In this document: piece after piece, positions 1 to 9,885 of the stretch | How the letters are laid out: each line of letters opens with the position of its first letter | Numbering within the stretch: position 1 is the stretch's first letter | Origin: a virus | Taxonomy: Duplodnaviria > Heunggongvirae > Uroviricota > Caudoviricetes | DNA length: 9,885 nucleotides | Direction: 5' to 3' (one strand) | Virus record (IMG/VR): IMGVR_UViG_2534681835_000035 | Notes under the pieces: generated by a model | What the model was told of the DNA's origin: nothing | The model's input: the letters and a program-made list of their open reading frames with translations, nothing else | The model's database searches: none | Made by a program: the position numbers and the translations under genes

Positions 1-348
1 GCCTGCGGCAACGGCTTTCCGGCTGATGGTCGTACGGACCTTTTTACCCCGGAGAACACCGGCAAGTCCCATAACCGCCATGAGACGTGCCACTGTACAT
101 CTGGCCACCCTGATTCCTTCCCGTAACAACTGACGCCAGACTTTACGCACACCGTACACCTGATGATTTTCATCGTATACGCGCTGTATCTCTCTCTTCA
201 GCCAGTCGTCGTGCTGCGCACGGGCACTGCGTTTATCCGGATGATGTCGCTGTTGCTGACAATGGTAATACGTTGACGGGGCAATATGCAGTTCGCTGCA
301 TACCGGTCCGACCCCGTACTGCTCACGCAGCTTATCCAGCAGTGGCAT
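1..348 (-). CDS. IS3-family transposase OrfB (DDE catalytic subunit), N-terminal part only; 3' end outside window
   Basis: The ATG at 348..346 overlaps the orfA stop (ATGA). Translation [16 protein letters not shown]... continues to position 1 as ...GVLRGKKVRTTISRKAVAAG with no stop, in the -1 frame relative to orfA as expected for IS3-family OrfAB frameshifting. Confidence 0.85.
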   Translation of the reverse strand, partial: MPLLDKLREQYGVGPVCSELHIAPSTYYHCQQQRHHPDKRSARAQHDDWLKREIQRVYDENHQVYGVRKVWRQLLREGIRVARCTVARLMAVMGLAGVLRGKKVRTTISRKAVAAG

Positions 349-674
349 CATTTTTTCCAGAGGCGGTCGAACTCCGCCTTCGCAAAATAAGCGGAAGCCT
401 GGCGAAGGATATCGTTACTGCGGCGCAGTTCACGATTTTCACGTTCCAGCTCTTTCAGACGCTGACGTTCAGCGCTGGTGAGCCCACCATCACCGCCCCC
501 GGTATCCCGCTCATGCTGGCGAACCCAGACACGCAGAGTCTCCGGCGTACAGCCAATCTTTGGGGCAATGGAACAAATTGCCGCCCACTGTGAGTCATAT
601 TCATCCTGACTTTCCAGAACCATACGAATCGCCCGCTGACGGACTTCGGGGGAAAAACGAGTATTTTTAGTCAT
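348..674 (-). CDS. IS3-family transposase OrfA (HTH and leucine-zipper subunit)
   Basis: 108-aa [60 protein letters not shown]...[36 protein letters not shown], recognised as IS629/IS1203-type OrfA. An A-rich slippery run (CTG GAA AAA ATG A) sits at its 3' end, overlapping the orfB ATG. Confidence 0.9.
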
Positions 675-699
675 CCTGTTTACCTCTTTCTCAGGGAGT

Positions 700-1155
700 T
701 TAGTCTCCAGGATTTCCGGGGCGGTTCAGTTCAGCCATTTTGCGCTTAGTCATCCCCCGCCCCACATAACGCTGACTCAGAACATTGAGCAGCCCGGGAT
801 AACCTGCCAGTACTTCACCAATAACCCTGTCGATTATTAACGCCTCTGAATCGGTACAATGTGCCAGCCAGCTTTTTTGATTGCCGTTGATCATATCCCG
901 CAAAAAAGCCTCAAGTTCAGGTTTGTCCAGACCCGCTTTTTTCATCCTCCGGAGCGCCTCGTTAATTGCCGTTTTTGTCAGCTTTTTAGAGGTCAGTAAT
1001 TGGTTGAACATATTTCCCGTCTTACCGTCGCCAATATACGACCAACGCCCCCACATACGCAGTTTCCCCTGGATCCAGACACTTTCCAGCGTTTTCAGGC
1101 GTAAATGCTCACCGCTTTTGCCTGTAATTTCCGGGTATATCATATTTATGCTCAC
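700..1155 (-). CDS. Putative late-gene antiterminator (Q-like), 3' end disrupted by the IS insertion (last ~9 codons and the stop are IS-derived)
   Basis: 151-aa ORF directly downstream of rusA with an ATGA start/stop overlap, which is the position Q occupies in lambdoid phages. The reading frame crosses the IS terminus at 728/729, so the tail ...LNRPGNPGD and the stop are encoded by the IS inverted repeat. The Q assignment is by position and loose resemblance only, not by a recognised motif. Confidence 0.5.
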
Positions 1156-1511
1156 TCACTTTCAATTTTGTAAATCTTCACGCCCAGCCGCCCACCAGAA
1201 ACGAGCTGGCCGCGCACAATATTGATTTCATCAAACTGCTCGTCGTCTATGAGAAGTCCGGCATGCGTCAGCGCATCCAGTGGTGCTTTCAGGATATTGT
1301 CCAGGTCACGACGGCGCTTATCCGGTGGCTCTGCAATAATCTTTATCGCCAGCCTTCCGGACAGGTTTAATTTCAGCCGCTGCTGGCGAACAATAAGTGC
1401 CACATCCCGGCGATAACGCTCACCGGCTTTTGATACAAAATATGTGCTGCCACGACGTCGCCAGTAGGTGTTCACCGTCGGCGGGTAAGGCAAAACAAAC
1501 TCTATACGCAT
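1152..1511 (-). CDS. rusA: RusA-family Holliday junction resolvase (crossover junction endodeoxyribonuclease)
   Basis: 119 aa, MRIEFVLPYPPTVNTYWRRRG...PDKRRRDLDNILKAPLDALTHAGLLIDDEQF, matches the E. coli RusA pattern (PWPPS.N.YYR ... PDRRRRDLDN..KA..DALT.AG...DD.Q). Sits in the usual nin-region position upstream of Q. Confidence 0.9.
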   Translation of the reverse strand: MRIEFVLPYPPTVNTYWRRRGSTYFVSKAGERYRRDVALIVRQQRLKLNLSGRLAIKIIAEPPDKRRRDLDNILKAPLDALTHAGLLIDDEQFDEINIVRGQLVSGGRLGVKIYKIESE

Positions 1512-1523
1512 CAGTAACCTCTT

Positions 1524-2627
1524 TTACCCGAGCACGCCGGTTGCAAAGGCGTGATCAAGAAAACGAAAAATTAAATCAACCTGGGAACCATGCTTTTCTT
1601 CGAACGCCAGCGGATCCGCATGAAGCTCGTTGTGATGCTCCCGACACAGCGGTAGCGTGAAAATATCGTGGGATTTTGTTCCCATTCCGCCCTGACCATG
1701 ACCAATCAGATGATGAGGATCGTCCGCTGGCTTACCACAACACGCACACGGCTGTGTCTTTACCCAGCGTGTGTATTTCTCATTTACCCAGCGGCGACGT
1801 TTAGGTCGTTTCATGAAGGATTCCGGAGACTCCGGATCAACGGCAATGCTGACCACCGTCTTTTCCTGTGGTGGGTTCTGTTGCTGGTGGGTGTGAGGCG
1901 GTAGCGCAATATTTTTTGTGCGCTGCTTCAGTATGCTGGTGGCGGTCTGTTCTCCCGGTATGATGTCGCTTTCACGGTATACGGAGCGGATTTTTTCCGC
2001 CGGTAATCCCAGAGAGCGACGCGATACTGCCTCAGGTAATGCGTCCACCACCTGATTGCAGACTGCCCACCAGGATAATTCAGCCAGCGATAATTCCCGC
2101 TCCTGCGTGCCATTCATTACATGGCGTATGACGTCAATCATCCAGGCTGTCAGATTTTGTTGAGTAAGTTGCTCAAGTGATTCGGAGGTCTGGTCGCGCA
2201 GCTGGTTGTCGCAGTGCCAGCACAACACCATTGCGCCAGCACCGTAACTGTGAATAACGGTTTCGCTGTGATGATAATCGCCGTGTGGCCACTGGCAGGA
2301 TTTCACGTGACGTAATAACCAGTCAGACAGTGCACCAGCGCCGCCAGCTGCACGAATCACCCGCTCATCGCTGAAAAATGGCAGCAGTGATTTATCTTCC
2401 GCCAGCGGCTGGCGAACAGCAGGAACCGCTCCAGATGGCAGCGCCCGCATGTTTTTCGGTTCCGGCTCCACCAGCACCCTGCCGCGATGAAAAACTGGCA
2501 ATGATTCACGACCGGGCTTAAGGACCACCAGCCCGAGTTCCGGAACCAGAACAGGTCGAAGTAATACCCGCACATTACCTCCAGACGCGCTGACGGTAGC
2601 AGGCATGTGTCCGTGGCAGATGTGCAC
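1524..2627 (-). CDS. YdfU-like (DUF968-like) prophage protein with a C-terminal Cys/His-rich, HNH-like putative metal-binding motif; start codon uncertain
   Basis: 367-codon ORF from GTG 2627 (alternative ATG at 2606). C-terminal segment KTQPCACCGKPADDPHHLIGHGQGGMGTKSHDIFTLPLCREHHNELH has paired Cys and His residues. The gene sits 12 nt upstream of rusA, the same neighbourhood ydfU has next to Q in the Qin prophage. The DUF968 assignment is from memory. Confidence 0.65.
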   Translation of the reverse strand: MHICHGHMPATVSASGGNVRVLLRPVLVPELGLVVLKPGRESLPVFHRGRVLVEPEPKNMRALPSGAVPAVRQPLAEDKSLLPFFSDERVIRAAGGAGALSDWLLRHVKSCQWPHGDYHHSETVIHSYGAGAMVLCWHCDNQLRDQTSESLEQLTQQNLTAWMIDVIRHVMNGTQERELSLAELSWWAVCNQVVDALPEAVSRRSLGLPAEKIRSVYRESDIIPGEQTATSILKQRTKNIALPPHTHQQQNPPQEKTVVSIAVDPESPESFMKRPKRRRWVNEKYTRWVKTQPCACCGKPADDPHHLIGHGQGGMGTKSHDIFTLPLCREHHNELHADPLAFEEKHGSQVDLIFRFLDHAFATGVLG

Positions 2628-2847
2628 GAACAGGAAGATATACAGAAACGGTCCAGGTCAGACGATCAGCGTTCAGACTCCGCTCCACACGGACACCGCG
2701 ACGCAGATACGCCTCTTGAAGCATATCTGCCTCATCGATCGTACAGAACAGATAGTGAAACCAGCCATACTGAGGCGCACGAAAACGCCTCCCCTGCTTA
2801 ATTTCCGGGTCGGCTTCAGAATTGTGGGATTTTATGTGTTGTGTCAT
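2575..2847 (-). CDS. Hypothetical 90-aa protein overlapping the 5' end of the YdfU-like ORF by 53 nt in a different frame
   Basis: ATG at 2847 with a GGAG Shine-Dalgarno 6 nt upstream. The first ~60 residues look protein-like (MTQHIKSHNSEADPEIKQGRRFRAPQYGWFHYLFCTIDEADMLQEAYLRRG...); the last ~25 residues look like an out-of-frame readthrough. It occupies the position of rem in Qin, but no sequence match is claimed. Confidence 0.45.
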   Translation of the reverse strand: MTQHIKSHNSEADPEIKQGRRFRAPQYGWFHYLFCTIDEADMLQEAYLRRGVRVERSLNADRLTWTVSVYLPVRAHLPRTHACYRQRVWR

Positions 2848-2921
2848 CGGATTCTCCGGTGACAGCAGGTGTCAGTTGTTCAGGCTGACTGCGCGAATTG
2901 TAAGGCAATACGCCGGAATGT

Positions 2922-2950
2922 ACAAACAGAAAACCCGTCAGTAAGACGGG
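2922..2950 (-). terminator. Rho-independent terminator downstream of the YgiW-like gene
   Basis: On the minus strand a CCCGTC-TTACT-GACGGG hairpin (plus 2934..2950) is followed by TTTTCTGTTTGT, about 20 nt after the TAA stop at 2969. Confidence 0.55.
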
Positions 2951-2968
2951 CTTAACAAGCAGGGGCGG

Positions 2969-3313
2969 TTACTTTAATAATTTCAGTGCCTTTACATCAA
3001 CTTCAACACTGCTCAGGTCTTTATCAATTTCACCCTCAATTCTTACTTTGTCTTTCGGAGAAACATTCTGCCCGGCCCATACGCTGTCATCAATATCCGT
3101 GACAATTGTCCCGCTATTGTCACGAAACTCATAACGTTCATCACCCACTTTTTTAACGATGCTCCCTTCAAGGATAACCCATGCATCATCCTTCAGTTCT
3201 TTTGCCTGCGCTACTGTTGAACGCTCTGCTTCTGGCCCCTGGAAACCACCCTGCTGTGCAAAAGCGCCAAAAGACACACCGGAAATAAGTGCTGCAATCA
3301 ATACCTTTTTCAT
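2969..3313 (-). CDS. YgiW/YdeI (BOF) family periplasmic OB-fold protein with signal peptide
   Basis: 114 aa, MKKVLIAALISGVSFGAFA-QQGGFQGP..., with a signal peptide and AFA-QQ cleavage site, and the family pattern GGFQGP...W..L.G.IV......Y.F.D.SGTI..DID...W.G..V.PKD.V.I.GE.DKD..SVE.DVK. AGAGGA Shine-Dalgarno 7 nt before the ATG. Confidence 0.85.
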   Translation of the reverse strand: MKKVLIAALISGVSFGAFAQQGGFQGPEAERSTVAQAKELKDDAWVILEGSIVKKVGDERYEFRDNSGTIVTDIDDSVWAGQNVSPKDKVRIEGEIDKDLSSVEVDVKALKLLK

Positions 3314-3432
3314 TCATAGTCCTCTTTCAGAGATGAACATTCAAACAGCATTTTCAGTATGGTAAAGCGCGGGTGCGTTGAGGATGCCTGACACATCAGA
3401 GGTGGCGGGAGATTACTCCCCCGCCTGGTCTC

Positions 3433-3588
3433 TTACTTCTCAGATTCGTAGTCTACGAAGACAGCGACCTCCGTCTGACCGGTTCGGATTCGCACCTCGC
3501 AGAGGTCTTTCCTCGTTACCAGTGCCGTCACTATGACGGTTAAACAGATGACGATCAGGGCGATTAACATCGCCTTTTGCTGCTTCAT
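3433..3588 (-). CDS. hokD: Hok/Gef-family type I toxin (HokD/RelF-like small membrane peptide)
   Basis: 51 aa, MKQQKAMLIALIVICLTVIVTALVTRKDLCEVRIRTGQTEVAVFVDYESEK, near-identical to my recollection of RelF/HokD and carrying the Hok signature (LT/VTRK.LCE..IR.G..EVA.F..YES). AAGGAG Shine-Dalgarno 9 nt upstream of ATG 3588. The ORF track extends the same frame to an upstream ATG at 3645. Confidence 0.85.
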   Translation of the reverse strand: MKQQKAMLIALIVICLTVIVTALVTRKDLCEVRIRTGQTEVAVFVDYESEK

Positions 3589-3878
3589 AGCCTGCTTCTC
3601 CTTGCCTTTCGGCACGTAAGAGGCTAACCTACATGTGTTCAGCATGGATTGAGCCTCAGATTAATGTTAAGCGTCTTGCAGGACGCGTAATGTTAACTGG
3701 GGCTTTTCTCTATCTGCCGTTGGTGTTCATGCCCGAGGCAGATAGCCTCAAGCACCCGCTGCAATTCTACTTAACTATCCTTTTCCCGCAAACCGTTTTT
3801 ATCCCCAGCGGCAAATCGAATACTCCACCAGCGCCACCGCCATCGCAATTCCTACCGTTGTGAATGCTTCAGGCCAGG
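3589..3878 (-). promoter_or_regulatory. Long hok leader: candidate promoter, upstream in-frame mok-like start, and likely site of an antisense Sok-like RNA on the plus strand
   Basis: 290 bp separate the upstream gene from hok. Candidate minus-strand promoter TTGCGG-N16-TAGAAT (plus 3791..3764). Stable inverted repeats in the leader (TATCTGCC 3711..3718 with GGCAGATA 3737..3744; GCGTC 3671..3675 with GACGC 3682..3686) and an imperfect hairpin just 3' of hok (3404..3425). By analogy with hok/sok loci, an antisense RNA would be transcribed rightward from about 3600..3700, but its ends are not determined. Confidence 0.35.
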
Positions 3879-4436
3879 TCATTGATTCACCTCCTGCGGC
3901 GGTTCTGGTAGCGACATCCAGTGGGTTGCTTGCCTAAGATCATTACCCGGACTAACTGCTATACCTCCGCGCCGGAACGTGCCTCCGAGATAGCGTGCGG
4001 AATATATTAATGGCCCAGCCTCGCTATCGATATTCATCGAAATAAGCACGTTCTGGCTCTTTTCAGGCATTCGCTCAGTACAGCTTATCCAGCCATCCAG
4101 AGTTATCGGAGATCTGGTTGACGTTTCCGAGATTTCCCGAAAATTGTTGGTTGACGAATTCTTATTTTCCCGAAAGTTTCCGGCCTGAAGCATGGCGACG
4201 CGGCAGGCGTTCCAGCCATCAGCATATGTTTTAGTTACACCGTCGAGATGGCAGGTAAGCAAATCCATTTCATCAGGCACTACCATTGCTATCGGCTCTG
4301 CTTCCAGTGATGCCAGCGCGATACGAAACACATTAGCCAGCAGGCTGTCTGAAGACTTGTTATCGTGCGCCGAGTCGCTCAGGAAGCCTGTGATGTATGA
4401 TTTAATCTCCGCGCGTTCTCTGGTAATAGTGCTCAT
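3879..4436 (-). CDS. DUF551-domain prophage protein
   Basis: 185 aa; C-terminal GWISCTERMPEKSQNVLI...YSARYLGG...THWMSLPEPP matches the DUF551 signature as I recall it (W...ERLPE ... THWMPLPEPP). AAGGA Shine-Dalgarno 9 nt upstream; start is 1 nt from the preceding gene's stop. Confidence 0.8.
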   Translation of the reverse strand: MSTITRERAEIKSYITGFLSDSAHDNKSSDSLLANVFRIALASLEAEPIAMVVPDEMDLLTCHLDGVTKTYADGWNACRVAMLQAGNFRENKNSSTNNFREISETSTRSPITLDGWISCTERMPEKSQNVLISMNIDSEAGPLIYSARYLGGTFRRGGIAVSPGNDLRQATHWMSLPEPPQEVNQ

Positions 4437-4437
4437 A

Positions 4438-4656
4438 TCAGTTTTCCTTATACGGATTAATTTTATTGTGCAGTGCGCTGAATGATTCCCATGTCACATC
4501 GGTATATAGCTCAATAACTGGTTCAAATGTCCTTCCAATTATCCAGACCAGTAATAGCGGGGATATCGGTATCATCAACACTATAAACAGAATGAAAAAC
4601 AGAAACTCTGTTGTTCTGCTCTTTCGTGGGTAATTTTTTTCTAAATAATGTTTCAT
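4438..4656 (-). CDS. Small hypothetical membrane protein (one predicted transmembrane helix) in an AT-rich patch
   Basis: 72 aa with hydrophobic core FLFFILFIVLMIPISPLLLVWIIG. Tightly coupled to the DUF551 gene. The ATG is preceded by AGGAGG, then a CCGCCC-GAAA-GGGCGG hairpin, then 6 nt. Confidence 0.55.
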   Translation of the reverse strand: MKHYLEKNYPRKSRTTEFLFFILFIVLMIPISPLLLVWIIGRTFEPVIELYTDVTWESFSALHNKINPYKEN

Positions 4657-4662
4657 TTCTTA

Positions 4663-4684
4663 CCGCCCTTTCGGGCGGCCTCCT
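4663..4684 (-). other. Shine-Dalgarno, stable hairpin, start codon arrangement in the 5' UTR of the small membrane-protein gene
   Basis: Minus strand: AGGAGG (4684..4679), perfect 6-bp stem with GAAA loop (4678..4663), UAAGAA, AUG (4656). The unfolded SD-to-AUG spacing is about 22 nt and becomes about 6 nt if the hairpin forms. Confidence 0.35.
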
Positions 4685-4783
4685 GATGTTCTGAGGGTGC
4701 AGGAATCCCTCCGGTTAAGGATTTAATAAAAATCGTTTCTGATTTAAATCTTCAGTATTTAGTTGTTAGTTGGTTTATCGCCT

Positions 4784-5095
4784 TTATGCTTCAGCCTTAT
4801 TTCGCAACCAGACACAAACCGGGCCATCTTCCGTATCATGAATGGAACCAATAAACCAGCCATCGCCCTCTGGTCGTTCCGGTTCCCATGCAGAAATATC
4901 AGCATCACACGCATCAAGGTCAGCACATCCTTCATCTCTGAAGCAGAGGACGTATTGAAGATTATTTTCCTCCATCCAGGCGTTAAACTCTTCCGTTGAA
5001 ATATATTCCCGACCATCACAGAATTTTTCATATTCAGGATGTGTCCAGTAGCCATATCCGTCACGAACTACCGGCATTTCTTTAATTTTACTCAC
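4784..5095 (-). CDS. Hypothetical small, strongly acidic protein
   Basis: 103 aa with about 24 Asp/Glu against 9 Lys/Arg by my count (DEGCADLDACDADISAWEPERPEGDGW...). GTG start at 5095 with AGGAGG 6 nt upstream, overlapping the previous gene's stop (GTGAGTAA). Confidence 0.6.
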   Translation of the reverse strand: MSKIKEMPVVRDGYGYWTHPEYEKFCDGREYISTEEFNAWMEENNLQYVLCFRDEGCADLDACDADISAWEPERPEGDGWFIGSIHDTEDGPVCVWLRNKAEA

Positions 5096-5315
5096 TGTTA
5101 ACCTCCTGCAACGCTACACGATACGCCTTCTTTATCCACGCCTTACTGCCATATAATTTCGTCTTCATAATAAACACACCTGCACGACTCGCCGATATCC
5201 CCGGACAGGTTAACAGCACAGCATCCACCACACGGTTATGCTTCCGAAACTCCATTACAGTACTGCTGATAACCACCTGCCCCACCGGGCCGTAATCCTG
5301 ATACAGGATTTTCAC
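5088..5315 (-). CDS. Hypothetical 75-aa protein
   Basis: ORF translationally coupled to both neighbours (4-nt overlap upstream, 8-nt overlap downstream). No recognisable family. Confidence 0.5.
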   Translation of the reverse strand: MKILYQDYGPVGQVVISSTVMEFRKHNRVVDAVLLTCPGISASRAGVFIMKTKLYGSKAWIKKAYRVALQEVNSE

Positions 5316-5593
5316 GCAGACACCCTCCTGTCGAAATAAACGTAGTTATTCACTATGCGCAGCGGCATGCCTAATTTTCTGGCAATTTCCCTTCTTTGCA
5401 TGCCTCTCTGATGCAGTTGCCGCGCCAGCTCAATATCACGCTGAGAATATTTTGCCGACGGGTGAAAATCACCACGTAACATCATGCTGATGCCCAGCTC
5501 CCGTGCCTTCGTTCTCACTGCCGCTTCAGTTCGTCCGATAAGTGCGCCAACGCTTTTTACCTTCATCGTTCCCGCACACTGCCGGAGTATCAT
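5312..5593 (-). CDS. Hypothetical small protein with two helix-turn-helix-like segments; start uncertain
   Basis: ATG at 5593 (MILRQ...); alternatives are ATG 5566 and the ORF-track start 5716, which would overlap the upstream gene by 91 nt. HTH-like segments SVGALIGRTEAAVRTKARELGI and QRREIARKLGMPLRIVNNYV. Confidence 0.45.
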   Translation of the reverse strand: MILRQCAGTMKVKSVGALIGRTEAAVRTKARELGISMMLRGDFHPSAKYSQRDIELARQLHQRGMQRREIARKLGMPLRIVNNYVYFDRRVSA

Positions 5594-5625
5594 GATTTCC
5601 GCCCGGCACCACGTCTTCCACCCAC

Positions 5626-6360
5626 TCACCGCTGCTGTTCTCTGGTGGCGGTAATATCCCGGAGAATATCCCGGCACTTGTTCAGCTCCCGCAGCGCGGC
5701 GCAGACTCGCTCCCACTTCTGAACCTGACCTTTTGCCCGGCGCAGCTCGCGGTTAGCCACATGCAGCGATGGTAAAATCAGACCATCCGGATGCTTTCTG
5801 GTGAACGACGGCTGTGACTGCACTGTGACCGCCACACTTTCCGTTTTTATTTCTTCCTGTGTTTCCGCTTCCCCGACTGGTAACGCAACACCTGCTGGCT
5901 GAGGAAAGGCTTTACCATCCGTTTCCGCTATGGATGCGGCTTTCGGCTCTGCCGGTAAATCAGCGCCCGGTATGCAGTACCGAAATTTACCGCCCTGATT
6001 CACGCGAATCAGACGCCCTTTGCTGATTGCCATGGCCAGTGATGAATTCGCCCGGCGGGAGGTAATCCCGAACATCAGTGCCAGCTCATCCGCCGTTTGT
6101 GGGCCATGATGTTCAATCGCCTCAGTCAGCATTTGCGCTGTCACTTTCGGTACCGGTGACACTGGTTCACTTTCACCAGCCTGAATCAGCCACCACATCG
6201 AACCCTTGTTATCCGCTTCACCACGGCGCTTCAGTTTCCACAGTTCGTTGACAGCATCTTCGCGGCTGATTCCAAGGCGCGATGCCACTACCTGTGAAGA
6301 GGCTTTTTTCAGTGCTTTCAGTGCGTCAAATACAGTTTCCATTAAAACGTCCTCCAACAA
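5626..6360 (-). CDS. YdaW-like (DUF1627-like) prophage protein with two winged-helix-like repeats
   Basis: 244 aa, 3 nt downstream of the DnaC-like gene, as ydaW follows ydaV in Rac. Internal repeats [24 protein letters not shown] and [29 protein letters not shown]. Family name is from memory. Confidence 0.65.
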
Positions 6361-6363
6361 AAA

Positions 6364-7110
6364 TTACTTCACAACCCTCTGATTGCTGACATTTGGACGC
6401 CAGCTATCCCAGTTAAACGTCACCCACCGACCACCGTTCATGGTCATGCGGTCCATAATCCTCTCACCAAGAAGCGTGCTCATTGCGGCATGATTCAGGT
6501 TTGTTAACATCCCGACACTGCACAGTGATGCTGTCCGGCGATCAATTATCTGGTGTAATACCACCTGCTCGTTTTTCGTCTCCCGCTGAACGCCTATTTC
6601 ATCCAGGACCAGCAAATCAACACTGCAAAGCTCCTGTAAAAATTTTTCCCCGGATTTGCCGTTGTCGTAGCTGTCATGCAACACGCTCATGACATCAGAC
6701 ACGGTGACGATAATCACGCTGCGCCCCTTCGCCATCAGCCGGTTACCCATCGCCGCTGCAAGGTGATTTTTCCCGGTGCCGGTTTTACCGCTGAACACAA
6801 AATTCGTGCACCCGGTCATCAGTTCGTCAGCTATGGATTTGGCCTGGCTCAGCGCGTATTTTTGCCCGTCGTTCTGCACCTGATAATTCGCAAACGAGCA
6901 TTTGCTGTGCAGAGGCTGGATGCCCGAACGATTCAGGATTTTTTCCACCCGCAACTGGTGATTCTGGCGGTTAATCTCCTCGCTGCGTTTTCGTCCTTCA
7001 ACAAGTTGCCATTCCCGCCACTCCTCCACCGTCCGGTACGGTGGAACCGACGCCTGTGGTGCAAGTCTGCGAATACGTTCAAGAACCCCGGCTGCCGCAA
7101 TGTTTTTCAT
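6364..7110 (-). CDS. DnaC-like helicase loader (AAA+ IstB-like ATPase), phage replication protein
   Basis: 248 aa, collinear with E. coli DnaC: RSGIQPLHSKCSFANYQV, Walker A FSGKTGTGKNHLAAAMG, Walker B DLLVLDEIGVQ, C-terminal WVTFNWDSWR. Confidence 0.9.
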   Translation of the reverse strand: MKNIAAAGVLERIRRLAPQASVPPYRTVEEWREWQLVEGRKRSEEINRQNHQLRVEKILNRSGIQPLHSKCSFANYQVQNDGQKYALSQAKSIADELMTGCTNFVFSGKTGTGKNHLAAAMGNRLMAKGRSVIIVTVSDVMSVLHDSYDNGKSGEKFLQELCSVDLLVLDEIGVQRETKNEQVVLHQIIDRRTASLCSVGMLTNLNHAAMSTLLGERIMDRMTMNGGRWVTFNWDSWRPNVSNQRVVK

Positions 7111-7116
7111 GCCACA

Positions 7117-7770
7117 TCACCCCCTGAATCCCGGCGGAATTTCGGTATCCGGTTCAGAAATATGATTCACACAACGCTGGTTGTTCGTGCCGCTTACCGG
7201 GAGCAACCAGGGGTTTTCAAAATTCCGGTCCGGCCCAAAAAACGTCGTCGCTCGCTGAACAAATTCCGTTCCCGTTTTCCCGGTAGCCGCCAGGTATCTT
7301 GCGTAACGCCTCACACCATCCAGTATGGCCTCTGGTGGCACCCCCTCGCGTAATCTGGCCTTCCAGGCACTGAAAGCGGATTTCTTCGGGTTTGCCCCAG
7401 CACGCAACGGGTATTCCCGCCAGACCTGTTCGAACACATCCGGATAATCCACTCGTCCCACAGGCTGCCCGGTGTTTTCCGGGACTACCCGATCGGCTTC
7501 CCGCTGAATGGCGGAATCGGCTTCAGGCTGCTGCAGTTGGTGTGATTGCTCCGGCCTTGCGGTCATCACCTGCTGCACAGCGCCCGAATCGGCTTTCAGC
7601 GCATACGCTGAATCGGCTTCCGGTGTCGTGCCTGCTGGCTGACCAGGATTGACGGTCTGAACATCCCCTGCCTGGTTCGTGGCGTTTTTTACGCCATGGA
7701 CCATAGTGTTTTGATCTTCTTGATCTGTATCTTTATCTGTATCTTTATCTGTCGTGACTCGTCGTGACAT
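7117..7770 (-). CDS. Replication-initiator-like protein, C-terminal part (ORF2), possibly the 3' portion of a single gene frameshifted relative to 7745..8188
   Basis: 217 aa, ending 6 nt before the DnaC-like gene. C-terminal domain DYPDVFEQVWREYPLRAGANPKKSAFSAWKARL...TGKTGTEFVQRATTFFGPDRNFENPW resembles a replisome-organiser C-terminal motif. The 5' end lies inside the iteron array and encodes TDKDTDKDTD from tandem repeats. Confidence 0.6.
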   Translation of the reverse strand: MSRRVTTDKDTDKDTDQEDQNTMVHGVKNATNQAGDVQTVNPGQPAGTTPEADSAYALKADSGAVQQVMTARPEQSHQLQQPEADSAIQREADRVVPENTGQPVGRVDYPDVFEQVWREYPLRAGANPKKSAFSAWKARLREGVPPEAILDGVRRYARYLAATGKTGTEFVQRATTFFGPDRNFENPWLLPVSGTNNQRCVNHISEPDTEIPPGFRG

Positions 7771-7799
7771 GTGCGTGACATTTCGTGACGCGCCGTGAC
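7723..7799. repeat. Putative replication-origin repeats: 2.5 copies of a 12-bp tandem repeat (ATCTGTATCTTT) followed by five direct CGTGAC iteron-like repeats at 10-11 bp spacing
   Basis: CGTGAC at 7753, 7763, 7774, 7784 and 7794. The 12-mer is at 7723..7734 and 7735..7746 with a partial copy at 7747..7758. An AT-rich tract lies immediately to the left (about 7700..7750). Confidence 0.6.
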
Positions 7800-8188
7800 A
7801 ATCGCCATTTTGTTCCCGCTTTCTTTCCCTCTCTCGCTGCGCCCTCTTGCGCTCTGCAGGAGATTTTGCGGTTTGACGAAATATTGCCGTTGTCCTCTTT
7901 AAGCACCTGGCGTTTTTCCCATCCAGTGATTAAATCACCATCAAGTACCCGCCCCTGCATCGTCTGCAAAATTGAATCAATTACCTCTTCTGTCACGTCG
8001 AGCGCACTTGCCAAATCTTCTGTCGTGACATCAATGTGACCTCGCGTGACATTTCGTGACGCGCTCACCAGGAGGTGGATATACACTGCCATCACTGTTG
8101 CAATTGGCTGCCCTGACACCCTGGCAATTGTTCGCCACTTAGGGTCATTTGGCATGTCATGCCATAATCTGAGCCAGGCGTTAGCCAT
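7745..8188 (-). CDS. Replication-initiator-like protein, N-terminal part (ORF1)
   Basis: ATG at 8188 with AAGAGGTGA Shine-Dalgarno (the ORF track starts at GTG 8194). N-terminal MANAWLRLWHDMPNDPKWRTIARVSGQPIATVMAVYIHLL resembles phage replication-initiator DNA-binding domains. The ORF ends inside the first iteron cluster and overlaps ORF2 by 26 nt in the +1 frame. Confidence 0.6.
   Translation of the reverse strand: MANAWLRLWHDMPNDPKWRTIARVSGQPIATVMAVYIHLLVSASRNVTRGHIDVTTEDLASALDVTEEVIDSILQTMQGRVLDGDLITGWEKRQVLKEDNGNISSNRKISCRAQEGAAREGKKAGTKWRLSRRVTKCHAHVTTSHDR
7992..8064. repeat. Second iteron-like cluster: CGTGAC at 8024, 8045 and 8055, a TGTGAC variant at 8035, and an inverted copy GTCACG at 7992..7997
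   Basis: The 20-mer CGTGACATTTCGTGACGCGC occurs at both 7774..7793 and 8045..8064. Spacing is again 10-11 bp. Confidence 0.55.
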
Positions 8189-8259
8189 ACTCACCTCTTC
8201 TGATACCGAATCTTTTTACTCACGAGTTGCCGGAAGCGATTCGATACGGCTATTGTCAG

Positions 8260-8685
8260 TCAATGTACTGCCACAGCATTTCCTGCCGGGCCACCACGGT
8301 TCATCTGATTGAAACCGGCGATTGCCACTGCGACAAAATCATCAGCGTCTCTCACCAGTCGCTCCCGCGTCTCCACCAGCTCCCGAAAATAAGCTGAACT
8401 GTGGCTGCGCATTCTGGCCACCAGCAAAGGTGGCATTGCCTTTTCGATCGCTGGTAACAACGCCTGAATTTTTTCAACTGCATCAGGGGTGTCTTTCTCT
8501 ACCCAGCGGAAAATTTTCTGGGTATTGCGAGCCAGGGCTTCCGGATGGCTGTCGTCATACAGTTCAGGAAACGTCATACCCAACTCAAAATAAGCCTGGG
8601 TTATTCCAGCTGCTGGAACTTTTTCGCCATCAGGACGCGCCCAGGCATTCATCGCCATGCGGATGTGTTCATGCTTGATTTTCAT
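8260..8685 (-). CDS. YdaT-like prophage protein (occupies the cII position downstream of cro)
   Basis: 141 aa beginning MKIKHEHI and ending ...VH, matching my recollection of Rac YdaT-family proteins. AGGAG Shine-Dalgarno 8 nt upstream; overlaps the Cro-like gene by 17 nt. Confidence 0.6.
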   Translation of the reverse strand: MKIKHEHIRMAMNAWARPDGEKVPAAGITQAYFELGMTFPELYDDSHPEALARNTQKIFRWVEKDTPDAVEKIQALLPAIEKAMPPLLVARMRSHSSAYFRELVETRERLVRDADDFVAVAIAGFNQMNRGGPAGNAVAVH

Positions 8686-8950
8686 GAATCAAGCTCCTAG
8701 TAAGTGGTTGTGTTAACGTTTTGGTATCTTCCAGCTCGGGCCAAATATTCATCCAATCAAAAGGCCTTAGTTGCTGACGTGTAACTTCACCATTACTGGC
8801 TCGCTCAATAAGGACACATAACGATGCCCCTAACATTTGACCTTTACTCAATGCCTTTCTTAGATAACCGATGCTAGTACCACACTCACATGCAAACATA
8901 CGCTGTTCATCTGACGAAAGAGAATTGAGAAATATTCTTAATTCTTCCAT
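8669..8950 (-). CDS. Cro/YdaS-like HTH regulator
   Basis: 93 aa with a Cro-like motif (GTSIGYLRKALSKGQMLGASLCVLIERASNGEVTRQQLRPFDW). AAGGAG Shine-Dalgarno 6 nt upstream. Divergent from the repressor gene. Confidence 0.7.
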   Translation of the reverse strand: MEELRIFLNSLSSDEQRMFACECGTSIGYLRKALSKGQMLGASLCVLIERASNGEVTRQQLRPFDWMNIWPELEDTKTLTQPLTRSLIHENQA

Positions 8951-9049
8951 AGCTACTCCTTAGTAAACACAGCAAGAATACCCACAGGTAAACAAAAGTC
9001 AATACCCTTGGGTTGTTTACCTTGCGGTAATCGCATCTATTATTTACCT
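8951..9049. promoter_or_regulatory. Divergent promoter/operator region between the Cro-like and repressor genes (OR-like)
   Basis: Three TACC-N4-GGTA-type inverted repeats: 8979..8990 (TACCCACAGGTA), 9003..9014 (TACCCTTGGGTT, one arm imperfect) and 9018..9029 (TACCTTGCGGTA). Leftward PR-like promoter TTGACT (plus 9002..8997), 16-nt spacer, TATTCT (8980..8975). Rightward PRM-like -10 TATTAT (9038..9043) ends 6 nt before ATG 9050, suggesting a leaderless repressor mRNA. Confidence 0.55.
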
Positions 9050-9467
9050 ATGGACAAATATGAATTTAGACGACAACAACTCATCAAAATTCGTGATGAG
9101 AAATGCGATGGTAAAGCGGTTAACGTGGCCAGAAAGATCGGTCGCGAGCCTTCTTATGTATCAAGAATGTTGTACCCAGAGGGGAAAAAGGAAAAAACGG
9201 ATCGCTGATGATATGGTGGAGATTATAGAAGAGTCCTTTGGGTTACCCCGGGGATGGATGGATGGTATCGTTTCATCATCAACGAACACAGCCTCCAATT
9301 ATGAAACAAGGGTTCTAACGCCACGACAACGTATTTTTTTAGATCTCTTAGACGAACTGCCAGAAAGTGAAGCGGATAACTTATTAAAAACTCTTGAAGA
9401 GAAAAAACAGTATTACAATATGATCTACGAAGAAATCCGTAAAAAGAAAGCACAAAACGCATCATAA
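9050..9467 (+). CDS. CI/RacR-like prophage repressor, reading frame interrupted by an apparent +1 frameshift in the G4A5G2A6 tract at 9181..9197
   Basis: Frame A (ATG 9050) encodes an N-terminal HTH (KAVNVARKIGREPSYVSRMLYPEGKK) and stops at 9206..9208. Frame B continues from about 9198 with protein-like sequence RIADDMVEIIEESFGLPRGWMDG...LLKTLEEKKQYYNMIYEEIRKKKAQNAS to 9467. Removing one A from the A6 run would fuse them into a protein of about 138 aa. Confidence 0.6.
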
Positions 9468-9509
9468 CTCACCAAACAACCAGTCACCAGTTAAGACACA
9501 TCAAAAAAT

Positions 9510-9546
9510 TACCCATGGGTATTTACTTTTTAAATACCCATGGGTA
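9510..9546. promoter_or_regulatory. Two perfect 12-bp palindromes TACCCATGGGTA, 25 bp centre to centre: OL-like operators flanking a putative rightward promoter
   Basis: Palindromes at 9510..9521 and 9535..9546 share the TACC-N4-GGTA architecture with the OR-like sites. Between and over them: -35-like TTTACT (9522..9527), 17-nt spacer, -10-like TATCCT (9545..9550). Confidence 0.55.
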
Positions 9547-9732
9547 TCCTTCCTTTCATACCAACCCACCCCGTCCCACAGAACGCAGGGCAATACTTCG
9601 AGTTACCAGGCAGTGGTCAGGGGGTAAGTAGCCAGCCCGAGGCGTAAGAACATGACGGCAGGGTTCAACTTTAATAACTATGCAGCAGGTTTTTGTTCCG
9701 CTACCCCGGCGTTAAGGGGAAATGAGGTCAGC

Positions 9733-9885
9733 ATGGATACTATCGATCTTGGCAACAGCGAATCTCTGGTATGCGGCGTGTTTCCCAACCAGGACGGTAC
9801 GTTTACCGCGATGACGTATACCAAAAGTAAAACGTTTAAAACCGAAGCTGGCGCGCATCGCTGGTTAGCAAGAAACTCCGACTGA
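9733..9885 (+). CDS. Small early protein (YdaF/YdaG-like), first gene of the rightward operon leaving the immunity region
   Basis: 50 aa, MDTIDLGNSESLVCGVFPNQDGTFTAMTYTKSKTFKTEAGAHRWLARNSD, with GAGG Shine-Dalgarno 6 nt upstream of ATG 9733 (the ORF track starts further upstream at 9652). Resemblance to Rac YdaF is from memory. Confidence 0.5.
   Translation: MDTIDLGNSESLVCGVFPNQDGTFTAMTYTKSKTFKTEAGAHRWLARNSD

What the first reader, a model, noticed from the sequence alone, without database searches (positions are those of the whole stretch)
1..1155. IS629-like element inserted into the 3' end of the putative Q antiterminator gene
The terminal inverted repeat of an IS3-family element abuts codon ~142 of the Q-like ORF at 728/729, so the last 9 residues and the stop codon are IS-encoded. 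The qut site and late operon that should follow Q are replaced by IS sequence. This would uncouple late (lysis and structural) gene expression from the early operon, a typical route to a cryptic prophage.
Basis: partly seen in the sequence, partly recalled or inferred. Interest (0 to 1): 0.55.

Follow-up and report, generated by a model that had tools for sequence, protein, structure and literature searches.

The report
IS1203 truncates a prophage Q gene
A common mobile element (IS1203/IS629) sits in the late-gene switch of a lambda-like prophage of E. coli O111:H8, cutting off the end of the antiterminator gene and, with a 613-base deletion, removing the late promoter; this is an ordinary way for such prophages to decay.

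Summary
Window 1-728 is the transposase-proximal part of a complete 1310-bp IS1203/IS629 element. Its inverted repeat ends exactly at 728/729, inside a minus-strand ORF (700-1143).

The ORF is a DUF1133 protein. Sequence, profile and fold all place it as a divergent relative of antiterminator Q21, and in free phages it occupies the Q position just before the lysis genes. It keeps 139 of 184 native residues plus 8 IS-coded ones, and loses the predicted DNA-recognition helix.

The interpretation needs correcting. This is not a simple insertion. Compared with the near-identical prophage of O111:H- 11128 (99.98% on both flanks), strain 8E also lacks 613 bp and has no target-site duplication. The lost DNA holds the Q 3' end, a conserved promoter / -10-like pause element / terminator cassette (the likely PR'-qut-tR'), and a 65-aa ORF.

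The late operon is not replaced. Lysis, head and tail genes and nleC continue beyond the IS.

The junctions are unique to this strain among 5,426 complete E. coli genomes; 545 carry the intact arrangement. IS629-driven inactivation and deletion in EHEC prophages is well documented, so interest is low.

The parts
1..728 (-). Transposase-proximal 728 bp of a complete 1310-bp IS1203/IS629-like (IS3 family) element. The other 582 bp lie upstream of the window.
   Evidence: L001 5419-6728 is 1310 bp; RefSeq calls it an IS3-like element IS1203 family transposase with a programmed frameshift; thousands of copies at 95% identity or more occur in E. coli genomes.
704..728 (.). Terminal inverted repeat of the IS (the end next to orfA), ...TCTCCAGGATTTCCGGGGCGGTTCA.
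   Evidence: arms L001 5417-5443 and 6704-6730, 27 nt, 89% complementary; the outermost 2 nt of each arm are flank. One search shows both repeats.
348..674 (-). IS orfA (108 aa, HTH transposase N-terminal protein).
   Evidence: PF01527 HTH_Tnp_1, E=2.4e-12.
277..393 (-). ALIL frameshift-stimulating pseudoknot at the orfA/orfB overlap.
   Evidence: RF01497, 121.5 bits (gathering score 50), E=6.9e-32; also annotated in RefSeq.
1..365 (-). 5' part of IS orfB (the catalytic part of the OrfAB fusion transposase). It runs off the window; the upper limit is approximate.
   Evidence: joined CDS L001 5461-6674 with a programmed frameshift.
727..1143 (-). Native part of the DUF1133 / Q21-like antiterminator gene: codons 1-139 of 184.
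   Evidence: PF06576, 275.6 bits, covering profile positions 1-140 of 176; identical to the 11128 gene up to L139.
700..726 (-). IS-encoded tail of the truncated ORF (NRPGNPGD) and its stop codon.
   Evidence: the window ORF ends [12 protein letters not shown], the intact protein reads MAELLNDAHPEW...
728..729 (.). IS-phage junction. It is also the right-hand end point of a 613-bp deletion relative to strain 11128 (L002 5390-6002).
   Evidence: flanks GAC / GTT give no target-site duplication; the two flanks are 99.98% identical to 11128.
1152..1511 (-). rusA, the gene immediately upstream of Q in the early-right operon (context only).
   Evidence: PF05866, E=5e-16.

Best explanation
A lambdoid, nleC-carrying prophage of E. 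coli O111:H8 strain 8E has lost its late-gene switch through an IS1203/IS629 event.

The 1310-bp IS lies co-directionally with the early-right operon. On one side it abuts codon 139 of the Q-type antiterminator gene (DUF1133, a divergent Q21-family protein). On the other side it abuts DNA that in the intact prophage lies 613 bp further downstream.

The event therefore did three things:
1. It removed the last 45 of 184 residues of Q. These include the predicted recognition helix of its helix-turn-helix and most of the family's invariant C-terminal residues.
2. It deleted the conserved cassette that follows DUF1133 genes: a sigma-70 promoter, a -10-like element five bases after it, and an intrinsic terminator about 50 nt further on. 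This is read here as PR', the sigma-dependent pause / Q-loading site, and tR'.
3. It deleted a 65-aa winged-helix ORF.

The late genes remain but have lost both their promoter and the factor that carries RNA polymerase through terminators. Late expression should be uncoupled from induction, and another prophage's Q acting in trans cannot rescue it.

Shown: the anatomy, the deletion, the homology and the uniqueness to this strain. Inferred: the role of the cassette, the loss of function, and how the deletion arose. The likeliest routes to the deletion are two nearby IS copies followed by recombination, or a transposase/IEE-associated IS-adjacent deletion.
For: IS identity and exact end:
-.

Comparison with the near-identical prophage:
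- O111:H- 11128 has the same prophage at 99.98% identity on both flanks. It has no IS and an intact 184-aa gene.
- 613 bp (L002 5390-6002) are absent in 8E, and the flanks GAC / GTT show no target-site duplication.

Q identity:
- PF06530 Phage_antitermQ scores 31-33 bits against a cutoff of 26.
- phmmer to Q21 (PDB 6p18) gives E=8e-4; a family profile gives E=1.7e-9.
- The AlphaFold model (mean pLDDT 69; the ten-residue blocks covering residues 101-170 average 82-93) has Q21 structures as all ten best Foldseek hits (probability 1.00, TM 0.51-0.69). The next hit has E=2.9.
- In free phages the gene sits directly before the lysis genes.

What the truncation removes:
- The break falls in helix 133-143. 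Helix 149-174, which carries invariant T151, R155 and E164 and near-invariant C152 and W159, is lost.
- In Q21 the second helix of the HT[loop]H reads the QBE major groove, and the C-terminal six residues contact RNAP (10.1101/651190).

The cassette:
- TTGnnn-N17-TnnAAT-N5-TAnGCT overlaps or follows the stop codon in 26 of 41 DUF1133 loci from many Enterobacterales genera.
- An AACCCGC...GCGGGTTTTTT terminator follows 32-79 nt later in 25 of those 26.
- In 11128 it lies at L002 5873-5762, inside the deleted segment.

Distribution:
- Both 8E junctions occur as one continuous match in no other of 5,426 complete genomes.
- The intact arrangement is at least 80% covered in 545 genomes.

Late genes:
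- They are present beyond the IS.

Literature:
- IS629 causes gene inactivation and IS-adjacent deletions in EHEC (PMC9943667) and drives variation within prophages (PMC4587872).
Against: - No expression or induction data exist; loss of late transcription is inferred.
- The promoter / pause / terminator reading rests on sequence pattern and conservation only. The simple promoter scan did not list the TTGCTT-17-TTCAAT site, because its -10 lacks the A at position 2.
- DUF1133 lacks the loop insertion that defines Q21's HT[loop]H, and no member has been tested. No paper in the held library mentions DUF1133.
- The N-terminal half of the model is of low confidence.
- The prophage may already have been non-inducible before this event: ISEc47 in the late leader and a frameshifted gene are also in 11128.
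- No intermediate with a simple insertion was found, so the order and mechanism of insertion and deletion are open.
- Everything rests on a single assembly of strain 8E.
Confidence: 0.85

Rival explanations
1. Simple IS insertion. The IS landed in codon ~140 of Q with nothing else lost, and the rest of Q and the qut site lie just beyond the far end of the IS.
For: Simple IS3-family insertions in or next to Q modules do occur elsewhere:
- 14EC017 has an IS629-like copy with a GTT duplication 8 nt after an intact DUF1133 gene.
- 95-3192 and SY033 have an IS splitting a Q gene of another family, with both halves kept.
Against: - In 8E the far end of the IS joins DNA 613 bp away.
- The 3' 140 nt of Q, the cassette and the 65-aa ORF are absent.
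- The flanks are GAC and GTT, so there is no duplication.
Confidence: 0.03
2. The truncated gene is not the phage's antiterminator. DUF1133 would have some other role and late control would lie elsewhere, so the IS event is neutral for late expression.
For: - Pfam and RefSeq file it as a domain of unknown function.
- NCBIfam gives no hit and no paper was found.
- Similarity to Q21 is weak in pairwise terms (E about 8e-4, 17-21% identity).
- The Q21-specific loop is missing.
Against: - The profile and fold matches go specifically to Q21 and nothing else.
- PF06530 scores above its curated cutoff.
- The gene holds the Q position directly before the lysis genes, with no other Q candidate, in phages L004-L006.
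- A promoter / pause-like / terminator cassette is conserved after it.
- Several depositors already name it antiterminator or late gene regulator.
- Even if the protein were not Q, the deleted promoter-terminator cassette sits at the head of the late region.
Confidence: 0.07
3. Assembly artefact. The IS-flanked junction and the 613-bp gap come from mis-joining of reads at one of the many IS1203 copies in strain 8E.
For: - The junctions are seen in only one assembly.
- The genome holds at least 18-24 places matching queries that contain IS sequence, and such repeats are a classic source of assembly error.
- The same assembly has a frameshifted tail gene that is not seen in 11128.
Against: - The record is a closed chromosome.
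- Both flanks are collinear with the 11128 prophage at 99.98% identity and in the right order and orientation.
- A mis-join at a repeat would normally link unrelated loci. It would not remove exactly 613 bp between two sites in one locus.
Confidence: 0.05

Closest known systems
IS629 / IS1203 (IS3 family) insertions and IS-associated deletions in EHEC prophages
   Same: - The element matches in length (1310 bp), inverted repeats, orfA/orfB with a frameshift pseudoknot, and multi-copy presence in the genome.
- It is a strain-specific insertion in a lambdoid prophage gene with loss of adjacent DNA.
- IS629 is reported as a main driver of variation within a prophage type (PMC4587872). It is also reported as a cause of gene inactivation and of deletions from a few nt to more than 40 kb next to the IS (PMC9943667, citing Kusumoto 2011 and Ooka 2009).
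   Different: - Here the IS is retained with both ends intact while one flank is deleted. The published IEE model (PMC9943667, Fig. 12) describes excision of the IS followed by end joining.
- The route to this deletion is therefore not established. No intermediate was found.
Bacteriophage 21 Q protein (Q21/Q933W family, Pfam PF06530; PDB 6P18, 6P19, 6JNX)
   Same: - The fold matches: the ten best Foldseek hits are all Q21, TM 0.51-0.69.
- The sequence profile matches at E=1.7e-9.
- The N-terminal W-rich motif aligns (WLNGWLELWGAW against [12 protein letters not shown]).
- The C-terminal helix-turn-helix aligns.
- The gene holds the same position before the lysis genes, followed by a promoter, a -10-like element and a terminator.
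   Different: - Identity is only 17-21%.
- DUF1133 proteins lack the ~13-residue loop of Q21's HT[loop]H and are about 20 residues longer.
- The family is small and restricted to Enterobacterales: 73 representatives at 50% identity, most of them fragments.
- No member has been tested for antitermination.
Lambda PR'-qut-tR' late regulatory cassette
   Same: The layout matches (from my own knowledge of lambda PR'): a sigma-70 promoter immediately after Q, a -10-like hexamer a few bases after the true -10 (lambda: AACGAT; here: TAnGCT), a short leader, then an intrinsic terminator before the late genes.
   Different: - The sequences are unrelated.
- The leader is about 50 nt, against 194 nt in lambda.
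- The Q-binding element has not been located.
- Nothing has been tested.

Membership tests
IS3 family, IS629/IS1203 group | Element of about 1.3 kb bounded by imperfect terminal inverted repeats ending 5'-TG...CA-3' | tested here: met
   1310 bp; arms TGAACCGCCCCGG...; 27 nt, 89% complementary.
IS3 family, IS629/IS1203 group | Two overlapping ORFs (orfA with an HTH, orfB) joined by a programmed -1 frameshift with a stimulatory RNA structure | tested here: met
   OrfA matches HTH_Tnp_1, E=2.4e-12. ALIL pseudoknot RF01497 scores 121.5 bits. RefSeq gives a joined CDS with a programmed frameshift.
IS3 family, IS629/IS1203 group | DDE (rve) catalytic domain in OrfB | not tested
   Most of orfB lies outside the window and I did not scan it. 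I rely on the RefSeq name 'IS1203 family transposase'.
IS3 family, IS629/IS1203 group | 3-bp target-site duplication flanking the copy | tested here: not met
   The flanks are GAC and GTT. The adjacent 613-bp deletion explains this. The related copy in 14EC017 does have a GTT duplication. This feature belongs to a fresh insertion, not to the element itself.
Pfam DUF1133 (PF06576) | Score above the curated gathering threshold | tested here: met
   275.6 bits against 23.1. The match covers profile positions 1-140 of 176, so the C-terminal fifth is missing. The intact 11128 protein covers 1-176 at 349 bits.
Q21/Q933W antiterminator family (PF06530) | Sequence match above the Pfam gathering threshold | tested here: met
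   31.0 bits for the truncated protein and 33.2 bits for the intact one, against a cutoff of 26. 10.1101/651190 assigns PF06530 to Q21/Q933W.
Q21/Q933W antiterminator family (PF06530) | Q21 fold | tested here: met
   The ten best Foldseek PDB hits are all Q21 (probability 1.00, TM 0.51-0.69) and the next hit has E=2.9. Caveat: mean pLDDT of the model is 69 and the N-terminal half is weak.
Q21/Q933W antiterminator family (PF06530) | HT[loop]H DNA-binding motif with the long B1-B2 loop (Q21 residues 105-121) | tested here: not met
   The profile alignment shows a ~13-residue insertion in Q21 that DUF1133 lacks. The model has a short turn between helices 133-143 and 149-174. DUF1133 is therefore a divergent relative, not a typical member.
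Q21/Q933W antiterminator family (PF06530) | Gene at the end of the early-right operon, directly before a promoter, a sigma-dependent pause element, a terminator and the late genes | tested here: met
   Position shown in phages L004-L006. The cassette pattern is present in 26 of 41 loci, with a terminator in 25 of those 26. This is a sequence pattern only. In the window itself the cassette is deleted.
Q21/Q933W antiterminator family (PF06530) | Q-dependent read-through of terminators (antitermination activity) | not testable with these tools
   Needs a reporter or an in vitro transcription assay.

The most novel reading that the evidence does not exclude
DUF1133 proteins may be an untested fourth flavour of late antiterminator. 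They would be Q21-fold proteins with an ordinary short-turn helix-turn-helix and their own conserved loading site (TTGnnn-N17-TnnAAT-N5-TAnGCT, then a terminator about 35-80 nt on).

IS629-type elements may also hit the Q / PR' module of EHEC prophages more often than chance. Four independent cases were seen here, all co-oriented with Q: 8E, 14EC017, 95-3192 and SY033. The cause could be a target preference, or selection for locking effector-carrying prophages such as this nleC phage in place.
Probability: 0.25. Interest if true: 0.4.

Novelty: already known. Interest (0 to 1): 0.2.

Why it matters
For strain 8E it means that one effector-carrying (nleC) lambdoid prophage has very probably lost the ability to switch on its lysis and particle genes, so it is fixed in the chromosome. 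That is a routine step in prophage domestication in EHEC and a useful strain-typing marker, but nothing more.

The side result has some practical value. It gives a firm case for annotating DUF1133 genes as Q21-type antiterminators. It also gives a defined candidate loading site and terminator that could be tested directly with a reporter.

Tried and rejected
- I searched all 5,426 complete E. coli genomes for the two hypothetical intermediates: a simple insertion with a GTT duplication in Q, and a simple insertion with a GAC duplication at the other site. No genome covered either query to 80%, so the order of insertion and deletion cannot be read from existing genomes.
- I searched the literature for 'DUF1133' and found no papers.
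- I tried to read Ooka 2009 (PMC2765283) for IS-adjacent deletion classes; it is not held.
- NCBIfam gave no hit for the DUF1133 protein or the 65-aa ORF.
- The simple promoter scan did not list the candidate PR'. It was found only by comparative alignment.
- The exhaustive phmmer search of 1.84 billion representatives returned only DUF1133-type proteins, 73 in all and mostly fragments. It did not bridge to Q21. The link needed Pfam, profile-to-PDB and fold comparison.
- I considered that the downstream 237-aa 'helix-turn-helix' protein might be the real Q. I rejected this because it is an AraC-family (YdeO/GadX-like) regulator.
- I did not check whether strain 8E carries the IS-excision enhancer gene iee. 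The tools cannot query one genome by gene name.

Full report

Yes. Window 1-1600 matches E. coli O111:H8 strain 8E (NZ_CP077465.1) at 100%. RefSeq annotates there an IS3-like IS1203-family transposase with a programmed frameshift. It is followed on the same strand by a DUF1133 pseudogene ('missing C-terminus'), rusA and a DUF968 gene.

- The IS is 1310 bp (L001 5419-6728; window position = L001 position minus 6000). Its terminal inverted repeats begin TGAACCGCCCCGG.
- The window holds its transposase-proximal 728 bp. These include orfA (348-674, minus strand; HTH_Tnp_1, E=2.4e-12) and the ALIL frameshift pseudoknot (277-393, minus strand; 121.5 bits, E=6.9e-32).
- Counted from the annotated ATG at 1143, the ORF is native through L139. 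It then reads NRPGNPGD and a stop from IS sequence: eight IS-coded residues, not nine.

**2. What the comparison with a near-identical prophage shows**

E. coli O111:H- 11128 carries the same prophage without the IS. The two loci are 99.98% identical on both sides, with one mismatch in 5,392 bp and one in 6,874 bp. The only structural difference is the 1310-bp IS in 8E in place of 613 bp of 11128 sequence (L002 5390-6002).

The flanks of the IS are GAC and GTT, so the 3-bp duplication expected of a fresh IS3-family insertion is absent. This is an insertion combined with an adjacent deletion, not a simple insertion.

The missing 613 bp hold four things:
- the last 140 nt of the DUF1133 gene (45 codons and the stop);
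- the whole intergenic region after it;
- a 65-aa ORF with a weak TrmB-type winged-helix match;
- that ORF's terminator.

**3. Is the gene a Q antiterminator?**

The intact protein is 184 aa.

- Sequence: it matches DUF1133 (349 bits) and also Phage_antitermQ PF06530, at 33.2 bits against a cutoff of 26. Yin, Kaelber and Ebright assign PF06530 to the Q21/Q933W family (10.1101/651190).
- Solved structures: phmmer against PDB sequences finds only Q21 (6p18, 6jnx; E about 8e-4), aligned over nearly the whole length. A 14-sequence family profile raises this to E=1.7e-9.
- Fold: an AlphaFold model built from 35 homologues has mean pLDDT 69, with ten-residue block means of 82-93 over residues 101-170. 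Its ten best Foldseek PDB matches are all Q21 structures (probability 1.00, TM 0.51-0.69). The next match has E=2.9.
- Position: in deposited phage records (Escherichia phage vB_EcoS-683R6 and two Klebsiella phages) the gene is the last early gene, directly before the holin and endolysin genes. No other Q candidate is present there, and some depositors already call it Q.
- Length: complete homologues are 174-192 aa. The few shorter ones are partial entries or truncated variants.

One defining Q21 feature is not met. The ~13-residue loop of the HT[loop]H motif is absent. I therefore treat DUF1133 as a divergent relative that most likely works like Q21, not as a typical member.

**4. What the truncation removes from the protein**

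The break after L139 falls in predicted helix 133-143. Helix 149-174 and the C-terminal tail are lost. That segment carries T151, R155 and E164, which are invariant across 35 sequences, and the near-invariant P145, C152, W159, A163, L167, Y168, P170 and F175.

In the profile alignment this helix corresponds to the second helix of Q21's DNA-binding motif. That helix reads the Q-binding element in the major groove, and the last six residues of Q21 contact RNA polymerase (10.1101/651190). The protein left in 8E is therefore very unlikely to load onto RNA polymerase. This is an inference.

**5. The deleted regulatory cassette**

An alignment of the DNA after DUF1133 genes from E. coli and Klebsiella phages shows conserved blocks, although the proteins are only about 60% identical.

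I then examined 41 loci: 37 from one-genome-per-species contigs, three phage loci and 11128.
- 26 carry the pattern TTGnnn-N17-TnnAAT-N5-TAnGCT at a fixed place overlapping or just after the stop codon.
- 25 of those 26 have an intrinsic terminator (AACCCGC-loop-GCGGGTTTTTT) 32-79 nt further on.
- Several loci that miss the strict pattern still have the terminator.
- By my own rough estimate, about 0.001 matches per 215-nt stretch would be expected by chance.

The layout is that of a Q-regulated late promoter as described for lambdoid phages: a promoter right after Q, a second -10-like hexamer a few bases after the true -10, a short leader and a terminator. The resemblance to lambda's AACGAT pause element is from my own knowledge.

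In 11128 the parts lie on the minus strand:
- -35 element: L002 5873-5868
- -10 element: 5850-5845
- TACGCT: 5839-5834
- terminator: 5783-5762

All of them lie inside the 613 bp missing from 8E. The cause is a deletion, and nothing here has been tested experimentally.

**6. What lies beyond the IS**

The late operon is not replaced. After the IS come:
- an AraC-family regulator (YdeO/GadX-like);
- tRNA-Ile and two tRNA-Arg genes;
- an ISEc47 (IS66-family) element;
- TerB, DUF3927 and a SASA esterase;
- holin, lysozyme and a lysis protein;
- terminase, portal and capsid genes;
- a full tail set including J, then Lom and the tail fibres;
- the type III effector gene nleC.

The prophage was not pristine before the IS1203 event. 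The IS66 element and a frameshifted gene between holin and lysozyme are also present in 11128. A frameshift in the major tail gene is seen only in 8E.

**7. How common, and how did it arise?**

- Each of the two 8E junctions occurs as one continuous match in 8E alone among 5,426 complete E. coli genomes.
- The intact arrangement is at least 80% covered in 545 genomes, including many O111 strains at 100% identity. The event is recent and strain-specific.
- Neither hypothetical simple-insertion intermediate exists in the collection.

Two routes fit. In the first, a second IS copy lands nearby and recombination between the two direct copies removes the DNA between them. In the second, an IS-adjacent deletion accompanies transposase (and possibly IEE) activity. 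The literature reports IS629-linked deletions of a few nt to more than 40 kb next to the IS (PMC9943667). However, the published model removes the IS itself, which is not what is seen here. I cannot decide between the routes.

**8. Related cases seen on the way**

- Strain 14EC017 has an independent IS629-like copy, 95.2% identical to the 8E copy. It has a clean GTT duplication and sits 8 nt after an intact DUF1133 stop codon, inside the 17-nt spacer of the candidate late promoter.
- Strains 95-3192 and SY033 have an IS3-family element splitting a Q gene of another family next to rusA, with both halves kept.
- All four insertions are co-oriented with Q.

This may be chance in IS-rich genomes, or it may be a target or selection bias. 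I did not test it statistically.

**9. Verdict**

The phenomenon, IS629/IS1203 inactivating and deleting prophage genes in EHEC, is well documented (PMC4587872, PMC9943667), and RefSeq already flags the pseudogene. Interest is low.

The modest added value is twofold: the evidence that DUF1133 is a Q21-type antiterminator, and a defined, conserved candidate loading site and terminator.

Noticed in passing
window 3433-3757 (minus strand): A hok/sok toxin-antitoxin module in the nin-like region. The sok antisense RNA (RF01794, 113.5 bits) lies at 3583-3757 and a Hok/Gef CDS at 3433-3588.
   Followed up: no
L003 2651-3960 (E. coli 14EC017, NZ_CP024134.1): An independent IS629-like copy, 95.2% identical to the 8E copy, with a GTT target duplication. 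It sits 8 nt after an intact DUF1133 stop codon, inside the 17-nt spacer of the candidate late promoter, in the same orientation as in 8E.
   Followed up: partly
L049 1823-3825 and L050 1676-3678: In strains 95-3192 and SY033 an IS3-family element splits a Q gene of a different family ('bacteriophage antitermination protein Q') next to rusA. Both gene halves are kept and the IS is co-oriented with Q. IS hits on Q modules may be recurrent.
   Followed up: partly
L002 5873-5762 (minus strand); L004-L006 and L009-L045 just after the DUF1133 stop codon: A conserved cassette, TTGnnn-N17-TnnAAT-N5-TAnGCT, occurs in 26 of 41 loci. An AACCCGC..GCGGGTTTTTT terminator follows 32-79 nt later in 25 of those 26. 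The loci span Escherichia, Klebsiella, Citrobacter, Enterobacter, Buttiauxella and other genera.
   Followed up: yes
L002 5442-5639 (minus strand); deleted in the window's strain: A 65-aa ORF with a weak TrmB-type winged-helix match is the first gene after the terminator. This segment is shared by more than 2,000 E. coli genomes, apparently including prophages whose Q gene region does not match (for example one in O104:H4). Its function is unknown.
   Followed up: no
L001 4623-5336 (minus strand), outside the window: An AraC-family regulator (YdeO/GadX-like, 237 aa) now starts 83 bp from the distal IS end and is co-oriented with the IS. Its promoter-like site (ATGATA-16-TATAAT) is retained. 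Read-through or outward transcription from the IS could change its expression.
   Followed up: no
L001 1721-4137; L007 15555-16308: An ISEc47 (IS66-family) element sits in the late leader after the tRNA genes in both 8E and 11128. The major tail gene is frameshifted only in 8E, which may be a real mutation or a sequencing error.
   Followed up: partly
L015 and L024: DUF1133 loci with 83% and 58% identity to the E. coli protein are filed under a 'Candidatus Nanosynbacter' MAG and a 'Vagococcus' assembly. This is most likely enterobacterial contamination or mis-binning.
   Followed up: no
window 1524-2627 (minus strand): The DUF968 protein upstream of rusA has a sub-threshold HNH-nuclease match (PF16784, 22.4 bits against a cutoff of 26.6) in its C-terminal Cys/His-rich part. 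One Klebsiella phage annotates the gene at this position as an HNH endonuclease.
   Followed up: no

Follow-up and report, generated by a model that had tools for sequence, protein, structure and literature searches.

Genes at the locus

The window analysed here, a 9,885-nt stretch of viral DNA (IMG/VR record IMGVR_UViG_2534681835_000035), derives from a Shiga-toxigenic E. coli lambdoid prophage. Over positions 1400-3000 it matches a prophage region of O157:H7 PV15-279 and of many other Shiga-toxigenic strains at 100% identity; of the 517 genomes that carry this whole stretch, 493 match it at an identity of at least 99%. All genes in this part of the window lie on the minus strand and follow one another, in the direction of transcription, in the order DUF551, hok/gef toxin, a YgiW/BOF-family gene (2969-3313), a 90-codon ORF (2575-2847), the DUF968/YdfU gene, RusA (1152-1511), and the Q-like DUF1133 gene. 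The gene set identifies this part as the delayed-early (nin) region of a lambdoid phage. The features considered below are the following:

2575-2847, minus strand: small nin-region gene, 90 aa, family phrog_1212; annotated in RefSeq with the same CDS coordinates (WP_000191872.1, "hypothetical protein")
2574-2627, minus strand: 18 codons (MHICHGHMPATVSASGGN) added at the 5' end by the longest ORF, interpreted as spurious; not part of ydfU, the other frame encoding the C-terminal tail of the small protein
2571-2585, minus strand: stop-start junction TCTGGAGGTAATGTG, with the GGAGG Shine-Dalgarno (SD) sequence at 2578-2582, TAA at 2575-2577, a one-base spacer at 2574, and the ydfU GTG at 2571-2573
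1524-2573, minus strand: ydfU-like gene, 349 aa, DUF968 family; RefSeq CDS WP_001265229.1, with GTG at 2573
2205-2297, minus strand: central Cys/His motif of YdfU, C93-Q...Y-H-H(100-102)...L-C118-W-H-C-D122-N, a putative second zinc site within the N-terminal ~160 residues
1620-1748, minus strand: His-Me (HNH) finger core of YdfU, C276-x2-C279, D284-D-P-H287-H288, D303, C310-x2-H313-H314, H318
1152-1511, minus strand: RusA Holliday-junction resolvase gene (Pfam RusA, E = 5e-16; RefSeq annotation), 12 nt downstream of ydfU and in the same operon

In a list of open reading frames, the same region appears as a 367-codon ORF with a GTG start (1524-2627, minus strand) and the 90-codon ORF (2575-2847, minus strand), which share 53 nt, the larger one being in the +1 frame. 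A preliminary description of this DNA had accordingly reported a ydfU-like gene overlapped for 53 nt by a +1-offset upstream ORF, and had offered a frameshifted fusion, an alternative start, or genuinely overlapping genes as explanations.

The start codon of ydfU and the stop-start junction

An exhaustive phmmer search with YdfU, performed against 1.84 billion representatives, returned 3083 homologues. Full-length homologues with 27-57% identity align with it residue 1 on residue 1, and this alignment, which the preliminary description had proposed as a way to find the true N-terminus, sets residue 1 at the codon GTG 2573. K-12 ydfU and the phage Evi gene likewise encode 349 aa, and the phrog_96 "HNH endonuclease" profile (positions 1-333) aligns to residues 1-348 of the 349-aa form (E = 2.6e-174). 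Within the homologue alignment, the N-terminus M-x-x-L-L-x-P is conserved, as are, almost without exception, G14 and G48. The first ~60 residues of YdfU, earlier taken to be low-complexity, align one to one with homologues down to 26% identity, and that description does not hold. Among 80 loci of different species, the codon at residue 1 is ATG, GTG, or TTG in 77, an interchange that only a start codon would explain. The in-frame open stretch upstream of residue 1, on the other hand, ranges from 0 to 171 nt across the 80 loci and is conserved in neither length nor sequence. Thus, the two ORFs and their shared 53 nt do exist, but the genes themselves do not overlap.

A true overlap would require YdfU to be translated from GTG 2627 or ATG 2606, with an extension of 11-18 residues in the +1 frame over the 3' end of the small gene. 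The frame is indeed open and holds both codons, and some gene callers have picked similar extended starts elsewhere (e.g., P0060, 377 aa, and P0106, 375 aa). However, neither codon is preceded by an SD sequence, the anti-SD duplex amounting to -3.2 kcal/mol at ATG 2606 and +0.9 kcal/mol at GTG 2627, as compared to -10.6 kcal/mol at GTG 2573. Moreover, the extensions are wholly different between prophage types (MHICHGHMPATVSASGGN versus MSGCLIPNAHHVRPALSSNGSGGN), the only residues in common being those imposed by the SD sequence and the stop; in 12 of the 80 loci the extension is missing or is blocked by a stop codon 0-3 nt upstream of the YdfU start; and profiles and distant homologues begin at residue 1 of the 349-aa form. 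On this evidence, a true overlap is very unlikely. Since the 18 codons upstream of GTG 2573 sit in an in-frame open extension of 28 codons, and a run of 28 codons without a stop is likely enough to arise by chance (P ~0.26), the 53-nt overlap is best regarded as an artefact of the longest-ORF rule.

Two features count against GTG 2573: as a start codon GTG is weaker than ATG, and the 4-nt spacing between SD sequence and start is at the short end. Nevertheless, RefSeq, K-12, phrog_96, the homologues, and 77 of the 80 loci agree in placing the real start of ydfU at GTG 2573, to give 349 aa, and not at GTG 2627. Among the earlier explanations, therefore, the alternative start came close, the start in question being a downstream one; with it there is no overlap at all, and neither a frameshifted fusion nor genuinely overlapping genes found support. 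More generally, a longest-ORF rule makes a false overlap at a tight stop-start junction with an SD sequence in the last codons of the upstream gene, and it is the comparative evidence that fixes the N-terminus of YdfU.

The GGAGG of ydfU sits within the W89-R90 codons (TGG AGG) of the small gene, so that the junction reads ...TGG AGG TAA T GTG... The junction TGGAGGTAAYGTG is common to K-12 Qin, phages Evi and Tritos, and 7 Escherichia/Shigella loci. In almost all members of the small-gene family, TGG-(G/A)GG-stop ends the gene and the next start follows within 1-4 nt, regardless of the gene it belongs to; TGG-GGG/AGG-stop junctions analogous to that of ydfU also precede NinG, HNH, and RusA genes. 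The terminal Trp-Arg/Gly codons thus also serve as the SD sequence of the following gene. An SD sequence inside the last codons of an upstream gene is a common arrangement where translation is coupled in phage operons. Considering that TGG AGG holds the SD sequence of the second gene and that its start lies one base after the TAA, the pair appears to be built for translational coupling: a ribosome ending the small gene, or one recruited at GGAGG, would initiate ydfU, and coupling may set how much of the small protein is made relative to YdfU.

The small gene and its neighbours

By homology, the 90-aa ORF is a real and complete gene of phrog_1212. The profile of this family aligns end to end, positions 2-66 of 66 matching residues 26-90 of the small protein through its last residue (E = 1.5e-34), and the ORF in the corresponding place ahead of K-12 ydfU is 35% identical to it over the full length (E = 2e-18), including the final W-R. 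A profile search returned 355 homologous clusters of 66-92 aa, which fall into a group of 66-68 aa and one of 90-92 aa (the latter from Escherichia); the small protein aligns with the 66-68-aa proteins of Gifsy-1/2, mEp237, phiES15, and Klebsiella, Erwinia, and Edwardsiella phages, and the Trp one residue before the stop is nearly invariant across its homologues. The protein has a disordered N-terminus of 25 aa, a beta-alpha-beta-beta core (26-73), and a tail that ends in W89-R90-stop. AlphaFold2, supplied with an alignment of homologues, modelled the core with a pLDDT of ~95, strand beta3 (65-73) included, while the last ~15 residues and the N-terminal 25 were less ordered. The gene also has an SD sequence of its own (GGAGAA, 6 nt before ATG 2847; duplex -6.6 kcal/mol). 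The earlier suggestion that the last ~30 residues of this ORF read as out-of-frame sequence is contradicted by the phrog_1212 match to residue 90, by the identity with the K-12 ORF to its end, and by the confident model of beta3.

A PDB fold search with the beta-alpha-beta-beta core gave generic matches only (best E = 0.48), so no function was drawn from the fold, and searches of Pfam, NCBIfam, and PADLOC with the small ORF gave no match. Database variants of the small protein with a frameshift or an in-frame deletion (P0002, P0006) or with a fusion (P0049) are single-member or low-count entries, which we attribute to sequencing errors or sporadic mutants and not to a conserved form.

The small gene occurs ahead of a variety of genes other than ydfU:

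Small gene, then NinG: Gifsy-2, Klebsiella ST16-OXA48phi5.1, Edwardsiella GF-2, and 76 of 80 Gifsy-type viral contigs
Small gene, then a YbcO-like HNH gene, then RusA: mEp237, phiES15
Small gene, then RusA, then YdfU: Citrobacter Chris1
Small gene, then cytosine methyltransferase (Dcm): Erwinia phage 59
Small gene, then PAPS reductase: Huey

The 80 Gifsy-type contigs come from a viral scan with the Gifsy-2 protein that recovered near-identical loci only, and they therefore add little diversity. Conversely, in 57 of the 80 ydfU loci the small gene is absent from the 1.5 kb upstream of ydfU, and in 14 a gene of RusA size stands between the two. The small gene is directly next to ydfU only in Escherichia/Shigella (7 loci, at +1 nt) and in Klebsiella (2 loci, with a TGATG overlap). 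As judged from these gene orders, the small gene and ydfU are shown to be independent, separately conserved modules. Nucleotide similarity of the window to other ydfU-carrying phages and loci begins only at ~2589, just upstream of the ydfU start, which puts a mosaic joint at the boundary between the genes. Homologues in which the two genes are independent, do not overlap, and keep these boundaries, which the preliminary description had named as evidence against its own reading, are thus on record, and the small gene also stands before unrelated genes; most of what that reading was to be judged by has gone against it.

These distributions also bear on a fusion of the two ORFs, either by a +1 shift at the TAA (...AGG TAA T GTG...), which would give a product of ~440 aa, or as the original state of one gene that a frameshift mutation has split. 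A ribosome that skips a base at the stop does reach the ydfU frame, the SD-like GGAGG adjoins the stop, and the single-member entry P0049 (438 aa) fuses a K-12-type small ORF in frame with YdfU. However, the two genes are distributed independently, and among the matches listed (120 small-protein homologues) there is no long fusion protein, the longest having 143 aa. The frame relation is not conserved either, since the spacer between the small gene and the next gene varies (+1, +2, -1, and -4 nt) and the relation of frames varies with it. In prfB, the SD-like element lies 3 nt upstream of the shift-prone codon; here, GGAGG abuts the stop and the overlap has no slippery run. The locus thus lacks the marks of a prfB-like programmed +1 frameshift. 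As for a broken gene, the presence of this exact arrangement in 493 E. coli genomes at an identity of at least 99% argues against a recent inactivating mutation. We consider a frameshift fusion, in either form, exceedingly improbable.

In most of the contexts seen, the small gene is immediately 5' of a nuclease gene (NinG, YbcO-like, RusA, or YdfU), so that phrog_1212 emerges as a conserved family of nin-region genes (66-92 aa) usually ahead of a gene for a junction-processing nuclease. Conceivably, the phrog_1212 protein could work specifically with the nin-region junction nucleases, for instance by inhibiting them, by setting their specificity, or by loading them. Its position allows a functional partnership but does not in itself show one, and we hold this role to be improbable. 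If it were true, the use of the last codons as the ribosome binding site of the nuclease gene would fix the ratio of the two proteins.

YdfU and its predicted activity

Profile matches identify YdfU as a member of DUF968 whose C-terminal part holds a His-Me (HNH) finger, in agreement with earlier descriptions in the literature. Pfam DUF968 (PF06147) matches residues 160-346 with 259.2 bits against a cutoff of 27.8, over positions 1-171 of 171 of the profile, and HNHc_6 matches weakly (E = 1e-4). The preliminary description had noted a C-terminal motif, CxxC(276-279)...HH(287-288)...C310...HH(313-314)...H318, and had read it as metal-binding or nuclease-like. The motif is present and conserved, C276, C279, H287, H288, D303, C310, H314, and H318 being invariant in a homologue alignment that spans 37-81% identity, and its reading is borne out by the DUF968 and phrog_96 matches and by the place of the family among His-Me finger proteins (PMC5714182). 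All residues expected of such a finger for an active site and a structural zinc are found in the YdfU of the window. Jablonska et al. (2017; PMC5714182) place DUF968, the family of K-12 YdfU, in His-Me finger group 7 together with DUF1364/YbcO (PDB 3g27); DUF968 genes neighbour RusA and Q, and a NinG-like role in recombination or repair has been proposed (PMC5714182). K-12 YdfU is still listed as uncharacterised (PMC11551758), and the papers found report no nuclease assay for any DUF968 protein.

Structural searches gave less. A close YdfU profile matched YbcO (3g27) weakly over residues 277-322 in a PDB sequence search (E = 0.75), and a diverse YdfU profile found no relative there. AlphaFold2 modelled the C-terminal part as beta(285-288)-beta(306-309)-alpha(311-319), with a pLDDT of 62-88; the model as a whole was poor (mean pLDDT 53), with an N-terminal fold that could not be interpreted, because only close homologues (at least 78% identity) were supplied. 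With this poor model, the top Foldseek matches in the PDB were HNH proteins (IscB, Cas5-HNH, and Cap5), all with E of at least 0.25 and hence not significant.

The N-terminal part of YdfU is conserved and carries the second Cys/His cluster, in which C93, C118, W119, and D122 vary little or not at all across 26 homologues whose identity falls to as low as 26%. Pfam had no match to residues 1-159, and a scan of residues 1-208 at E <= 1 found only the start of DUF968 and no NinB, DUF1367, or YbcN-like domain. A degenerate copy of the HNH finger was considered for the central motif (93-123): hhalign aligned residues 50-140 with 238-330 collinearly (E = 0.065), at a score of 13.4 compared to 10.7 +/- 2.4 in 100 column shuffles. 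Since this similarity is not significant, no internal duplication is claimed. Among the PADLOC defence-system models, YdfU had only a PglZ match of 13.7 bits, at chance level, and the small ORF had none.

The finger might serve YdfU in another way, the His-Me fold being kept only as a zinc or DNA-binding module of a protein that is inactive as a nuclease and has a DNA-binding or regulatory role. One group 7 member has been annotated as a transcriptional regulator (PMC5714182), and the phage Evi copy is annotated as "antitermination protein Q". The HH dyad is also lost in some homologues (P0322, P0346, and P0380), so not all members of the family can be nucleases. In the window's YdfU, however, H287-H288, D303, H314/H318, and the four zinc ligands are kept, and they are invariant in homologues down to ~37% identity; furthermore, the gene lies beside RusA, in the position of NinG or YbcO. 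A protein without nuclease activity is therefore doubtful, and YdfU, encoded beside RusA, is probably a nuclease on recombination or replication intermediates.

Taken as a whole, the locus in all likelihood comprises two separate, co-oriented nin-region genes, with ydfU beginning at GTG 2573 and coupled to the small gene, and with a zinc-stabilised His-Me finger at the C-terminus of YdfU. Both genes would be transcribed with the delayed-early operon, and translation of the two would be coupled. YdfU may then serve as a zinc-stabilised nuclease that depends on metal and acts together with RusA on branched or single-stranded intermediates of recombination or replication, and may fill the slot that NinG/Rap or YbcO holds in other lambdoid phages. 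The finding is an ordinary one, namely two already annotated, non-overlapping genes, one of a known nuclease-like family and one of a small phage family. It matters little beyond annotation hygiene, and nothing in it is unexpected for lambdoid phages.

Known systems resemble this arrangement to different degrees. DLP12 YbcO (DUF1364, PDB 3g27) belongs to the same His-Me finger group as YdfU, and the YbcO-like HNH genes of mEp237 and phiES15 occupy the same slot, in the order phrog_1212 gene, nuclease, RusA, Q. The YbcO-like proteins have ~96 aa and consist of the finger only, whereas YdfU adds a conserved N-terminal part of ~250 residues with the second Cys/His cluster. In Gifsy-1/2, Klebsiella phages, and Edwardsiella GF-2, the same slot after the phrog_1212 gene is taken by lambda NinG/Rap (PF05766, His-Me finger group 24), a nin-region endonuclease that is branch-specific (PMC4118853; PMC5714182). 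NinG/Rap is of a different Pfam family from YdfU, and sequence similarity between NinG/Rap and YdfU was not detected; from gene position, we infer that YdfU may be its functional analogue. Some DUF968 members of Gram-positive phages carry an Orf-like N-terminal domain (PMC4118853). These Orf(NinB)-HNH fusions, e.g., phiETA Orf20 (Curtis et al., 2014; PMC4118853), have the C-terminal DUF968 HNH in common with YdfU, whose N-terminal 208 residues, by contrast, match neither NinB, DUF1367, nor any other Pfam family except at the start of DUF968. In phages related to that of the window (mEp237 and phiES15), NinB/YbcN is a separate gene.

The closest comparison is with E. coli itself, in which close YdfU homologues are 78-93% identical to the protein of the window. 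YdfU of K-12 Qin (b1560), like that of the window, has 349 aa, begins with MRVLLRPVLVPELGL..., matches DUF968, and is encoded upstream of a gene for a Q-like antiterminator; the junction TGGAGGTAAYGTG with a phrog_1212 ORF upstream of ydfU is also the same. In contrast to the window, the Q-like ydfT lies directly downstream of ydfU in K-12, with no RusA between them, and the upstream small ORF, at 1644306-1644584 on the minus strand of the K-12 genome, is of the divergent type (35% identity). This intact copy of phrog_1212 adjoining ydfU in E. coli K-12 is unannotated in NC_000913.3.

Candidate signals and an unannotated ORF upstream of ydfU

An ORF of the phrog_1212 family also lies beside ydfU in E. 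coli K-12 MG1655 (locus L004):

L004 3307-3585, equivalent to NC_000913.3 about 1644306-1644584, (-) strand: phrog_1212 ORF, 92 aa, intact

This ORF, which reads MARNAKYYNSDNSP…QQRIWR, is preceded by its own SD, and its TGGAGGTAACGTG junction to ydfU is the same as that in the window. It sits within the 346-bp 'intergenic' gap from rem to ydfU and is unannotated in the RefSeq record of the strain (NC_000913.3). According to PMC9160355, the region upstream of ydfU contains a very strong Rho-dependent terminator. In the window, two signals were found between the YgiW/BOF moron gene and the small phrog_1212 ORF, each a consensus match only, and such matches are about as frequent as chance predicts:

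2931-2953, (-) strand: terminator-like hairpin, 3' of the moron gene
2897-2924, (-) strand: sigma-70-like promoter match, just 5' of the small ORF

Divergent and probably misplaced YdfU homologues

In three full-length YdfU homologues (P0322, P0346, and P0380; 26-30% identity), alignment showed that the central C…CWHHDN motif is retained, as is the N-terminal region. Their C-terminal finger, however, no longer has the HH dyad or the GGMG loop, and these homologues are probably catalytically inactive variants. In three other proteins (P0271, P0314, and P0315), the first ~150-270 YdfU residues are joined to phage tail-fibre or tip domains, likely as a result of prophage rearrangement or chimeric assembly. 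Enterobacterial-type ydfU genes (43-85% identity) also occurred at loci whose assemblies are labeled Veillonella parvula MAG (L015), Caulobacter segnis MAG (L022), Vagococcus sp. (L050), and Pseudomonas lundensis (L089), probably representing mis-binned or contaminated contigs.

Mosaicism and the IS element

Apart from an IS copy at 1-728, the match to E. coli O157:H7 strain PV15-279 is confined to window positions 730-5237 (99.9%). Positions 5238-9885 carry the replication and immunity genes and belong to a different module, as is typical of lambdoid mosaicism. Among these genes are:

6364-7110: DnaC-like gene
7117-7770: O-like gene

At the start of the window, an IS element abuts a Q-like DUF1133 gene (700-1155):

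1-728: IS3-family element, matching the IS1203-like copy of PV15-279 at 100% identity
348-674, (-) strand: orfA of this element

The Q-like ORF encodes 151 aa in the window, whereas that of PV15-279 encodes 184 aa; therefore, the late-gene antiterminator appears to have been truncated by the IS3-family insertion.

Follow-up and report, generated by a model that had tools for sequence, protein, structure and literature searches.

Assemblies from 454 data are documented to be marked by homopolymer-length miscalls with few substitutions and by the artificial frameshifts which these miscalls produce in A/T runs (PMC2935434; PMC3277595), and non-homopolymer single-base errors have also been recorded in such assemblies (PMC3277595). 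Two further described systems are relevant when adjacent protein-like reading frames are offset: frameshift pseudogenes found in cryptic lambdoid prophages of E. coli, and the orfA/orfB pair of IS3-family elements such as IS1203 with its programmed -1 frameshift. In this study, a stretch of 9885 bases, referred to as the window, was analyzed, which comprises a lambdoid prophage's early region and comes from an old draft assembly of E. coli DEC8E, a strain of serotype O111:H8 (PMC5121400). An earlier note on this DNA had described three +1 offsets, in a repressor gene, in a replication initiator gene and possibly in a YdfU-like gene. Two of them, in the repressor and the replication initiator, are present, while the YdfU-like site carries no frameshift. 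The two frame breaks very probably represent three single-base errors in the DEC8E draft consensus, and the third site consists of two neighboring genes; the finding is therefore an ordinary one. All features are listed in Table 1.

Table 1. Position of the features in the window (numbering from the first base of the window).
Feature	Position	Strand	Remarks
Window	1-9885		start of contig AIGJ01000049.1 (bases 1-9885), from the DEC8E draft (E. coli O111:H8)
IS1203 (IS3 family), right-hand part	1..726	-	contig begins inside the element; boundary near 726 approximate
Q-like antiterminator (DUF1133)	700..1143	-	C-terminus cut off by IS1203
DUF968 / HNH-like gene (YdfU-like)	1524..2573	-	intact, 349 aa; GTG start 2573
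90-aa gene	2575..2847	-	WP_000191872.1; phrog_1212; separate gene
Replisome organizer / replication initiator	7117..8188	-	true product 356 aa, WP_001262366.1
Extra base	7876	A on +, T on coding -	TTTG[A]CGAAA
cI-position repressor-like gene	9050..9467	+	true product 139 aa, WP_000362152.1
Two adjacent A-runs	A5 9185-9189; A6 9192-9197	+	A6 and A7 in finished genomes

In the repressor-like gene, the ORF starting with MDKYEF begins at 9050 and reaches its stop codon at 9206-9208 after 52 aa (9050..9208), and the remainder is read in the +1 frame up to 9467. The offset reported around position 9190 is thus a property of the window sequence, with the break located at 9181-9198 in the context GGGG-A5-GG-A6-C. 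Each of the two A-runs is one base short, and the net loss of two bases destroys the repressor frame. A single event at this site was considered and rejected: no contiguous 2-bp deletion converts G4A6G2A7 to G4A5G2A6, and two separate events are therefore needed. The gene is annotated as intact in strains 8E, 11128 and FWSEC0005. A search of Pfam with the repressor gave no hits; in PHROGs, the intact 139-aa protein matched phrog_5736 over its full length. The A5/A6 allele was found in none of 821 complete E. coli genomes.

The replisome organizer gene is split in the window into an N-terminal ORF (7745..8188; 147 aa) and a C-terminal ORF (7117..7770; 217 aa). The frame offset noticed here before is real in the window sequence as well, and its cause is the extra base at 7876, within the previously indicated range of 7770-7930. 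The association of the frameshifts with A-rich runs holds for the repressor break, which lies inside the A-runs, and fails for the base at 7876, which breaks the replisome-organizer frame outside any homopolymer run. Again, the gene is annotated as intact in 8E, 11128 and FWSEC0005, and the intact protein was aligned with phrog_3729 in PHROGs over positions 1-356 of 356, with no hits in the Pfam search. The insertion was present in 0 of 1222 complete E. coli genomes and missing in the drafts DEC8A, AFAE02 and AIFR01; it is private to the DEC8E draft.

For the YdfU-like gene, the possible offset around 2600 turned out to be the normal junction of two tightly packed genes belonging to separate families. 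The TAA stop codon of the 90-aa gene (2577-2575) is followed one base on by the GTG start codon of the DUF968 gene, which is preceded by a GGAGG ribosome-binding site, and the overlap of the ORFs (1524..2627) is merely a mechanical upstream extension of the DUF968 ORF. The DUF968 protein matched PF06147 in Pfam, and its residues 1-348 were aligned with positions 1-333 of 334 of phrog_96 in PHROGs; the 90-aa protein gave no hits in Pfam and was assigned to phrog_1212 by PHROGs. A split DUF968/YdfU gene was rejected, since the protein starting from this GTG covers nearly the whole of phrog_96 and the 90-aa ORF represents a family of its own. In each of the finished genomes inspected, the annotation gives the pair as two genes, with an identical DUF968 gene.

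For comparison with an independent assembly, the finished genome of strain 8E was used, which appears to be DEC8E according to its name, its serotype, a unique IS insertion and the near-identity of the sequences. Its alignment with the window shows exactly three differences, each a single-base indel, and no substitution; all three draft indels are missing in 8E, and both genes are intact. Over 19,208 nt, the draft contig and 8E differ by 4 indels and 1 substitution, and 3 of the 4 indels are A-runs of 6-7 undercalled by one base. One of these undercalls, the fourth indel of the contig at position 16954, causes a frameshift at codon 10 of an unrelated integrase adjoining tRNA-Asn, so that a gene outside the prophage is also broken by an A-run undercall. 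The finished O111 genomes, among them the reference strain 11128, are separated by 1 SNP and no indels across 9160 nt.

The reported IS insertion in Q was found in the finished genome of 8E, too, which carries the identical IS1203 insertion with Q annotated as a pseudogene lacking its C-terminus. In the window, the Q-like antiterminator was aligned with positions 1-140 of 176 of PF06576 (Pfam). Other O111 genomes match the window from position 727 on only and have an intact DUF1133 gene; among 5426 complete genomes, the IS1203-in-Q structure was detected only in O111:H8 strain 8E. This insertion is the sole real damage in the window. Since it is real, the prophage is truly damaged, though not through the frameshifts described above. 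Within IS1203, orfA (348..674) is annotated with a programmed frameshift and a pseudoknot.

The A5/A6 repressor allele occurs in the drafts DEC8E, DEC8A, AFAE02 and AIFR01 and also in the Logan read-level assemblies of SRR094977 and SRR094151, and the finished genomes 8E, 11128, FWSEC0005, OkiPb01688, 98-3133 and DEC5B have A6/A7. In 18,000 nt, AFAE02 differs from O157:H16 98-3133 by the two repressor indels only, with no substitutions; AIFR01 differs from the finished O55:H7 DEC5B by the two repressor indels and 1 substitution only (18,001 nt), and DEC8A differs from 11128 by 3 indels, every one a homopolymer undercall, and 1 substitution. The frameshifted products are deposited solely as DEC8E or DEC8A proteins. 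As the allele is contained in the Logan contigs, it is read-borne and no assembler artefact, which fits a systematic base-calling error and also a real allele. Of the window's 18 runs with at least 6 bases, just 2 are affected, and the error is thus context-specific rather than general.

One rival reading is that the DEC8E prophage is decaying by pseudogenisation, with its repressor and replication genes truly frameshifted. That IS1203 interrupts Q in the draft and in finished 8E alike would agree with such a decay, as would the prophage integrase, which bears a frameshift according to the annotation of finished genomes, and the presence of A5/A6 at the read level in the Logan assemblies. This reading is nevertheless very unlikely, because finished 8E, which shares the unique IS insertion, is free of all three indels and the alleles were found in 0/821 and 0/1222 finished genomes. 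It would also require two separate 1-base deletions in the repressor that do not restore the frame, and an identical origin in O111, O157:H16 and O55:H7, always in drafts only; moreover, the ratio of indels to substitutions in the window is 3:0, and a gene outside the prophage is similarly hit. The absence of the indels from finished 8E, their recurrence in drafts and the affected integrase together mean that the frameshifts are no evidence of decay. Taking them as a sign of a decaying cryptic prophage, as in the earlier note, is therefore not tenable, the indels being missing from finished 8E and from all finished E. coli genomes checked; the homopolymer indel errors that the note had named as the alternative are favored by the finished-genome comparison, the recurrence in drafts and the broken unrelated integrase.

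We conclude that both breaks are artefacts of the draft, that the one in the repressor is systematic, and that GGGGAAAAAAGGAAAAAAAC is a motif at which the miscall occurs reproducibly. Very probably, the purine tract GGGG-A6-GG-A7 was undercalled by one A in each run in a reproducible and sequence-specific manner, and one spurious base was inserted at 7876 in the draft consensus. In the real chromosome, the repressor (139 aa) and the replisome organizer (356 aa) are then each encoded by an intact single ORF. The DEC8E draft is presumably a 454 assembly, and the error signature points to flow-based (454-type) sequencing as the probable cause.

The insertion at 7876 alone could be real, i.e. a private mutation of the sequenced laboratory stock, with the repressor indels being artefacts. 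The signature of a systematic error is missing at this site, which is non-homopolymer and not recurrent in other drafts. This explanation is improbable, however, as the insertion occurs neither in finished 8E nor in the 1222 finished genomes, the host draft shows about 1 indel error per 5 kb, and non-homopolymer single-base errors are documented in assemblies of this kind (PMC3277595). It would be a long shot to regard GGGG-A6-GG-A7 as a hypermutable phase-variable switch whose short allele was dominant in the cultures behind the old drafts, or the 7876 insertion as real and inactivating prophage replication.

Programmed recoding, in which the full-length repressor or initiator would be made from two frames through a ribosomal frameshift or slippage during transcription at the A-runs, is hardly conceivable. 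In all finished genomes and in the family profiles of PHROGs, each homologue is one uninterrupted ORF; the zero-frame codons GAA AAA ACG give no X XXY YYZ heptamer, the required shift is +1/-2 and not -1, and a slippery motif is missing at 7876, even though the repressor break lies within A-rich runs of the slippage type and the neighboring IS1203 has a true programmed frameshift.

The importance of these results lies mainly in quality control: frameshifts in this contig ought not to be counted as pseudogenes or taken as evidence of prophage decay, and the same caution extends to the drafts DEC8E, DEC8A, AFAE02 and AIFR01. About 1 indel per 5 kb corresponds to approximately 1000 spurious indels genome-wide in such a draft. 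Among the deposited proteins, EHW28035.1, EHW28036.1, EHW28038.1, EHW09851.1 and WP_244429259.1 represent fragments or frame-fused products of artefactual origin.

Compared with the known systems, the locus resembles IS1203 orfA/orfB in that two adjacent protein-like ORFs are out of frame; unlike there, the homologues of repressor and initiator are single ORFs elsewhere, and no conserved slippery site or pseudoknot is present. With the frameshift pseudogenes of such E. coli prophages it shares a defective prophage, an IS-disrupted Q and an integrase annotated as frameshifted, whereas its indels occur in no finished genome, including that of what appears to be the same strain, and are not mutations of the prophage. 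In contrast to 454 homopolymer miscalls, one of the four DEC8E indels (7876) is a non-homopolymer insertion. In its other properties the DEC8E draft is like 454-type drafts: its differences are almost all single-base indels, mostly undercalls in A/T-runs of 6-7 bases, with few substitutions, the miscall is reproducible across strains, and single genes appear as two ORFs.

The frame breaks in the repressor and the replisome organizer are assembly artefacts rather than biology. Exact protein matches and the retrieved contig trace the window to AIGJ01000049.1, with which it agrees completely over bases 1-9885; this contig belongs to the draft assembly GCA_000249875.2 (E. coli DEC8E, serotype O111:H8; PMC5121400). 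According to the ORF map and annotated relatives, it holds the early and regulatory region of a lambdoid prophage, in the order IS1203 (partial), a truncated Q-like antiterminator (DUF1133), RusA, a DUF968/YdfU-like protein, a 90-aa gene, a BOF-family stress protein, Hok, several small genes, DUF1627, an IstB/DnaC-like ATPase, the replisome organizer, a YdaT-like protein, a cro-position regulator and a divergently transcribed cI-position repressor. Of 5426 complete E. coli genomes searched by megablast, about 100, mostly O111 STEC, matched at least 80% of the window at ~100% identity; only the finished O111:H8 genome 8E (NZ_CP077465.1), probably an independent assembly of the DEC8E strain, carries its structure in one piece, including IS1203 in Q. 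Further feature coordinates are compiled in the table.

In the alignment, exactly three single-base indels and no substitutions separate the window from 8E. Among themselves, the finished O111 genomes show a single SNP and not one indel across the 9160 nt that they have in common. Two of the indels lie in the repressor. Its ORF (MDKYEF...) starts at 9050 and stops at 9206-9208, and the rest of the protein follows in the +1 frame up to 9467. Here the window reads GGGG-A5-GG-A6 and 8E reads GGGG-A6-GG-A7, so that each of two adjacent runs is one A short. The repressor is intact (139 aa, WP_000362152.1) in 8E, the reference strain O111:H- 11128 and FWSEC0005 and matches phage family phrog_5736 over its full length. 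An 81-nt query over the A-runs matched 821 complete genomes, not one of them identically; every match contained two gaps (97.6%). The 52-aa fragment and a frame-fused product of 135 aa were limited to the drafts DEC8E, DEC8A (AIGF01), AFAE02 and AIFR01 and to Logan SRR094977 and SRR094151, read-level assemblies of sequencing runs. All six carry A5/A6, and all six finished genomes compared carry A6/A7. The 52-aa fragment was grouped at 90% identity with 318-aa archaeal ABC-transporter permeases, which seems to be a clustering oddity of the protein collection.

The third indel is an extra A at 7876 (TTTG[A]CGAAA). It shifts the frame within the minus-strand replisome organizer, between an N-terminal part of 147 codons (8188..7745) and a C-terminal part of 217 codons (7770..7117). 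The organizer is intact (356 aa, WP_001262366.1) in the same three finished genomes and matches phrog_3729 at 1-356/356. With a 71-nt query centred on 7876, all 1222 complete genomes matched gapped at 98.6%, none identically. The earlier note had placed both breaks at or near A-rich homopolymer runs; this holds for the repressor, whereas the insertion at 7876 is not of the homopolymer kind and occurs in the DEC8E draft alone. At this level of draft quality, a sporadic consensus error is its simplest explanation; that the sequenced stock carried a real private mutation there is unlikely. Within the cluster that contains the 147-aa fragment (P0002-P0004), other assemblies show different frameshifts in this gene a few bases from 7876, for example BDZ90339.1 (4.87-Mb chromosome), which reads ...NGNISHNRK....

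The third offset proposed, at ~2600 in the YdfU-like gene, is no frame break. The 90-aa gene (2575..2847) ends with TAA at 2577-2575, and the DUF968 gene starts one base later with GTG 2573, behind GGAGG. Read from this start, the DUF968 protein covers the full length of phrog_96 (1-333 of 334). The 90-aa protein has a family of its own, phrog_1212, and the annotation of every finished genome inspected lists two genes here. The longer ORF to 2627 is a mechanical upstream extension.

Over 19,208 nt, the DEC8E contig and 8E differ by four single-base indels and one substitution, which corresponds to ~1 indel per 5 kb; three of the four are undercalled A-runs of 6-7. The fourth (A6 read as A5, contig position 16954, outside the prophage) shifts the frame at codon 10 of a separate integrase next to tRNA-Asn, called as 395 aa in the draft versus 424 aa in 8E, so that another gene of this draft shows the same defect. 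For each of the other drafts, the closest finished genome served as the reference. AFAE02 versus O157:H16 98-3133 (18,000 nt) and AIFR01 versus O55:H7 DEC5B (18,001 nt) showed only the two A-run indels, with zero and one substitution, respectively; DEC8A versus O111:H- 11128 (11,985 nt) showed three indels, all homopolymer undercalls, and one substitution. The same paired, non-compensating one-base deletions in three serotype lineages, and in drafts only, are not credible as biology. The recurring allele looks like a sequence-specific base-calling error, and since the independent Logan assemblies reproduce it, the error sits in the reads and not in the assembler.

The error profile combines homopolymer-length miscalls, a bias to A/T runs and a scarcity of substitutions. 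The DECA-collection drafts were reportedly made with 454 chemistry (Hazen et al. 2012, J Bacteriol), and we infer this platform for DEC8E. Such an error profile is documented for flow-based pyrosequencing and the artificial frameshifts in its assemblies (PMC2935434, PMC3277595). Programmed frameshifting or slippage was rejected: all homologues consist of one ORF, the zero-frame codons GAA AAA ACG form no slippery heptamer, and the shift needed is +1/-2. IS1203 contains the one genuine programmed frameshift of the window (orfA 348..674), whose pseudoknot, annotated in 8E, maps to about 277-393.

The earlier note read the offsets, together with the IS in Q, as a decaying cryptic prophage, with systematic assembly indels as the alternative. 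The latter proved correct, as 8E lacks all three indels and other drafts repeat the A-run allele. Decay as the cause of the frameshifts is rejected, and these lend it no support. Only two other features support prophage decay. The IS1203 insertion, unique to 8E among the 5426 complete genomes, is real because this finished genome also carries it, and the prophage's own tyrosine integrase, outside the window, bears a frameshift annotation in three finished genomes (8E, 98-3133, DEC5B). The draft and 8E agree in the sequence of this integrase, which seems to be a genuine pseudogene common to them and speaks more strongly for a cryptic prophage than the frameshift sites do. The artefactual frame breaks are useful as a quality-control flag for these drafts and for fragment proteins deposited from them.

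Features of the prophage region (window coordinates unless a contig or locus handle is given; L007, DEC8E contig)
Feature	Position	Strand	Remark
IS1203 (IS3 family), partial	1-726		draft contig begins inside the IS
Q-like antiterminator (DUF1133)	700-1143		C-terminus removed by IS1203 insertion
NirD/YgiW/YdeI (BOF) stress-tolerance gene	2969-3313	-	signal-peptide-like N-terminus; cargo between replication and nin-like regions
Hok/Gef-family toxin gene	3433-3588	-	cargo between replication and nin-like regions
A/T-rich tandem repeat, 12 nt x3	7718-7752	-	after the GTCACG copies, inside replisome-organizer gene
Five GTCACG copies, spacing 10-11 nt	7753-7799	-	inside replisome-organizer gene
Prophage tyrosine integrase	L007 14518-15543; L012 4598-5648; L013 14991-16041; L014 14992-16042		adjoins tRNA-Ser/mtfA

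The ORF overlap seen earlier in the initiator gene falls on the repeat region 7718-7799, which encodes a TDKDTDKDTD repeat. GTCACG occurs 14 times in the window (4.5 expected). Judged by sequence, its clustered copies and the A/T-rich repeat look like an iteron array plus AT-rich region, and the region is probably the phage replication origin. This predicted origin would lie within the initiator gene, an arrangement like that of lambda O.

Follow-up and report, generated by a model that had tools for sequence, protein, structure and literature searches.

Why does a lambdoid prophage carry a gene for a predicted periplasmic protein of a bacterial stress-tolerance family, and from which promoter is such a gene read? 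The window analysed here is a stretch of 9,885 nucleotides from the viral record IMGVR_UViG_2534681835_000035 (Caudoviricetes), and it matches lambdoid prophages of E. coli O111 (strains 8E and 11128) at 100% identity. It carries a small gene for a BOF (YgiW/YdeI-family) OB-fold protein, called the BOF gene below. The gene is already known, with annotations going back more than two decades, and it is unremarkable as a sequence feature. Phage 933W has it in its 1999 record as gene L0136, "similar to hypothetical YgiW and YdeI proteins", RefSeq names the ORF "NirD/YgiW/YdeI family stress tolerance protein", and in PHROGs the family phrog_1230 spans the whole protein and carries no functional label. 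No literature specific to the prophage BOF gene was found, and no phenotype is reported there for any prophage copy. What is added here is the strict linkage of the gene to hok, the edges of the cassette that holds both, and the absence of a terminator or a convincing promoter between them. We consider it probable that the gene is cargo of a hok/sok cassette, read by transcription running on from the hok promoter, and that the prophage thereby supplies its host with a periplasmic BOF protein for tolerance of envelope stress.

The gene itself is a 114-codon ORF with an ATG start at 2969..3313 on the minus strand (ORF listing of the window), and its assignment as a coding sequence draws on the ORF, Pfam, NCBIfam, the known structure 1NNX, an AlphaFold model and dN/dS. 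The 114-residue product is identical to RefSeq WP_000756596.1 and to the UniRef entry A0A4P8BAV1_ECO57. The initial annotation had marked positions 2922..3313 without giving a strand; the gene is on the minus strand, and this span corresponds exactly to its coding sequence plus its terminator. The strong Shine-Dalgarno and the downstream rho-independent terminator that were claimed at the same time are both there. The former is AAGAGGA at 3320..3326 (minus strand), whose GAGG core stops 7 nt short of the ATG and which is kept in 933W and in a divergent variant of the cassette, L003, found in a public assembly. A second ATG 4 nt upstream was considered as the start and dropped: it is out of frame, too near the Shine-Dalgarno, and missing in L003. 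The intrinsic terminator, recognised by scan and fold, occupies 2922..2953 on the minus strand and reads AAGCCCGUC-UUACU-GACGGGUUU then UCUGUUUGU. Its hairpin (2931..2953, 9 pairs) begins sixteen bases past the BOF stop codon and is followed by UUUUCUGUUUGU down to 2922. This is the sole terminator-like site in a scan of 2400..4000, it is kept in all three cassette variants compared, and the 61-nt segment 2915..2975 that includes it folds at -16.1 kcal/mol, with z = -3.0 against dinucleotide shuffles.

Does the product belong to the YgiW/YdeI family as closely as its annotated name implies? The profile scores are all in favour: Pfam BOF (PF04076) matches residues 19-111 with E = 1.9e-33 and 115.1 bits against a cutoff of 25.8, NCBIfam NF033674 ("NirD/YgiW/YdeI family stress tolerance protein") gives 136.8 bits against a cutoff of 35, and TIGR00156 gives 112.3 bits against 108.15. 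The YdeI equivalog model NF007471 is different, with 64.8 bits against a cutoff of 179, and because this score is so far under the cutoff the protein is to be taken as a member of the family and not as an orthologue of YdeI. The sole solved relative found by sequence is E. coli YgiW (PDB 1NNX; E = 3.5e-29), with which 50 of 94 aligned residues are identical (53%). An AlphaFold2 model built from 16 homologues has pLDDT of about 89-97 across residues 31-114, the OB domain, and its five strands (45-55, 60-65, 68-74, 89-98 and 103-113) follow the OB-fold order. The top structural match of the model is again 1NNX, with a TM score of 0.91 normalised to the target, and next come the OB folds of RPA, Ten1 and RMI. 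An alignment of the window protein with 15 homologues (50-82% identity) gives 26 invariant columns and 13 nearly invariant ones, and all of them are kept in the window protein, including the family motifs WV.L.G, Y.FRD..G, ID...W.G, KV..EGE and DV. Thus the family and fold given in the initial annotation stand, and the loss of motifs on proper alignment, which it had named as a ground for doubt, is not seen. Outside prophages, the nearest relatives are 58-67% identical and fall into an Enterobacterales clade of their own. Members of the prophage clade are without the first N-terminal GGF-repeat linker, having 114 residues versus 127-134, and read KDL where other members of the family read KDW. 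Because of this shortened linker and the change from KDW to KDL, the ligand or partner of the prophage proteins may differ from that of YgiW.

The N-terminus carries the features of a Sec signal peptide for signal peptidase I, recognised by its hydrophobicity profile and AxA motif (residues 1-19, encoded at 3257..3313 on the minus strand). It reads MKK / VLIAALISGVSFGAF / AFA, with a hydrophobic core of 15 residues, and QQ follows, before which the cut is predicted. There is no Cys in the signal region, so that the protein is not a lipoprotein, and the same Sec/SPI assignment, SignalP class "SPI", has been given for an identical protein (PMC12962677). Signal-peptide prediction, proposed earlier as a check, thus finds an export signal; the word "secreted" is better replaced by "exported to the periplasm", which is the predicted localisation via the Sec pathway. 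The mature protein would be acidic, of about 10.5 kDa with a pI of about 4.6.

What lies on the two sides of the gene? Annotation of the neighbours agrees with the position first given, between hok and the nin-type genes: upstream are hok/mok (3433..3645) and the sok RNA region, and downstream are orf90, a DUF968 gene, RusA and a Q-like DUF1133 gene, the last of which has lost about its last 46 codons to an IS1203 element at 1..~727. The minus strand of the window also carries cro-like, O, P, nin-type and Q genes. The body of the hok mRNA is assigned to 3371..3757 (minus strand) from Rfam RF01794, Pfam HOK_GEF, a minimum-free-energy fold and alignment, and it contains mok (3433..3645) and, within it, hok (3433..3588). 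HOK_GEF scores 79.8 bits on mok/hok, and RF01794, which describes the hok 5' leader and the sok region, scores 113.5 bits against 59 over 3583..3757. When 3757..3370 is folded, its two ends come together, the 5' tac element at 3746..3757 with the 3' fbi element at 3371..3383, which is the typical closure of a hok mRNA. A further hairpin at 3404..3425, past the hok stop, shows compensatory changes in L003 and has no U-tract after it. The antisense sok RNA is placed at 3637..3707 on the plus strand, transferred from the sokW annotation of 933W via an ungapped 976-bp match, and a sok promoter-like sequence, TTGCCT-17-TAACCT, is found at ~3602. A Hok peptide, an overlapping mok, a sok region and tac/fbi pairing are therefore all present, as in hok/sok type I toxin-antitoxin systems, and both toxin and antitoxin activity have been demonstrated for the 98.5%-identical hokW-sokW (PMC8621323).

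From where, then, is the BOF gene transcribed? Upstream of the hok mRNA there is a putative promoter, TTGCGG-16-TAGAAT (3764..3791, minus strand; matrix scan), which is invariant in three cassette variants, would initiate at ~3757, and would serve the cassette as a whole. Between the fbi end of hok and the BOF start codon there are 57 nt (3314..3370, minus strand), which in the alignment vary more than any other stretch of the cassette, with only the Shine-Dalgarno kept. Scans of this spacer gave no terminator-like site and, with consensus elements, no promoter. By the matrix scan its top candidate is TTTACC-16-TGtTTGAAT at 3339..3366, with a score of 8.0 on a matrix whose frequencies are approximate only; shuffled sequences score 6.3 in the median and 10.6 at the 95th percentile, so the candidate falls inside their range, and it is not conserved in L003. 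It has been reported that hokW mRNA is present in Sp5 lysogens before induction (PMC8621323). One conserved promoter region, one terminator and this pre-induction mRNA together lead us to infer that in lysogens the BOF gene is expressed mainly by transcription running through from the hok promoter.

How far does the shared unit extend? Phage 933W shares with the window one ungapped block of 976 bp, 2922..3897, at 97% identity (BLAST), and the homology stops at 2922, precisely on the final U of the terminator tail. L003, which has a nin-type context, shares about 3801..2922, beginning just upstream of the hok promoter; its BOF protein is 82% and its Hok protein 100% identical. By these two comparisons and by co-occurrence, the minimal conserved accessory cassette on the minus strand is 2922..3801, or to 3897 against 933W alone, and the terminator is its downstream edge. 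This cassette of about 0.9 kb contains the hok promoter, mok/hok with antisense sok, the BOF gene and the terminator. Since the edges are shared and no terminator or convincing promoter is found inside, the accessory unit is best described as hok/sok–BOF–terminator, probably read from the hok promoter.

Among 5,426 complete E. coli genomes the BOF gene is found in about 550-570, or about 10%, most of them with 100% DNA identity among the matches listed, where serogroups O157, O145, O111, O103, O26 and O121 appear; it is also found in 45 records of Stx phages. Coverage of at least 80% was reached in the same 550 genomes whether the query was BOF alone or hok together with BOF, and therefore the gene was never seen without hok. 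Queries specific to the junctions place the cassette in the nin-type context in 518 genomes and in the 933W-type context in 109. A query in which 300 nt of each flank were joined found no genome among the 5,426 with the flanks of the cassette adjacent, that is, no empty site. A non-prophage homologue, P0010, which is 58% identical, lies outside any prophage and has no hok neighbour, suggesting that the linkage to hok is specific to the prophage clade. The dN/dS ratio of the BOF gene is 0.04 against the 933W copy and 0.22 against L003 (21 non-synonymous and 22 synonymous differences), which indicates that the protein is maintained by selection even where the Q-like gene is broken.

Is the gene expressed in a lysogen? 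It had been suggested at the outset that it may be, with RNA-seq of uninduced lysogens as the check, and published data on the EDL933 copy, which is not the O111 copy, show both transcript and protein without induction. The gene is Z1498 in EDL933, an identification made by match of the UniProt accession and not by coordinates; a simple offset from L-numbers to Z-numbers would have pointed to Z1497, and this was dropped in favour of the accession match. In strand-specific RNA-seq of uninduced EDL933 (Table S4 of PMC4048457), Z1498 stands at 26-457 RPKM in ten of eleven conditions: 207 in LB, 129 in LB at pH 9, 26 in LB at pH 4, 457 in LB at 15 °C, 183 in LB with nitrite, 80 in LB with antibiotics, 100 on solid LB, 201 in minimal medium, 37 in spinach juice and 46 on radish sprouts, with 0 in faeces. 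The flanking 933W genes in LB are at 14 RPKM (Z1495) and 59 RPKM (Z1500) (PMC4048457). It is to be noted that the Z1498 reads may be pooled from two near-identical copies and may come in part from a spontaneously induced minority of cells. The protein, listed as "Z1498" with the entry A0A4P8BAV1_ECO57, has been detected by mass spectrometry in culture supernatants of EDL933, with smaller amounts in a mutant of type II secretion (PMC12962677). An omics study of EHEC under ciprofloxacin makes no mention of the prophage hok or BOF gene in its main text or supplements.

These observations can be assembled into the following course of events. In the lysogen, transcripts from a constitutive hok promoter would run on through the BOF gene, as their distal part, to the single terminator; this is the most likely route because neither a terminator nor a convincing promoter stands between hok and BOF. 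After induction, rightward early (PR-type) transcription would also pass through the gene. In the periplasm, the protein may bind outer-membrane proteins, cationic peptides or both, by analogy with YgiW, YdeI and SipA, which are periplasmic, YgiW binding OmpF, YdeI OmpD, and SipA both OmpA and cationic peptides (PMC6370654). The lysogen may thereby better withstand antimicrobial peptides, peroxide, cadmium and other stresses on the envelope. This function is suggested by the family: cells that lack a member show sensitivity to H2O2, cadmium or antimicrobial peptides, and complementation works in both directions between ygiW and sipA (PMC6370654). Two points weigh against read-through as the route. 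A long hok–BOF transcript must coexist with the processing of hok mRNA, which depends on its 3' end, and the weak promoter candidate in the spacer provides the main alternative.

That alternative makes the BOF gene a stand-alone moron, an independent unit transcribed from its own promoter within the 57-nt spacer, whose linkage to hok is a historical accident. The candidate there scores about the same as the hok and sok promoters on the crude matrix, Z1498 has a higher RPKM than its neighbours, and in L003 the hok part is about 99% and the BOF part about 88% identical to the window, which implies that the two halves can recombine separately at the fbi boundary. We nevertheless regard this as somewhat unlikely, since the same candidate lies within the range of shuffled sequences and is not kept in L003, the consensus scan leaves the spacer without a promoter, no BOF gene stands without hok in the 550 genomes, and the edges of the cassette enclose both. 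Could the linkage be functional and not only transcriptional? In that case hok/sok and BOF would be a functional operon, the BOF protein made from the hok transcript either buffering the envelope against basal Hok or acting with Hok at induction, and the cassette as a unit would raise the fitness or virulence of the pathogen. Such an operon would explain a joint association of a ygiW-like and a mok-like gene with haemolytic uraemic syndrome (HUS), described below, and it seems to us rather improbable. Strict linkage also fits a role in the phage cycle, in which the BOF protein is made mainly after induction in the early rightward operon and works with Hok on the envelope, for example in the timing of lysis or the release of progeny. 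The gene points the same way as cro, O, P, the nin-type genes and Q, and within 2400..4000 no terminator precedes it; hokW-sokW promotes the release of phage Sp5 (PMC8621323), and the deletion used there, lying directly upstream of BOF as judged from the primers, could be polar. What makes this role improbable is that transcript and protein are detected without induction, that the 933W-type cassette sits near attR, outside the early operon, that the cassette is intact even where IS1203 has cut the Q-like gene, and that the known roles of the family are in stress tolerance of the host.

Two further possibilities concern what the gene does, if anything, for a resident prophage. Accessory slots of prophages often hold exclusion genes, and a periplasmic BOF protein might bind an outer-membrane phage receptor or a DNA-entry protein and so block an incoming phage. 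That family members bind OmpF, OmpD or OmpA (PMC6370654) and that the prophage clade is distinct, with its shortened linker and W-to-L change, would suit such a defence. It is very unlikely all the same: PADLOC matches no defence model to BOF, orf90, mok/hok or the DUF551 gene, PHROG 1230 is without a functional label, and in the literature consulted no such activity is reported for any BOF protein. Least of all can we believe that the gene is a decaying, functionless passenger, a notion invited by the damage that IS1203 has done to the Q-like gene of this defective prophage. Its dN/dS of 0.04-0.22 speaks against decay, in about 550 genomes the ORF, Shine-Dalgarno, signal peptide and terminator have all stayed intact, frequent frameshifts or stops are not seen among the annotated matches, and both RNA and protein have been detected. 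A periplasmic cargo protein read from the hok promoter is thus the explanation that we retain as probable.

What would such cargo mean for the bacterium? The prophages behind the danger posed by E. coli O157, O26, O111, O103, O121 and O145 carry the BOF gene, and the BOF family protects against antimicrobial peptides of the host and oxidative stress. Should the prophage copy have this effect too, it would count as a lysogenic-conversion factor and aid survival of the pathogen in the gut. An Irish case-control GWAS associates "ygiW_2" and the "mokC-like" group_5720, as an interacting pair, with HUS (adjusted odds ratio about 5.5); the association holds after adjustment for stx subtype, and the study treats the genes as separate, making no remark that a ygiW-like and a mok/hok gene adjoin in one prophage cassette (PMC11950266). 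Probably these are the two genes of the hok/sok–BOF cassette, a candidate match that would make the pair a single locus, and if this is true the published statistical association gains a mechanistic reading. As a practical point, the BOF gene is to be considered jointly with hok/sok. The hokW-sokW::km deletion of the phage-release study is likewise directly upstream of BOF with no terminator between, and published hokW-sokW deletions may have affected the BOF gene.

How does the locus compare with systems that are already known? L0136 of 933W, H0152 of VT2-Sakai (Sp5) and Z1498 of O157:H7 EDL933 correspond to this gene, V78I being the one change in amino acid. They have the same hokW/sokW neighbour and the same terminator, and the DNA of the cassette is 97-98.5% identical. 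The position is different: in 933W and Sp5 the cassette is near attR, after the tail-fibre region, whereas in the window it lies between the DUF551 gene and orf90/DUF968. The Qin prophage of K-12 has the same backbone as the window, with hokD 93.8% identical over 3361..3602 and ydfU (DUF968) 83% identical over 1524..2585, but its hokD is without the mok/sok 5' region, and the slot after hok is occupied by rem, which resembles neither BOF nor orf90. The homology with Qin breaks at 3361, 10 nt past the hok fold-back element. Rem had been considered as a homologue of orf90, and BLASTP shows no similarity. The presence of rem in Qin and the two positions in phages show that the BOF gene is variably present, in agreement with the initial annotation of a prophage moron, and the terminator was rightly assigned to it; its status as a moron standing alone is not kept, the gene being the distal one of a cassette. 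With YgiW (1NNX; VisP in Salmonella) the window protein shares the BOF OB fold, the Sec signal, 53% identity in the domain and the conserved columns. The window gene is not the chromosomal orthologue and is not beside qseBC, and its product lacks the duplicated GGF-GP linker and has KDL for KDW. YdeI (OmdA) of Salmonella and E. coli and SipA of Vibrio cholerae belong to the same periplasmic stress-tolerance family, and their genes are under stress-sensing two-component systems, while upstream of the window gene only the hok/sok unit is visible.

In the VT2-Sakai prophage Sp5, deletion of the toxin-antitoxin locus (hokW-sokW::km) has been reported to lower phage release 2-fold (PMC8621323). It is to be noted that this deletion ends shortly past the hok stop codon, and that the gene of the YgiW/YdeI-family BOF protein lies directly downstream. 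No terminator was found between the deletion and the BOF gene, either in the window (hok stop to BOF start, 3314..3432) or at the corresponding interval of phage 933W (L002 5393..5511). Since the deletion is immediately upstream of the BOF gene and no terminator intervenes, the two-fold loss of phage release could partly be a polar effect on that gene. A hairpin follows the hok stop codon directly (window 3404..3425; about 1045..1066 of L003, a divergent cassette variant from a public assembly), carrying two compensatory base-pair changes across cassette variants, GGCGGGGGAG/CTCCCGCC versus the GGCGAGGGAG/CTCCCTCGCC type. It has no U-tract, which fits a 3′-exonuclease stop, not a terminator.

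The cassette is a mosaic: between L003 (880..1500) and the window (3588..2969), DNA identity is about 99% in the hok half but only about 88% in the BOF half. The switch falls exactly at the end of fbi, the 3′ fold-back element of hok mRNA, and this position suggests recombination at that boundary.

In an Irish STEC case-control GWAS, 'ygiW_2' and 'group_5720 (mokC-like)' were reported to be associated with HUS as a synergistic pair of genes, and ydfU_1 (DUF968) and ybcQ_1 (Q) were further hits of the GWAS; that study does not mention that ygiW-like and mok/hok genes adjoin in one prophage cassette (PMC11950266). [quoted passage not shown]

Upstream of the cassette, the block shared with 933W reaches 3897, so that its upstream part takes in the 3′-terminal stretch of the DUF551 gene (3879..4436, minus strand), whose stop codon is at 3879; additional short matches to 933W L0139/L0140 lie at 3886..3923 and 4063..4112. 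At the start of the window, IS1203 of the IS3 family (1..~727, minus strand), with its ALIL frameshift pseudoknot (277..393) and transposase orfA (348..674), interrupts the DUF1133/Q-like antiterminator gene (700..1155, minus strand), which has lost about 46 C-terminal codons compared with the intact copy of E. coli O157:H7 PV15-279 (L001 6740..7294). The O111 prophage probably cannot activate its late genes.

The interval separating the BOF terminator from the DUF968 gene contains a 90-aa ORF (2575..2847, minus strand), for which profile searches of Pfam and NCBIfam gave no match and whose sole match was phrog_1212, a PHROG without assigned function; in K-12 Qin, the corresponding slot is occupied by the unrelated rem. 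The BOF protein itself (2969..3313) differs from its relatives at residues 20-33 and 98-100. Together with P0004 and P0005, its homologues in the prophage clade, it reads KDL at a site that is KDW in every other member of the alignment, and it lacks the first GGF-repeat linker of 13-19 residues, which is present in the chromosomal relatives.

Follow-up and report, generated by a model that had tools for sequence, protein, structure and literature searches.

The DNA analysed here, a stretch of 9,885 nucleotides that we call the window (IMG/VR record IMGVR_UViG_2534681835_000035), very probably carries an intact hok/mok/sok type I toxin–antitoxin module of the hokW/mokW/sokW type, which forms a moron-like cassette within the early (PR-side) part of an E. 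coli O111 lambdoid prophage. The module is already known: it is the hokW/mokW/sokW locus of Shiga-toxin-type lambdoid prophages, which was annotated in 1999 and studied by experiment in 2021. The original prediction had called it a complete hok/sok/mok module, unlike the orphan hokD of K-12, and this is borne out, as the homology of hokD (relF, in the Qin prophage) to the window begins only at the hok Shine-Dalgarno sequence. Upstream of that point relBE replaces the leader, such that hokD has no tac (translational activator), ucb, mok start or sok. The Qin neighbourhood is homologous to that of the window, with DUF968/ydfU downstream, and hokD retains the 3′ UTR and the fbi (fold-back inhibition) element, followed by a terminator that is absent from the window. 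HokD is the closest named K-12 protein (92% identity), and the earlier description of the toxin as “HokD-like” was apt to that extent; its precise identity is HokW, the ORF being identical to hokW of phage 933W.

Genomic setting and relation to 933W and Sp5

The whole window is found as a single piece, at 100% identity, in the genome of an O111:H8 strain (NZ_CP077465.1), and the 521 bases around the locus match prophages of E. coli O111:H-/H8 strains at 100% identity; related copies are present in 4731 of 5426 complete E. coli genomes. The best phage matches are Stx-converting phages (96.7–96.9% identity), and the VT2-Sakai/Sp5 record is as close to the window as 933W is (96.7% for both). From about 8950 down to 700 all genes are on the minus strand, and they are those of a lambdoid prophage early operon, in the order regulator, YdaT, replication genes, DUF551, hok, a BOF/YgiW-family gene, DUF968, RusA and DUF1133, with hok sense-oriented within it. 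The downstream DUF1133 gene of the host prophage is truncated by a copy of IS1203.

It is informative to set this locus beside that of 933W (AF125520, annotated in 1999), which comprises a mokW of 213 nt, a hokW of 156 nt with the same stop and a “SokW antisense RNA” of 71 nt, and which has the same gene order, running from a DUF551-type gene through the hok module to a YgiW/BOF-family gene. The mok/hok ORF, the 5′ tail of Sok, tac, fbi and both promoters (3791 to 3764 and 3602 to 3630) are identical in the two, and 933W shares both the in-frame mok and the absence of a terminator after fbi. Over 3330..3800 they differ by three substitutions, of which 3760 lies shortly before +1, 3680 falls within the Sok/sokT hairpin loop and 3425 sits at the foot of the 3′ hairpin, whereas upstream of about 3800 they are much more diverged, with some 12 differences in 80 nt. 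Because of this abrupt change, the hok cassette has the appearance of a conserved module whose mosaic boundary lies just ahead of the promoter. The hosts are also distinct, in that 933W and Sp5 are inducible Stx2 phages and the host here is a different, IS-damaged O111 prophage.

The function of this type of module has been examined in prophage Sp5 of the Sakai strain, whose hokW–sokW allele has the same ORF as the window and where Takada et al. (2021) showed hokW–sokW to be a working type I toxin–antitoxin system (PMC8621323). In that system, expression of the 51-aa HokW by itself is toxic (primer YO-357 starts at ATGAAGCAG), the toxin is neutralised by sokW under the control of its own promoter, mutation of the sokW −10 abolishes this protection, and RNase III and Hfq contribute. 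[quoted passage not shown] The induction-linked role seen for Sp5 may not apply to the O111 copy, because the IS1203 insertion damages the prophage that carries it.

That damage, together with the lack of a terminator after fbi, could be read to mean that the locus is a decayed, non-functional relic, its toxin never expressed or the module inert. There is precedent in that many chromosomal hok loci are inactivated, such as hokC of K-12 (IS186, no normal fbi) and hokD of K-12 (no leader). However, all of the elements in the window are intact and match the active 933W/Sp5 allele over 3330..3800, bar the three substitutions, none of which touches the ORF, a promoter or the Sok tail; furthermore, the tac/fbi pairing and the pairing of the Shine-Dalgarno sequence with ucb are preserved. 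As for the missing terminator, 933W is equally terminator-less, and the Sp5 allele, with its same 96.7% match, is active. A relic is thus highly improbable, and we continue with the reading of the locus as an intact module.

Toxin gene, leader and antisense RNA

The near-canonical Hok peptide and Shine-Dalgarno sequence that had been recognised earlier are both present. The hok gene (3433..3588, minus strand) encodes a 51-aa product, MKQQKAMLIALIVICLTVIVTALVTRKDLCEVRIRTGQTEVAVFVDYESEK, which is identical to that of 933W hokW and is named “Hok/Gef family protein” in RefSeq (WP_000813258.1); it matches the full 42-position profile of Pfam HOK_GEF (PF01848; score 81 bits, cut-off 22, E=4.3e-23). 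Its Shine-Dalgarno sequence GGAG (3598..3601, minus strand) is 9 nt before the ATG and coincides in part with the −35 of the oppositely directed sok promoter. The region around it, AAGGAGAAG, is conserved in nearly all loci of the leader alignment, and GGAG and the hok ATG are conserved in all aligned loci. The upstream ATG at 3645 is likewise where it had been placed, and opens a frame of 70 codons (3433..3645, minus strand; taken from the ORF list) that is in frame with hok, ends at the same stop and is identical to the annotated mokW of 933W. The 70-aa product matches PHROG 251, “MokW-like host killing” (E=2.7e-32). A mok Shine-Dalgarno sequence, GAGG, can be read 8 nt before this ATG (3654..3657, minus strand), within a GAGGC that is conserved across hok leaders, and the mok ORF runs through both the hok Shine-Dalgarno sequence and the hok ATG.

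The hok ATG is separated from the DUF551 stop (3879) by an intergenic stretch of 290 bp, which had been described as a structured leader of that length. The stretch and its structure are real, but the hok mRNA leader itself is, by homology, 169 nt (about 3757 to 3589) and not 290 nt, because the Rfam model starts at 3757 and the 5′ end is homologous to those of R1, hokC and 933W. Specifically, the suggested covariance-model search returned RF01794 on the hok-sense strand, over 3757..3583 and model positions 1–157, with 113.5 bits against a gathering threshold of 59 (E=7e-26). The same model scores 118 bits on K-12 hokC, 113.5 on 933W and 87 on the R1-type locus. Although named “sok”, it is a model of the hok mRNA leader, because in K-12 it matches the strand opposite the annotated sokC. 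The 5′ end at 3757 reads GGGUGCUUGAGGC, which is the same in hokC, homologous in 933W and similar to GGCGCUUGAGGC of R1. From this point the full-length hok (mok-hok) mRNA extends on the minus strand at least as far as fbi at 3371 (3371..3757), a minimum extent defined by the Rfam match, the minimum free energy (MFE) fold and a full-length alignment with 35 other hok loci that covers the entire transcript. The remainder of the 290 bp is made up of the hok promoter and a 27-aa ORF (3799..3882) for which a PHROG search found no match.

The predicted hok promoter (3764..3791, minus strand) would consist of a −35 TTGCGG (3791..3786), a 16-nt spacer and a −10 TAGAAT (3769..3764), 6 nt before a +1 at about 3757. 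The candidate promoter of the original prediction thus finds agreement in homology, as TAGAAT corresponds in the alignment to TATAAT in K-12 hokC and to TATGAT in the R1-type locus, although not in the consensus scan, where it fell below threshold. Indeed, a consensus promoter and terminator scan of 3250..3950 returned no site at all, neither of the two promoters and no terminator; this result is uninformative rather than negative, as both promoters have weak hexamers and the stem of the Sok terminator has an internal mismatch. The hok and sok promoters are therefore putative assignments, made by homology alone.

The same scan result, with no promoter and no terminator-like site between DUF551 and hok, and the orientation of hok with the whole early operon, are what would be expected if hok had no promoter or regulation of its own and were simply the next early-operon cistron, co-transcribed from DUF551, with the inverted repeats incidental. 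Read-through at induction is indeed likely, on top of transcription from the hok promoter. However, 3757 is an abrupt starting point in both the covariance model and the family alignment, closely preceded by a conserved −10, and the mRNA start forms a covarying helix with the 3′ UTR, an arrangement that is sensible only if the 5′ end is defined. Furthermore, hokW mRNA and sokW RNA can both be seen in Sp5 prior to induction, while the early operon is repressed (PMC8621323). This arrangement had been named beforehand as the one that would speak against a complete module, in the form of no antisense RNA, no conserved fold and co-transcription from DUF551, and it is contradicted by the covariance model, the folds, the covariation and the Sp5 Northern blots (PMC8621323); we find it barely credible.

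With hok transcribed from its own predicted promoter, the antisense RNA lies where it had been expected, on the plus strand around 3600..3700. The annotated sokW misc_RNA of AF125520, transferred by a gap-free alignment, places SokW (71 nt) at 3637..3707 on the plus strand. Its predicted fold begins with an unpaired 5′ tail of 14 nt, complementary to the region of the mok start, followed by a long hairpin and then UUUU, with an energy of −30 kcal/mol (z=−5.0 against shuffles). The sok promoter (3602..3630, plus strand) is assigned by homology, with a −35 TTGCCT (3602..3607), a 17-nt spacer and a −10 TAACCT (3625..3630), and is the positional homologue of TTGCGC-N17-TATCCT in the R1-type locus. 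The published reagents agree with these coordinates: the Northern probe YO-592 for sokW is an exact match to 3637..3666, a second Northern probe from the same study is an exact match to 3600..3629, and primer YO-421, used for the promoter-less sokW mutant, replaces TAGGTTA, which is the complement of the assigned sok −10 (PMC8621323). A plus-strand ORF of 76 aa in this region (3633..3863) was considered and rejected as a gene: its ATG is upstream of the Sok +1 and it merely mirrors the hok leader.

In the backbone of the K-12 chromosome, outside any prophage, hokC (gef)/mokC/sokC is a related locus. Its mokC is in frame and has its stop in common with hokC, its tac has the same GGGUGCUUGAGGC, and its Hok is 80% identical. 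It differs in its leader (150 nt, compared with 169 nt in the window) and in that IS186 lies directly downstream and the normal fbi is missing, whereas fbi is present in the window.

Folding of the hok mRNA and covariation

The stable inverted repeats that had been noticed upstream of hok correspond to folds well beyond chance in both RNAs. The 418-nt transcript (3340..3757) is far more stable than its shuffles (z=−5.8), and the value for the antisense RNA is that given above. In the MFE fold of the full-length RNA, tac (3746..3757, minus strand; mRNA nt 1–12, GGGUGCUUGAGG) pairs with fbi (3371..3383, minus strand; CCUCAACGCACCC), which starts 50 nt past the hok stop. Likewise, the ucb or anti-Shine-Dalgarno box AGCCCC (3699..3704, minus strand; mRNA nt 54–59) sequesters the mok Shine-Dalgarno sequence, with GCCCC (nt 55–59) facing GAGG (nt 101–104) through pairs C56-G104, C57-G103 and C59-G101. 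This box is homologous to A70-C75 of R1, termed the mok anti-SD (PMC9841398), and its column is nearly invariant in the family alignment. The 3′ hairpin that had been predicted to follow hok is present just past the stop (3404..3425, minus strand; GGCGGGGGA-GUAA-UCUCCCGCC) and appears in the MFE folds; by homology to R1 it would be the terminal hairpin of the processed, active mRNA. The range of 3404–3878 first given for the module encloses features that are all found there, but it stops short of fbi, which lies beyond its start.

The R1 (parB) locus has the same architecture, comprising tac, ucb, the mok Shine-Dalgarno sequence and ATG, the hok Shine-Dalgarno sequence, hok, the 3′ hairpin and fbi. 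In both, the sok promoter overlaps the hok Shine-Dalgarno sequence, Sok is complementary to the mok start and the Rfam model matches; the tac/fbi pairing covaries between them. The two loci are otherwise well separated: R1 Hok is about 45% identical to that of the window, the window has a shorter first leader hairpin and a longer sokT hairpin than R1, R1 has a terminator hairpin after fbi and the window has none, and one is found on a plasmid and the other in a prophage.

Comparison across the family used 80 hok loci from species-representative genomes, with members in Escherichia, Shigella, Kluyvera, Photorhabdus, Pantoea, Citrobacter, Mixta, Sodalis, Erwinia, Buttiauxella, Dryocola, Leclercia, Enterobacter and others. 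When the first 14 nt of each transcript were searched against the 3′ UTR, nearly all intact loci gave their best pairing 45–57 nt past the hok stop. The two sides of this helix change together, as in GGGUGC/GCACCC, GGGCGC/GCGCCC, GGCGC/GCGCC and UCUGGAUC/GAUCCAUGA. RNAalifold recovers the 5′–3′ tac/fbi helix de novo from a plain, unfitted MAFFT alignment (36 full-length loci, about 10 genera), with pair 4:447 being CG in 17 and UA in 16. Over the 12 pairs of the helix, 83.6% of cells are paired, compared with 25–60% in slid controls, and there are 27 compensatory cells, a number reached by none of 500 shuffles. The tac/fbi pairing is therefore supported by covariation. The RNAalifold result also reveals compensatory changes in the hairpin after the stop (alignment helix 372-379/394-401, with, for example, AU in 15 and GC in 14 at one pair) and in the first leader hairpin.

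A control in which each tac was paired with the 3′ UTRs of other loci is weakly discriminating (own pairs mean −20.4 kcal/mol, cross pairs −17.7, own UTR best in 15 of 63), because the tac classes have most positions in common. An RNAduplex search of long upstream windows against long downstream windows was dropped, as whole windows zipped together and the energies and z-scores were uninformative.

What happens at the 3′ end of the transcript bears on how this fold would be opened. When the RNA was cut at 3398, its MFE fold did not switch to an R1-like tac/ucb form; the pairing of the Shine-Dalgarno sequence with ucb was kept and tac folded onto nt 19–29. The tac fold on nt 19–29 in the cut RNA resembles a known metastable hairpin. 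The terminator scan found no intrinsic terminator between fbi and the next gene, and the first terminator-like site on the minus strand past hok is at 2953..2931, after the BOF gene; in R1, in K-12 hokD and in numerous chromosomal copies, fbi is directly followed by a terminator. For 933W-type loci, which have none there, the processing model thus lacks the defined hok 3′ end that it depends on, and the processing step is uncertain for that reason.

The frame of mok and the working of the module

The original prediction held it to be unusual that the mok-like ATG is in frame with hok. This does hold in comparison with R1, where the mok AUG is at 116–118 and the hok AUG at 174–176, an offset of 58 nt that puts the two in different frames (PMC9841398); the frame was derived from that nucleotide numbering and from an R1-identical locus (L066), on which the out-of-frame offset is confirmed. 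In the window the offset is 57 nt, a multiple of 3 and so in frame, unlike the R1 type. A 57-nt offset is also found in an IncFII plasmid locus that encodes a Hok identical to that of R1. Across the family, however, the claim fails. In a survey of 64 distinct leader sequences from Enterobacterales, 57 were intact and 7 truncated like hokD, and an ATG at the mok position, 56–60 nt upstream of hok, is present in 56 of the 57 intact leaders. The frame is that of hok in 33 of them, +1 (the R1 type) in 16 and +2 in 7, with one leader lacking an ATG there; in the seven +2 leaders a 19-codon mok ends in the TGA of the hok ATGA. An in-frame mok is thus the commonest class in the survey (33 of 57 intact leaders) and not unusual, and both mokW/hokW of 933W and mokC/hokC of K-12 are annotated in this way. 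The frame of mok separates sub-types inside the hok/sok family and leaves family membership unaffected.

In in-frame loci, ribosomes that start at the mok ATG could yield a 70-aa form, and it is worth considering whether this is the real toxin, with the ATG at 3588 not being a separate start. The ATG at 3645 has its own GAGG, ribosomes starting there must read through hok, and the best 120 relatives in the protein database are mostly recorded in the 70-aa form; those lengths are biased, though, as gene callers favour the longest ORF, and RefSeq annotates the 51-aa form at the window locus. The 51-aa HokW is toxic alone (PMC8621323), and the strong hok GGAG and ATG are conserved in all loci. 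The mok frame varies (33 in frame, 16 at +1 and 7 ending in the hok ATGA), which means that toxicity cannot depend on the extension. R1 can dispense with the Mok product, and it is the translation of mok up to the hok start that matters (PMC9841398). We consider it improbable that the 70-aa protein is the toxin, and take the 51-aa HokW in that role. That the mok frame varies freely over the family fits the published view that the translation of mok, and not its product, is what matters.

With these elements in place, the module may be expected to work as follows. A weak promoter would start the hok mRNA at about 3757, and the full-length RNA is predicted to be closed by tac (3746..3757) and fbi (3371..3383), a pairing with covariation support, with the mok Shine-Dalgarno sequence paired to AGCCCC, such that it would not be translated. 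By analogy with R1, slow 3′ trimming would then remove fbi and the RNA would refold to expose the mok start, a step that the MFE fold did not reproduce. Ribosomes from the mok ATG (3645) would enter the hok initiation region, and the 51-aa membrane toxin would be made; as mok is in frame, the same ribosomes could also produce the 70-aa extended form. Opposing this, the short-lived 71-nt SokW, transcribed from a stronger promoter overlapping the hok Shine-Dalgarno sequence, would pair over the mok start, block it and mark the duplex for RNase III, as shown for the Sp5 allele and as we infer for the copy in the window. Where Sok is lost, for example at prophage induction, HokW would be made and the inner membrane damaged, as has been shown for Sp5.

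In practical terms, these results have little import beyond correct annotation. RefSeq labels the 51-aa CDS alone (“Hok/Gef family protein”) and omits mok, Sok and the regulatory RNA elements, and the coordinates given here supply these for the copies in O111 prophages. Two lesser points, the free variation of the mok frame and the undefined hok 3′ end of 933W-type loci, could have some practical value. Because mok is in frame and the module is sense-oriented in an early operon with no flanking terminator, one may also speculate that the prophage version differs from R1, in that antiterminated read-through of the early operon after induction might collide with the convergent sok promoter and silence it, and that a 70-aa isoform of HokW might have its own timing or activity. 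We offer this as a tentative idea that is probably not correct; nonetheless, if true, silencing of the sok promoter by read-through would explain the rapid, RecA-dependent loss of SokW, for which there is as yet no explanation.

Strand of the Rfam Sok match

Although RF01794 is named "sok antitoxin" in Rfam, it matches the hok-sense strand, that is, the mRNA leader, both in the window (3583..3757, minus strand) and at the K-12 hokC locus (L003, 502..654). This is the strand opposite to that of the annotated sokC of K-12 and sokW of phage 933W; the strand of an RF01794 match must therefore be inverted in order to place Sok.

Fold-back pairing and the 3′ end of the hok mRNA

In the hok module (hok, 3433..3588, minus strand), the fold-back inhibition element fbi (3371..3383, minus strand) is predicted to pair with tac at the mRNA 5′ end (3746..3757, minus strand). 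The two K-12 loci are crippled in two different ways: at hokC sequence adjoining IS186 takes the usual fbi position, and tac finds its best partner elsewhere, at a displaced site, whereas hokD (L005) retains fbi but has no tac to serve as its partner.

It is also worth considering the hokW-3FLAG allele of Sakai prophage Sp5, which was built with primers YO-560 and YO-561 (Takada et al. 2021, PMC8621323). Comparison of these primers with the window sequence places the ends of their homology arms at the final codon of hok and the GCACCC of fbi; the Sp5 region between them is homologous to 3377..3432 of the window, so that neither the 3′ hairpin nor the distal half of fbi is present in the tagged allele. 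Judged from these sequences, the published timing of HokW-3FLAG synthesis may not fully reflect native mRNA control.

Whereas K-12 hokD, R1 and many chromosomal hok loci carry a terminator immediately 3′ of fbi, the window locus does not: no intrinsic terminator was found between fbi and the next gene, of the BOF/YgiW family (2969..3313), in 3314..3371 on the minus strand. The first minus-strand terminator-like site downstream of hok (2931..2953) lies beyond that gene. Because no terminator intervenes, hok transcripts of 933W-type loci may run on into the BOF gene.

Surroundings of the module and relationship to 933W

Further downstream are an IS3-family IS1203 transposase gene (1..674, minus strand) with its ALIL frameshift pseudoknot (277..393) and, adjoining the insertion, a DUF1133 gene (709..1143, minus strand), in RefSeq a truncated pseudogene. 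On this side of the hok region the prophage is probably defective.

On the other side, the ORF list includes a 27-aa hydrophobic ORF, MTWPEAFTTVGIAMAVALVEYSICRWG (3799..3882, minus strand), whose start forms an ATGA overlap with the stop codon of the upstream DUF551 gene and which ends just 5′ of the hok −35. It is unannotated in RefSeq and had no match in a PHROG search; the alignment with 933W shows it kept open there, with about seven amino-acid changes. In 933W itself (L001), Rfam sRNA-Xcc1 matches 447..535 (69 bits against a gathering score of 53), near the attR end and outside the range homologous to the window.

Aligned with 933W, the window is nearly identical from about 3800 on through the hok module; upstream of this point (about 3800..3900) identity falls sharply, with about 12 differences in 80 nt, and a 17-nt indel separates the two at the DUF551 end. 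By this alignment there is a mosaic boundary relative to 933W at about 3800..3900, and the hok/sok cassette therefore seems to travel as one unit.

What the first reader, a model, noticed from the sequence alone, without database searches (positions are those of the whole stretch)
4438..4783. AT-rich moron-like patch encoding a small membrane protein with a Shine-Dalgarno, hairpin, start-codon arrangement
The composition drops visibly here relative to the flanks, suggesting separately acquired DNA. The gene has AGGAGG separated from its AUG by a perfect 6-bp GNRA-loop hairpin. Folding would bring the SD to about 6 nt from the AUG, as in the hairpin-dependent spacing described for phage T4 gene 38. 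Small prophage membrane proteins are often superinfection-exclusion or toxin-like factors.
Basis: partly seen in the sequence, partly recalled or inferred. Interest (0 to 1): 0.4.

Follow-up and report, generated by a model that had tools for sequence, protein, structure and literature searches.

The report
Hairpin-bridged ribosome-binding cassette in coliphage prophages
A small prophage membrane-protein gene sits behind a strong ribosome-binding site held 22 bases from its start codon by a very stable hairpin, and the same site-plus-hairpin unit precedes many unrelated genes in about 44 % of complete E. coli genomes, so it is probably a portable T4-gene-38-style translation start signal rather than a separately acquired "moron".

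Summary
On the − strand, AGGAGG (4684-4679) abuts a perfect 6-bp GAAA-loop hairpin (4678-4663). TAAGAA and the ATG (4656) of a 72-aa full-length DUF4014 protein follow. Linear SD-AUG spacing is 22 nt and folded spacing is 6 nt, matching T4 gene 38 (22 to 5). GC is 0.38 against 0.50 for the window.

The unit is not specific to this gene. SD+hairpin precedes at least six different gene families, in three upstream contexts, with the start codon always 6-11 nt after the stem. Fifteen of 16 spacer types have no SD of their own. The leader occurs in 2,393 of 5,426 complete E. coli genomes and, among 185,579 species, only in Escherichia/Shigella.

Where the cassette is absent (933W), DUF4014 has AAGGAG 6 nt before its start. 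Stem substitutions are strand-asymmetric: 5'-arm C>U (G·U-tolerated) in 40 of 125 copies, mirror 3'-arm G>A in 2. One compensated pair exists. Formal covariation is not significant.

The best reading is a split, hairpin-bridged SD on a portable intergenic cassette at mosaic junctions. "Moron" is not supported: no promoter or terminator was found, the gene lies in the delayed-early operon, and GC3 is unexceptional. The protein's function remains unknown. Nothing has been tested experimentally.

The parts
4438..4656 (-). DUF4014 (PF13198) gene, 72 aa. Predicted single-pass membrane protein with a basic N-terminus, a hydrophobic helix at about residues 17-41 kinked at P30, and a helical acidic C-terminal tail.
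   Evidence: Pfam full-length match, E 1e-24. PHROG 1832. Family alignment. AF2 mean pLDDT 80, helices 14-28 and 31-66.
4654..4656 (-). ATG start codon of DUF4014.
   Evidence: First start codon of the ORF. The Pfam and PHROG profiles align from residue 1.
4657..4662 (-). 6-nt A-rich spacer TAAGAA between the hairpin base and the ATG. It contains no SD motif.
   Evidence: Spacers in other copies are 6-11 nt.
4663..4678 (-). Hairpin CCGCCC-GAAA-GGGCGG: perfect 6 bp with a GNRA tetraloop.
   Evidence: exact coordinates. dG about -12.6 kcal/mol and P(paired)=1.0. Strand-asymmetric substitution pattern and one compensated pair.
4679..4684 (-). Shine-Dalgarno AGGAGG directly abutting the 5' base of the hairpin, 22 nt from the AUG.
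   Evidence: anti-SD duplex -10.3 kcal/mol. The GGAG core is invariant in 125 copies.
4685..4727 (-). Conserved upstream leader (TTAAATCCTTAACCGGAGGGATTCCTGCACCCTCAGAACATC), shared with other phages in front of other genes. Predicted helices are 4711-4707/4697-4693 and 4721-4718/4684-4681; the second would mask the SD. Function unknown.
   Evidence: conservation. (predicted structure, no significant covariation). The leader is dispensable in context 2.
4728..4783 (-). Variable AT-rich intergenic spacer after the stop codon (4786-4784) of the upstream gene.
   Evidence: No promoter or terminator consensus. No Rfam match.
4784..5095 (-). Upstream gene, 103 aa, PHROG 1372, unknown function. The same gene precedes the leader in mEp460.
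3879..4436 (-). Downstream DUF551-domain gene. Its SD (AAGGA, 4449-4445) lies inside the conserved last codons of DUF4014, and its start codon is 1 nt after the DUF4014 stop (4440-4438).

Best explanation
The AGGAGG plus GNRA hairpin is a split (hairpin-bridged) translation-initiation region of the kind shown experimentally for T4 genes 38 and 25.

Proposed mechanism: on the polycistronic delayed-early transcript the 16-nt hairpin forms essentially always. The 30S subunit binds AGGAGG. Because the hairpin loops out, the AUG lies an effective 6 nt downstream, which is the optimal spacing, instead of a non-functional 22 nt.

The unit is not private to this gene. It is a portable intergenic cassette, either a minimal 'TC-AGGAGG-hairpin' unit or that unit with a 40-nt conserved leader. 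It sits at mosaic junctions of accessory-gene regions in both early operons of Escherichia/Shigella lambdoid prophages and supplies the ribosome-binding site for whichever gene has been recombined behind it.

The gene served here encodes DUF4014, a 72-aa single-pass inner-membrane protein (probably N-in, C-out) made with the delayed-early genes. Its function is unknown.

Shown: the sequence anatomy, the thermodynamic stability, the distribution, the spacing rule and the substitution asymmetry. Inferred: that the upstream AGGAGG is the SD actually used, and that the hairpin is required for that use.
For: 1. Geometry is the same as T4 gene 38. T4 reads AAGGAG-[AGGGGC UUCG GCCCUU]-CUAAAU-AUG; this element reads AGGAGG-[CCGCCC GAAA GGGCGG]-UAAGAA-AUG. 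Both have 22 nt linear spacing. The review PMC3014915 states 22 to 5 nt for gene 38 and 27 to 11 nt for gene 25, and that destabilising mutations reduce initiation.

2. In 125 IMG/VR copies found through the upstream leader and 82 found through the core, SD+hairpin precedes DUF4014, DUF7167, DUF551-type proteins, two unclassified families, a 43-aa ORF and an antiterminator-Q homologue. Three different upstream contexts occur. The ATG is always 6-11 nt after the stem.

3. Fifteen of 16 spacer types contain no SD core. Most other genes of this window have a core at -9 to -14.

4. 933W DUF4014 lacks the cassette and has AAGGAG exactly 6 nt before its start.

5. The substitution pattern fits sense-strand RNA pairing. 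5'-arm C>U changes (U·G retained) occur in 40 cells of 125 copies, against 2 for the mirror 3'-arm G>A. IMG/VR-wide scans for 3'-arm G>A at two pairs gave 0 hits.

6. The single lineage with a C·A closing pair is the one whose downstream gene has its own GGAG in the spacer.

7. G59>A is accompanied by C70>U in 7 contigs (CCACCC/GGGTGG).

8. The hairpin has dG about -12.6 kcal/mol and P(paired)=1.0. The SD/anti-SD duplex is -10.3 kcal/mol.
Against: - There is no experimental evidence for this element.
- Formal covariation is not significant: one compensatory cell, matched by about 40 % of shuffles.
- The element is confined to Escherichia/Shigella, so comparative power is low. Near-invariance could simply reflect recent spread by recombination.
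- C>U excess on the non-template strand could partly be a transcription-associated mutation bias.
- In the long-leader context the predicted ensemble partly masks the SD (P unpaired 0.03-0.65) through upstream UCCU/UUCCUG tracts. The cassette might therefore repress rather than promote initiation.
- The 3' arm (GGCGGU) could act as a weak SD if the stem is melted: duplex -7.8 kcal/mol.
Confidence: 0.58

Rival explanations
1. Recombination linker or mRNA-stability hairpin only. The conserved SD-hairpin is a 'boundary sequence' kept because it is the short homology at which accessory genes are exchanged, perhaps also a 3'-exonuclease barrier or processing signal. It plays no positive role in initiation. 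The downstream genes are translated through A-rich, SD-independent initiation or through the weak GGCGGU in the 3' arm.
For: Both flanks differ between phages while the element is 90-100 % identical. It is restricted to one genus. Covariation is not significant. The spacers and first codons are A-rich. [quoted passage not shown]
Against: This does not explain why the start codon is always 6-11 nt from the stem, why 15 of 16 spacer types lack any SD of their own when most neighbouring genes have one, why a perfect AGGAGG always abuts the stem, or why the substitution asymmetry is RNA-specific. The linker role is compatible with, and is included in, the best explanation.
Confidence: 0.22
2. Regulated or repressive leader. 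In the long-leader version, upstream pyrimidine tracts (UCCU at 4721-4718 or UUCCUG at 4705-4700) pair with the SD. The cassette would then be a translational attenuator or switch, possibly opened by upstream translation, temperature or a GGA-binding protein such as CsrA. The hairpin would serve as a structural anchor.
For: The MFE, ensemble and RNAalifold consensus all pair AGGA with UCCU. Changes in the partner tracts are wobble-compatible. The 43-nt leader is conserved although it is non-coding.
Against: The helices are only 4-6 bp with large loops. Their 5' halves were fixed by my search pattern, so they could not vary. There is no significant covariation. The minimal cassette works as a unit without the leader in front of the same genes. 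CsrA involvement is pure speculation and was not tested.
Confidence: 0.12
3. Transcription-level element: an N-utilisation boxB-like hairpin, a terminator or an attenuator.
For: A GC stem with a GNRA loop superficially resembles lambda boxB (own knowledge). The element lies in both early operons.
Against: There is no U-tract on either strand and no terminator call. No boxA-like motif lies on the − strand in the leader. Up to 4 copies per genome lie deep inside operons, immediately before start codons. There is no Rfam match.
Confidence: 0.04
4. Moron encoding a lysogen-expressed exclusion or toxin factor, which is the first reader's functional reading of the gene.
For: Low GC. Small membrane protein. 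Presence/absence polymorphism between related phages.
Against: No promoter or terminator. The gene is embedded in, and translationally packed into, the delayed-early operon. GC3 is unexceptional. There is no PADLOC hit. In 933W and ArgO145 it sits inside the pL operon.
Confidence: 0.08

Closest known systems
T4 gene 38 split ribosome-binding site (Nivinskas et al. 1999, as reviewed in PMC3014915)
   Same: A strong SD directly 5' of a GC-rich 6-8 bp stem capped by a stable tetraloop, then a 5-6 nt A/U spacer beginning UAA/CUAAAU, then AUG. Linear spacing is 22 nt in both, and folded spacing is 5 against 6 nt.
   Different: The loop is UUCG in T4 and GAAA here. T4 is a lytic phage and the site serves a late structural gene, whereas this is a temperate prophage and an early accessory gene. 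The T4 site belongs to one orthologous locus, whereas this unit is shared by non-homologous genes. The T4 case is experimentally proven and this one is not.
T4 gene 25 'accommodated' split TIR (Malys & Nivinskas 2009, as reviewed in PMC3014915)
   Same: An intervening hairpin shortens SD-AUG spacing (27 to 11 nt). The arrangement is conserved only among close relatives, which suggests a recent origin. The narrow Escherichia/Shigella range here is similar.
   Different: The T4 site lies at the gene 26-25 intercistronic junction. It is not a mobile cassette.
Lambdoid 'boundary sequences' at module junctions (Clark et al. 2001, HK620; cited in PMC3029335)
   Same: A short conserved intergenic sequence flanked on both sides by non-homologous genes in the early regions of lambdoid phages. 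This fits exchange by homologous recombination.
   Different: I could not read that paper, so I do not know whether this sequence is one of theirs. As far as I recall, the boundary-sequence concept carries no translational mechanism.
SD-sequestering hairpins and RNA thermometers
   Same: Local structure around the SD. The predicted upstream UCCU:AGGA pairing would be of this type.
   Different: The dominant hairpin here lies between the SD and the AUG. It leaves both outside the stem, apart from a possible G·U pair involving the last G of the SD.

Membership tests
Split (hairpin-bridged) SD translation-initiation region, T4 gene 38/25 type | Strong SD complementary to the 16S 3' end | tested here: met
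   AGGAGG; duplex with ACCUCCUUA is -10.3 kcal/mol. The GGAG core is invariant in 125 copies.
Split (hairpin-bridged) SD translation-initiation region, T4 gene 38/25 type | Linear SD-AUG distance beyond the functional range (above about 13 nt) | tested here: met
   22 nt, the same as T4 gene 38.
Split (hairpin-bridged) SD translation-initiation region, T4 gene 38/25 type | Stable hairpin lying wholly between the SD and the AUG, giving a folded spacing of 5-11 nt | tested here: met
   6-bp GAAA hairpin, -12.6 kcal/mol, P(paired) 1.0. Folded spacing is 6 nt here and 6-11 nt in all copies.
Split (hairpin-bridged) SD translation-initiation region, T4 gene 38/25 type | No alternative SD at canonical distance | tested here: inconclusive
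   The spacer has none. The 3' arm GGCGGU could pair weakly (-7.8 kcal/mol) if the stem were melted.
Split (hairpin-bridged) SD translation-initiation region, T4 gene 38/25 type | Arrangement conserved among relatives, with pairing maintained | tested here: inconclusive
   The arrangement is conserved across gene contexts. There is an RNA-strand-specific substitution asymmetry and one compensated pair. The covariation statistics are not significant.
Split (hairpin-bridged) SD translation-initiation region, T4 gene 38/25 type | Stem-disrupting mutations lower initiation and compensatory mutations restore it | not testable with these tools
   This needs reporter fusions or toeprinting.
Moron (Juhala/Hendrix sense: extra gene with its own promoter and terminator, expressed from the prophage) | Own promoter upstream | tested here: not met
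   No sigma-70 consensus site in 4657-4783 on the − strand. This was a consensus scan only.
Moron (Juhala/Hendrix sense: extra gene with its own promoter and terminator, expressed from the prophage) | Own intrinsic terminator downstream | tested here: not met
   No terminator call. The stop codon is 1 nt from the next gene's ATG.
Moron (Juhala/Hendrix sense: extra gene with its own promoter and terminator, expressed from the prophage) | Inserted between genes that are adjacent in related phages, with deviant composition | tested here: inconclusive
   In mEp460 the same upstream gene and leader are followed directly by a DUF551-like-N-terminus gene, but a different allele. GC is low, but GC3 is not exceptional.
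DUF4014 (Pfam PF13198) / PHROG 1832 | Full-length profile match above the curated threshold | tested here: met
   87.2 bits against a cutoff of 23.2, residues 1-72 of 72. PHROG 1832, E 1e-44.
Lambdoid boundary (linker) sequence | Short conserved intergenic sequence whose two flanks are non-homologous between phages | tested here: met
   Three upstream contexts and at least six downstream gene families.
Lambdoid boundary (linker) sequence | Identity with the boundary sequences published for HK620 and relatives | not testable with these tools
   The paper is not held. HK620 is not among the 19 phage records that carry the leader.
Lambda-type nut site (boxA + boxB) | boxA-like motif a few nt upstream of the hairpin on the transcribed strand | tested here: not met
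   No match to YGCTCTTWA (up to 1 mismatch) on the − strand in 4685-4783.
Known anti-phage defence / superinfection-exclusion proteins | Match to a defence-system protein model | tested here: not met
   No PADLOC hit at E<=0.01.

The most novel reading that the evidence does not exclude
The unit is a mobile, self-contained translation-initiation cassette: a perfect SD, a GNRA hairpin that sets the spacing, and optionally a 40-nt structured leader that can mask the SD. It also serves as the homologous-recombination linker by which E. coli lambdoid prophages swap accessory genes. Any ORF recombined behind it would be expressed at once without needing its own ribosome-binding site. That would make it a natural 'plug-and-play' expression socket, present in nearly half of E. 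coli genomes and so far unannotated.
Probability: 0.3. Interest if true: 0.65.

Novelty: new member of a known kind. Interest (0 to 1): 0.45.

Why it matters
Split Shine-Dalgarno sites are textbook curiosities. In the literature I could search they are known only from two T4 genes. If this element works the same way, three things follow:
- The mechanism would be common in temperate coliphages: about 3,500 copies in 5,426 complete E. coli genomes.
- Gene-callers and RBS models that allow at most about 15 nt spacing would systematically misjudge these starts.
- A translation signal could itself be the shuffling junction of phage mosaicism, which would explain how promoter-less, SD-less accessory ORFs are functional as soon as they are acquired.

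It also offers a compact natural part (22 nt plus spacer) for synthetic biology. If it does not work this way, it is simply a conserved junction hairpin, and the finding is ordinary lambdoid mosaicism.

Tried and rejected
- **Rfam.** At gathering thresholds on the whole window, and at E<=10 on 4400-4850, nothing credible covers the leader. Only ALIL and sok were found elsewhere in the window.
- **Promoter and terminator scan.** No sites flank the gene, so I rejected the classical moron reading.
- **Covariation tests.** I tested three alternative leader structures on 34 distinct sequences, with no significant signal. The 5' halves of the upstream helices were fixed by my search pattern, so those tests had little power.
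- **Genome-contig scan with free inner stem pairs.** This was meant to find divergent, covarying relatives in other genera. It returned only canonical Escherichia/Shigella copies plus 35 unpaired chance matches.
- **Coding potential of the leader.** The frame ending at the TAA after the stem is closed by an upstream TAA and has no start codon. A 1-nt indel variant also exists (read by eye). I rejected a coding role.
- **boxB/nut reading.** No boxA motif was found.
- **Literature.** DUF4014, 'acetyltransferase inhibitor' and 'released from the phage upon host infection' gave no papers. Those database labels therefore remain unverified. The HK620 paper is not held.
- **Fold search of the AF2 model.** Not attempted, because a kinked single helix would give meaningless matches.
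- **Deep HMMER search.** Only 23 clusters were found, with no informative distant relatives.
Full report
**1. What is in the sequence**

The feature lies on the − strand. ORF 4438-4656 encodes 72 aa. Reading upstream on the − strand, the order is:
- a conserved leader, ...TTAAATCCTTAACCGGAGGGATTCCTGCACCCTCAGAACATC
- AGGAGG (4684-4679)
- CCGCCC (4678-4673), GAAA (4672-4669), GGGCGG (4668-4663)
- TAAGAA (4662-4657)
- ATG (4656-4654)

The stem is a perfect 6 bp, with a possible seventh G·U pair that uses the last G of the SD. It has a GNRA loop, dG about -12.6 kcal/mol, and pairing probability 1.0 in a 115-nt context. SD-to-AUG spacing is 22 nt linear and 6 nt with the hairpin looped out.

**2. 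Composition**

GC of 4438-4783 is 0.382. The window mean is 0.503, and the sd of equal-length windows is 0.050. Only 0.8 % of windows are as low, the others lying in the immunity region near 8743 and 9184-9223.

The CDS (GC 0.356) is low mostly at codon positions 1 and 2 (0.37 and 0.30). That reflects a protein rich in K, N, I, F, L and Y. GC3 is 0.40, higher than in three other genes of the window (0.31-0.37). The drop is real, but it is weak evidence for foreign origin.

**3. Chance**

A loose version of the motif (4-nt SD core, 0-3 nt, perfect stem of 6 bp or more, loop 3-8, ATG within 3-11 nt) occurs in 13 % of dinucleotide shuffles. The window has a second, obviously spurious, hit on the non-coding + strand near 1817. 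The single-sequence pattern is therefore not decisive by itself.

**4. Genomic context**

The window is 100 % identical to a lambdoid prophage of STEC strains such as O157:H7 PV15-279. All genes from the cro-like ORF (8950) leftwards are on the − strand. In order they are: cro-like, cII-like, replication O-like and DnaC-like genes, several hypothetical genes, a 103-aa gene (4784-5095), DUF4014, DUF551, hok/sok, a BOF/YgiW protein, DUF968, RusA and DUF1133.

The gene is therefore inside the early-right (nin-like) operon. No sigma-70-like promoter or intrinsic terminator flanks it. Its stop codon (4440-4438) is 1 nt from the DUF551 start, and its last codons (TAT AAG GAA AAC TGA) contain that gene's SD. 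This is not the anatomy of a moron.

**5. The protein**

It is a full-length DUF4014/PF13198 member (E 1e-24) and belongs to PHROG 1832. The family is tiny and narrow:
- The word-indexed search found 122 clusters, all Escherichia, Shigella or Salmonella and all at least about 65 % identical.
- An exhaustive profile search of 1.84 billion representatives found only 23 clusters.

The alignment shows a basic N-terminus, an invariant hydrophobic core (F24, V26, L27, P30, L34, W38, G41) and a conserved acidic/aromatic tail ending NKINPYKE. AF2 (pLDDT 80) gives helix 14-28, a kink at P30, and helix 31-66. By the positive-inside rule (inference) this fits a single-pass N-in/C-out membrane protein.

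Source labels such as 'sugar/O-polysaccharide acetyltransferase inhibitor' and 'released from the phage upon host infection' have no support in the literature I could search. There is no PADLOC or NCBIfam hit. Function is unknown.

**6. The key finding: the SD-hairpin is a shared cassette**

BLAST against phages showed records matching only the leader and hairpin, without DUF4014. In mEp460, a Rac-like phage and vB_EcoS-640R1, the same ~70 nt precede different ORFs.

With the annotated loci already held, these gave 125 copies. In every copy AGGAGG (or AGGAGA, CGGAGG or AGGAGT, with GGAG invariant) abuts the hairpin. The next ATG that opens a real ORF lies 6-11 nt after the stem. The ORFs are:
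- DUF7167 (60 aa)
- DUF4014
- DUF551-type proteins
- two unclassified families
- a 43-aa ORF
- a Phage_antitermQ homologue

A second scan for the core with a non-A base before TC found 82 more copies in a different upstream context. There, the stop codon of a 70-aa gene is followed by TGTC and then AGGAGG-hairpin, with no 40-nt leader, and the same downstream genes follow. A third context appears in L129. ArgO145 carries both versions 1 kb apart in its pL operon.

Spacer types are TAAGAA, TAATGA, TAATAA, TGATGA, TAGTTAA, TAGTGAA, TAAGACA, TAATGAA, AACAGATA, TAATGAAA, TAATGAAAA, TAGTGAAAA, TAATAAATA, TAACAAATA, CAATGAAACG and TGGAGATAATA. Only the last one, before the Q homologue, contains an SD core. 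In contrast, most well-defined genes of this window have a core 9-14 nt before the start.

**7. Abundance and range**

The 82-nt leader matches 3,485 places in 2,393 of 5,426 complete E. coli genomes, up to 4 per genome, usually under no annotated feature. It matches only 19 of 50,697 phage records.

A scan of one genome per species (185,579 species), with the four inner stem pairs left free, returned 39 hits. The four with a fully paired stem are E. coli, two Shigella flexneri genomes, and a 3-kb contig binned as Collinsella that carries the coliphage leader. The other 35 have 2-5 of 6 pairs and unrelated flanks, as expected by chance. The element is therefore young and genus-restricted.

**8. 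Is the hairpin selected as RNA?**

Formal covariation on 34 distinct leaders is not significant: one compensatory cell, and about 40 % of shuffles do as well. The RNAalifold covariation term is -0.22.

The substitution pattern, however, is strand-asymmetric:
- In the 125 copies, 5'-arm C>U changes (which keep a U·G pair) occur in 40 cells (positions 4, 5 and 6). The mirror 3'-arm G>A changes (C·A in RNA, but the same mutation at the DNA level) occur in 2 cells.
- Dedicated IMG/VR scans for 3'-arm G>A gave 0 hits at two pairs. At the closing pair they gave one lineage of 4 contigs, and that lineage is the one whose downstream gene has its own GGAG in the spacer.
- G>A is common at unpaired positions of the same leader (alignment columns 44 and 56).
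- Where the 3'-arm C70 is U, 7 of the 10 copies that belong to this family have the compensating A59 (CCACCC/GGGTGG). Two have G·U and one has G·G.

This is moderate evidence, not conclusive, for selection on pairing in the sense transcript. Shared descent and transcription-associated C>U bias are caveats.

**9. Comparison with T4 gene 38**

I read the T4 TIR directly: GCAUAAGGAG-AGGGGC-UUCG-GCCCUU-CUAAAU-AUG. It has a predicted 8-bp stem whose base overlaps the SD.

The review PMC3014915 states that in gene 38 a 22-nt spacing is reduced to 5 nt by the structure, and in gene 25 from 27 to 11 nt. It also states that destabilising mutations reduce initiation, and that the gene 25 arrangement is confined to close T-even relatives.

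The present element has the same order of parts, the same 22-nt linear distance and a 6-nt folded distance. Its stem is capped by a stable tetraloop of the other class (GNRA rather than UNCG).

**10. Control from the same gene family**

In 933W, DUF4014 (ST933Wp07) lies in the pL operon with no hairpin. AAGGAG ends 6 nt before its GTG start and overlaps the upstream stop codon. The family therefore normally uses a strong SD at 6 nt, which is exactly what the folded cassette would provide.

**11. Mechanism proposed, and what is inferred**

Shown: the anatomy, the stability, the spacing rule across unrelated genes, the lack of own SDs, the distribution and the asymmetry.

Inferred: that 30S subunits use the upstream AGGAGG with the hairpin looped out, and that the cassette also serves as the homology at which accessory genes are exchanged. 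The latter is the boundary-sequence idea of Clark et al. 2001, cited in PMC3029335. I could not read the original.

An unresolved complication concerns the 43-nt upstream leader. It is predicted to pair UCCU (4721-4718) or UUCCUG (4705-4700) with the SD, giving P(unpaired) 0.03-0.65. This may add regulation, or it may be irrelevant. The minimal cassette lacks the leader.

**12. Rivals**

- **Linker or stability hairpin without a translational role (0.22).** This explains the conservation but not the spacing rule or the missing SDs.
- **Repressive or regulated leader (0.12).** This is not exclusive of the best explanation.
- **nut or terminator-type element (0.04).** There is no U-tract, no boxA and no Rfam hit.
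- **Moron or exclusion factor (0.08).** See sections 4 and 5.

**13. Verdict**

The gene-38-like interpretation is supported by comparative evidence but is unproven. The moron and exclusion interpretations are not supported.

As a kind, this is a new, and apparently very common, member of the split-SD class. The added feature is that it is portable between genes. I found no description of it in the searchable literature, but that library is incomplete. Interest is moderate (0.45): a specialist would find a widespread lambdoid split RBS noteworthy and easily testable, but the mechanism itself is known.

Noticed in passing
window 4633-4656 (−), codons 2-8 of DUF4014: The N-terminus here (MKHYLEKNYPRK) differs from the family majority (MTTLFRKEYPRK). 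At the DNA level this looks like a compensated frameshift: ATGA-AACATTATTTAGAAAAAAATTAC against ATGACTACATTATTCAGAAAAGAA-TAT. The cytoplasmic N-terminal residues therefore seem tolerant of change. Seen by eye.
   Followed up: partly
window 4438-4450 (−): The invariant C-terminal codons of DUF4014 (…TAT AAG GAA AAC TGA) carry the SD (AAGGA, 4449-4445) of the downstream DUF551 gene, whose ATG is 1 nt after the stop. Part of the C-terminal conservation may therefore be a nucleotide-level constraint.
   Followed up: partly
L255 and L260 (IMG/VR metagenomic contigs 3300047564_000381 and 3300047510_001568): An unrelated phage has TAA-CATT-AGGAGG-CCCCCC-GAAA-GGGGGG-CTAATTCCCC-ATG between two large, apparently structural genes. 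The architecture is the same, with a G-C to C-G swapped pair and a 10-nt folded spacing. This hints that hairpin-bridged SDs may be more widespread in phages.
   Followed up: partly
L265-L268 (IMG/VR): The only lineage found with a disruptive 3'-arm change at the loop-closing pair (CCGCCC GAAA AGGCGG) is the one where the downstream antiterminator-Q homologue has its own GGAG in the spacer (TGGAGATAATA-ATG). Its leader is also diverged.
   Followed up: partly
window 9510-9546: A perfect 16-bp inverted repeat (TACCCATGGGTATTTA / TAAATACCCATGGGTA, 5-nt gap) lies just downstream of the cI-like ORF in the AT-rich immunity region. It could be an operator-like or terminator-like element.
   Followed up: no
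window 277-393 (−) and 348-674 (−): An ALIL pseudoknot (Rfam RF01497, 121 bits) lies inside an IS3-family transposase orfA fragment at the left end of the window. An IS element has been inserted into, or truncates, the prophage. In PV15-279 an IS1203 lies on the other side of the same region.
   Followed up: no
window 3433-3757 (−): A complete hok/sok type I toxin-antitoxin locus (Pfam HOK_GEF; Rfam sok, 113 bits) lies two genes downstream of DUF4014.
   Followed up: no
window 8669-8685: The cro-like and cII-like ORFs overlap by 17 nt. That leaves no intergenic space where lambda has nutR, so this prophage may not use a lambda-type N/nut system at that position. This is an inference only.
   Followed up: no
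PP818812.1 (Actinobacillus phage vB_Apl-pPE4) and L242 (Collinsella sp. MAG contig JAIHTM010000290.1): Both carry E. coli lambdoid sequence 84-96 % identical to this region, including the leader. That is unexpected for the stated hosts. It suggests contamination or mis-binning, or for pPE4 a host assignment worth checking.
   Followed up: no
window ~1817-1850 (+): A second 'SD core, 6-bp stem, ATG' match lies on the + strand, antisense to the DUF968 gene. I judge it a chance occurrence. It serves as an internal illustration of the false-positive rate of the bare motif.
   Followed up: yes

Follow-up and report, generated by a model that had tools for sequence, protein, structure and literature searches.

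Three overlapping small genes of a Rac/Qin-type E. coli prophage as exchangeable accessory cargo, with a widespread acidic domain as a putative host-protein binder

In a lambdoid prophage of E. coli, three small overlapping genes are found downstream of the replication genes. Comparison with their relatives in other phages suggests that they are early, coupled and separately exchangeable genes, and that the third encodes an acidic protein binding a host protein. This account, taken as a whole, is held with moderate confidence. Transcription of the trio would start at the early-right promoter upstream and cover the replication genes as well, and overlapping stop and start codons would couple the translation of the three genes. 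Gene 1, linked to gene 2 in E. coli prophages, is predicted to encode a small DNA binder with tandem helix-turn-helix (HTH) units, and gene 2 a small basic ACT-like alpha/beta protein. Gene 3 appears to be a free-standing copy of a widespread, conserved-acidic and portable domain (PHROG 1372). Its product most likely binds a host protein early in infection or induction, and this binding would serve host take-over or counter-defence. The proposal relies on the charge of the protein, on the portability of the domain and on the analogy with Ea22-type domains.

The trio lies in a window of 9,885 nt (the whole stretch of DNA analysed). The part that encodes it shows 100% identity with a prophage of E. 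coli O111:H- 11128 and of many other strains, O111 and related ones among them, and the element that contains it is a lambdoid prophage of Rac/Qin type in E. coli O111. At least 80% of a 1301-nt query for the trio is found in 513 of the 5426 complete E. coli genomes. RefSeq labels in >500 complete E. coli genomes do not go beyond ‘DNA-binding protein’ for gene 1 (WP_000603384, 93 aa) and ‘hypothetical protein’ for gene 2 (WP_000699809, 75 aa) and gene 3 (WP_000034815, 103 aa), in agreement with the earlier note, made from the sequence alone, in which the genes were called uncharacterised. The three genes lie on the minus strand. Read along this strand, the genes preceding the trio encode, in order, YdaS-like, YdaT-like, initiator, DnaC-like and DUF1627 proteins; past the trio come DUF4014, DUF551, hok/sok, a YgiW-family gene, DUF968, RusA and a Q-like DUF1133 gene. 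The placement of the locus between replication genes and a nin-type region, also proposed in the earlier note, is confirmed by the DnaC-like and DUF1627 genes on one side and by the DUF968, RusA and Q-like genes on the other.

The layout is compact. The DUF1627 gene (5626..6360, minus strand; 244 aa by longest ORF, 238 aa in RefSeq; Pfam PF07789, E 8.7e-79) lies directly upstream of gene 1. Gene 1, encoding the small basic tandem-HTH protein, probably spans 5312..5629 (5312-5593 in RefSeq, 5312-5716 as the longest ORF). Gene 2 (5088..5315, 75 aa) and gene 3 (4784..5095, 103 aa) both start with GTG. Genes 1 and 2 overlap by 4 nt (GTGA, 5312-5315) and genes 2 and 3 by 8 nt (5088-5095). The three ORFs of 93, 75 and 103 aa reported earlier, with their 4- and 8-nt overlaps, are therefore real, except that gene 1 more likely encodes 105 aa. 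Each downstream gene has an AGGAGG ribosome-binding site within the 3′ end of the preceding one, at 5324..5329 in gene 1, 8 nt from the GTG of gene 2, and at 5102..5107 in gene 2, 6 nt from the GTG of gene 3. At the upstream junction (GTGA, 5626-5629), the TGA stop codon of the DUF1627 gene shares bases with the GTG from which gene 1 probably starts, so that the coupled chain would count at least four genes. A consensus scan of the coding strand from 4300 to 6500 gave no sigma-70-like promoter and no intrinsic terminator; the lack of such sites in the chain fits transcription that reads through from the early-right promoter. Judged by layout, the genes have the organization of a translationally coupled and co-transcribed operon. 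In pairwise Nei–Gojobori comparisons with distinct alleles, median dN/dS values are 0.13 for gene 1 (105-aa frame), 0.09 for gene 2 and 0.14 for gene 3. These low values in all three indicate genuine coding genes under purifying selection.

The coupled chain is closed by a 127-nt spacer (4657..4783, minus strand). It contains a GC hairpin at 4662-4679, with an AGGAGG on one side and the start codon (ATG) of the DUF4014 gene on the other; the fold z-score is -1.94. The hairpin has no U-tract and the terminator scan gave no terminator-like site there. The segment 4654-4727 shows 92-97% identity among otherwise unrelated phages.

The start of gene 1 deserves attention. Alignment of 22 gene 1 homologues reveals near-invariant residues W36, A39 and E40, belonging to a conserved motif W-x-RAEI-x-I-x-RQCAG, upstream of the ATG at 5593 annotated in RefSeq. 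In other alleles the annotated protein begins with ‘MSGWK...’ or ‘MSRW...’. Because of these conserved residues and of the starts of the homologues, the true start is probably the GTG at 5629, giving a protein of 105 aa, and the RefSeq ATG is probably mis-annotated for this allele. Homologues from Pantoea and Erwinia can be aligned with the 105-aa frame without any gap, and dN/dS in these comparisons is 0.08-0.10.

The gene 1 product is basic (pI about 11) and contains two HTH units, as had been read from the sequence before; the support comes from sub-threshold Pfam matches and from PDB 2lvs, the best natural match of the family profile (E 0.0015), which aligns over two stretches. The first unit, with the pattern W...AE...IG-x-LIGRT-x-x-AVR-x-KA, looks like a Myb/SANT domain. 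The second matches HTH_7, HTH_23, HTH_3 and Sigma70_r4_2, four HTH families on one segment, all just under threshold, HTH_7 being best with 21.9 bits for a gathering cut-off of 23.8. Precomputed Pfam assignments on gene 1 homologues comprise PF13384, PF08281 and PF02796, and the whole protein falls in phrog_323, ‘transcriptional regulator’ (E 1.1e-25). DNA binding by the gene 1 product is thus a well-supported prediction. Direct PDB sequence matches were discarded as TPR and designed-repeat noise, and PADLOC gave one noise-level match only (CasR, E 0.031). The protein shares with NinH, and with the HTH_7, HTH_23 and Sigma70_r4_2 families, a small size, a basic character, a location in the same part of the genome and a second HTH that aligns with theirs, over the recognition helix in the case of lambda NinH. 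It differs from NinH by its two HTH units and its conserved W-x-RAE N-terminus. A NinH relationship was rejected, the likeness being confined to the HTH (hhalign probability 61% over 24 columns).

The gene 2 product (75 aa, phrog_1001) is likewise basic, with a pI of 9.8. It is predicted to fold as a beta-beta-alpha-beta-beta-alpha sandwich of ACT type, from a model built on a 5-sequence alignment for which two of the five models were confident. The predicted fold resembles ACT domains (the aspartokinase regulatory domain) and permuted BMC shell domains at about 13% identity. Sequence membership in ACT families was not found, with no match to Pfam, NCBIfam or PDB profiles, including Pfam ACT and BMC entries, and no ligand-binding motif was identified. 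The match to ACT may reflect convergence, because two-layer sandwiches are very common. The thin match list of gene 2 is a database artefact, since the sequence chosen to represent its 90% cluster is that of a gene 3 protein. Phage phi367 has a gene 2 homologue (40% identity) that comes after a short DUF1627-like protein and a hydrophobic peptide of 41 aa; this DUF1627–gene 2 pairing is located in a different genome region. Two other candidates were excluded. The genes beside the gene 2 homologue of Fels-1, considered as relatives of genes 1 and 3 in a mobile-cassette trio, are unrelated to them, and orf95 of D6 is not a gene 2 homologue.

Gene order was compared to ask whether the three genes form a unit. 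Among 105 loci with gene 3 relatives, taken from 25 genomes of different species and 80 viral contigs, the order 1-2-3 is confined to 26 in which gene 3 shows ≥98% identity, that is to the same prophage lineage. Genes 1 and 2 are missing from 50 loci where gene 3 is 91-95% identical, and 23 of the 25 loci from other species are devoid of both. Two Pantoea/Erwinia loci contain a gene 1 homologue, but downstream of gene 3. In D6, a gene 1 homologue lies 2 kb upstream of gene 3 and gene 2 is absent; in Rac-SA53, lygF, rac19, ead and rac21 precede gene 3. Overall, the immediate neighbours of gene 3 belong to 24 families upstream and 27 downstream. This confirms that the slot is one for accessory cargo, as had been supposed, and a hypervariable one. 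The operon was another matter: the earlier note treated the trio as a unit and specified in advance that lack of conservation of the three-gene arrangement would count against it, and the arrangement was found only in near-identical prophages. The reading of the trio as a functional unit is not supported for this reason. The three genes would instead be independently exchangeable modules, inserted in a recombination-hotspot slot after the replication genes and not constituting a conserved operon.

Genes 1 and 2 are the sole pair with a tendency to stay linked, and only among fairly close relatives. In each of the 48 E. coli-type loci (gene 2 at ≥93% identity) the two lie side by side and overlap, even where the alleles have diverged to 82-86% identity for gene 1 and 93-97% for gene 2. 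Such gene 2 alleles (93-97%) occur at 21 loci, and what follows them is variable: gene 3 comes directly next in six, is separated from gene 2 by an insert of a methyltransferase-like gene plus an 84-aa ORF in six, and is absent in eight, these being loci with enough downstream sequence. At greater distance the linkage dissolves, with neither gene 1 nor gene 3 in any of the 28 loci of Fels-1 type, beside xis/int, where gene 2 is 55-61% identical. Relatives of gene 2 have seven upstream families in all.

The pairings of gene 1 with gene 2 and of the DUF1627 gene with gene 2 could reflect a real functional pair. According to such a reading, genes 1 and 2, perhaps joined by the DUF1627 gene, would constitute a small regulatory pair in which the ACT-like partner modulates the tandem-HTH binder, so tuning early transcription, replication or the choice between lysis and lysogeny, with gene 3 a bystander. 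ACT-like folds are commonly regulatory ligand-binding or dimerization modules, and the constant adjacency in the 48 loci, diverged alleles included, fits such a role, as does the recurrence of a DUF1627-like protein before the gene 2 homologue of phi367. Against it, the upstream genes are unrelated where gene 2 is at 55-61% identity, gene 1 relatives occur without gene 2 in Vibrio phages, D6, Parlo and Pantoea, and the ACT likeness of gene 2 holds at the level of fold only, given the low identity. Moreover, the linked alleles are close, so that linkage may be mere shared ancestry. A regulatory pair is an unlikely explanation of the locus, and the account of coupled and separately exchangeable genes is preferred.

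Gene 3 is widely distributed. Its product has 24 Asp and Glu (23% of residues) and 9 Lys and Arg, thus a net charge of -15, exactly as counted earlier, and a pI of 4.2. It belongs to phrog_1372 (E 2.8e-56), with residues 1-102 covering positions 55-158 of a profile of 194. Relatives found by tblastn in 83 phage records, annotated as hypothetical throughout, occur in Burkholderia phages phi1026b and phiE125, in Pseudomonas, Vibrio and Erwinia phages, in Klebsiella Lastavirus, and in Yersinia PY54, P1-like D6 and mEp213; some Erwinia phages hold two paralogues each. An exhaustive profile search retrieved 780 representative clusters at E ≤0.001, including 260 at ≤1e-10. The acidity noted for the single protein extends to the family: net charge averages -15.7 (SD 2.0) over the 102 close homologues compared and -13.3 over a diverse set of 130 representatives, 92% of which are at -8 or lower. 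Negative charge is a conserved trait of the gene 3 family.

Positions R11, G15, W17, H19, P20, W40, W70, P72, P75, G77, G79, W80, F81, I85, G91, W96 and R98 are near-invariant, and a D-x-E-D-G motif occupies the tip of a hairpin. The most conserved residues are aromatic, Pro and Gly, of structural type, together with D-x-E-D-G, a set that would also fit an oligomerization domain. H19, C26, H86 and C94 are near-invariant among enterobacterial homologues; a Cys2His2 metal site made of these residues was excluded because conservation of C26 does not extend to the wider family. For this protein neither a Pfam entry, nor a solved relative, a recognizable fold or literature was found. Its PDB sequence matches are Strep-tag look-alikes (YWTHPEYEK versus WSHPQFEK), and the diagnostic motifs are not mentioned in the literature searched, including the supplements of an accessory-gene screen.

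The gene 3 product appears to be a portable alpha/beta domain. Many family members are 200-520 aa long, with the domain at the N- or C-terminus and many unrelated partners, most of them uncharacterized phage modules. The few other partners include Lar-type restriction-alleviation zinc ribbons (three cases), Rv2179c-like exonucleases (two), RdgC, a DHH/DHHA1 phosphoesterase and a Tad2-like domain (one). Genuine single-ORF fusions in isolated phages are SopranoGao_66 (Klebsiella phage) and Parlo_049 (Serratia phage), a 250-aa protein with the gene 3 domain as its C-terminus, followed by a gene 1-like gene. The tail of SopranoGao_66, considered as Tad2-like, is an unrelated helical segment, and its neighbour was dismissed as a gene 1 homologue since the tblastn piece crossed a stop codon. 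Lar fusions or Lar-like neighbours of gene 3 were not reproduced in viral contigs. More generally, the Lar and Tad2-like fusions did not recur in isolated phages or viral contigs, and for this reason they remain hints.

Portability links the gene 3 domain to the Ea22 family. Ea22 proteins have been described as mosaic scaffolds with portable acidic domains that are thought to bind a host protein (PMC10834534). The C-terminal domains of Ea22-type and Ead proteins (that of lambda Ea22, and DUF551 in Stx-phage Ea22 and in YfdS) are early, acidic, small, mixed alpha/beta and modular, and the gene 3 domain likewise occurs as a protein of its own or as the N- or C-terminal part of varied phage proteins. 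The likeness does not extend to sequence: gene 3 as a divergent DUF551 (PF04448) was rejected, with no Pfam match and an hhalign probability of 0.1% against the DUF551 protein of the window.

A bolder and rather unlikely proposal is that the domain represents a new and very widespread counter-defence family with an unseen fold. As a DNA mimic or another decoy, it would neutralize some immune or DNA-processing protein conserved among hosts, either by itself or joined to effectors such as Lar-type zinc ribbons, exonucleases or Tad2-like sponges.

The more specific possibility that gene 3 encodes an early protein with a DNA-mimic or anti-restriction role was already considered, as a speculation, in the earlier note. 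In this reading, which may be broadened to anti-defence, the protein would shield phage DNA, incoming or induced, by filling the site with which a restriction enzyme or a similar immune protein binds DNA. Like Ocr of T7, ArdA and Arn of T4, the gene 3 protein is small, very acidic, early and encoded on a mobile element, with a charge that is kept across its family. Its gene occupies an early, hypervariable accessory region, occurs in many phages, with paralogues in some Erwinia phages, and has a methyltransferase-like gene just upstream in some relatives; the fusions to Lar-type and Tad2-like domains point in the same direction. However, tests of sequence and fold against the mimic families were negative: neither Pfam, NCBIfam or PADLOC nor PDB sequence and profile searches gave a match to known DNA mimics, and no resemblance to the fold of solved mimics was found. 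Unlike mimics, the protein has no elongated rigid carboxylate array evident from its secondary-structure layout. DNA mimicry is consequently considered quite unlikely, and binding of a host protein, in the manner proposed for Ea22-type domains, is the favoured role of gene 3.

Finally, that the trio is a defence, exclusion or toxin–antitoxin module of benefit to the lysogen is highly improbable: although cargo of this sort is frequent in prophage accessory slots, hok/sok and a YgiW-family moron are close by and the DUF1627 protein matches Ren-like exclusion proteins weakly, PADLOC found nothing credible for any gene of the trio and nothing at all for genes 2 and 3, Pfam and NCBIfam searches of the trio revealed no toxin or antitoxin domain, no promoter of its own was detected on the coding strand, and gene 3 is also found among small early-type genes in Lastavirus SopranoGao and in Erwinia phages Stean, Pavtok and PEp14.

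Collectively, the trio amounts to accessory cargo of an ordinary, mosaic kind in a common E. coli prophage, and the tight overlap of small phage genes is no evidence for shared function. Gene 3 represents a large orphan family with a near-invariant core motif, distributed over phages of Enterobacteriaceae, Pseudomonas, Burkholderia and Vibrio. Being large, conserved and acidic, and without Pfam entry, known fold or literature, this family is a reasonable candidate for host-interaction and anti-defence screens.

The RefSeq ATG of the tandem-HTH gene annotated as 'DNA-binding protein' (gene 1) probably cuts its product 12 residues short (window 5593-5629, minus strand). Conserved residues are present upstream of this ATG, and a GTG at 5629 shares the tetranucleotide GTGA with the stop codon of the preceding DUF1627 gene on the minus strand. 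Overlapping neighbours of this kind are lumped together in the 90%-identity clusters of the protein database: the cluster holding gene 1 is represented by a DUF1627 protein, and that holding gene 2, which encodes a basic protein of 75 aa, by a protein of the acidic gene 3 type. Because of this merging, a word-indexed homologue search for gene 2 appears nearly empty.

Residues 12-20 of gene 3, YWTHPEYEK (window 5036-5062), resemble Strep-tag II (WSHPQFEK), so that its sequence matches in the PDB to tagged constructs are false. Two separate copies of the family occur in each of the Erwinia phages Stean, Pavtok and PEp14; therefore, the gene 3 family has paralogues inside single phage genomes.

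Upstream of the DUF4014 gene, the intergenic segment 4654-4727, within which nothing is annotated, is shared at 92-97% identity by E. coli phages that are otherwise unrelated. A GC hairpin (4662-4679) lies between AGGAGG and the ATG of the DUF4014 gene. The segment could act as a structured region for ribosome binding, or it could mark a boundary of recombination.

Further along the nin-like region, a hok/sok toxin-antisense locus (window 3433-3757; Rfam sok, 113.5 bits) adjoins a gene for a YgiW/BOF-family stress protein (2969-3313), and both are typical morons, located inside this region. The Q-like DUF1133 gene carries an insertion of an IS1203 element of the IS3 family (window 1-726), whose ALIL frameshift pseudoknot lies at 277-393; E. 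coli O111:H8 strain 8E (CP077465) has exactly the same junction.

Two other genes are interrupted relative to E. coli O111:H- 11128. The repressor-like gene, which is transcribed divergently (plus strand, about 9049-9467), is disrupted by two 1-nt deletions, at 9190 and 9192; since both fall in A-runs, the homopolymer context suggests possible sequencing errors. In the replication-initiator gene (window 7117-8194), whose product has 356 aa in O111 11128, a 1-nt insertion at 7876 leaves two separate ORFs. This insertion lies outside any homopolymer and may thus be a real frameshift that inactivates the gene. Within the same gene, five CGTGAC repeats spaced by ∼10-11 nt (7753-7799) look like origin iterons. 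Such an arrangement of putative iterons would resemble that of lambda, where ori is located inside gene O.

The neighbours of genes 2 and 3 vary among sister prophages. In three of these (L145, L147 and L153), a SAM-methyltransferase-like gene of 157-162 aa with a DPPH motif (positions 3221-3709) occurs either in place of gene 3 or between genes 2 and 3. The copy in L147 precedes an 84-aa ORF whose C-terminus bears a CPFCG motif, for which Pfam gives no match to Lar. Just downstream of gene 3, 17 loci (L060 and 16 similar ones) carry an extremely acidic 60-aa ORF (MRKFKIIIETGIAGGDFEDEFEVDDDATPDE...). This hypervariable accessory slot after the replication genes seems often to encode small acidic proteins.

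Follow-up and report, generated by a model that had tools for sequence, protein, structure and literature searches.

This locus raises two questions: why a replication initiator gene is read here as two open reading frames (ORFs), and what the short, regularly spaced repeats inside its coding sequence represent. The window, that is, the whole 9,885-nt stretch of viral DNA analyzed here, comes from a defective lambdoid prophage of Escherichia coli O111 strain DEC8E and covers its replication module. Our answer is that the prophage probably carries its replication origin within the initiator coding sequence, with the repeat arrays serving as iterons beside an unwinding tract, and that the split results from one extra base, which is probably a sequencing error.

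The initiator gene, named "phage replisome organizer", occupies positions 7117 to 8188 on the minus strand and is frameshifted here; its intact form has 1071 nt and encodes 356 aa. Near-identical E. coli O111 genomes carry it as a single 356-aa CDS (WP_001262366.1), whose NCBI protein cluster (E. coli/Shigella) counts 5786 members of that name, and the two ORFs of the window align with PHROG 3729, "replication initiation protein", over its positions 1-149 and 140-356. As the initial annotation had described, these ORFs lie on the minus strand at 7745-8194 and 7117-7770, offset by +1 and overlapping by 26 nt. The upstream one (7745-8188 within the listed ORF 7745-8194) comprises the true N-domain, aa 1-105, and a 42-aa out-of-frame tail, and the downstream one (7117-7770) reads the linker and the C-terminal domain in their true frame, from an internal Met start. 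Both ORF boundaries had been placed inside the first repeat array. The ATG of the downstream ORF (7768-7770) does lie there, in a frame that is open upstream to 7929, whereas the upstream ORF stops at a TAA (7745-7747) in a tandem repeat 6 nt beyond the array.

The suggestion that a 1-nt change had broken one gene in two is borne out by alignment to intact alleles, which identifies a single inserted base at 7876 (plus-strand A, coding-strand T; tttcg^caaacc) as the cause of a frameshift between codons 105 and 106. This base is the sole difference from locus L001 across the gene and one of two differing sites relative to locus L003 over 9885 nt. The junction had been expected near the A5 run at 7915-7919, with repeat-mediated slippage of the frame or copy number as its origin; the sole indel is instead at 7876. 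Slippage was not the cause, because the insertion is outside any homopolymer and any repeat and because the arrays are base-for-base identical to those of the intact O111 allele, with an unchanged number of iterons.

For the extra base, present in this draft assembly alone, an error of sequencing or assembly is the likeliest source; failing that, it is an inactivating mutation of very recent date. Relative to O111:H8 strain 8E, there is no substitution in the 9885 nt of the window, which differs from that strain by indels alone, namely the base at 7876 and two shortened A-runs (A6 to A5 and A7 to A6), the latter also breaking a cI-like gene; since indels without substitutions are a pattern typical of read or assembly errors, we favor this reading. 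In addition, the exact 147-aa upstream product is on record solely in the draft E. coli DEC8E (EHW28036.1), and the extra base occurs in none of the 1222 complete E. coli genomes that have the 80-nt segment. A genuine mutation in DEC8E, inactivating the gene of a decaying prophage, is the less likely course of events, though one with some weight. The prophage is already damaged, with an IS1203 insertion beside a truncated DUF1133 gene, and different frameshifts, real or apparent, occur within about 50 nt in other assemblies, including the complete genome P0123 (BDZ90339.1); these neighboring frameshifts and the location of 7876 outside a homopolymer therefore leave a true mutation some likelihood. 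In another sequence, P0122, the shift is located at the A5 run 7915-7919. Phage 204576 (CP025907) was considered as a second carrier of the break and rejected, as its frame is disturbed by other changes, homopolymer deletions at 7872 and 7219. The literature on DEC8E and its AIGJ accession yielded nothing useful on the sequencing method. No biological meaning should be read into the split gene, which is an example of the false pseudogenes that older draft assemblies produce through indel-only differences.

The repeats are a different matter from the split. The hexamer GTCACG, the minus (coding) strand form of the CGTGAC of the initial annotation, is present 14 times in the window, where 4.46 ± 1.93 copies are expected and none of 200 shuffles reached 14; nine of the copies fall within 7753-8060. 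The five helically spaced copies, the second cluster and the inverted copy reported earlier are all present. The main array (7753-7799, minus strand) consists of five exact copies starting at 7753, 7763, 7774, 7784 and 7794, a spacing of 10, 11, 10 and 10 nt, and encodes part of a disordered interdomain linker, CHGASRNVTHMSRRVT. About 230 nt upstream, also inside the coding sequence, a second array (8024-8060, minus strand) has four GTCAC(G/A) copies at 10-11 nt spacing, with exact GTCACG at 8024, 8045 and 8055 and a one-mismatch GTCACA at 8035-8040 that fills the gap. It encodes aa 43-55, ASRNVTRGHIDVT, at the end of helix 3 and in a low-confidence loop of the N-domain in the AlphaFold model. 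At 7992-7997 there is a single inverted copy on the plus strand, which the coding strand reads as CGTGAC (codons D-V-T). Many loci of the GTCACG class have it at the equivalent place in the gene (nt 192, or 180 if the match starts 12 nt later), for which conservation of the peptide LDVTE is another possible cause.

Directly after the main array on the coding strand comes an AT-rich tract (7700-7752, minus strand), a putative DNA unwinding element that is purine-rich on the coding strand and encodes DKDTDKDTDQEDQNTM. Within it are 2.9 copies of a 12-nt tandem repeat, TCTTTATCTGTA (7718-7752). The G+C content of 7700-7752 is 0.30 compared with 0.54 for the whole gene, and the gene's 40-nt segments of lowest G+C (0.25-0.30) start at 7702-7711, in agreement with the tandem repeats and AT-rich stretch noted before. 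The main array and the tract both lie inside the disordered segment 128-243 of the AlphaFold model.

We compared 55 homologous genes from gamma-, beta- and alpha-proteobacteria, most of which have two arrays at the same gene positions, the upstream array at nt ~129-160 and the main array at nt ~387-430. When the commonest hexamer of the segment at nt 100-215 was sought as a downstream group, it recurred there in at least three copies in 25 of the 55 genes and at least two copies in 36; in five control segments, the corresponding figures were 0-2 and 1-3 genes. The arrangement is not universal, as eight of the 55 genes (for example, L031, L045, L047 and L058) have no clear sign of either array, and at two Xanthomonadales loci, L059 and L061, a 6-aa insertion at nt 75-104 places the upstream array in a different loop. 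The number of iterons, which the initial annotation proposed to compare among relatives, is variable beyond the O111 allele, with variants differing in steps of 7 aa (21 nt) and 11 aa (33 nt), and the upstream array of E. albertii has six copies. A constant helical phase between the two arrays was considered and rejected, their distance ranging from 221 to 318 nt across loci. The N-domain is present in 59 of 59 loci, the present C-domain in five and a DnaC-like neighbor in four; given the rarity of the latter two, it is the N-domain with which the arrays travel.

Three parts make up the protein: an N-domain of winged-helix-like type, a disordered linker and a domain resembling the C-terminal domain (CTD) of DnaT. 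The first of these aligns over a full domain to Phage_rep_org_N (PF09681; residues 5-122 to profile positions 1-118 of 121), at 12.7 bits against a cut-off of 23.3, and to TIGR01714 at 15.4 bits against a cut-off of 49.8. A YdaU-like or O-like initiator had been anticipated, but the intact 356-aa protein, scanned against Pfam with a limit of E ≤ 10, gave no match to Phage_rep_O or to the YdaU family, which we take to be DUF1376; the scan returned just HTH_Crp_2, Phage_rep_org_N and PhyR_sigma2, all non-significant, and the NCBI name is "phage replisome organizer" instead. The whole AlphaFold model had no significant Foldseek match in the PDB (best E 1.9), the weak hits being winged-helix regulators at E > 1, and the long disordered linker probably hampers such a search.

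The DnaT CTD-like region (7117-7455, minus strand; aa ~245-356) ends in SEPDTEIPPGFRG and has a pLDDT of about 90 in the AlphaFold model. Its homology to the DnaT CTD, of the PF17948 kind, emerged from the profile of an alignment (A2) that matched the PDB sequences 6AEP (E 4.9e-8), 2RU8 (5.8e-6) and 9ZBT (1.8e-5). Two homologues of the N-domain, L006 and L013, exceed the PF17948 cut-off, and the window's own C-domain is below the reach of that family in a single-sequence Pfam search. The C-terminal tail matches the DnaT equivalog with E 0.0015. Directly downstream is a DnaC-like helicase loader gene (6364-7110, minus strand; PHROG 50), which has the profile of an AAA+ ATPase of the IstB/DnaC type: it matches Pfam IstB_IS21 (PF01695) at 2.8e-19, NCBIfam PRK12377 at 5e-153 and NF009043 with 507.8 bits (cut-off 389), and the DnaC equivalog at 4.5e-89 with 298 bits, below the cut-off of 357.

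Taken as sequence, the region has the appearance of an iteron-type origin within a gene. At least three helically phased direct repeats adjoin an AT-rich tract, they have an interdomain position in an initiator gene that a helicase-loader gene follows, and they are selected as DNA and co-inherited with the DNA-binding domain. This supports the earlier proposal of a lambda-like arrangement: the repeats behave as DNA-level elements within a gene of the initiator type, and iterons, AT-rich tract and helicase-loader gene follow one another as in lambda. The repeats, their conservation and co-variation, their constraint as DNA and the domain homologies are all observed; the identity of the binding protein, the unwinding and the origin activity we infer. 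The N-domains would line up on one face of the DNA by binding the phased iterons, bringing together several DnaT-like C-domains beside the AT-rich tract, where the opened strands would be stabilized, and the DnaC-like product of the next gene would then deliver the host DnaB. The upstream array may strengthen the nucleoprotein complex through looping or may act in copy control. We found no publication on the origin of this family in searches on oriJ/Rac, replisome organizer, lambdoid phages with DnaC, GTCACG and DnaT; a paper on the Pf-5 mobile elements names iterons only for an unrelated plasmid-like oriV.

As an alternative, the arrays might be protein-binding sites for autoregulation, through a transcription roadblock, or for copy control by handcuffing, with replication starting elsewhere. 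Two separated arrays recall the iteron sets of the plasmids P1 and F, one set of which acts in control, and the upstream array lacks an adjoining AT-rich tract. However, we consider this alternative improbable. A purine/AT tract of the AGATAAAGATAAAGA type comes directly after the main array in nearly all homologues, including those of hosts with 66-69% G+C, as confirmed by eye; automatic detection of the purine tract sometimes took a basic-region tract upstream of the main array, so that the tract-distance statistic is bimodal. The order of iterons and then unwinding element is also that of ori-lambda and of SPP1 oriL (PMC7466680; PMC6316719), and the 4.5-kb sequences flanking each locus contain almost no copies of the motif (0-2).

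Nor is it at all plausible that the repeats are a by-product of a repetitive, low-complexity peptide linker, with no function as DNA. The linker is indeed disordered and contains the peptide repeats DKDT and EADS besides the iterons. Against this, the hexamer uses the three reading frames equally (84, 78 and 76 copies in frames 0, 1 and 2) and so encodes different peptides, C-H, S-R and V-T in the main array, while codon choice maintains the hexamer. Permuting synonymous codons gave a mean of 1.6 GTCACG (maximum 6) compared with the 8 observed, which none of 5000 permutations reached, and the outcome was similar in seven of eight other loci tested. Moreover, the upstream array lies inside a folded domain, and the motif depends on lineage (GTCACG, GTAACG or CGAACG(C)), with the same one in both arrays, which switch together: a gene's downstream region has a mean of 3.03 copies of its own motif and 0.13 of another class's motif. 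The arrays are thus under selection at the DNA level, which is best explained if they are initiator-binding iterons with an unwinding element. Finally, we regard as next to impossible a natural division into two genes, or a joining of the ORFs through programmed ribosomal frameshifting. The +1 frame is open for ~61 codons (7929-7745), and two 157-position PHROG families cover the whole of the N-terminal ORF (ORF2) and, in the C-terminal ORF (ORF1), residues 61-217. Against this, the close relatives all have one continuous 356-aa ORF from which the window differs by one inserted base, distant homologues align in a single frame across the 7876 junction, and the junctions differ in other split versions.

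If the arrays are an origin within the initiator gene, as we favor, they would define the replication origin of a large family of prophage initiators that has no studied representative. Of 5426 complete E. coli genomes, 2519 contain a match to the 1.1-kb region, and in 1647 the match spans at least 80% of the region. We tentatively entertain a broader picture, in which bipartite in-gene origins would be a widespread class among proteobacterial prophages, one array lying in a surface loop of its own reader domain (moved to another loop in Xanthomonadales) and the two arrays having changed specificity jointly on at least three occasions. The initiator might then be an origin-targeted DnaT: on the unwound, purine-rich strand, its phased N-domains would seed a filament of the DnaT-CTD-like kind and so mark the loading site of DnaB/DnaC. 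With their three motif classes, these loci are a natural system in which to study the co-evolution of initiator specificity and site, with the site inside the reader's own gene, and the DnaT-like C-domain ties origin-dependent initiation in phages to the host machinery for replication restart.

A close parallel in arrangement is lambda O and ori-lambda, where the origin also lies in the middle of the initiator gene, iterons precede an AT-rich tract and the gene for helicase delivery is next downstream. Iteron number varies among relatives in both systems and adds residues to the protein, in 7-aa and 11-aa steps here; among Stx phages, to which P27 and 933W belong, 6 iterons in place of 4 lengthen the protein by 13 aa (PMC7466680). 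In contrast, the present protein has no sequence relation to lambda O, with no Pfam Phage_rep_O match. Ori-lambda has four spaced, longer iterons instead of a 6-7 bp direct repeat core every 10-11 bp. The second array within the part encoding the DNA-binding domain, the DnaT-like C-domain and the partner, a DnaC-type ATPase instead of lambda P, are further differences.

The replisome organizer of Bacillus phage SPP1, gp38, binds direct repeats in its own gene, at oriL, beside an AT-rich unwinding element, and helicase-loader and helicase genes follow (PMC6316719). Repeats in the initiator gene next to an AT-rich tract are common to both systems. The present protein has the NCBI name "phage replisome organizer" and aligns over the full length of Phage_rep_org_N, with scores below the cut-offs. 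The second origin of SPP1, oriR, is about 13 kb away, whereas the second array here is in the same gene, and the C-terminal domain and loader of SPP1 are unlike those described here. The protein resembles E. coli DnaT (primosomal protein I) in its C-terminal ~100 aa, which align to the DnaT CTD including the terminal SEPD..IPPGFRG, and a dnaC-like gene follows, as dnaC follows dnaT in the E. coli dnaT-dnaC operon; the DnaT CTD forms filaments on ssDNA (PMC13377028). It is not a DnaT orthologue, since it scores 18 bits against the NCBIfam DnaT equivalog cut-off of 201. PriA/PriB bring DnaT to abandoned forks, and DnaT has an oligomerizing N-domain of its own, whereas the N-domain here is winged-helix-like, looks sequence-specific and is accompanied by in-gene repeats. 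Two separated clusters of one initiator-binding repeat are also a feature of plasmids P1 (incC/incA) and F (incB/incC) and of satellite phage P4 (ori/crr). Their arrays flank the gene or are kilobases apart, whereas both arrays of this prophage lie in the coding sequence.

The GTCACG repeats inside the initiator gene are real and conserved, and they are best read as a replication origin. The window holds 14 copies of this iteron (the CGTGAC of the initial annotation, as read on the coding strand), compared with 4.46 ± 1.93 expected, and none of 200 shuffles reached 14. Nine copies fall within 7753-8060. Five of them, on the minus strand, make up the main array (7753, 7763, 7774, 7784, and 7794, at spacings of 10, 11, 10, and 10 nt), and three make up the upstream array on the same strand (8024, 8045, and 8055), where a GTCACA variant at 8035-8040 fills the gap; a single inverted copy lies at 7992-7997. 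A 12-nt tandem repeat (2.9 copies, 7718-7752) sits in a tract of 30% G+C, against a gene average of 54%, that contains the gene's lowest-G+C windows. Counts, shuffles, and base composition thus bear out the repeat arrays, tandem repeat, and AT-rich stretch first noticed in the gene. When synonymous codons were permuted with protein and codon usage kept, GTCACG appeared 1.6 times on average (maximum 6) versus the 8 observed, a value reached in 0 of 5000 permutations, and the outcome was alike in seven of eight other loci. The main-array copies translate as C-H, S-R, V-T, S-R, and V-T, and among homologues the iterons fall about equally in all three reading frames (84/78/76).

We scanned one genome per species and recovered 60 loci with a common N-domain from gamma-, beta-, and alpha-proteobacteria. 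Most of these genes carry their commonest hexamer in two clusters with a spacing of about 10 nt, one at nt ~129-160 of the gene (3-4 copies) and the other at ~387-430 (3-5 copies). The motif itself falls into classes, with GTCACG in 25 loci, GAACGC in 17, and TAACG in five, while eight loci in this survey had no clear array. Both clusters of a gene carry the same motif: the hexamer that is most frequent in the first window reappears downstream as a group of at least three copies in 25 of 55 genes and of at least two in 36 of 55 (control windows, 0-2 and 1-3 genes, respectively), and the downstream region holds its own motif 3.03 times per gene versus 0.13 for that of another class. The motif is nearly missing from the 4.5-kb flanks of the loci (0-2 copies). 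At nearly every locus the downstream array is immediately followed by a tract rich in purines and in A+T (AGATAAAGATAAAGA, AGATACAGATACAGA, or AGAGAAGAGGAGA), even in genomes of 66-69% G+C. The N-domain was present at 59 of 59 loci, the C-domain type seen in the window at five, and a DnaC-like neighbor at four; other C-terminal partners include bona fide DnaT domains (PF17948). Hence the arrays travel with the N-domain, their likely reader.

Array size and placement vary. Among close relatives, length differences at the two arrays amount to two repeats (21 nt, 7 aa) and three repeats (33 nt, 11 aa), and Escherichia albertii has six copies upstream. The initial annotation had raised a changed iteron number in the window allele; copy number does vary among relatives, but the arrays here are unaltered relative to intact alleles. 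In Stenotrophomonas (L059, nt 2584-2609) and Dyella (L061, nt 2575-2600), both Xanthomonadales, a three-copy GTCACG upstream array is relocated to gene nt 75-104, within a 6-aa insertion that separates helix 2 from helix 3, whereas all other lineages use another loop, which suggests that the upstream array was placed independently. In the GTAACG class (L025 and L029, at nt 160-175 and 422-432 of the gene), direct and inverted copies overlap and form the palindrome GTAACGTTAC; this class may thus have its iteron recognized as a dyad, as against a direct repeat for GTCACG. In Pseudomonas sp. JAI111 (L030), a 22-aa insertion enlarges the upstream array (gene nt 137-210), with GTCAC copies direct at 137, 158, 168, and 206 and inverted at 181, 190, and 199.

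The initiator belongs to an NCBI cluster of 5786 members named "phage replisome organizer". It is not related by sequence to YdaU or lambda O, as had been proposed: Pfam matched neither, even at E ≤ 10. Phage_rep_org_N/TIGR01714 aligns along the whole of the first 120 residues, at scores under the cut-offs. An AlphaFold model built from 32 sequences (mean pLDDT 61) predicts an N-domain made of helices and a beta-hairpin (residues 1-87, pLDDT about 55-87 by block, loop 48-51 low-confidence), a disordered segment at 128-243, and a confident C-domain at 245-332 (pLDDT about 90). Foldseek with the whole model returned nothing significant, only weak winged-helix regulators. By profile comparison with PDB sequences, the C-domain resembles the E. 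coli DnaT C-terminal domain (hits to 6AEP at E 4.9e-8, followed by 2RU8 and 9ZBT), which assembles into a filament along single-stranded DNA within the preprimosome (PMC13377028). The match takes in the terminal SEPD..IPPGFRG. The last 13 codons (7117-7160, minus strand; SEPDTEIPPGFRG) are nearly identical to the DnaT C-terminus (SEPDSQIPPGFRG, 2RU8 alignment), and this tail (IP.GFRG) is kept in homologues at 45-60% identity. Within the disordered linker, GAAGCCGAT occurs four times, once with a mismatch (7492, 7516, 7588, and 7612, minus strand), and codes for EADS/EADR/KADS peptides. The region 7492-7620 shows deletions of 8, 26, and 32 aa among close relatives, and (E/K)AD(S/P) motifs are kept in distant homologues; they may represent either a short linear motif of the peptide or a further repeat at the DNA level.

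The two ORFs are one gene, as the initial annotation held. Both match a single PHROG family (3729, "replication initiation protein", 356 positions), at 1-149 and 140-356, and the window is near-identical to a prophage in E. coli O111 genomes that has a single 356-aa CDS (WP_001262366.1) at the same place. The alignment shows a single extra base at 7876 (plus-strand A, coding-strand T; tttcg^caaacc, codons 105/106). Homologues support the upstream frame as far as ...NGNIS and, from QTAKSPAERKR... onward, the downstream one. The junction had been placed near the A5 run at 7915-7919, about 40 nt off, and repeat-mediated slippage does not fit an insertion in no repeat or homopolymer beside unaltered arrays. 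None of 1222 complete E. coli genomes with the 80-nt segment has the extra base, and the exact 147-aa product is recorded in one assembly only, the E. coli DEC8E draft (GCA_000249875.2, EHW28036.1). Against O111:H8 strain 8E, the window has zero substitutions over 9885 nt and, besides 7876, differs solely in two shortened A-runs at ~9189-9191 (A6 to A5, A7 to A6). Indel-only differences in otherwise identical sequence indicate read or assembly error, and the split is most likely a draft-assembly artefact; the insertion may instead be a real recent mutation. Two naturally separate genes, or programmed frameshifting, find no support, as each split assembly has its own junction (at the A5 run, an insertion 2-3 nt off, an 11-nt deletion, or a T3-to-T2 change) and there is no common natural boundary. 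The cI-like repressor gene (9049-9467, plus strand) is also split by the shortened A-runs, into ORFs 9008-9208 and 9060-9467. The +1 frame of the intact initiator gene lacks a stop over about 61 codons (7745-7929, minus strand), a span that takes in the basic region and the main array, so any +1 shift there yields an identical 147-aa product; public data hold four different +1-shift alleles (P0121-P0124). This long open frame is probably a by-product of T-poor composition.

The genes around the repeats, from Cro/YdaS-like (8669-8950) through CII/YdaT-like (8260-8685), the initiator ORFs (7745-8194 and 7117-7770), and the DnaC-like ATPase (6364-7110) to DUF1627 (5626-6360), are all on the minus strand, and the cI-like gene (~9049-9467, plus strand) is divergent. 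In the closest complete genome (L003, 1-1343, compared with window 1-730), the left end of the window borders an IS1203 insertion beside a truncated DUF1133 gene, so the prophage is defective whatever the state of its initiator. Phased direct repeats are followed by the AT-rich tract in the interdomain part of the initiator gene, with the helicase-loader gene next. In a working origin, N-domains would occupy the repeats along one helix face, their clustered DnaT-like C-domains might then capture the opened purine-rich tract, and the DnaC-like protein would deliver DnaB. The upstream array might stabilize the complex by looping or serve in copy control; in plasmids, second iteron sets act in copy control.

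The family is without a studied member: the N-domain occurs in only 25 phage records, none a model phage, under conflicting annotations ("protein O", "primosomal protein I", and "replisome organiser"). Our literature search found no publication on its origin. The 1.1-kb region is matched in 2519 of 5426 complete E. coli genomes (over at least 80% of its length in 1647), and one genome may have as many as four such places, so prophages in one host may have iteron specificity in common and may complement or interfere with each other. Origins made of in-gene iterons are a known kind. The lambda-O-like arrangement first proposed stands as to element order, which is that of ori-lambda (PMC7466680) and of SPP1 oriL within gene 38 (PMC6316719), but not as to the protein. 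The steps in iteron number that add residues here parallel those of Stx-phage O proteins, in which 4 versus 6 iterons correspond to 13 extra residues (PMC7466680). What is distinctive is the short 6-7-bp core at every helical turn, the second array within the coding sequence of the predicted DNA-binding domain, and the lock-step motif switching combined with a DnaT-like C-domain.

Follow-up and report, generated by a model that had tools for sequence, protein, structure and literature searches.

A lambdoid immunity switch with five candidate TACC-N4-GGTA operators in a prophage of pathogenic Escherichia coli

The region between positions 8951 and 9560 of the window, as we call the whole 9,885-bp stretch of DNA analysed here, is the on/off immunity control of a lambda-like prophage carried by pathogenic E. 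coli. It holds five sites of the TACC-N4-GGTA type in a 3+2 layout around divergent Cro-like and repressor genes, and on the comparative evidence below these sites are very probably the operators of the helix-turn-helix (HTH) repressor and, by inference, of the Cro-like protein as well. The switch is of the standard lambdoid kind and represents a widespread, uncharacterised immunity type whose operators appear to be newly described here.

Positions 727-9885 of the window match a prophage of E. coli O111:H- 11128 at 99.96% identity, positions 1-729 are the terminal part of an IS1203 element, and the prophage is of the Qin/Rac-like lambdoid type. The start codons of the divergent cro-like and repressor genes (ATG at 8950 on the minus strand and at 9050 on the plus strand) are about 100 bp apart. 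The Cro-like protein scores 25.9 bits against the Pfam family YdaS_toxin (PF15943), which is under the gathering score of 30, and it matches phrog_35, 'transcriptional repressor', with an E value of 2e-23. The product of the next gene is a YdaT protein (39.6 bits against PF06254, for which the cut-off is 21) and finds the crystallised CP-933P protein family in the PDB (3c4r, E 8e-89; 8bt1, E 4e-79). One exact copy of TTGATT-N6-AATCAA, the footprinted YdaT operator (PMC9986795), is present at the cro/ydaT junction (8675-8692). An Rfam scan gave no match within 8951-9560, the rest of the window yielding an ALIL pseudoknot and sok only.

Table 1. Genes, candidate operators, predicted promoters and hairpin of the immunity region (window coordinates).
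Feature	Position	Strand	Remarks
YdaT gene (CII equivalent)	8260-8685	-	RefSeq and family searches
Cro/YdaS-like HTH gene	8669-8950	-	93 aa; Shine-Dalgarno AAGGAG 5 nt ahead of the ATG at 8950
OR1-equivalent, candidate operator TACCCACAGGTA	8979-8990		exact; over the spacer and first 2 nt of the PR -10
PR-equivalent, predicted	9002-8975	-	TTGACT-16-TATTCT, from the scan; toward the cro-like and ydaT-like genes
OR2-equivalent, candidate operator TACCCTTGGGTT	9003-9014		1 mismatch; abuts the PR -35, 1 nt from the PRM -35
PRM-equivalent, predicted	9016-9043	+	TTTACC-16-TATTAT, from the scan; toward the repressor
OR3-equivalent, candidate operator TACCTTGCGGTA	9018-9029		exact; over the PRM -35 hexamer and spacer
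Repressor gene	9050-9467	+	139 aa; 'hypothetical' in RefSeq; intact in O111 (WP_000362152.1)
OL2-equivalent, candidate operator TACCCATGGGTA	9510-9521		exact; abuts the PL -35
Hairpin	9510-9546	+	perfect 16-bp stem, 5-nt loop; formed by OL2, OL1 and flanks
PL-equivalent, predicted	9522-9550	+	TTTACT (9522-9527)-17-TATCCT (9545-9550), 8/12 consensus; read by eye
OL1-equivalent, candidate operator TACCCATGGGTA	9535-9546		exact; over the spacer and first 2 nt of the PL -10
DUF1391/ydfA-like gene	9733-9885	+	RefSeq and family searches; dicB farther downstream in the O111 genome

The palindrome TACCNNNNGGTA occurs in exact form four times in the window (at 8979, 9018, 9510 and 9535), every time inside 8951-9560, where shuffled windows lead one to expect 0.08 exact matches and none of 200 shuffles reaches four. 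A search allowing one mismatch adds the site at 9003, in which the right half reads GGTT. The original prediction had counted five TACC-N4-GGTA sites; four of these are exact and the fifth carries one mismatch, and their distribution, with three between the divergent genes (8979, 9003 and 9018) and two perfect and identical 12-bp palindromes downstream of the repressor gene (9510 and 9535), is as it was described. Two other one-mismatch matches, at 7027 and 8500, were dismissed as chance since 1.9 are expected. A candidate sixth site over the ATG, TACCTATGGACA at 9046-9057, was also rejected, as it has two mismatches and its upstream half is not kept in relatives; it falls in the conserved coding start ATGGAYAAATAY.

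The PR and PL regions mirror each other. A repeat finder returned 8971-9018 as an inverted repeat of 9506-9554, through arms 25 nt long (84%) and 27 nt long (74%), which confirms the proposed mirror-image layout. Centre spacings are 24 bp for OR1-OR2 and 25 bp for OL2-OL1, in agreement with the 24-25 bp claimed at first, but that claim left out the OR2-OR3 step of 15 bp. A sigma-70 promoter scan of positions 8600-9885 returned exactly two promoter-like sites, the PR and PRM equivalents. At PR and PL alike, one operator supplies the 'TA' of the -10 hexamer and the other ends where the -35 hexamer begins, so that the predicted overlap of one site with each -10 and abutment of another on each -35 is borne out at both promoters. 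PL, with a -10 hexamer (TATCCT) that falls short of those in relatives, points into the DUF1391/ydfA-like gene and then on to dicB in the O111 genome. The centre of OR1 is at about -16.5 from the deduced PR start, that of OR2 is at -40.5 from the same start and at -41.5 from the deduced PRM start, and that of OR3 is at -26.5 relative to the repressor ATG. The deduced PR and PRM starts are about 82 bp apart, and those of lambda are likewise separated by about 82 bp.

The repressor is annotated only as 'hypothetical protein' and there is no Pfam model for its DNA-binding domain; a Pfam search of the 139-aa protein found no domain, so no S24 peptidase (PF00717). In an AlphaFold model with a mean pLDDT of 85.7, the N-terminal domain consists of four helices with an XRE-type HTH at residues 23-40, the linker at residues 77-87 is disordered and the C-terminus forms a helical hairpin at 92-138 (helices 92-103 and 106-138). 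Residues 41-53 make up a conserved lysine-rich loop. The Foldseek neighbours of the N-terminal domain are the XRE-type HTH proteins C.Esp1396I, HigA, SinR and TP901-1 CI, and when the PDB was searched by sequence with the repressor and with its N-terminal profile, only insignificant Z-alpha/winged-helix matches came up. The C-terminus matches the NCBIfam family NF007257 (DicA) over residues 84-136 (E 2.5e-5) and DicA residues 84-129 by BLASTP (33% identity over 46 residues, E 1e-7), while comparison of the N-terminus with DicA found no similarity. Judging from these matches, the C-terminus is DicA-like and not of the cleavable lambda cI type. The likeness to lambda cI that had been proposed for the leaderless-looking start thus does not extend to the protein, which is without S24 and ends in a DicA-like domain.

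In the window itself, alignment with O111 shows that the repressor frame is broken by single-A deletions at about 9190 and 9192, which shorten two A-runs of the KKGKK-encoding stretch from A6 to A5 and from A7 to A6, three bases apart. The repressor gene occurs in 821 complete E. coli genomes and is intact, with neither deletion, in every one, so the defect is private to the source of the window. The A-runs do not vary among the 821 genomes, and a programmed frameshift or phase variation was rejected for lack of support. From these comparisons, either a sequencing error or a private mutation probably accounts for the frameshift. Prophage repressors of such kind are essential in the lysogen, with Qin and e14 as examples (PMC5917428), and because the repressor should silence the dicB operon, a sequencing or assembly error would be the likelier of the two. 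The window has a third single-base indel, an additional A at 7876, which breaks an O-like replication gene.

In order to see the sites in a wider context, we compared 47 loci (445 kb, 43 of them non-redundant) from three classes of Proteobacteria, including the lambdoid coliphage mEp043, Salmonella, Yersinia and 41 genome loci found by a profile of the N-terminal module, among them loci of Klebsiella, Edwardsiella, Pantoea, Aeromonas, Vibrio, Burkholderia, Neisseria, Stenotrophomonas and Rhizobium. The module, as delimited by database search, comprises residues 1-74 of the repressor. Homologues reach N-terminal identities of 85% in Salmonella and 65% in mEp043, their sequences part from the repressor directly after GWMDG, and in 80 of the best 120 an S24 peptidase domain (PF00717) is fused behind the module. 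The exact motif is present 151 times in the 47 loci, 74 times in the OR region and 72 times in the downstream pair, and the five matches elsewhere over 445 kb correspond to about the chance rate. The enrichment suggested as a check on the original prediction is therefore found both in the window (four exact matches against 0.08 expected) and in the related loci (146/151 at OR or OL).

The positions are kept as well as the motif, and the 3+2 layout recurs, equally spaced from the repressor ATG, in the loci of mEp043, Salmonella and Yersinia as well as in the 41 further genomes. Relative to that ATG, the OR matches are typically at -72/-73 and -32/-33. The OR1 homologue has at most one mismatch in 43/43 loci, being essentially always perfect, and stands at -71 to -75 from the ATG in 38/43 non-redundant loci, the alignment of the remaining five beginning past the ATG. 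The OR2 homologue is imperfect in all 43, with its right half down to GG; for OR3, 26 loci have an exact site and another 14 a site with one mismatch. OR1-OR2 distances are 24-26 bp and OR1-OR3 distances 39-40 bp, and TCAA of the PR -35 hexamer is conserved beside OR2 across the related loci. An OL pair is present in 38/43 loci with a spacing of 24-26 bp (mostly 25), located behind assorted cargo genes, and all 38 pairs have a -35-like hexamer directly past OL2 and a -10-like hexamer that starts from the last two bases of OL1. The consensus of the sites is (T)TACC-YRYR-GGTA(A); its central four bases vary between sites of one locus and therefore do not have the look of an immunity code. The HTH sequence REPSYVSRMLY of the repressor is invariant or nearly so, in keeping with the invariant TACC half-site, and a divergent Cro homologue is encoded in nearly all related loci.

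The repressor ATG follows TATTAT by 6 nt and is not preceded by a Shine-Dalgarno sequence, unlike that of the cro-like gene (AAGGAG), which is the arrangement from which a leaderless PRM-type transcript had been proposed. A -10-like hexamer ends 6-7 nt ahead of the repressor ATG in 33/38 related loci, in a test that picks the best hexamer in a narrow window and is hence biased toward a match. In the relatives OR3 holds the PRM -35 hexamer TTTACC and the distance from OR3 to the ATG is fixed, which, given the bias of the -10 test, is the better argument for a leaderless start. With this promoter-to-ATG geometry fixed across relatives, the prediction of a leaderless repressor mRNA is well supported at the sequence level. 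Leaderless repressor transcripts have been shown experimentally for PaaR2 of CP-933P and for lambda cI (PMC8630535).

The OL pair also lies in a hairpin, absent from the earlier reading, and one could ask whether the downstream palindromes, instead of being operators, serve chiefly to end the repressor transcript by intrinsic termination and to guard the toxic ydfA-dicB operon. The 16-bp stem and 5-nt loop stand 43 nt past the repressor stop codon, the stem reaches 4 bp past each palindrome, RNA folding gives -25.7 kcal/mol (z = -5.6) and a terminator scan flags both strands, all of which would suit such a function. However, only 6 of the 16 pairs of the stem are G-C, the tail (TCCTTCCTTT) is broken by a C and makes a poor U-tract (UCCUUCCUUU), and the TTTAC of the -35 hexamer together with the A-rich flank can account for the additional 4 bp. 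The related pairs, moreover, are found anywhere from 460 to 3700 bp past the repressor start and have weak stems (a median cross-site stem of 4 bp and a median energy of -11 kcal/mol in 38 pairs), with the -35 and -10 hexamers always in register. The short stems of the relatives, most of which lack the hairpin, indicate that it is peculiar to the E. coli lineage and is not the reason for the sites. A pair that serves mainly for termination is thus improbable, and a terminator-only reading was rejected from the comparison of the 38 related loci. For the pair as operators, an extra role as intrinsic terminator of PRM transcripts in the E. coli lineage is possible but rather doubtful.

We also took the opposite direction and scanned IMG/VR with the DNA pattern alone, looking for two sites 13-14 bp apart. 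Among the matching viral contigs listed, 98/120 (82%) have, within the sequence covered, a gene for either the DNA-binding domain or the Cro homologue, and together with the co-conservation observed in the loci this establishes that motif, positions and proteins travel together. Among the same contigs listed (at least 120), the Cro homologue is found in 92/120 and the repressor domain in 88/120, and such near-equal co-occurrence does not separate Cro from the repressor. The figures would therefore also suit sites for which the Cro/YdaS-like protein, or some other factor, is the sole reader, with the 139-aa protein acting elsewhere or not being the immunity repressor. Against this, OR1 and a downstream site are retained next to the repressor gene in five Klebsiella loci (L008, L011, L012, L014 and L015) where no Cro homologue was detected, the recognition helix of the repressor is invariant along with the half-site, and in every studied lambdoid switch, CP-933P included, both proteins share the operators (PMC8630535), so we consider it very unlikely. 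That the repeats are chance palindromes or functionless duplication remnants would find some room in the shortness of the motif (8 specified bases), but is practically negligible in view of the shuffles and of positions that are kept over three classes of Proteobacteria while the central 4 bp and the flanks diverge.

With the five sites taken as operators, the pairing of proteins with sites, the cooperativity, activation, looping and induction route of the switch can be inferred by analogy with those of lambda and CP-933P. In the lysogen, repressor dimers on OR1 and on the intrinsically weak OR2 would shut off PR and with it the cro-like and ydaT-like genes, and repressor on OL1 and OL2, a pair with the same geometry as that at PR, would shut off PL and the genes from ydfA to dicB. 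The dimer on OR2, at about -41.5 from the PRM start, would occupy the position of an activating contact and could stimulate PRM, and filling of OR3, which covers the PRM -35 hexamer, would lower repressor synthesis. Like those of lambda cI and PaaR2, the repressor mRNA would be leaderless, with transcription from PRM beginning at the A of the ATG or at an adjacent base. The DicA-like helical C-terminus probably serves oligomerisation and perhaps allows OR-OL looping across about 556 bp. Since there is no S24 autoprotease domain, induction is predicted to proceed without RecA-stimulated self-cleavage. The OR2-OR3 distance of 15 bp places these two sites on roughly opposite faces of the helix, so that the pairwise cooperativity of lambda is not simply transferable, and as OR3 is perfect and OR2 imperfect, the order in which the sites are filled may differ from that in lambda.

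The switch resembles that of lambda in the divergent repressor and cro genes with three operators between them, in the second cluster at PL downstream of the repressor gene, in the site spacing of about 24-25 bp on PR and PL, in the weak middle operator at about -42 from PRM and in the leaderless repressor mRNA predicted here. In contrast to lambda, the site has a 12-bp core (TACC-N4-GGTA) instead of a 17-bp operator, the OL sites are two instead of three, OR2 and OR3 are 15 bp apart instead of 23-24 bp, the repressor is without the S24 autocleavage domain, PL leads to ydfA/dicB-type genes instead of N, and the CII function would be provided by a YdaT-type protein.

CP-933P (Sp12 of O157:H7) is likewise a cryptic lambdoid prophage of EHEC in which the repressor is small and without S24. 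Its OR, OL/PL and leaderless PRM, the last of these predicted for the window too, have been demonstrated experimentally (PMC8630535). Its YdaT is a nearly identical protein, and the operator of that protein, TTGATT-N6-AATCAA, is present here. The two prophages appear to differ in the DNA-binding domain of the repressor, PaaR2 starting with MQKKE, and they differ in the operators, which in CP-933P are 18-bp repeats with the consensus GTTTAGTAA, and in the paaA2-parE2 toxin-antitoxin genes, which are not present behind the repressor here. With Qin of E. coli K-12 the window shares the gene order, a cro-like gene (dicC), a divergent repressor (dicA) and then ydfA to dicB, as well as a nearly identical ydfA, the similarity starting about 30 bp upstream of the gene start, whereas the N-terminal domain of the repressor, the intergenic DNA and the operator/PL DNA are unrelated to those of Qin.

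A counterpart of the operator array is in mEp043, in which the DNA-binding domain of cI is 65% identical over residues 1-86 and Cro is homologous. The 3+2 TACC-N4-GGTA layout is identical there, with OR2 again carrying GGTT, and the annotation places a putative PL on the OL pair. However, the mEp043 cI has an S24 peptidase C-terminus, its PL leads to N and its CII is of the lambda/P22 type. The best Foldseek match of the repressor is Rep of the Salmonella phage SPC32H (PDB 5D50, E 1.3e-3), both proteins being without a protease domain, although the match is weak, with a TM of about 0.45 and 16-22% identity. SPC32H Rep belongs to a class of non-cleavable repressors that are removed by antirepressors (PDB 5D50).

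In the searchable literature we found no description of the operator palindrome and its variants, nor any study of the mEp043 operators. It is mildly surprising that half-site, geometry and recognition helix are strictly conserved over three classes of Proteobacteria and the C-terminal domain is swapped. We propose, tentatively and as a reading that may well need revision, that the repressor DNA-binding domain, Cro and the operator array form one portable cassette in which only the C-terminal domain is exchanged. Half-site, recognition helix and geometry would then stay the same over a range that runs from Enterobacterales to Neisseria, Burkholderia, Stenotrophomonas and Rhizobium, with C-termini that alternate between S24 autoprotease types and the DicA-like helical domain, and the same reading includes that the OL pair may, in the E. 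coli lineage, double as an intrinsic terminator for the repressor mRNA. If this is true and specificity does not depend on the central four bases, the induction route would be the evolving part of the switch and the operator code would not.

Our data provide an explicit and testable operator code for an immunity type that is present in about 15% of complete E. coli genomes (821/5426) and also in many other Proteobacteria. By analogy with Qin and e14 (PMC5917428), the repressor would keep a dicB-containing operon silent and so probably matters for the viability of the host. The combination of a fixed operator-reading module with exchangeable C-termini offers a natural case for the swapping of induction mechanisms. 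The invariant half-site also predicts cross-immunity, for example with mEp043, and provided that specificity does not lie in the central four bases, mutual immunity would extend across many genera, including that between mEp043 and the EHEC prophage.

The YdaT operator OM, previously footprinted in the E. coli O157:H7 prophage CP-933P (PMC9986795), is present in the window as an exact copy that covers the end of the cro-like gene together with the ydaT start codon. Its presence assigns the PRE/CII-equivalent portion of the switch to the CP-933P type; the cI/cro/operator cassette joined to this portion is a different one.

Coordinates of the features discussed
Feature	Window position	Strand	Remark
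End of IS1203/IS3-family element	1-729		left window end
ALIL pseudoknot	277-393	minus	frameshift pseudoknot of the IS element
sok antisense RNA	3583-3757	minus	Rfam RF01794, 113 bits
YdaT operator OM, TTGATT-N6-AATCAA	8675-8692		exact copy
Direct repeat TTGTTTACCT / TTATTTACCT	9013-9022 and 9040-9049		27 bp apart
Lysine-rich loop YPEGKKGKKRIAD	about 9170-9210		repressor residues 41-53, after the recognition helix

The lysine-rich loop of the repressor is near-invariant in the family and is predicted with high structural confidence, and it may be an additional DNA-contacting arm. In E. coli its coding DNA contains the A6 and A7 runs, and these are the site of the frameshift. Compared with the prophage of E. 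coli O111:H- 11128, the only gaps over 9.2 kb are three single-base indels: two A deletions (9190-9192) that disrupt the repressor and an inserted A (7876) that interrupts the O-like replication gene. The 821 E. coli genomes compared all lack the window's repressor allele, and this suggests that the indels are sequencing errors in the source assembly. The second copy of the direct repeat sits between the -10 hexamer of PRM, the repressor promoter, and the repressor ATG; judged by the sequences of the relatives, which do not conserve it, this repeat is probably due to chance.

Outside the switch, a Hok/Gef gene adjoins the sok RNA, the two forming a hok/sok toxin-antitoxin locus within the prophage. 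At the left end, the junction between IS and prophage DNA falls at a point that is free of IS sequence in the O111 reference.

In beta-proteobacterial and Stenotrophomonas relatives encoding the same repressor module (L024, L027, L028, L031, L033, L034, L039 and L043-L047), 6 nt separate the -10 hexamer of PR, the cro promoter, from the cro start codon (for example, GGTAAAAT-TCGCCC-ATG), at about -84 from the repressor ATG, so that both divergent genes look leaderless and mirror-symmetric. In E. coli, the leader of cro is 18 nt long and contains a Shine-Dalgarno sequence. Five Klebsiella loci (L008, L011, L012, L014 and L015), in which OR2 was not recognisable and no Cro homologue was found upstream, retain the repressor module, OR1 and one downstream operator-like site, and may represent a repressor-only derivative of the cassette.

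Follow-up and report, generated by a model that had tools for sequence, protein, structure and literature searches.

In phage lambda, the repressor gene cI is divergent from cro and cII, with three operators between the divergent genes and more at PL, and the cI mRNA is leaderless. A comparable arrangement is found in the cryptic lambdoid prophages CP-933P and Rac, in which a small helix-turn-helix (HTH) repressor, PaaR2 or RacR, is encoded opposite ydaS and ydaT and is needed to silence toxic early genes (PMC8630535, PMC5700373, PMC5700377). The PaaR2 mRNA is also leaderless (PMC8630535). Loss of RacR in K-12 is lethal or toxic (PMC5700373, PMC5700377), and essential prophage repressors are known more generally (PMC5917428). 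Further points of comparison are DicA of prophage Qin, whose gene is followed by DUF1391/ydfA and then by dicB, a ydfD-like gene and a ydfE-like exonuclease gene, and the 228-aa cI of phage mEp043.

Here we examine an E. coli prophage that combines features of all these systems. The 9,885-nt stretch of DNA analysed (the window) comes from the 2012 draft of E. coli DEC8E (GCA_000249875.2), where it matches contig AIGJ01000049.1 exactly over positions 1-9885. As deposited, its repressor gene is divided between two reading frames, for which an initial annotation had proposed sequencing error, true inactivation or a slippage switch. We consider it very likely that the frameshift is a homopolymer-length artefact of the draft assembly and not a property of the bacterium.

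Immunity region of the prophage

The repressor gene is divergent from a ydaS-like and a ydaT-like gene, which are followed by replication genes. Downstream in the repressor direction are DUF1391, an intact dicB, a ydfD-like gene and an exonuclease gene, the same order as after dicA in Qin. The features of the region are as follows.

7117..8194, minus strand: replication initiator (phrog_3729), 356 aa in finished genomes, split here by an extra A at 7876
8260..8685, minus strand: ydaT-like gene for a CII-like activator (phrog_163), 141 aa, intact
8669..8950, minus strand: ydaS-like HTH gene, Cro analogue, 93 aa, intact
8979-8990, 9003-9014 (one mismatch) and 9018-9029: OR-like candidate operator cluster, three TACCNNNNGGTA sites between the divergent repressor and cro-like genes
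9050..9208, plus strand: repressor N-terminal fragment, 52 aa plus stop, residues 1-47 matching the intact 139-aa protein
9181..9197, plus strand: G4A5G2A6 tract, one A short in each of its two A runs relative to finished genomes
9198..9467, plus strand: remainder of the repressor in the +1 frame, ...RIADDMVEIIEES... to AQNAS*, covering what is left of the N-terminal module plus the DicA-type C-terminal domain
9510..9546: OL-like candidate operators, a pair of perfect TACCCATGGGTA palindromes after the repressor gene and ahead of the DUF1391...dicB...exonuclease operon

The window holds seven TACCNNNNGGTA sites, a number reached by 0 of 200 shuffles, and five of them are clustered around the repressor. 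The spacing matters: TACCN4GGTA is the correct form, and the mis-spaced TACCN6GGTA, our first operator pattern, was not enriched. The OR-like cluster (8979..9029) overlaps divergent promoter-like hexamers at 9016-9043 on the plus strand and 9002-8975 on the minus strand. The plus-strand element, TTTACC-16-TATTAT within 9016-9050, has a -10 hexamer that ends 7 nt before the repressor ATG, so the repressor mRNA is probably leaderless. Together the two OL-like palindromes make up a 37-nt inverted repeat, flagged in a scan as terminator-like on both strands.

This layout agrees with that of lambda in its divergent repressor, cro-like and cII-like genes, its three candidate operators in between and its further ones at a PL-like position, whereas the candidate operators are 12-bp TACCNNNNGGTA sites and the repressor has only 139 aa and no S24 domain. 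The small HTH repressor opposite ydaS/ydaT in a cryptic lambdoid prophage is shared with the PaaR2 and RacR systems. However, no toxin-antitoxin pair lies downstream here, and the PaaR2 operators are GTTTAGTAA repeats, unlike those of the window. Similar TACC...GGTA repeats are found in the mEp043 intergenic region. The description of the gene as 'RacR-like' holds for its position, neighbouring genes and role and fails for its sequence; homology to RacR was rejected, given that BLASTP against K-12 RacR returned E=2.3.

At the other end of the window (1-700), an insertion of IS1203 (IS3 family) truncates a DUF1133 / antiterminator-Q-like gene. This insertion is common to a few O111 genomes only and is shared collinearly by strain 8E only.

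The split gene and the protein it encodes

A +1 shift in a G4A5G2A6 tract had been reported from the sequence, and we confirm its coordinates, its composition and the direction of the shift in the window. Positions 9181..9198 read GGGGAAAAAGGAAAAAAC, that is, GGGG (9181-9184), AAAAA (9185-9189), GG (9190-9191), AAAAAA (9192-9197) and C (9198). The 52-codon ORF (9050..9208) runs from the ATG at 9050 to the TGA at 9206-9208, with the product MDKYEF...YPEGKKEKTDR*. The +1 frame is open through the tract to the TAA at 9465-9467, encodes ...KRIADDMVEIIEESFGLPRGWMD...AQNAS, and joins the first ORF inside GGGGAAAAAGGAAAAAAC. In the draft annotation, an 84-aa gene is placed at 9213..9467.

Adding one A to each run joins the two pieces of the window into a 139-aa protein identical to WP_000362152.1, which is a single 420-nt CDS in the closest finished genomes and is annotated in many finished E. 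coli genomes. In finished genomes the intact tract is either G4A6G2A7 (O111 haplotype) or G4A5G3A7 (major haplotype). Compared with the O111-haplotype genomes, the window has A5 for A6 and A6 for A7, both indels within mononucleotide runs; these are two separate 1-nt deletions in adjacent A runs, not one event. The initial annotation had named reads with one fewer A as a way in which a single ORF might be restored, but the intact allele instead has two more A's (A6 and A7).

The homologous mEp043 cI reads through the junction unbroken (YPEGKSGKKRIADDMMELIEKSFNLPRGWMD). Because the restored tract gives WP_000362152.1 and mEp043 cI is continuous at this point, both halves of the split ORF are real coding sequence, as had been suspected. 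Another possibility raised at the outset, a naturally short repressor of about 52 aa with a separate gene in the second frame, finds no counterpart among the homologues examined: all are single ORFs, and the intact 139-aa form is standard.

The intact protein matches phrog_5736, 'transcriptional regulator' (4.7e-70). Over residues 1-86, including the tract-spanning segment, it shares 65% identity with the mEp043 cI N-terminal DNA-binding module, and residues 89-134 (about 46) are homologous to the C-terminus of K-12 DicA (33% identity, E=1e-7). The C-terminus is also homologous to that of phage Tritos CI. On these homologies we class the protein as a predicted CI-type immunity repressor of mosaic build, with an mEp043-cI-like N-terminal and a DicA-like C-terminal domain. 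The resemblance to either parent is partial: mEp043 cI is longer and has a different C-terminal domain, and the N-terminal DNA-binding domain of DicA is unrelated to the one found here. The match to NF007257 (DicA family) covers residues 84-136 only, at 24.1 bits against a cut-off of 101, and falls short of full length. With the intact 139-aa protein, a Pfam search returned no match and a PDB sequence search no match below E=0.07, and no S24/LexA-like autocleavage domain, as in the lambda CI subclass, was found; the DicA/Tritos-CI-like C-terminus is present instead.

The same modules occur in other combinations. The N-terminal module is common to the cI proteins of mEp043 and CharmingMan, whose C-termini are long and different, and the C-terminal stretch of about 50 aa is common to DicA and Tritos CI, whose N-termini differ. 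A separate 59-position PHROG of 'unknown function', phrog_27486, matches the N-terminal 50 residues only (7e-37). Since its 59 positions equal the length of the 59-aa product of the A7-to-A6 allele described below, it may have been built from frameshifted copies.

The HTH domain and the C-terminal domain had been placed in different frames that meet between them. The two frames are real, but the break does not separate the domains. It interrupts the conserved N-terminal DNA-binding module immediately past the predicted recognition helix. On the model of the five-helix Xre/434 fold, the final helices would be missing from the 52-aa fragment.

Tract alleles in genomes and metagenomes

About 15% of complete E. 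coli genomes have the repressor gene; our survey set comprised about 820 (819-822) carriers among 5426 RefSeq complete genomes. The window allele is found in none of these roughly 820, some 70 of them O111 genomes, and the highest identity that any RefSeq complete genome reaches with the window corresponds to exactly two gaps. G4A6G2A6 is absent as well (0 of 819-822). The tract has an in-frame length in 820/822, the remaining two genomes having G4A5G3A6, and it was in frame throughout two evenly spaced samples (60/60 records each). Among metagenome contigs, scanned without restriction on the length of the tract, 34/35 were in frame (28 G4A5G3A7, 5 G4A6G2A7 and 1 G4A6G3A6) and 0/35 had the window allele. 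The sole length variant, G4A4G3A7 on CYGL01000076.1 (7127-7173), has its first run shortened from A5 to A4.

One-base-shorter alleles thus exist, also in a few other assemblies. The two complete genomes with G4A5G3A6 are NZ_CP116925.1 (MLI104K2) and NZ_CP122923.1 (ETEC1703), and in both the tract adjoins intact ydaS/ydaT-like genes. CP042981.1 and SRR19977217 are further records with a rare A7-to-A6 allele. Elsewhere such alleles tend to go with the submitting project: one project contributed JABKDV and JABKDT, whereas its contig JABKDW begins beyond the tract, and a second contributed CAKLDH and CAKLDK. In this second project, CAKLD, the alleles lie on two separate haplotypes. The repressor gene is also frameshifted at its other A run (GAGAAAAAACAG) in some protein records. 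The clustering by project, together with the frameshifts at the other A run, suggests platform effects. One disruption is of a different kind: a metagenome scaffold has R7* (AGA to TGA, codon 7) in an otherwise intact repressor copy with a normal tract, which cannot be a homopolymer error.

These data bear directly on the proposal that the A-rich tract is a functional slippage site, acting either as a phase-variable on/off switch or, through transcriptional slippage or ribosomal frameshifting, as a recoding site that yields full-length and HTH-only products. Two adjacent A runs are intrinsically slippage-prone, and shorter alleles do turn up occasionally. The intact GGA AAA AAA also forms an in-phase A_AAA_AAA heptamer, present in mEp043 cI too, from which the -1 frame stops after three codons. 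However, AAA AAA is the commonest Lys-Lys coding in E. coli, the heptamer is not kept in the homologous CharmingMan repressor (GGC AAA AAA), and the window allele requires a +1 shift, for which there is no recognisable signal. A split into two frames is seen in no homologue, contingency tracts are typically longer than runs of 5-7 A, and the survey revealed neither expansions nor a lineage with both states. The tract is not length-polymorphic, being invariant in 820/822 complete genomes and 34/35 metagenome contigs, and hence a contingency-type switch is ruled out. The survey has largely refuted functional slippage as a whole, and we regard it as extremely unlikely.

Draft assemblies compared with finished genomes

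Among about 15 billion collected proteins, the exact 52-aa product comes from two contigs only, those of the DEC8E and DEC8A drafts of one project, and the intact 139-aa protein from at least 1000. AIGJ is DEC 8E and AIGF is DEC 8A (PMC4959244). The draft-specific protein from the AIGJ01000049.1 window carries the locus tag ECDEC8E_2669.

Only one genome is collinear with the window in one piece, the finished E. coli O111:H8 strain 8E (CP077465.1), and name, serotype and near-identity suggest that strain 8E is DEC 8E. Across the whole 9885-nt window the two sequences differ by three indels and 0 substitutions: the two tract deletions, the tract being G4A6G2A7 in strain 8E, and the extra A at 7876. 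Wider comparisons of the drafts gave the following differences.

DEC8E draft against strain 8E, 19.2 kb: 4 indels and 1 substitution, with 3 indels in A/T runs >=6, which make up 1.16% of bases (P=6e-6, assuming uniform indels)
DEC8A draft against strain 8E, 18.5 kb: 9 indels and 5 substitutions, with 7 indels in runs >=5 (P=2e-9 if indels are uniform)
DEC8A draft against E2863, 6.7 kb: three 1-nt deletions and 0 substitutions, all 3 deletions in runs (A6, A7 and T7)

This indel spectrum is the classic pattern of homopolymer-length miscalls. Outside the window, at position 16954 of AIGJ01000049.1, the tRNA/integrase region downstream of the prophage has a further A6-to-A5 difference from strain 8E. 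As in the miscalls known from flow-based and long-read drafts, the changes at the repressor tract are one-base contractions in A/T runs of 5-7 that recur within one project, do not occur in finished genomes and give an apparently frameshifted gene. The difference is that here two neighbouring runs are hit, and in both drafts. The DEC drafts were probably made by 454 pyrosequencing.

At 7876, the inserted A (GGTTTG[A]CGAAA) leaves the initiator in two ORFs; its position outside any homopolymer counts against an artefact. Strain 8E, E2863 and the DEC8A draft all lack this A, which is probably a further error of the draft.

The two drafts carry different prophages. That of DEC8E is of the 8E type, and that of DEC8A, which differs in haplotype and structure, is of the E2863 type, without IS1203 in the Q-like gene and with a 1.37-kb deletion and different SNPs. 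For both types, finished genomes have an intact tract. Two origins, with two deletions each, would therefore be needed for a real mutation, which would also have to be present only in these drafts; a context-specific systematic miscall explains the two-haplotype pattern far more simply.

The competing explanation would be a real inactivating double deletion in DEC8 strains or laboratory stocks, in a cryptic prophage that tolerates repressor loss, for instance through weak downstream lethal functions or some other means of silencing them. The same allele does occur in two assemblies, and the initiator frameshift at 7876 in DEC8E could fit a decaying prophage. Other disruptions of the gene exist as well, namely R7*, the A7-to-A6 change in two complete genomes and the A5-to-A4 change in one metagenome contig, and the one-base-shorter alleles in other assemblies, including two RefSeq complete genomes, mean that real frameshifts here are not impossible in principle. 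However, two independent and non-compensating 1-nt losses would be needed on two prophage haplotypes, and the allele is confined to one sequencing project, with 0 of about 820 finished genomes carrying it and the collinear strain 8E intact. The homopolymer pattern also recurs in the remaining differences between draft and finished sequences.

Derepression of ydaS/ydaT and dicB would in addition be expected to be harmful (PMC5700373, PMC5700377, PMC5917428). The initial annotation had already called a broken repressor beside intact ydaS/ydaT-like genes unexpected, and the lethality or toxicity of RacR-type loss bears this out (PMC5700373, PMC5700377). Intact ydaS, ydaT and dicB next to a dead repressor would be surprising because equivalent repressors are essential in their lysogens, which agrees with our view that the repressor has not in fact been lost. 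We judge a real inactivation unlikely. Sequencing error, in turn, is strongly supported by the allele distribution, the draft indel spectrum and the two haplotypes.

The least comfortable point of the artefact explanation is that both tract runs are short in both drafts, whereas the other miscalled runs are not common to DEC8A and DEC8E. Independent random errors do not suffice and a context-specific systematic error is needed; the A6GGA7 context must then be unusually error-prone. It is very unlikely that A6GGA7 is instead a real mutational or expression hotspot, with either a true DEC8 double contraction and a tolerated repressor-null prophage or a -1-slippage, HTH-only isoform of about 54 aa that modulates immunity.

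Under the artefact explanation, the DEC8E assembly would have under-called two adjacent A runs (true lengths 6 and 7) by one base each, leaving in place of a normal 139-aa immunity repressor a 52-aa ORF followed by a remainder out of frame. The repressor gene is very probably intact in the cell. The intact protein would act in the manner of lambda CI, PaaR2 or DicA: its N-terminal HTH domain would bind the candidate TACCNNNNGGTA operators on both sides of the gene, silencing the rightward cro/cII-like ydaS-ydaT-replication operon and the leftward dicB-containing operon, and its short helical DicA-type C-terminal domain would probably serve oligomerisation.

Where an early draft shows an apparent pseudogene at a homopolymer tract, comparison with finished genomes should come before any biological interpretation. 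The gene underlying this one is an ordinary, poorly annotated mosaic immunity repressor, labelled 'hypothetical protein' by annotators, and the domain assignment and operator motif given here are modestly useful for its annotation.
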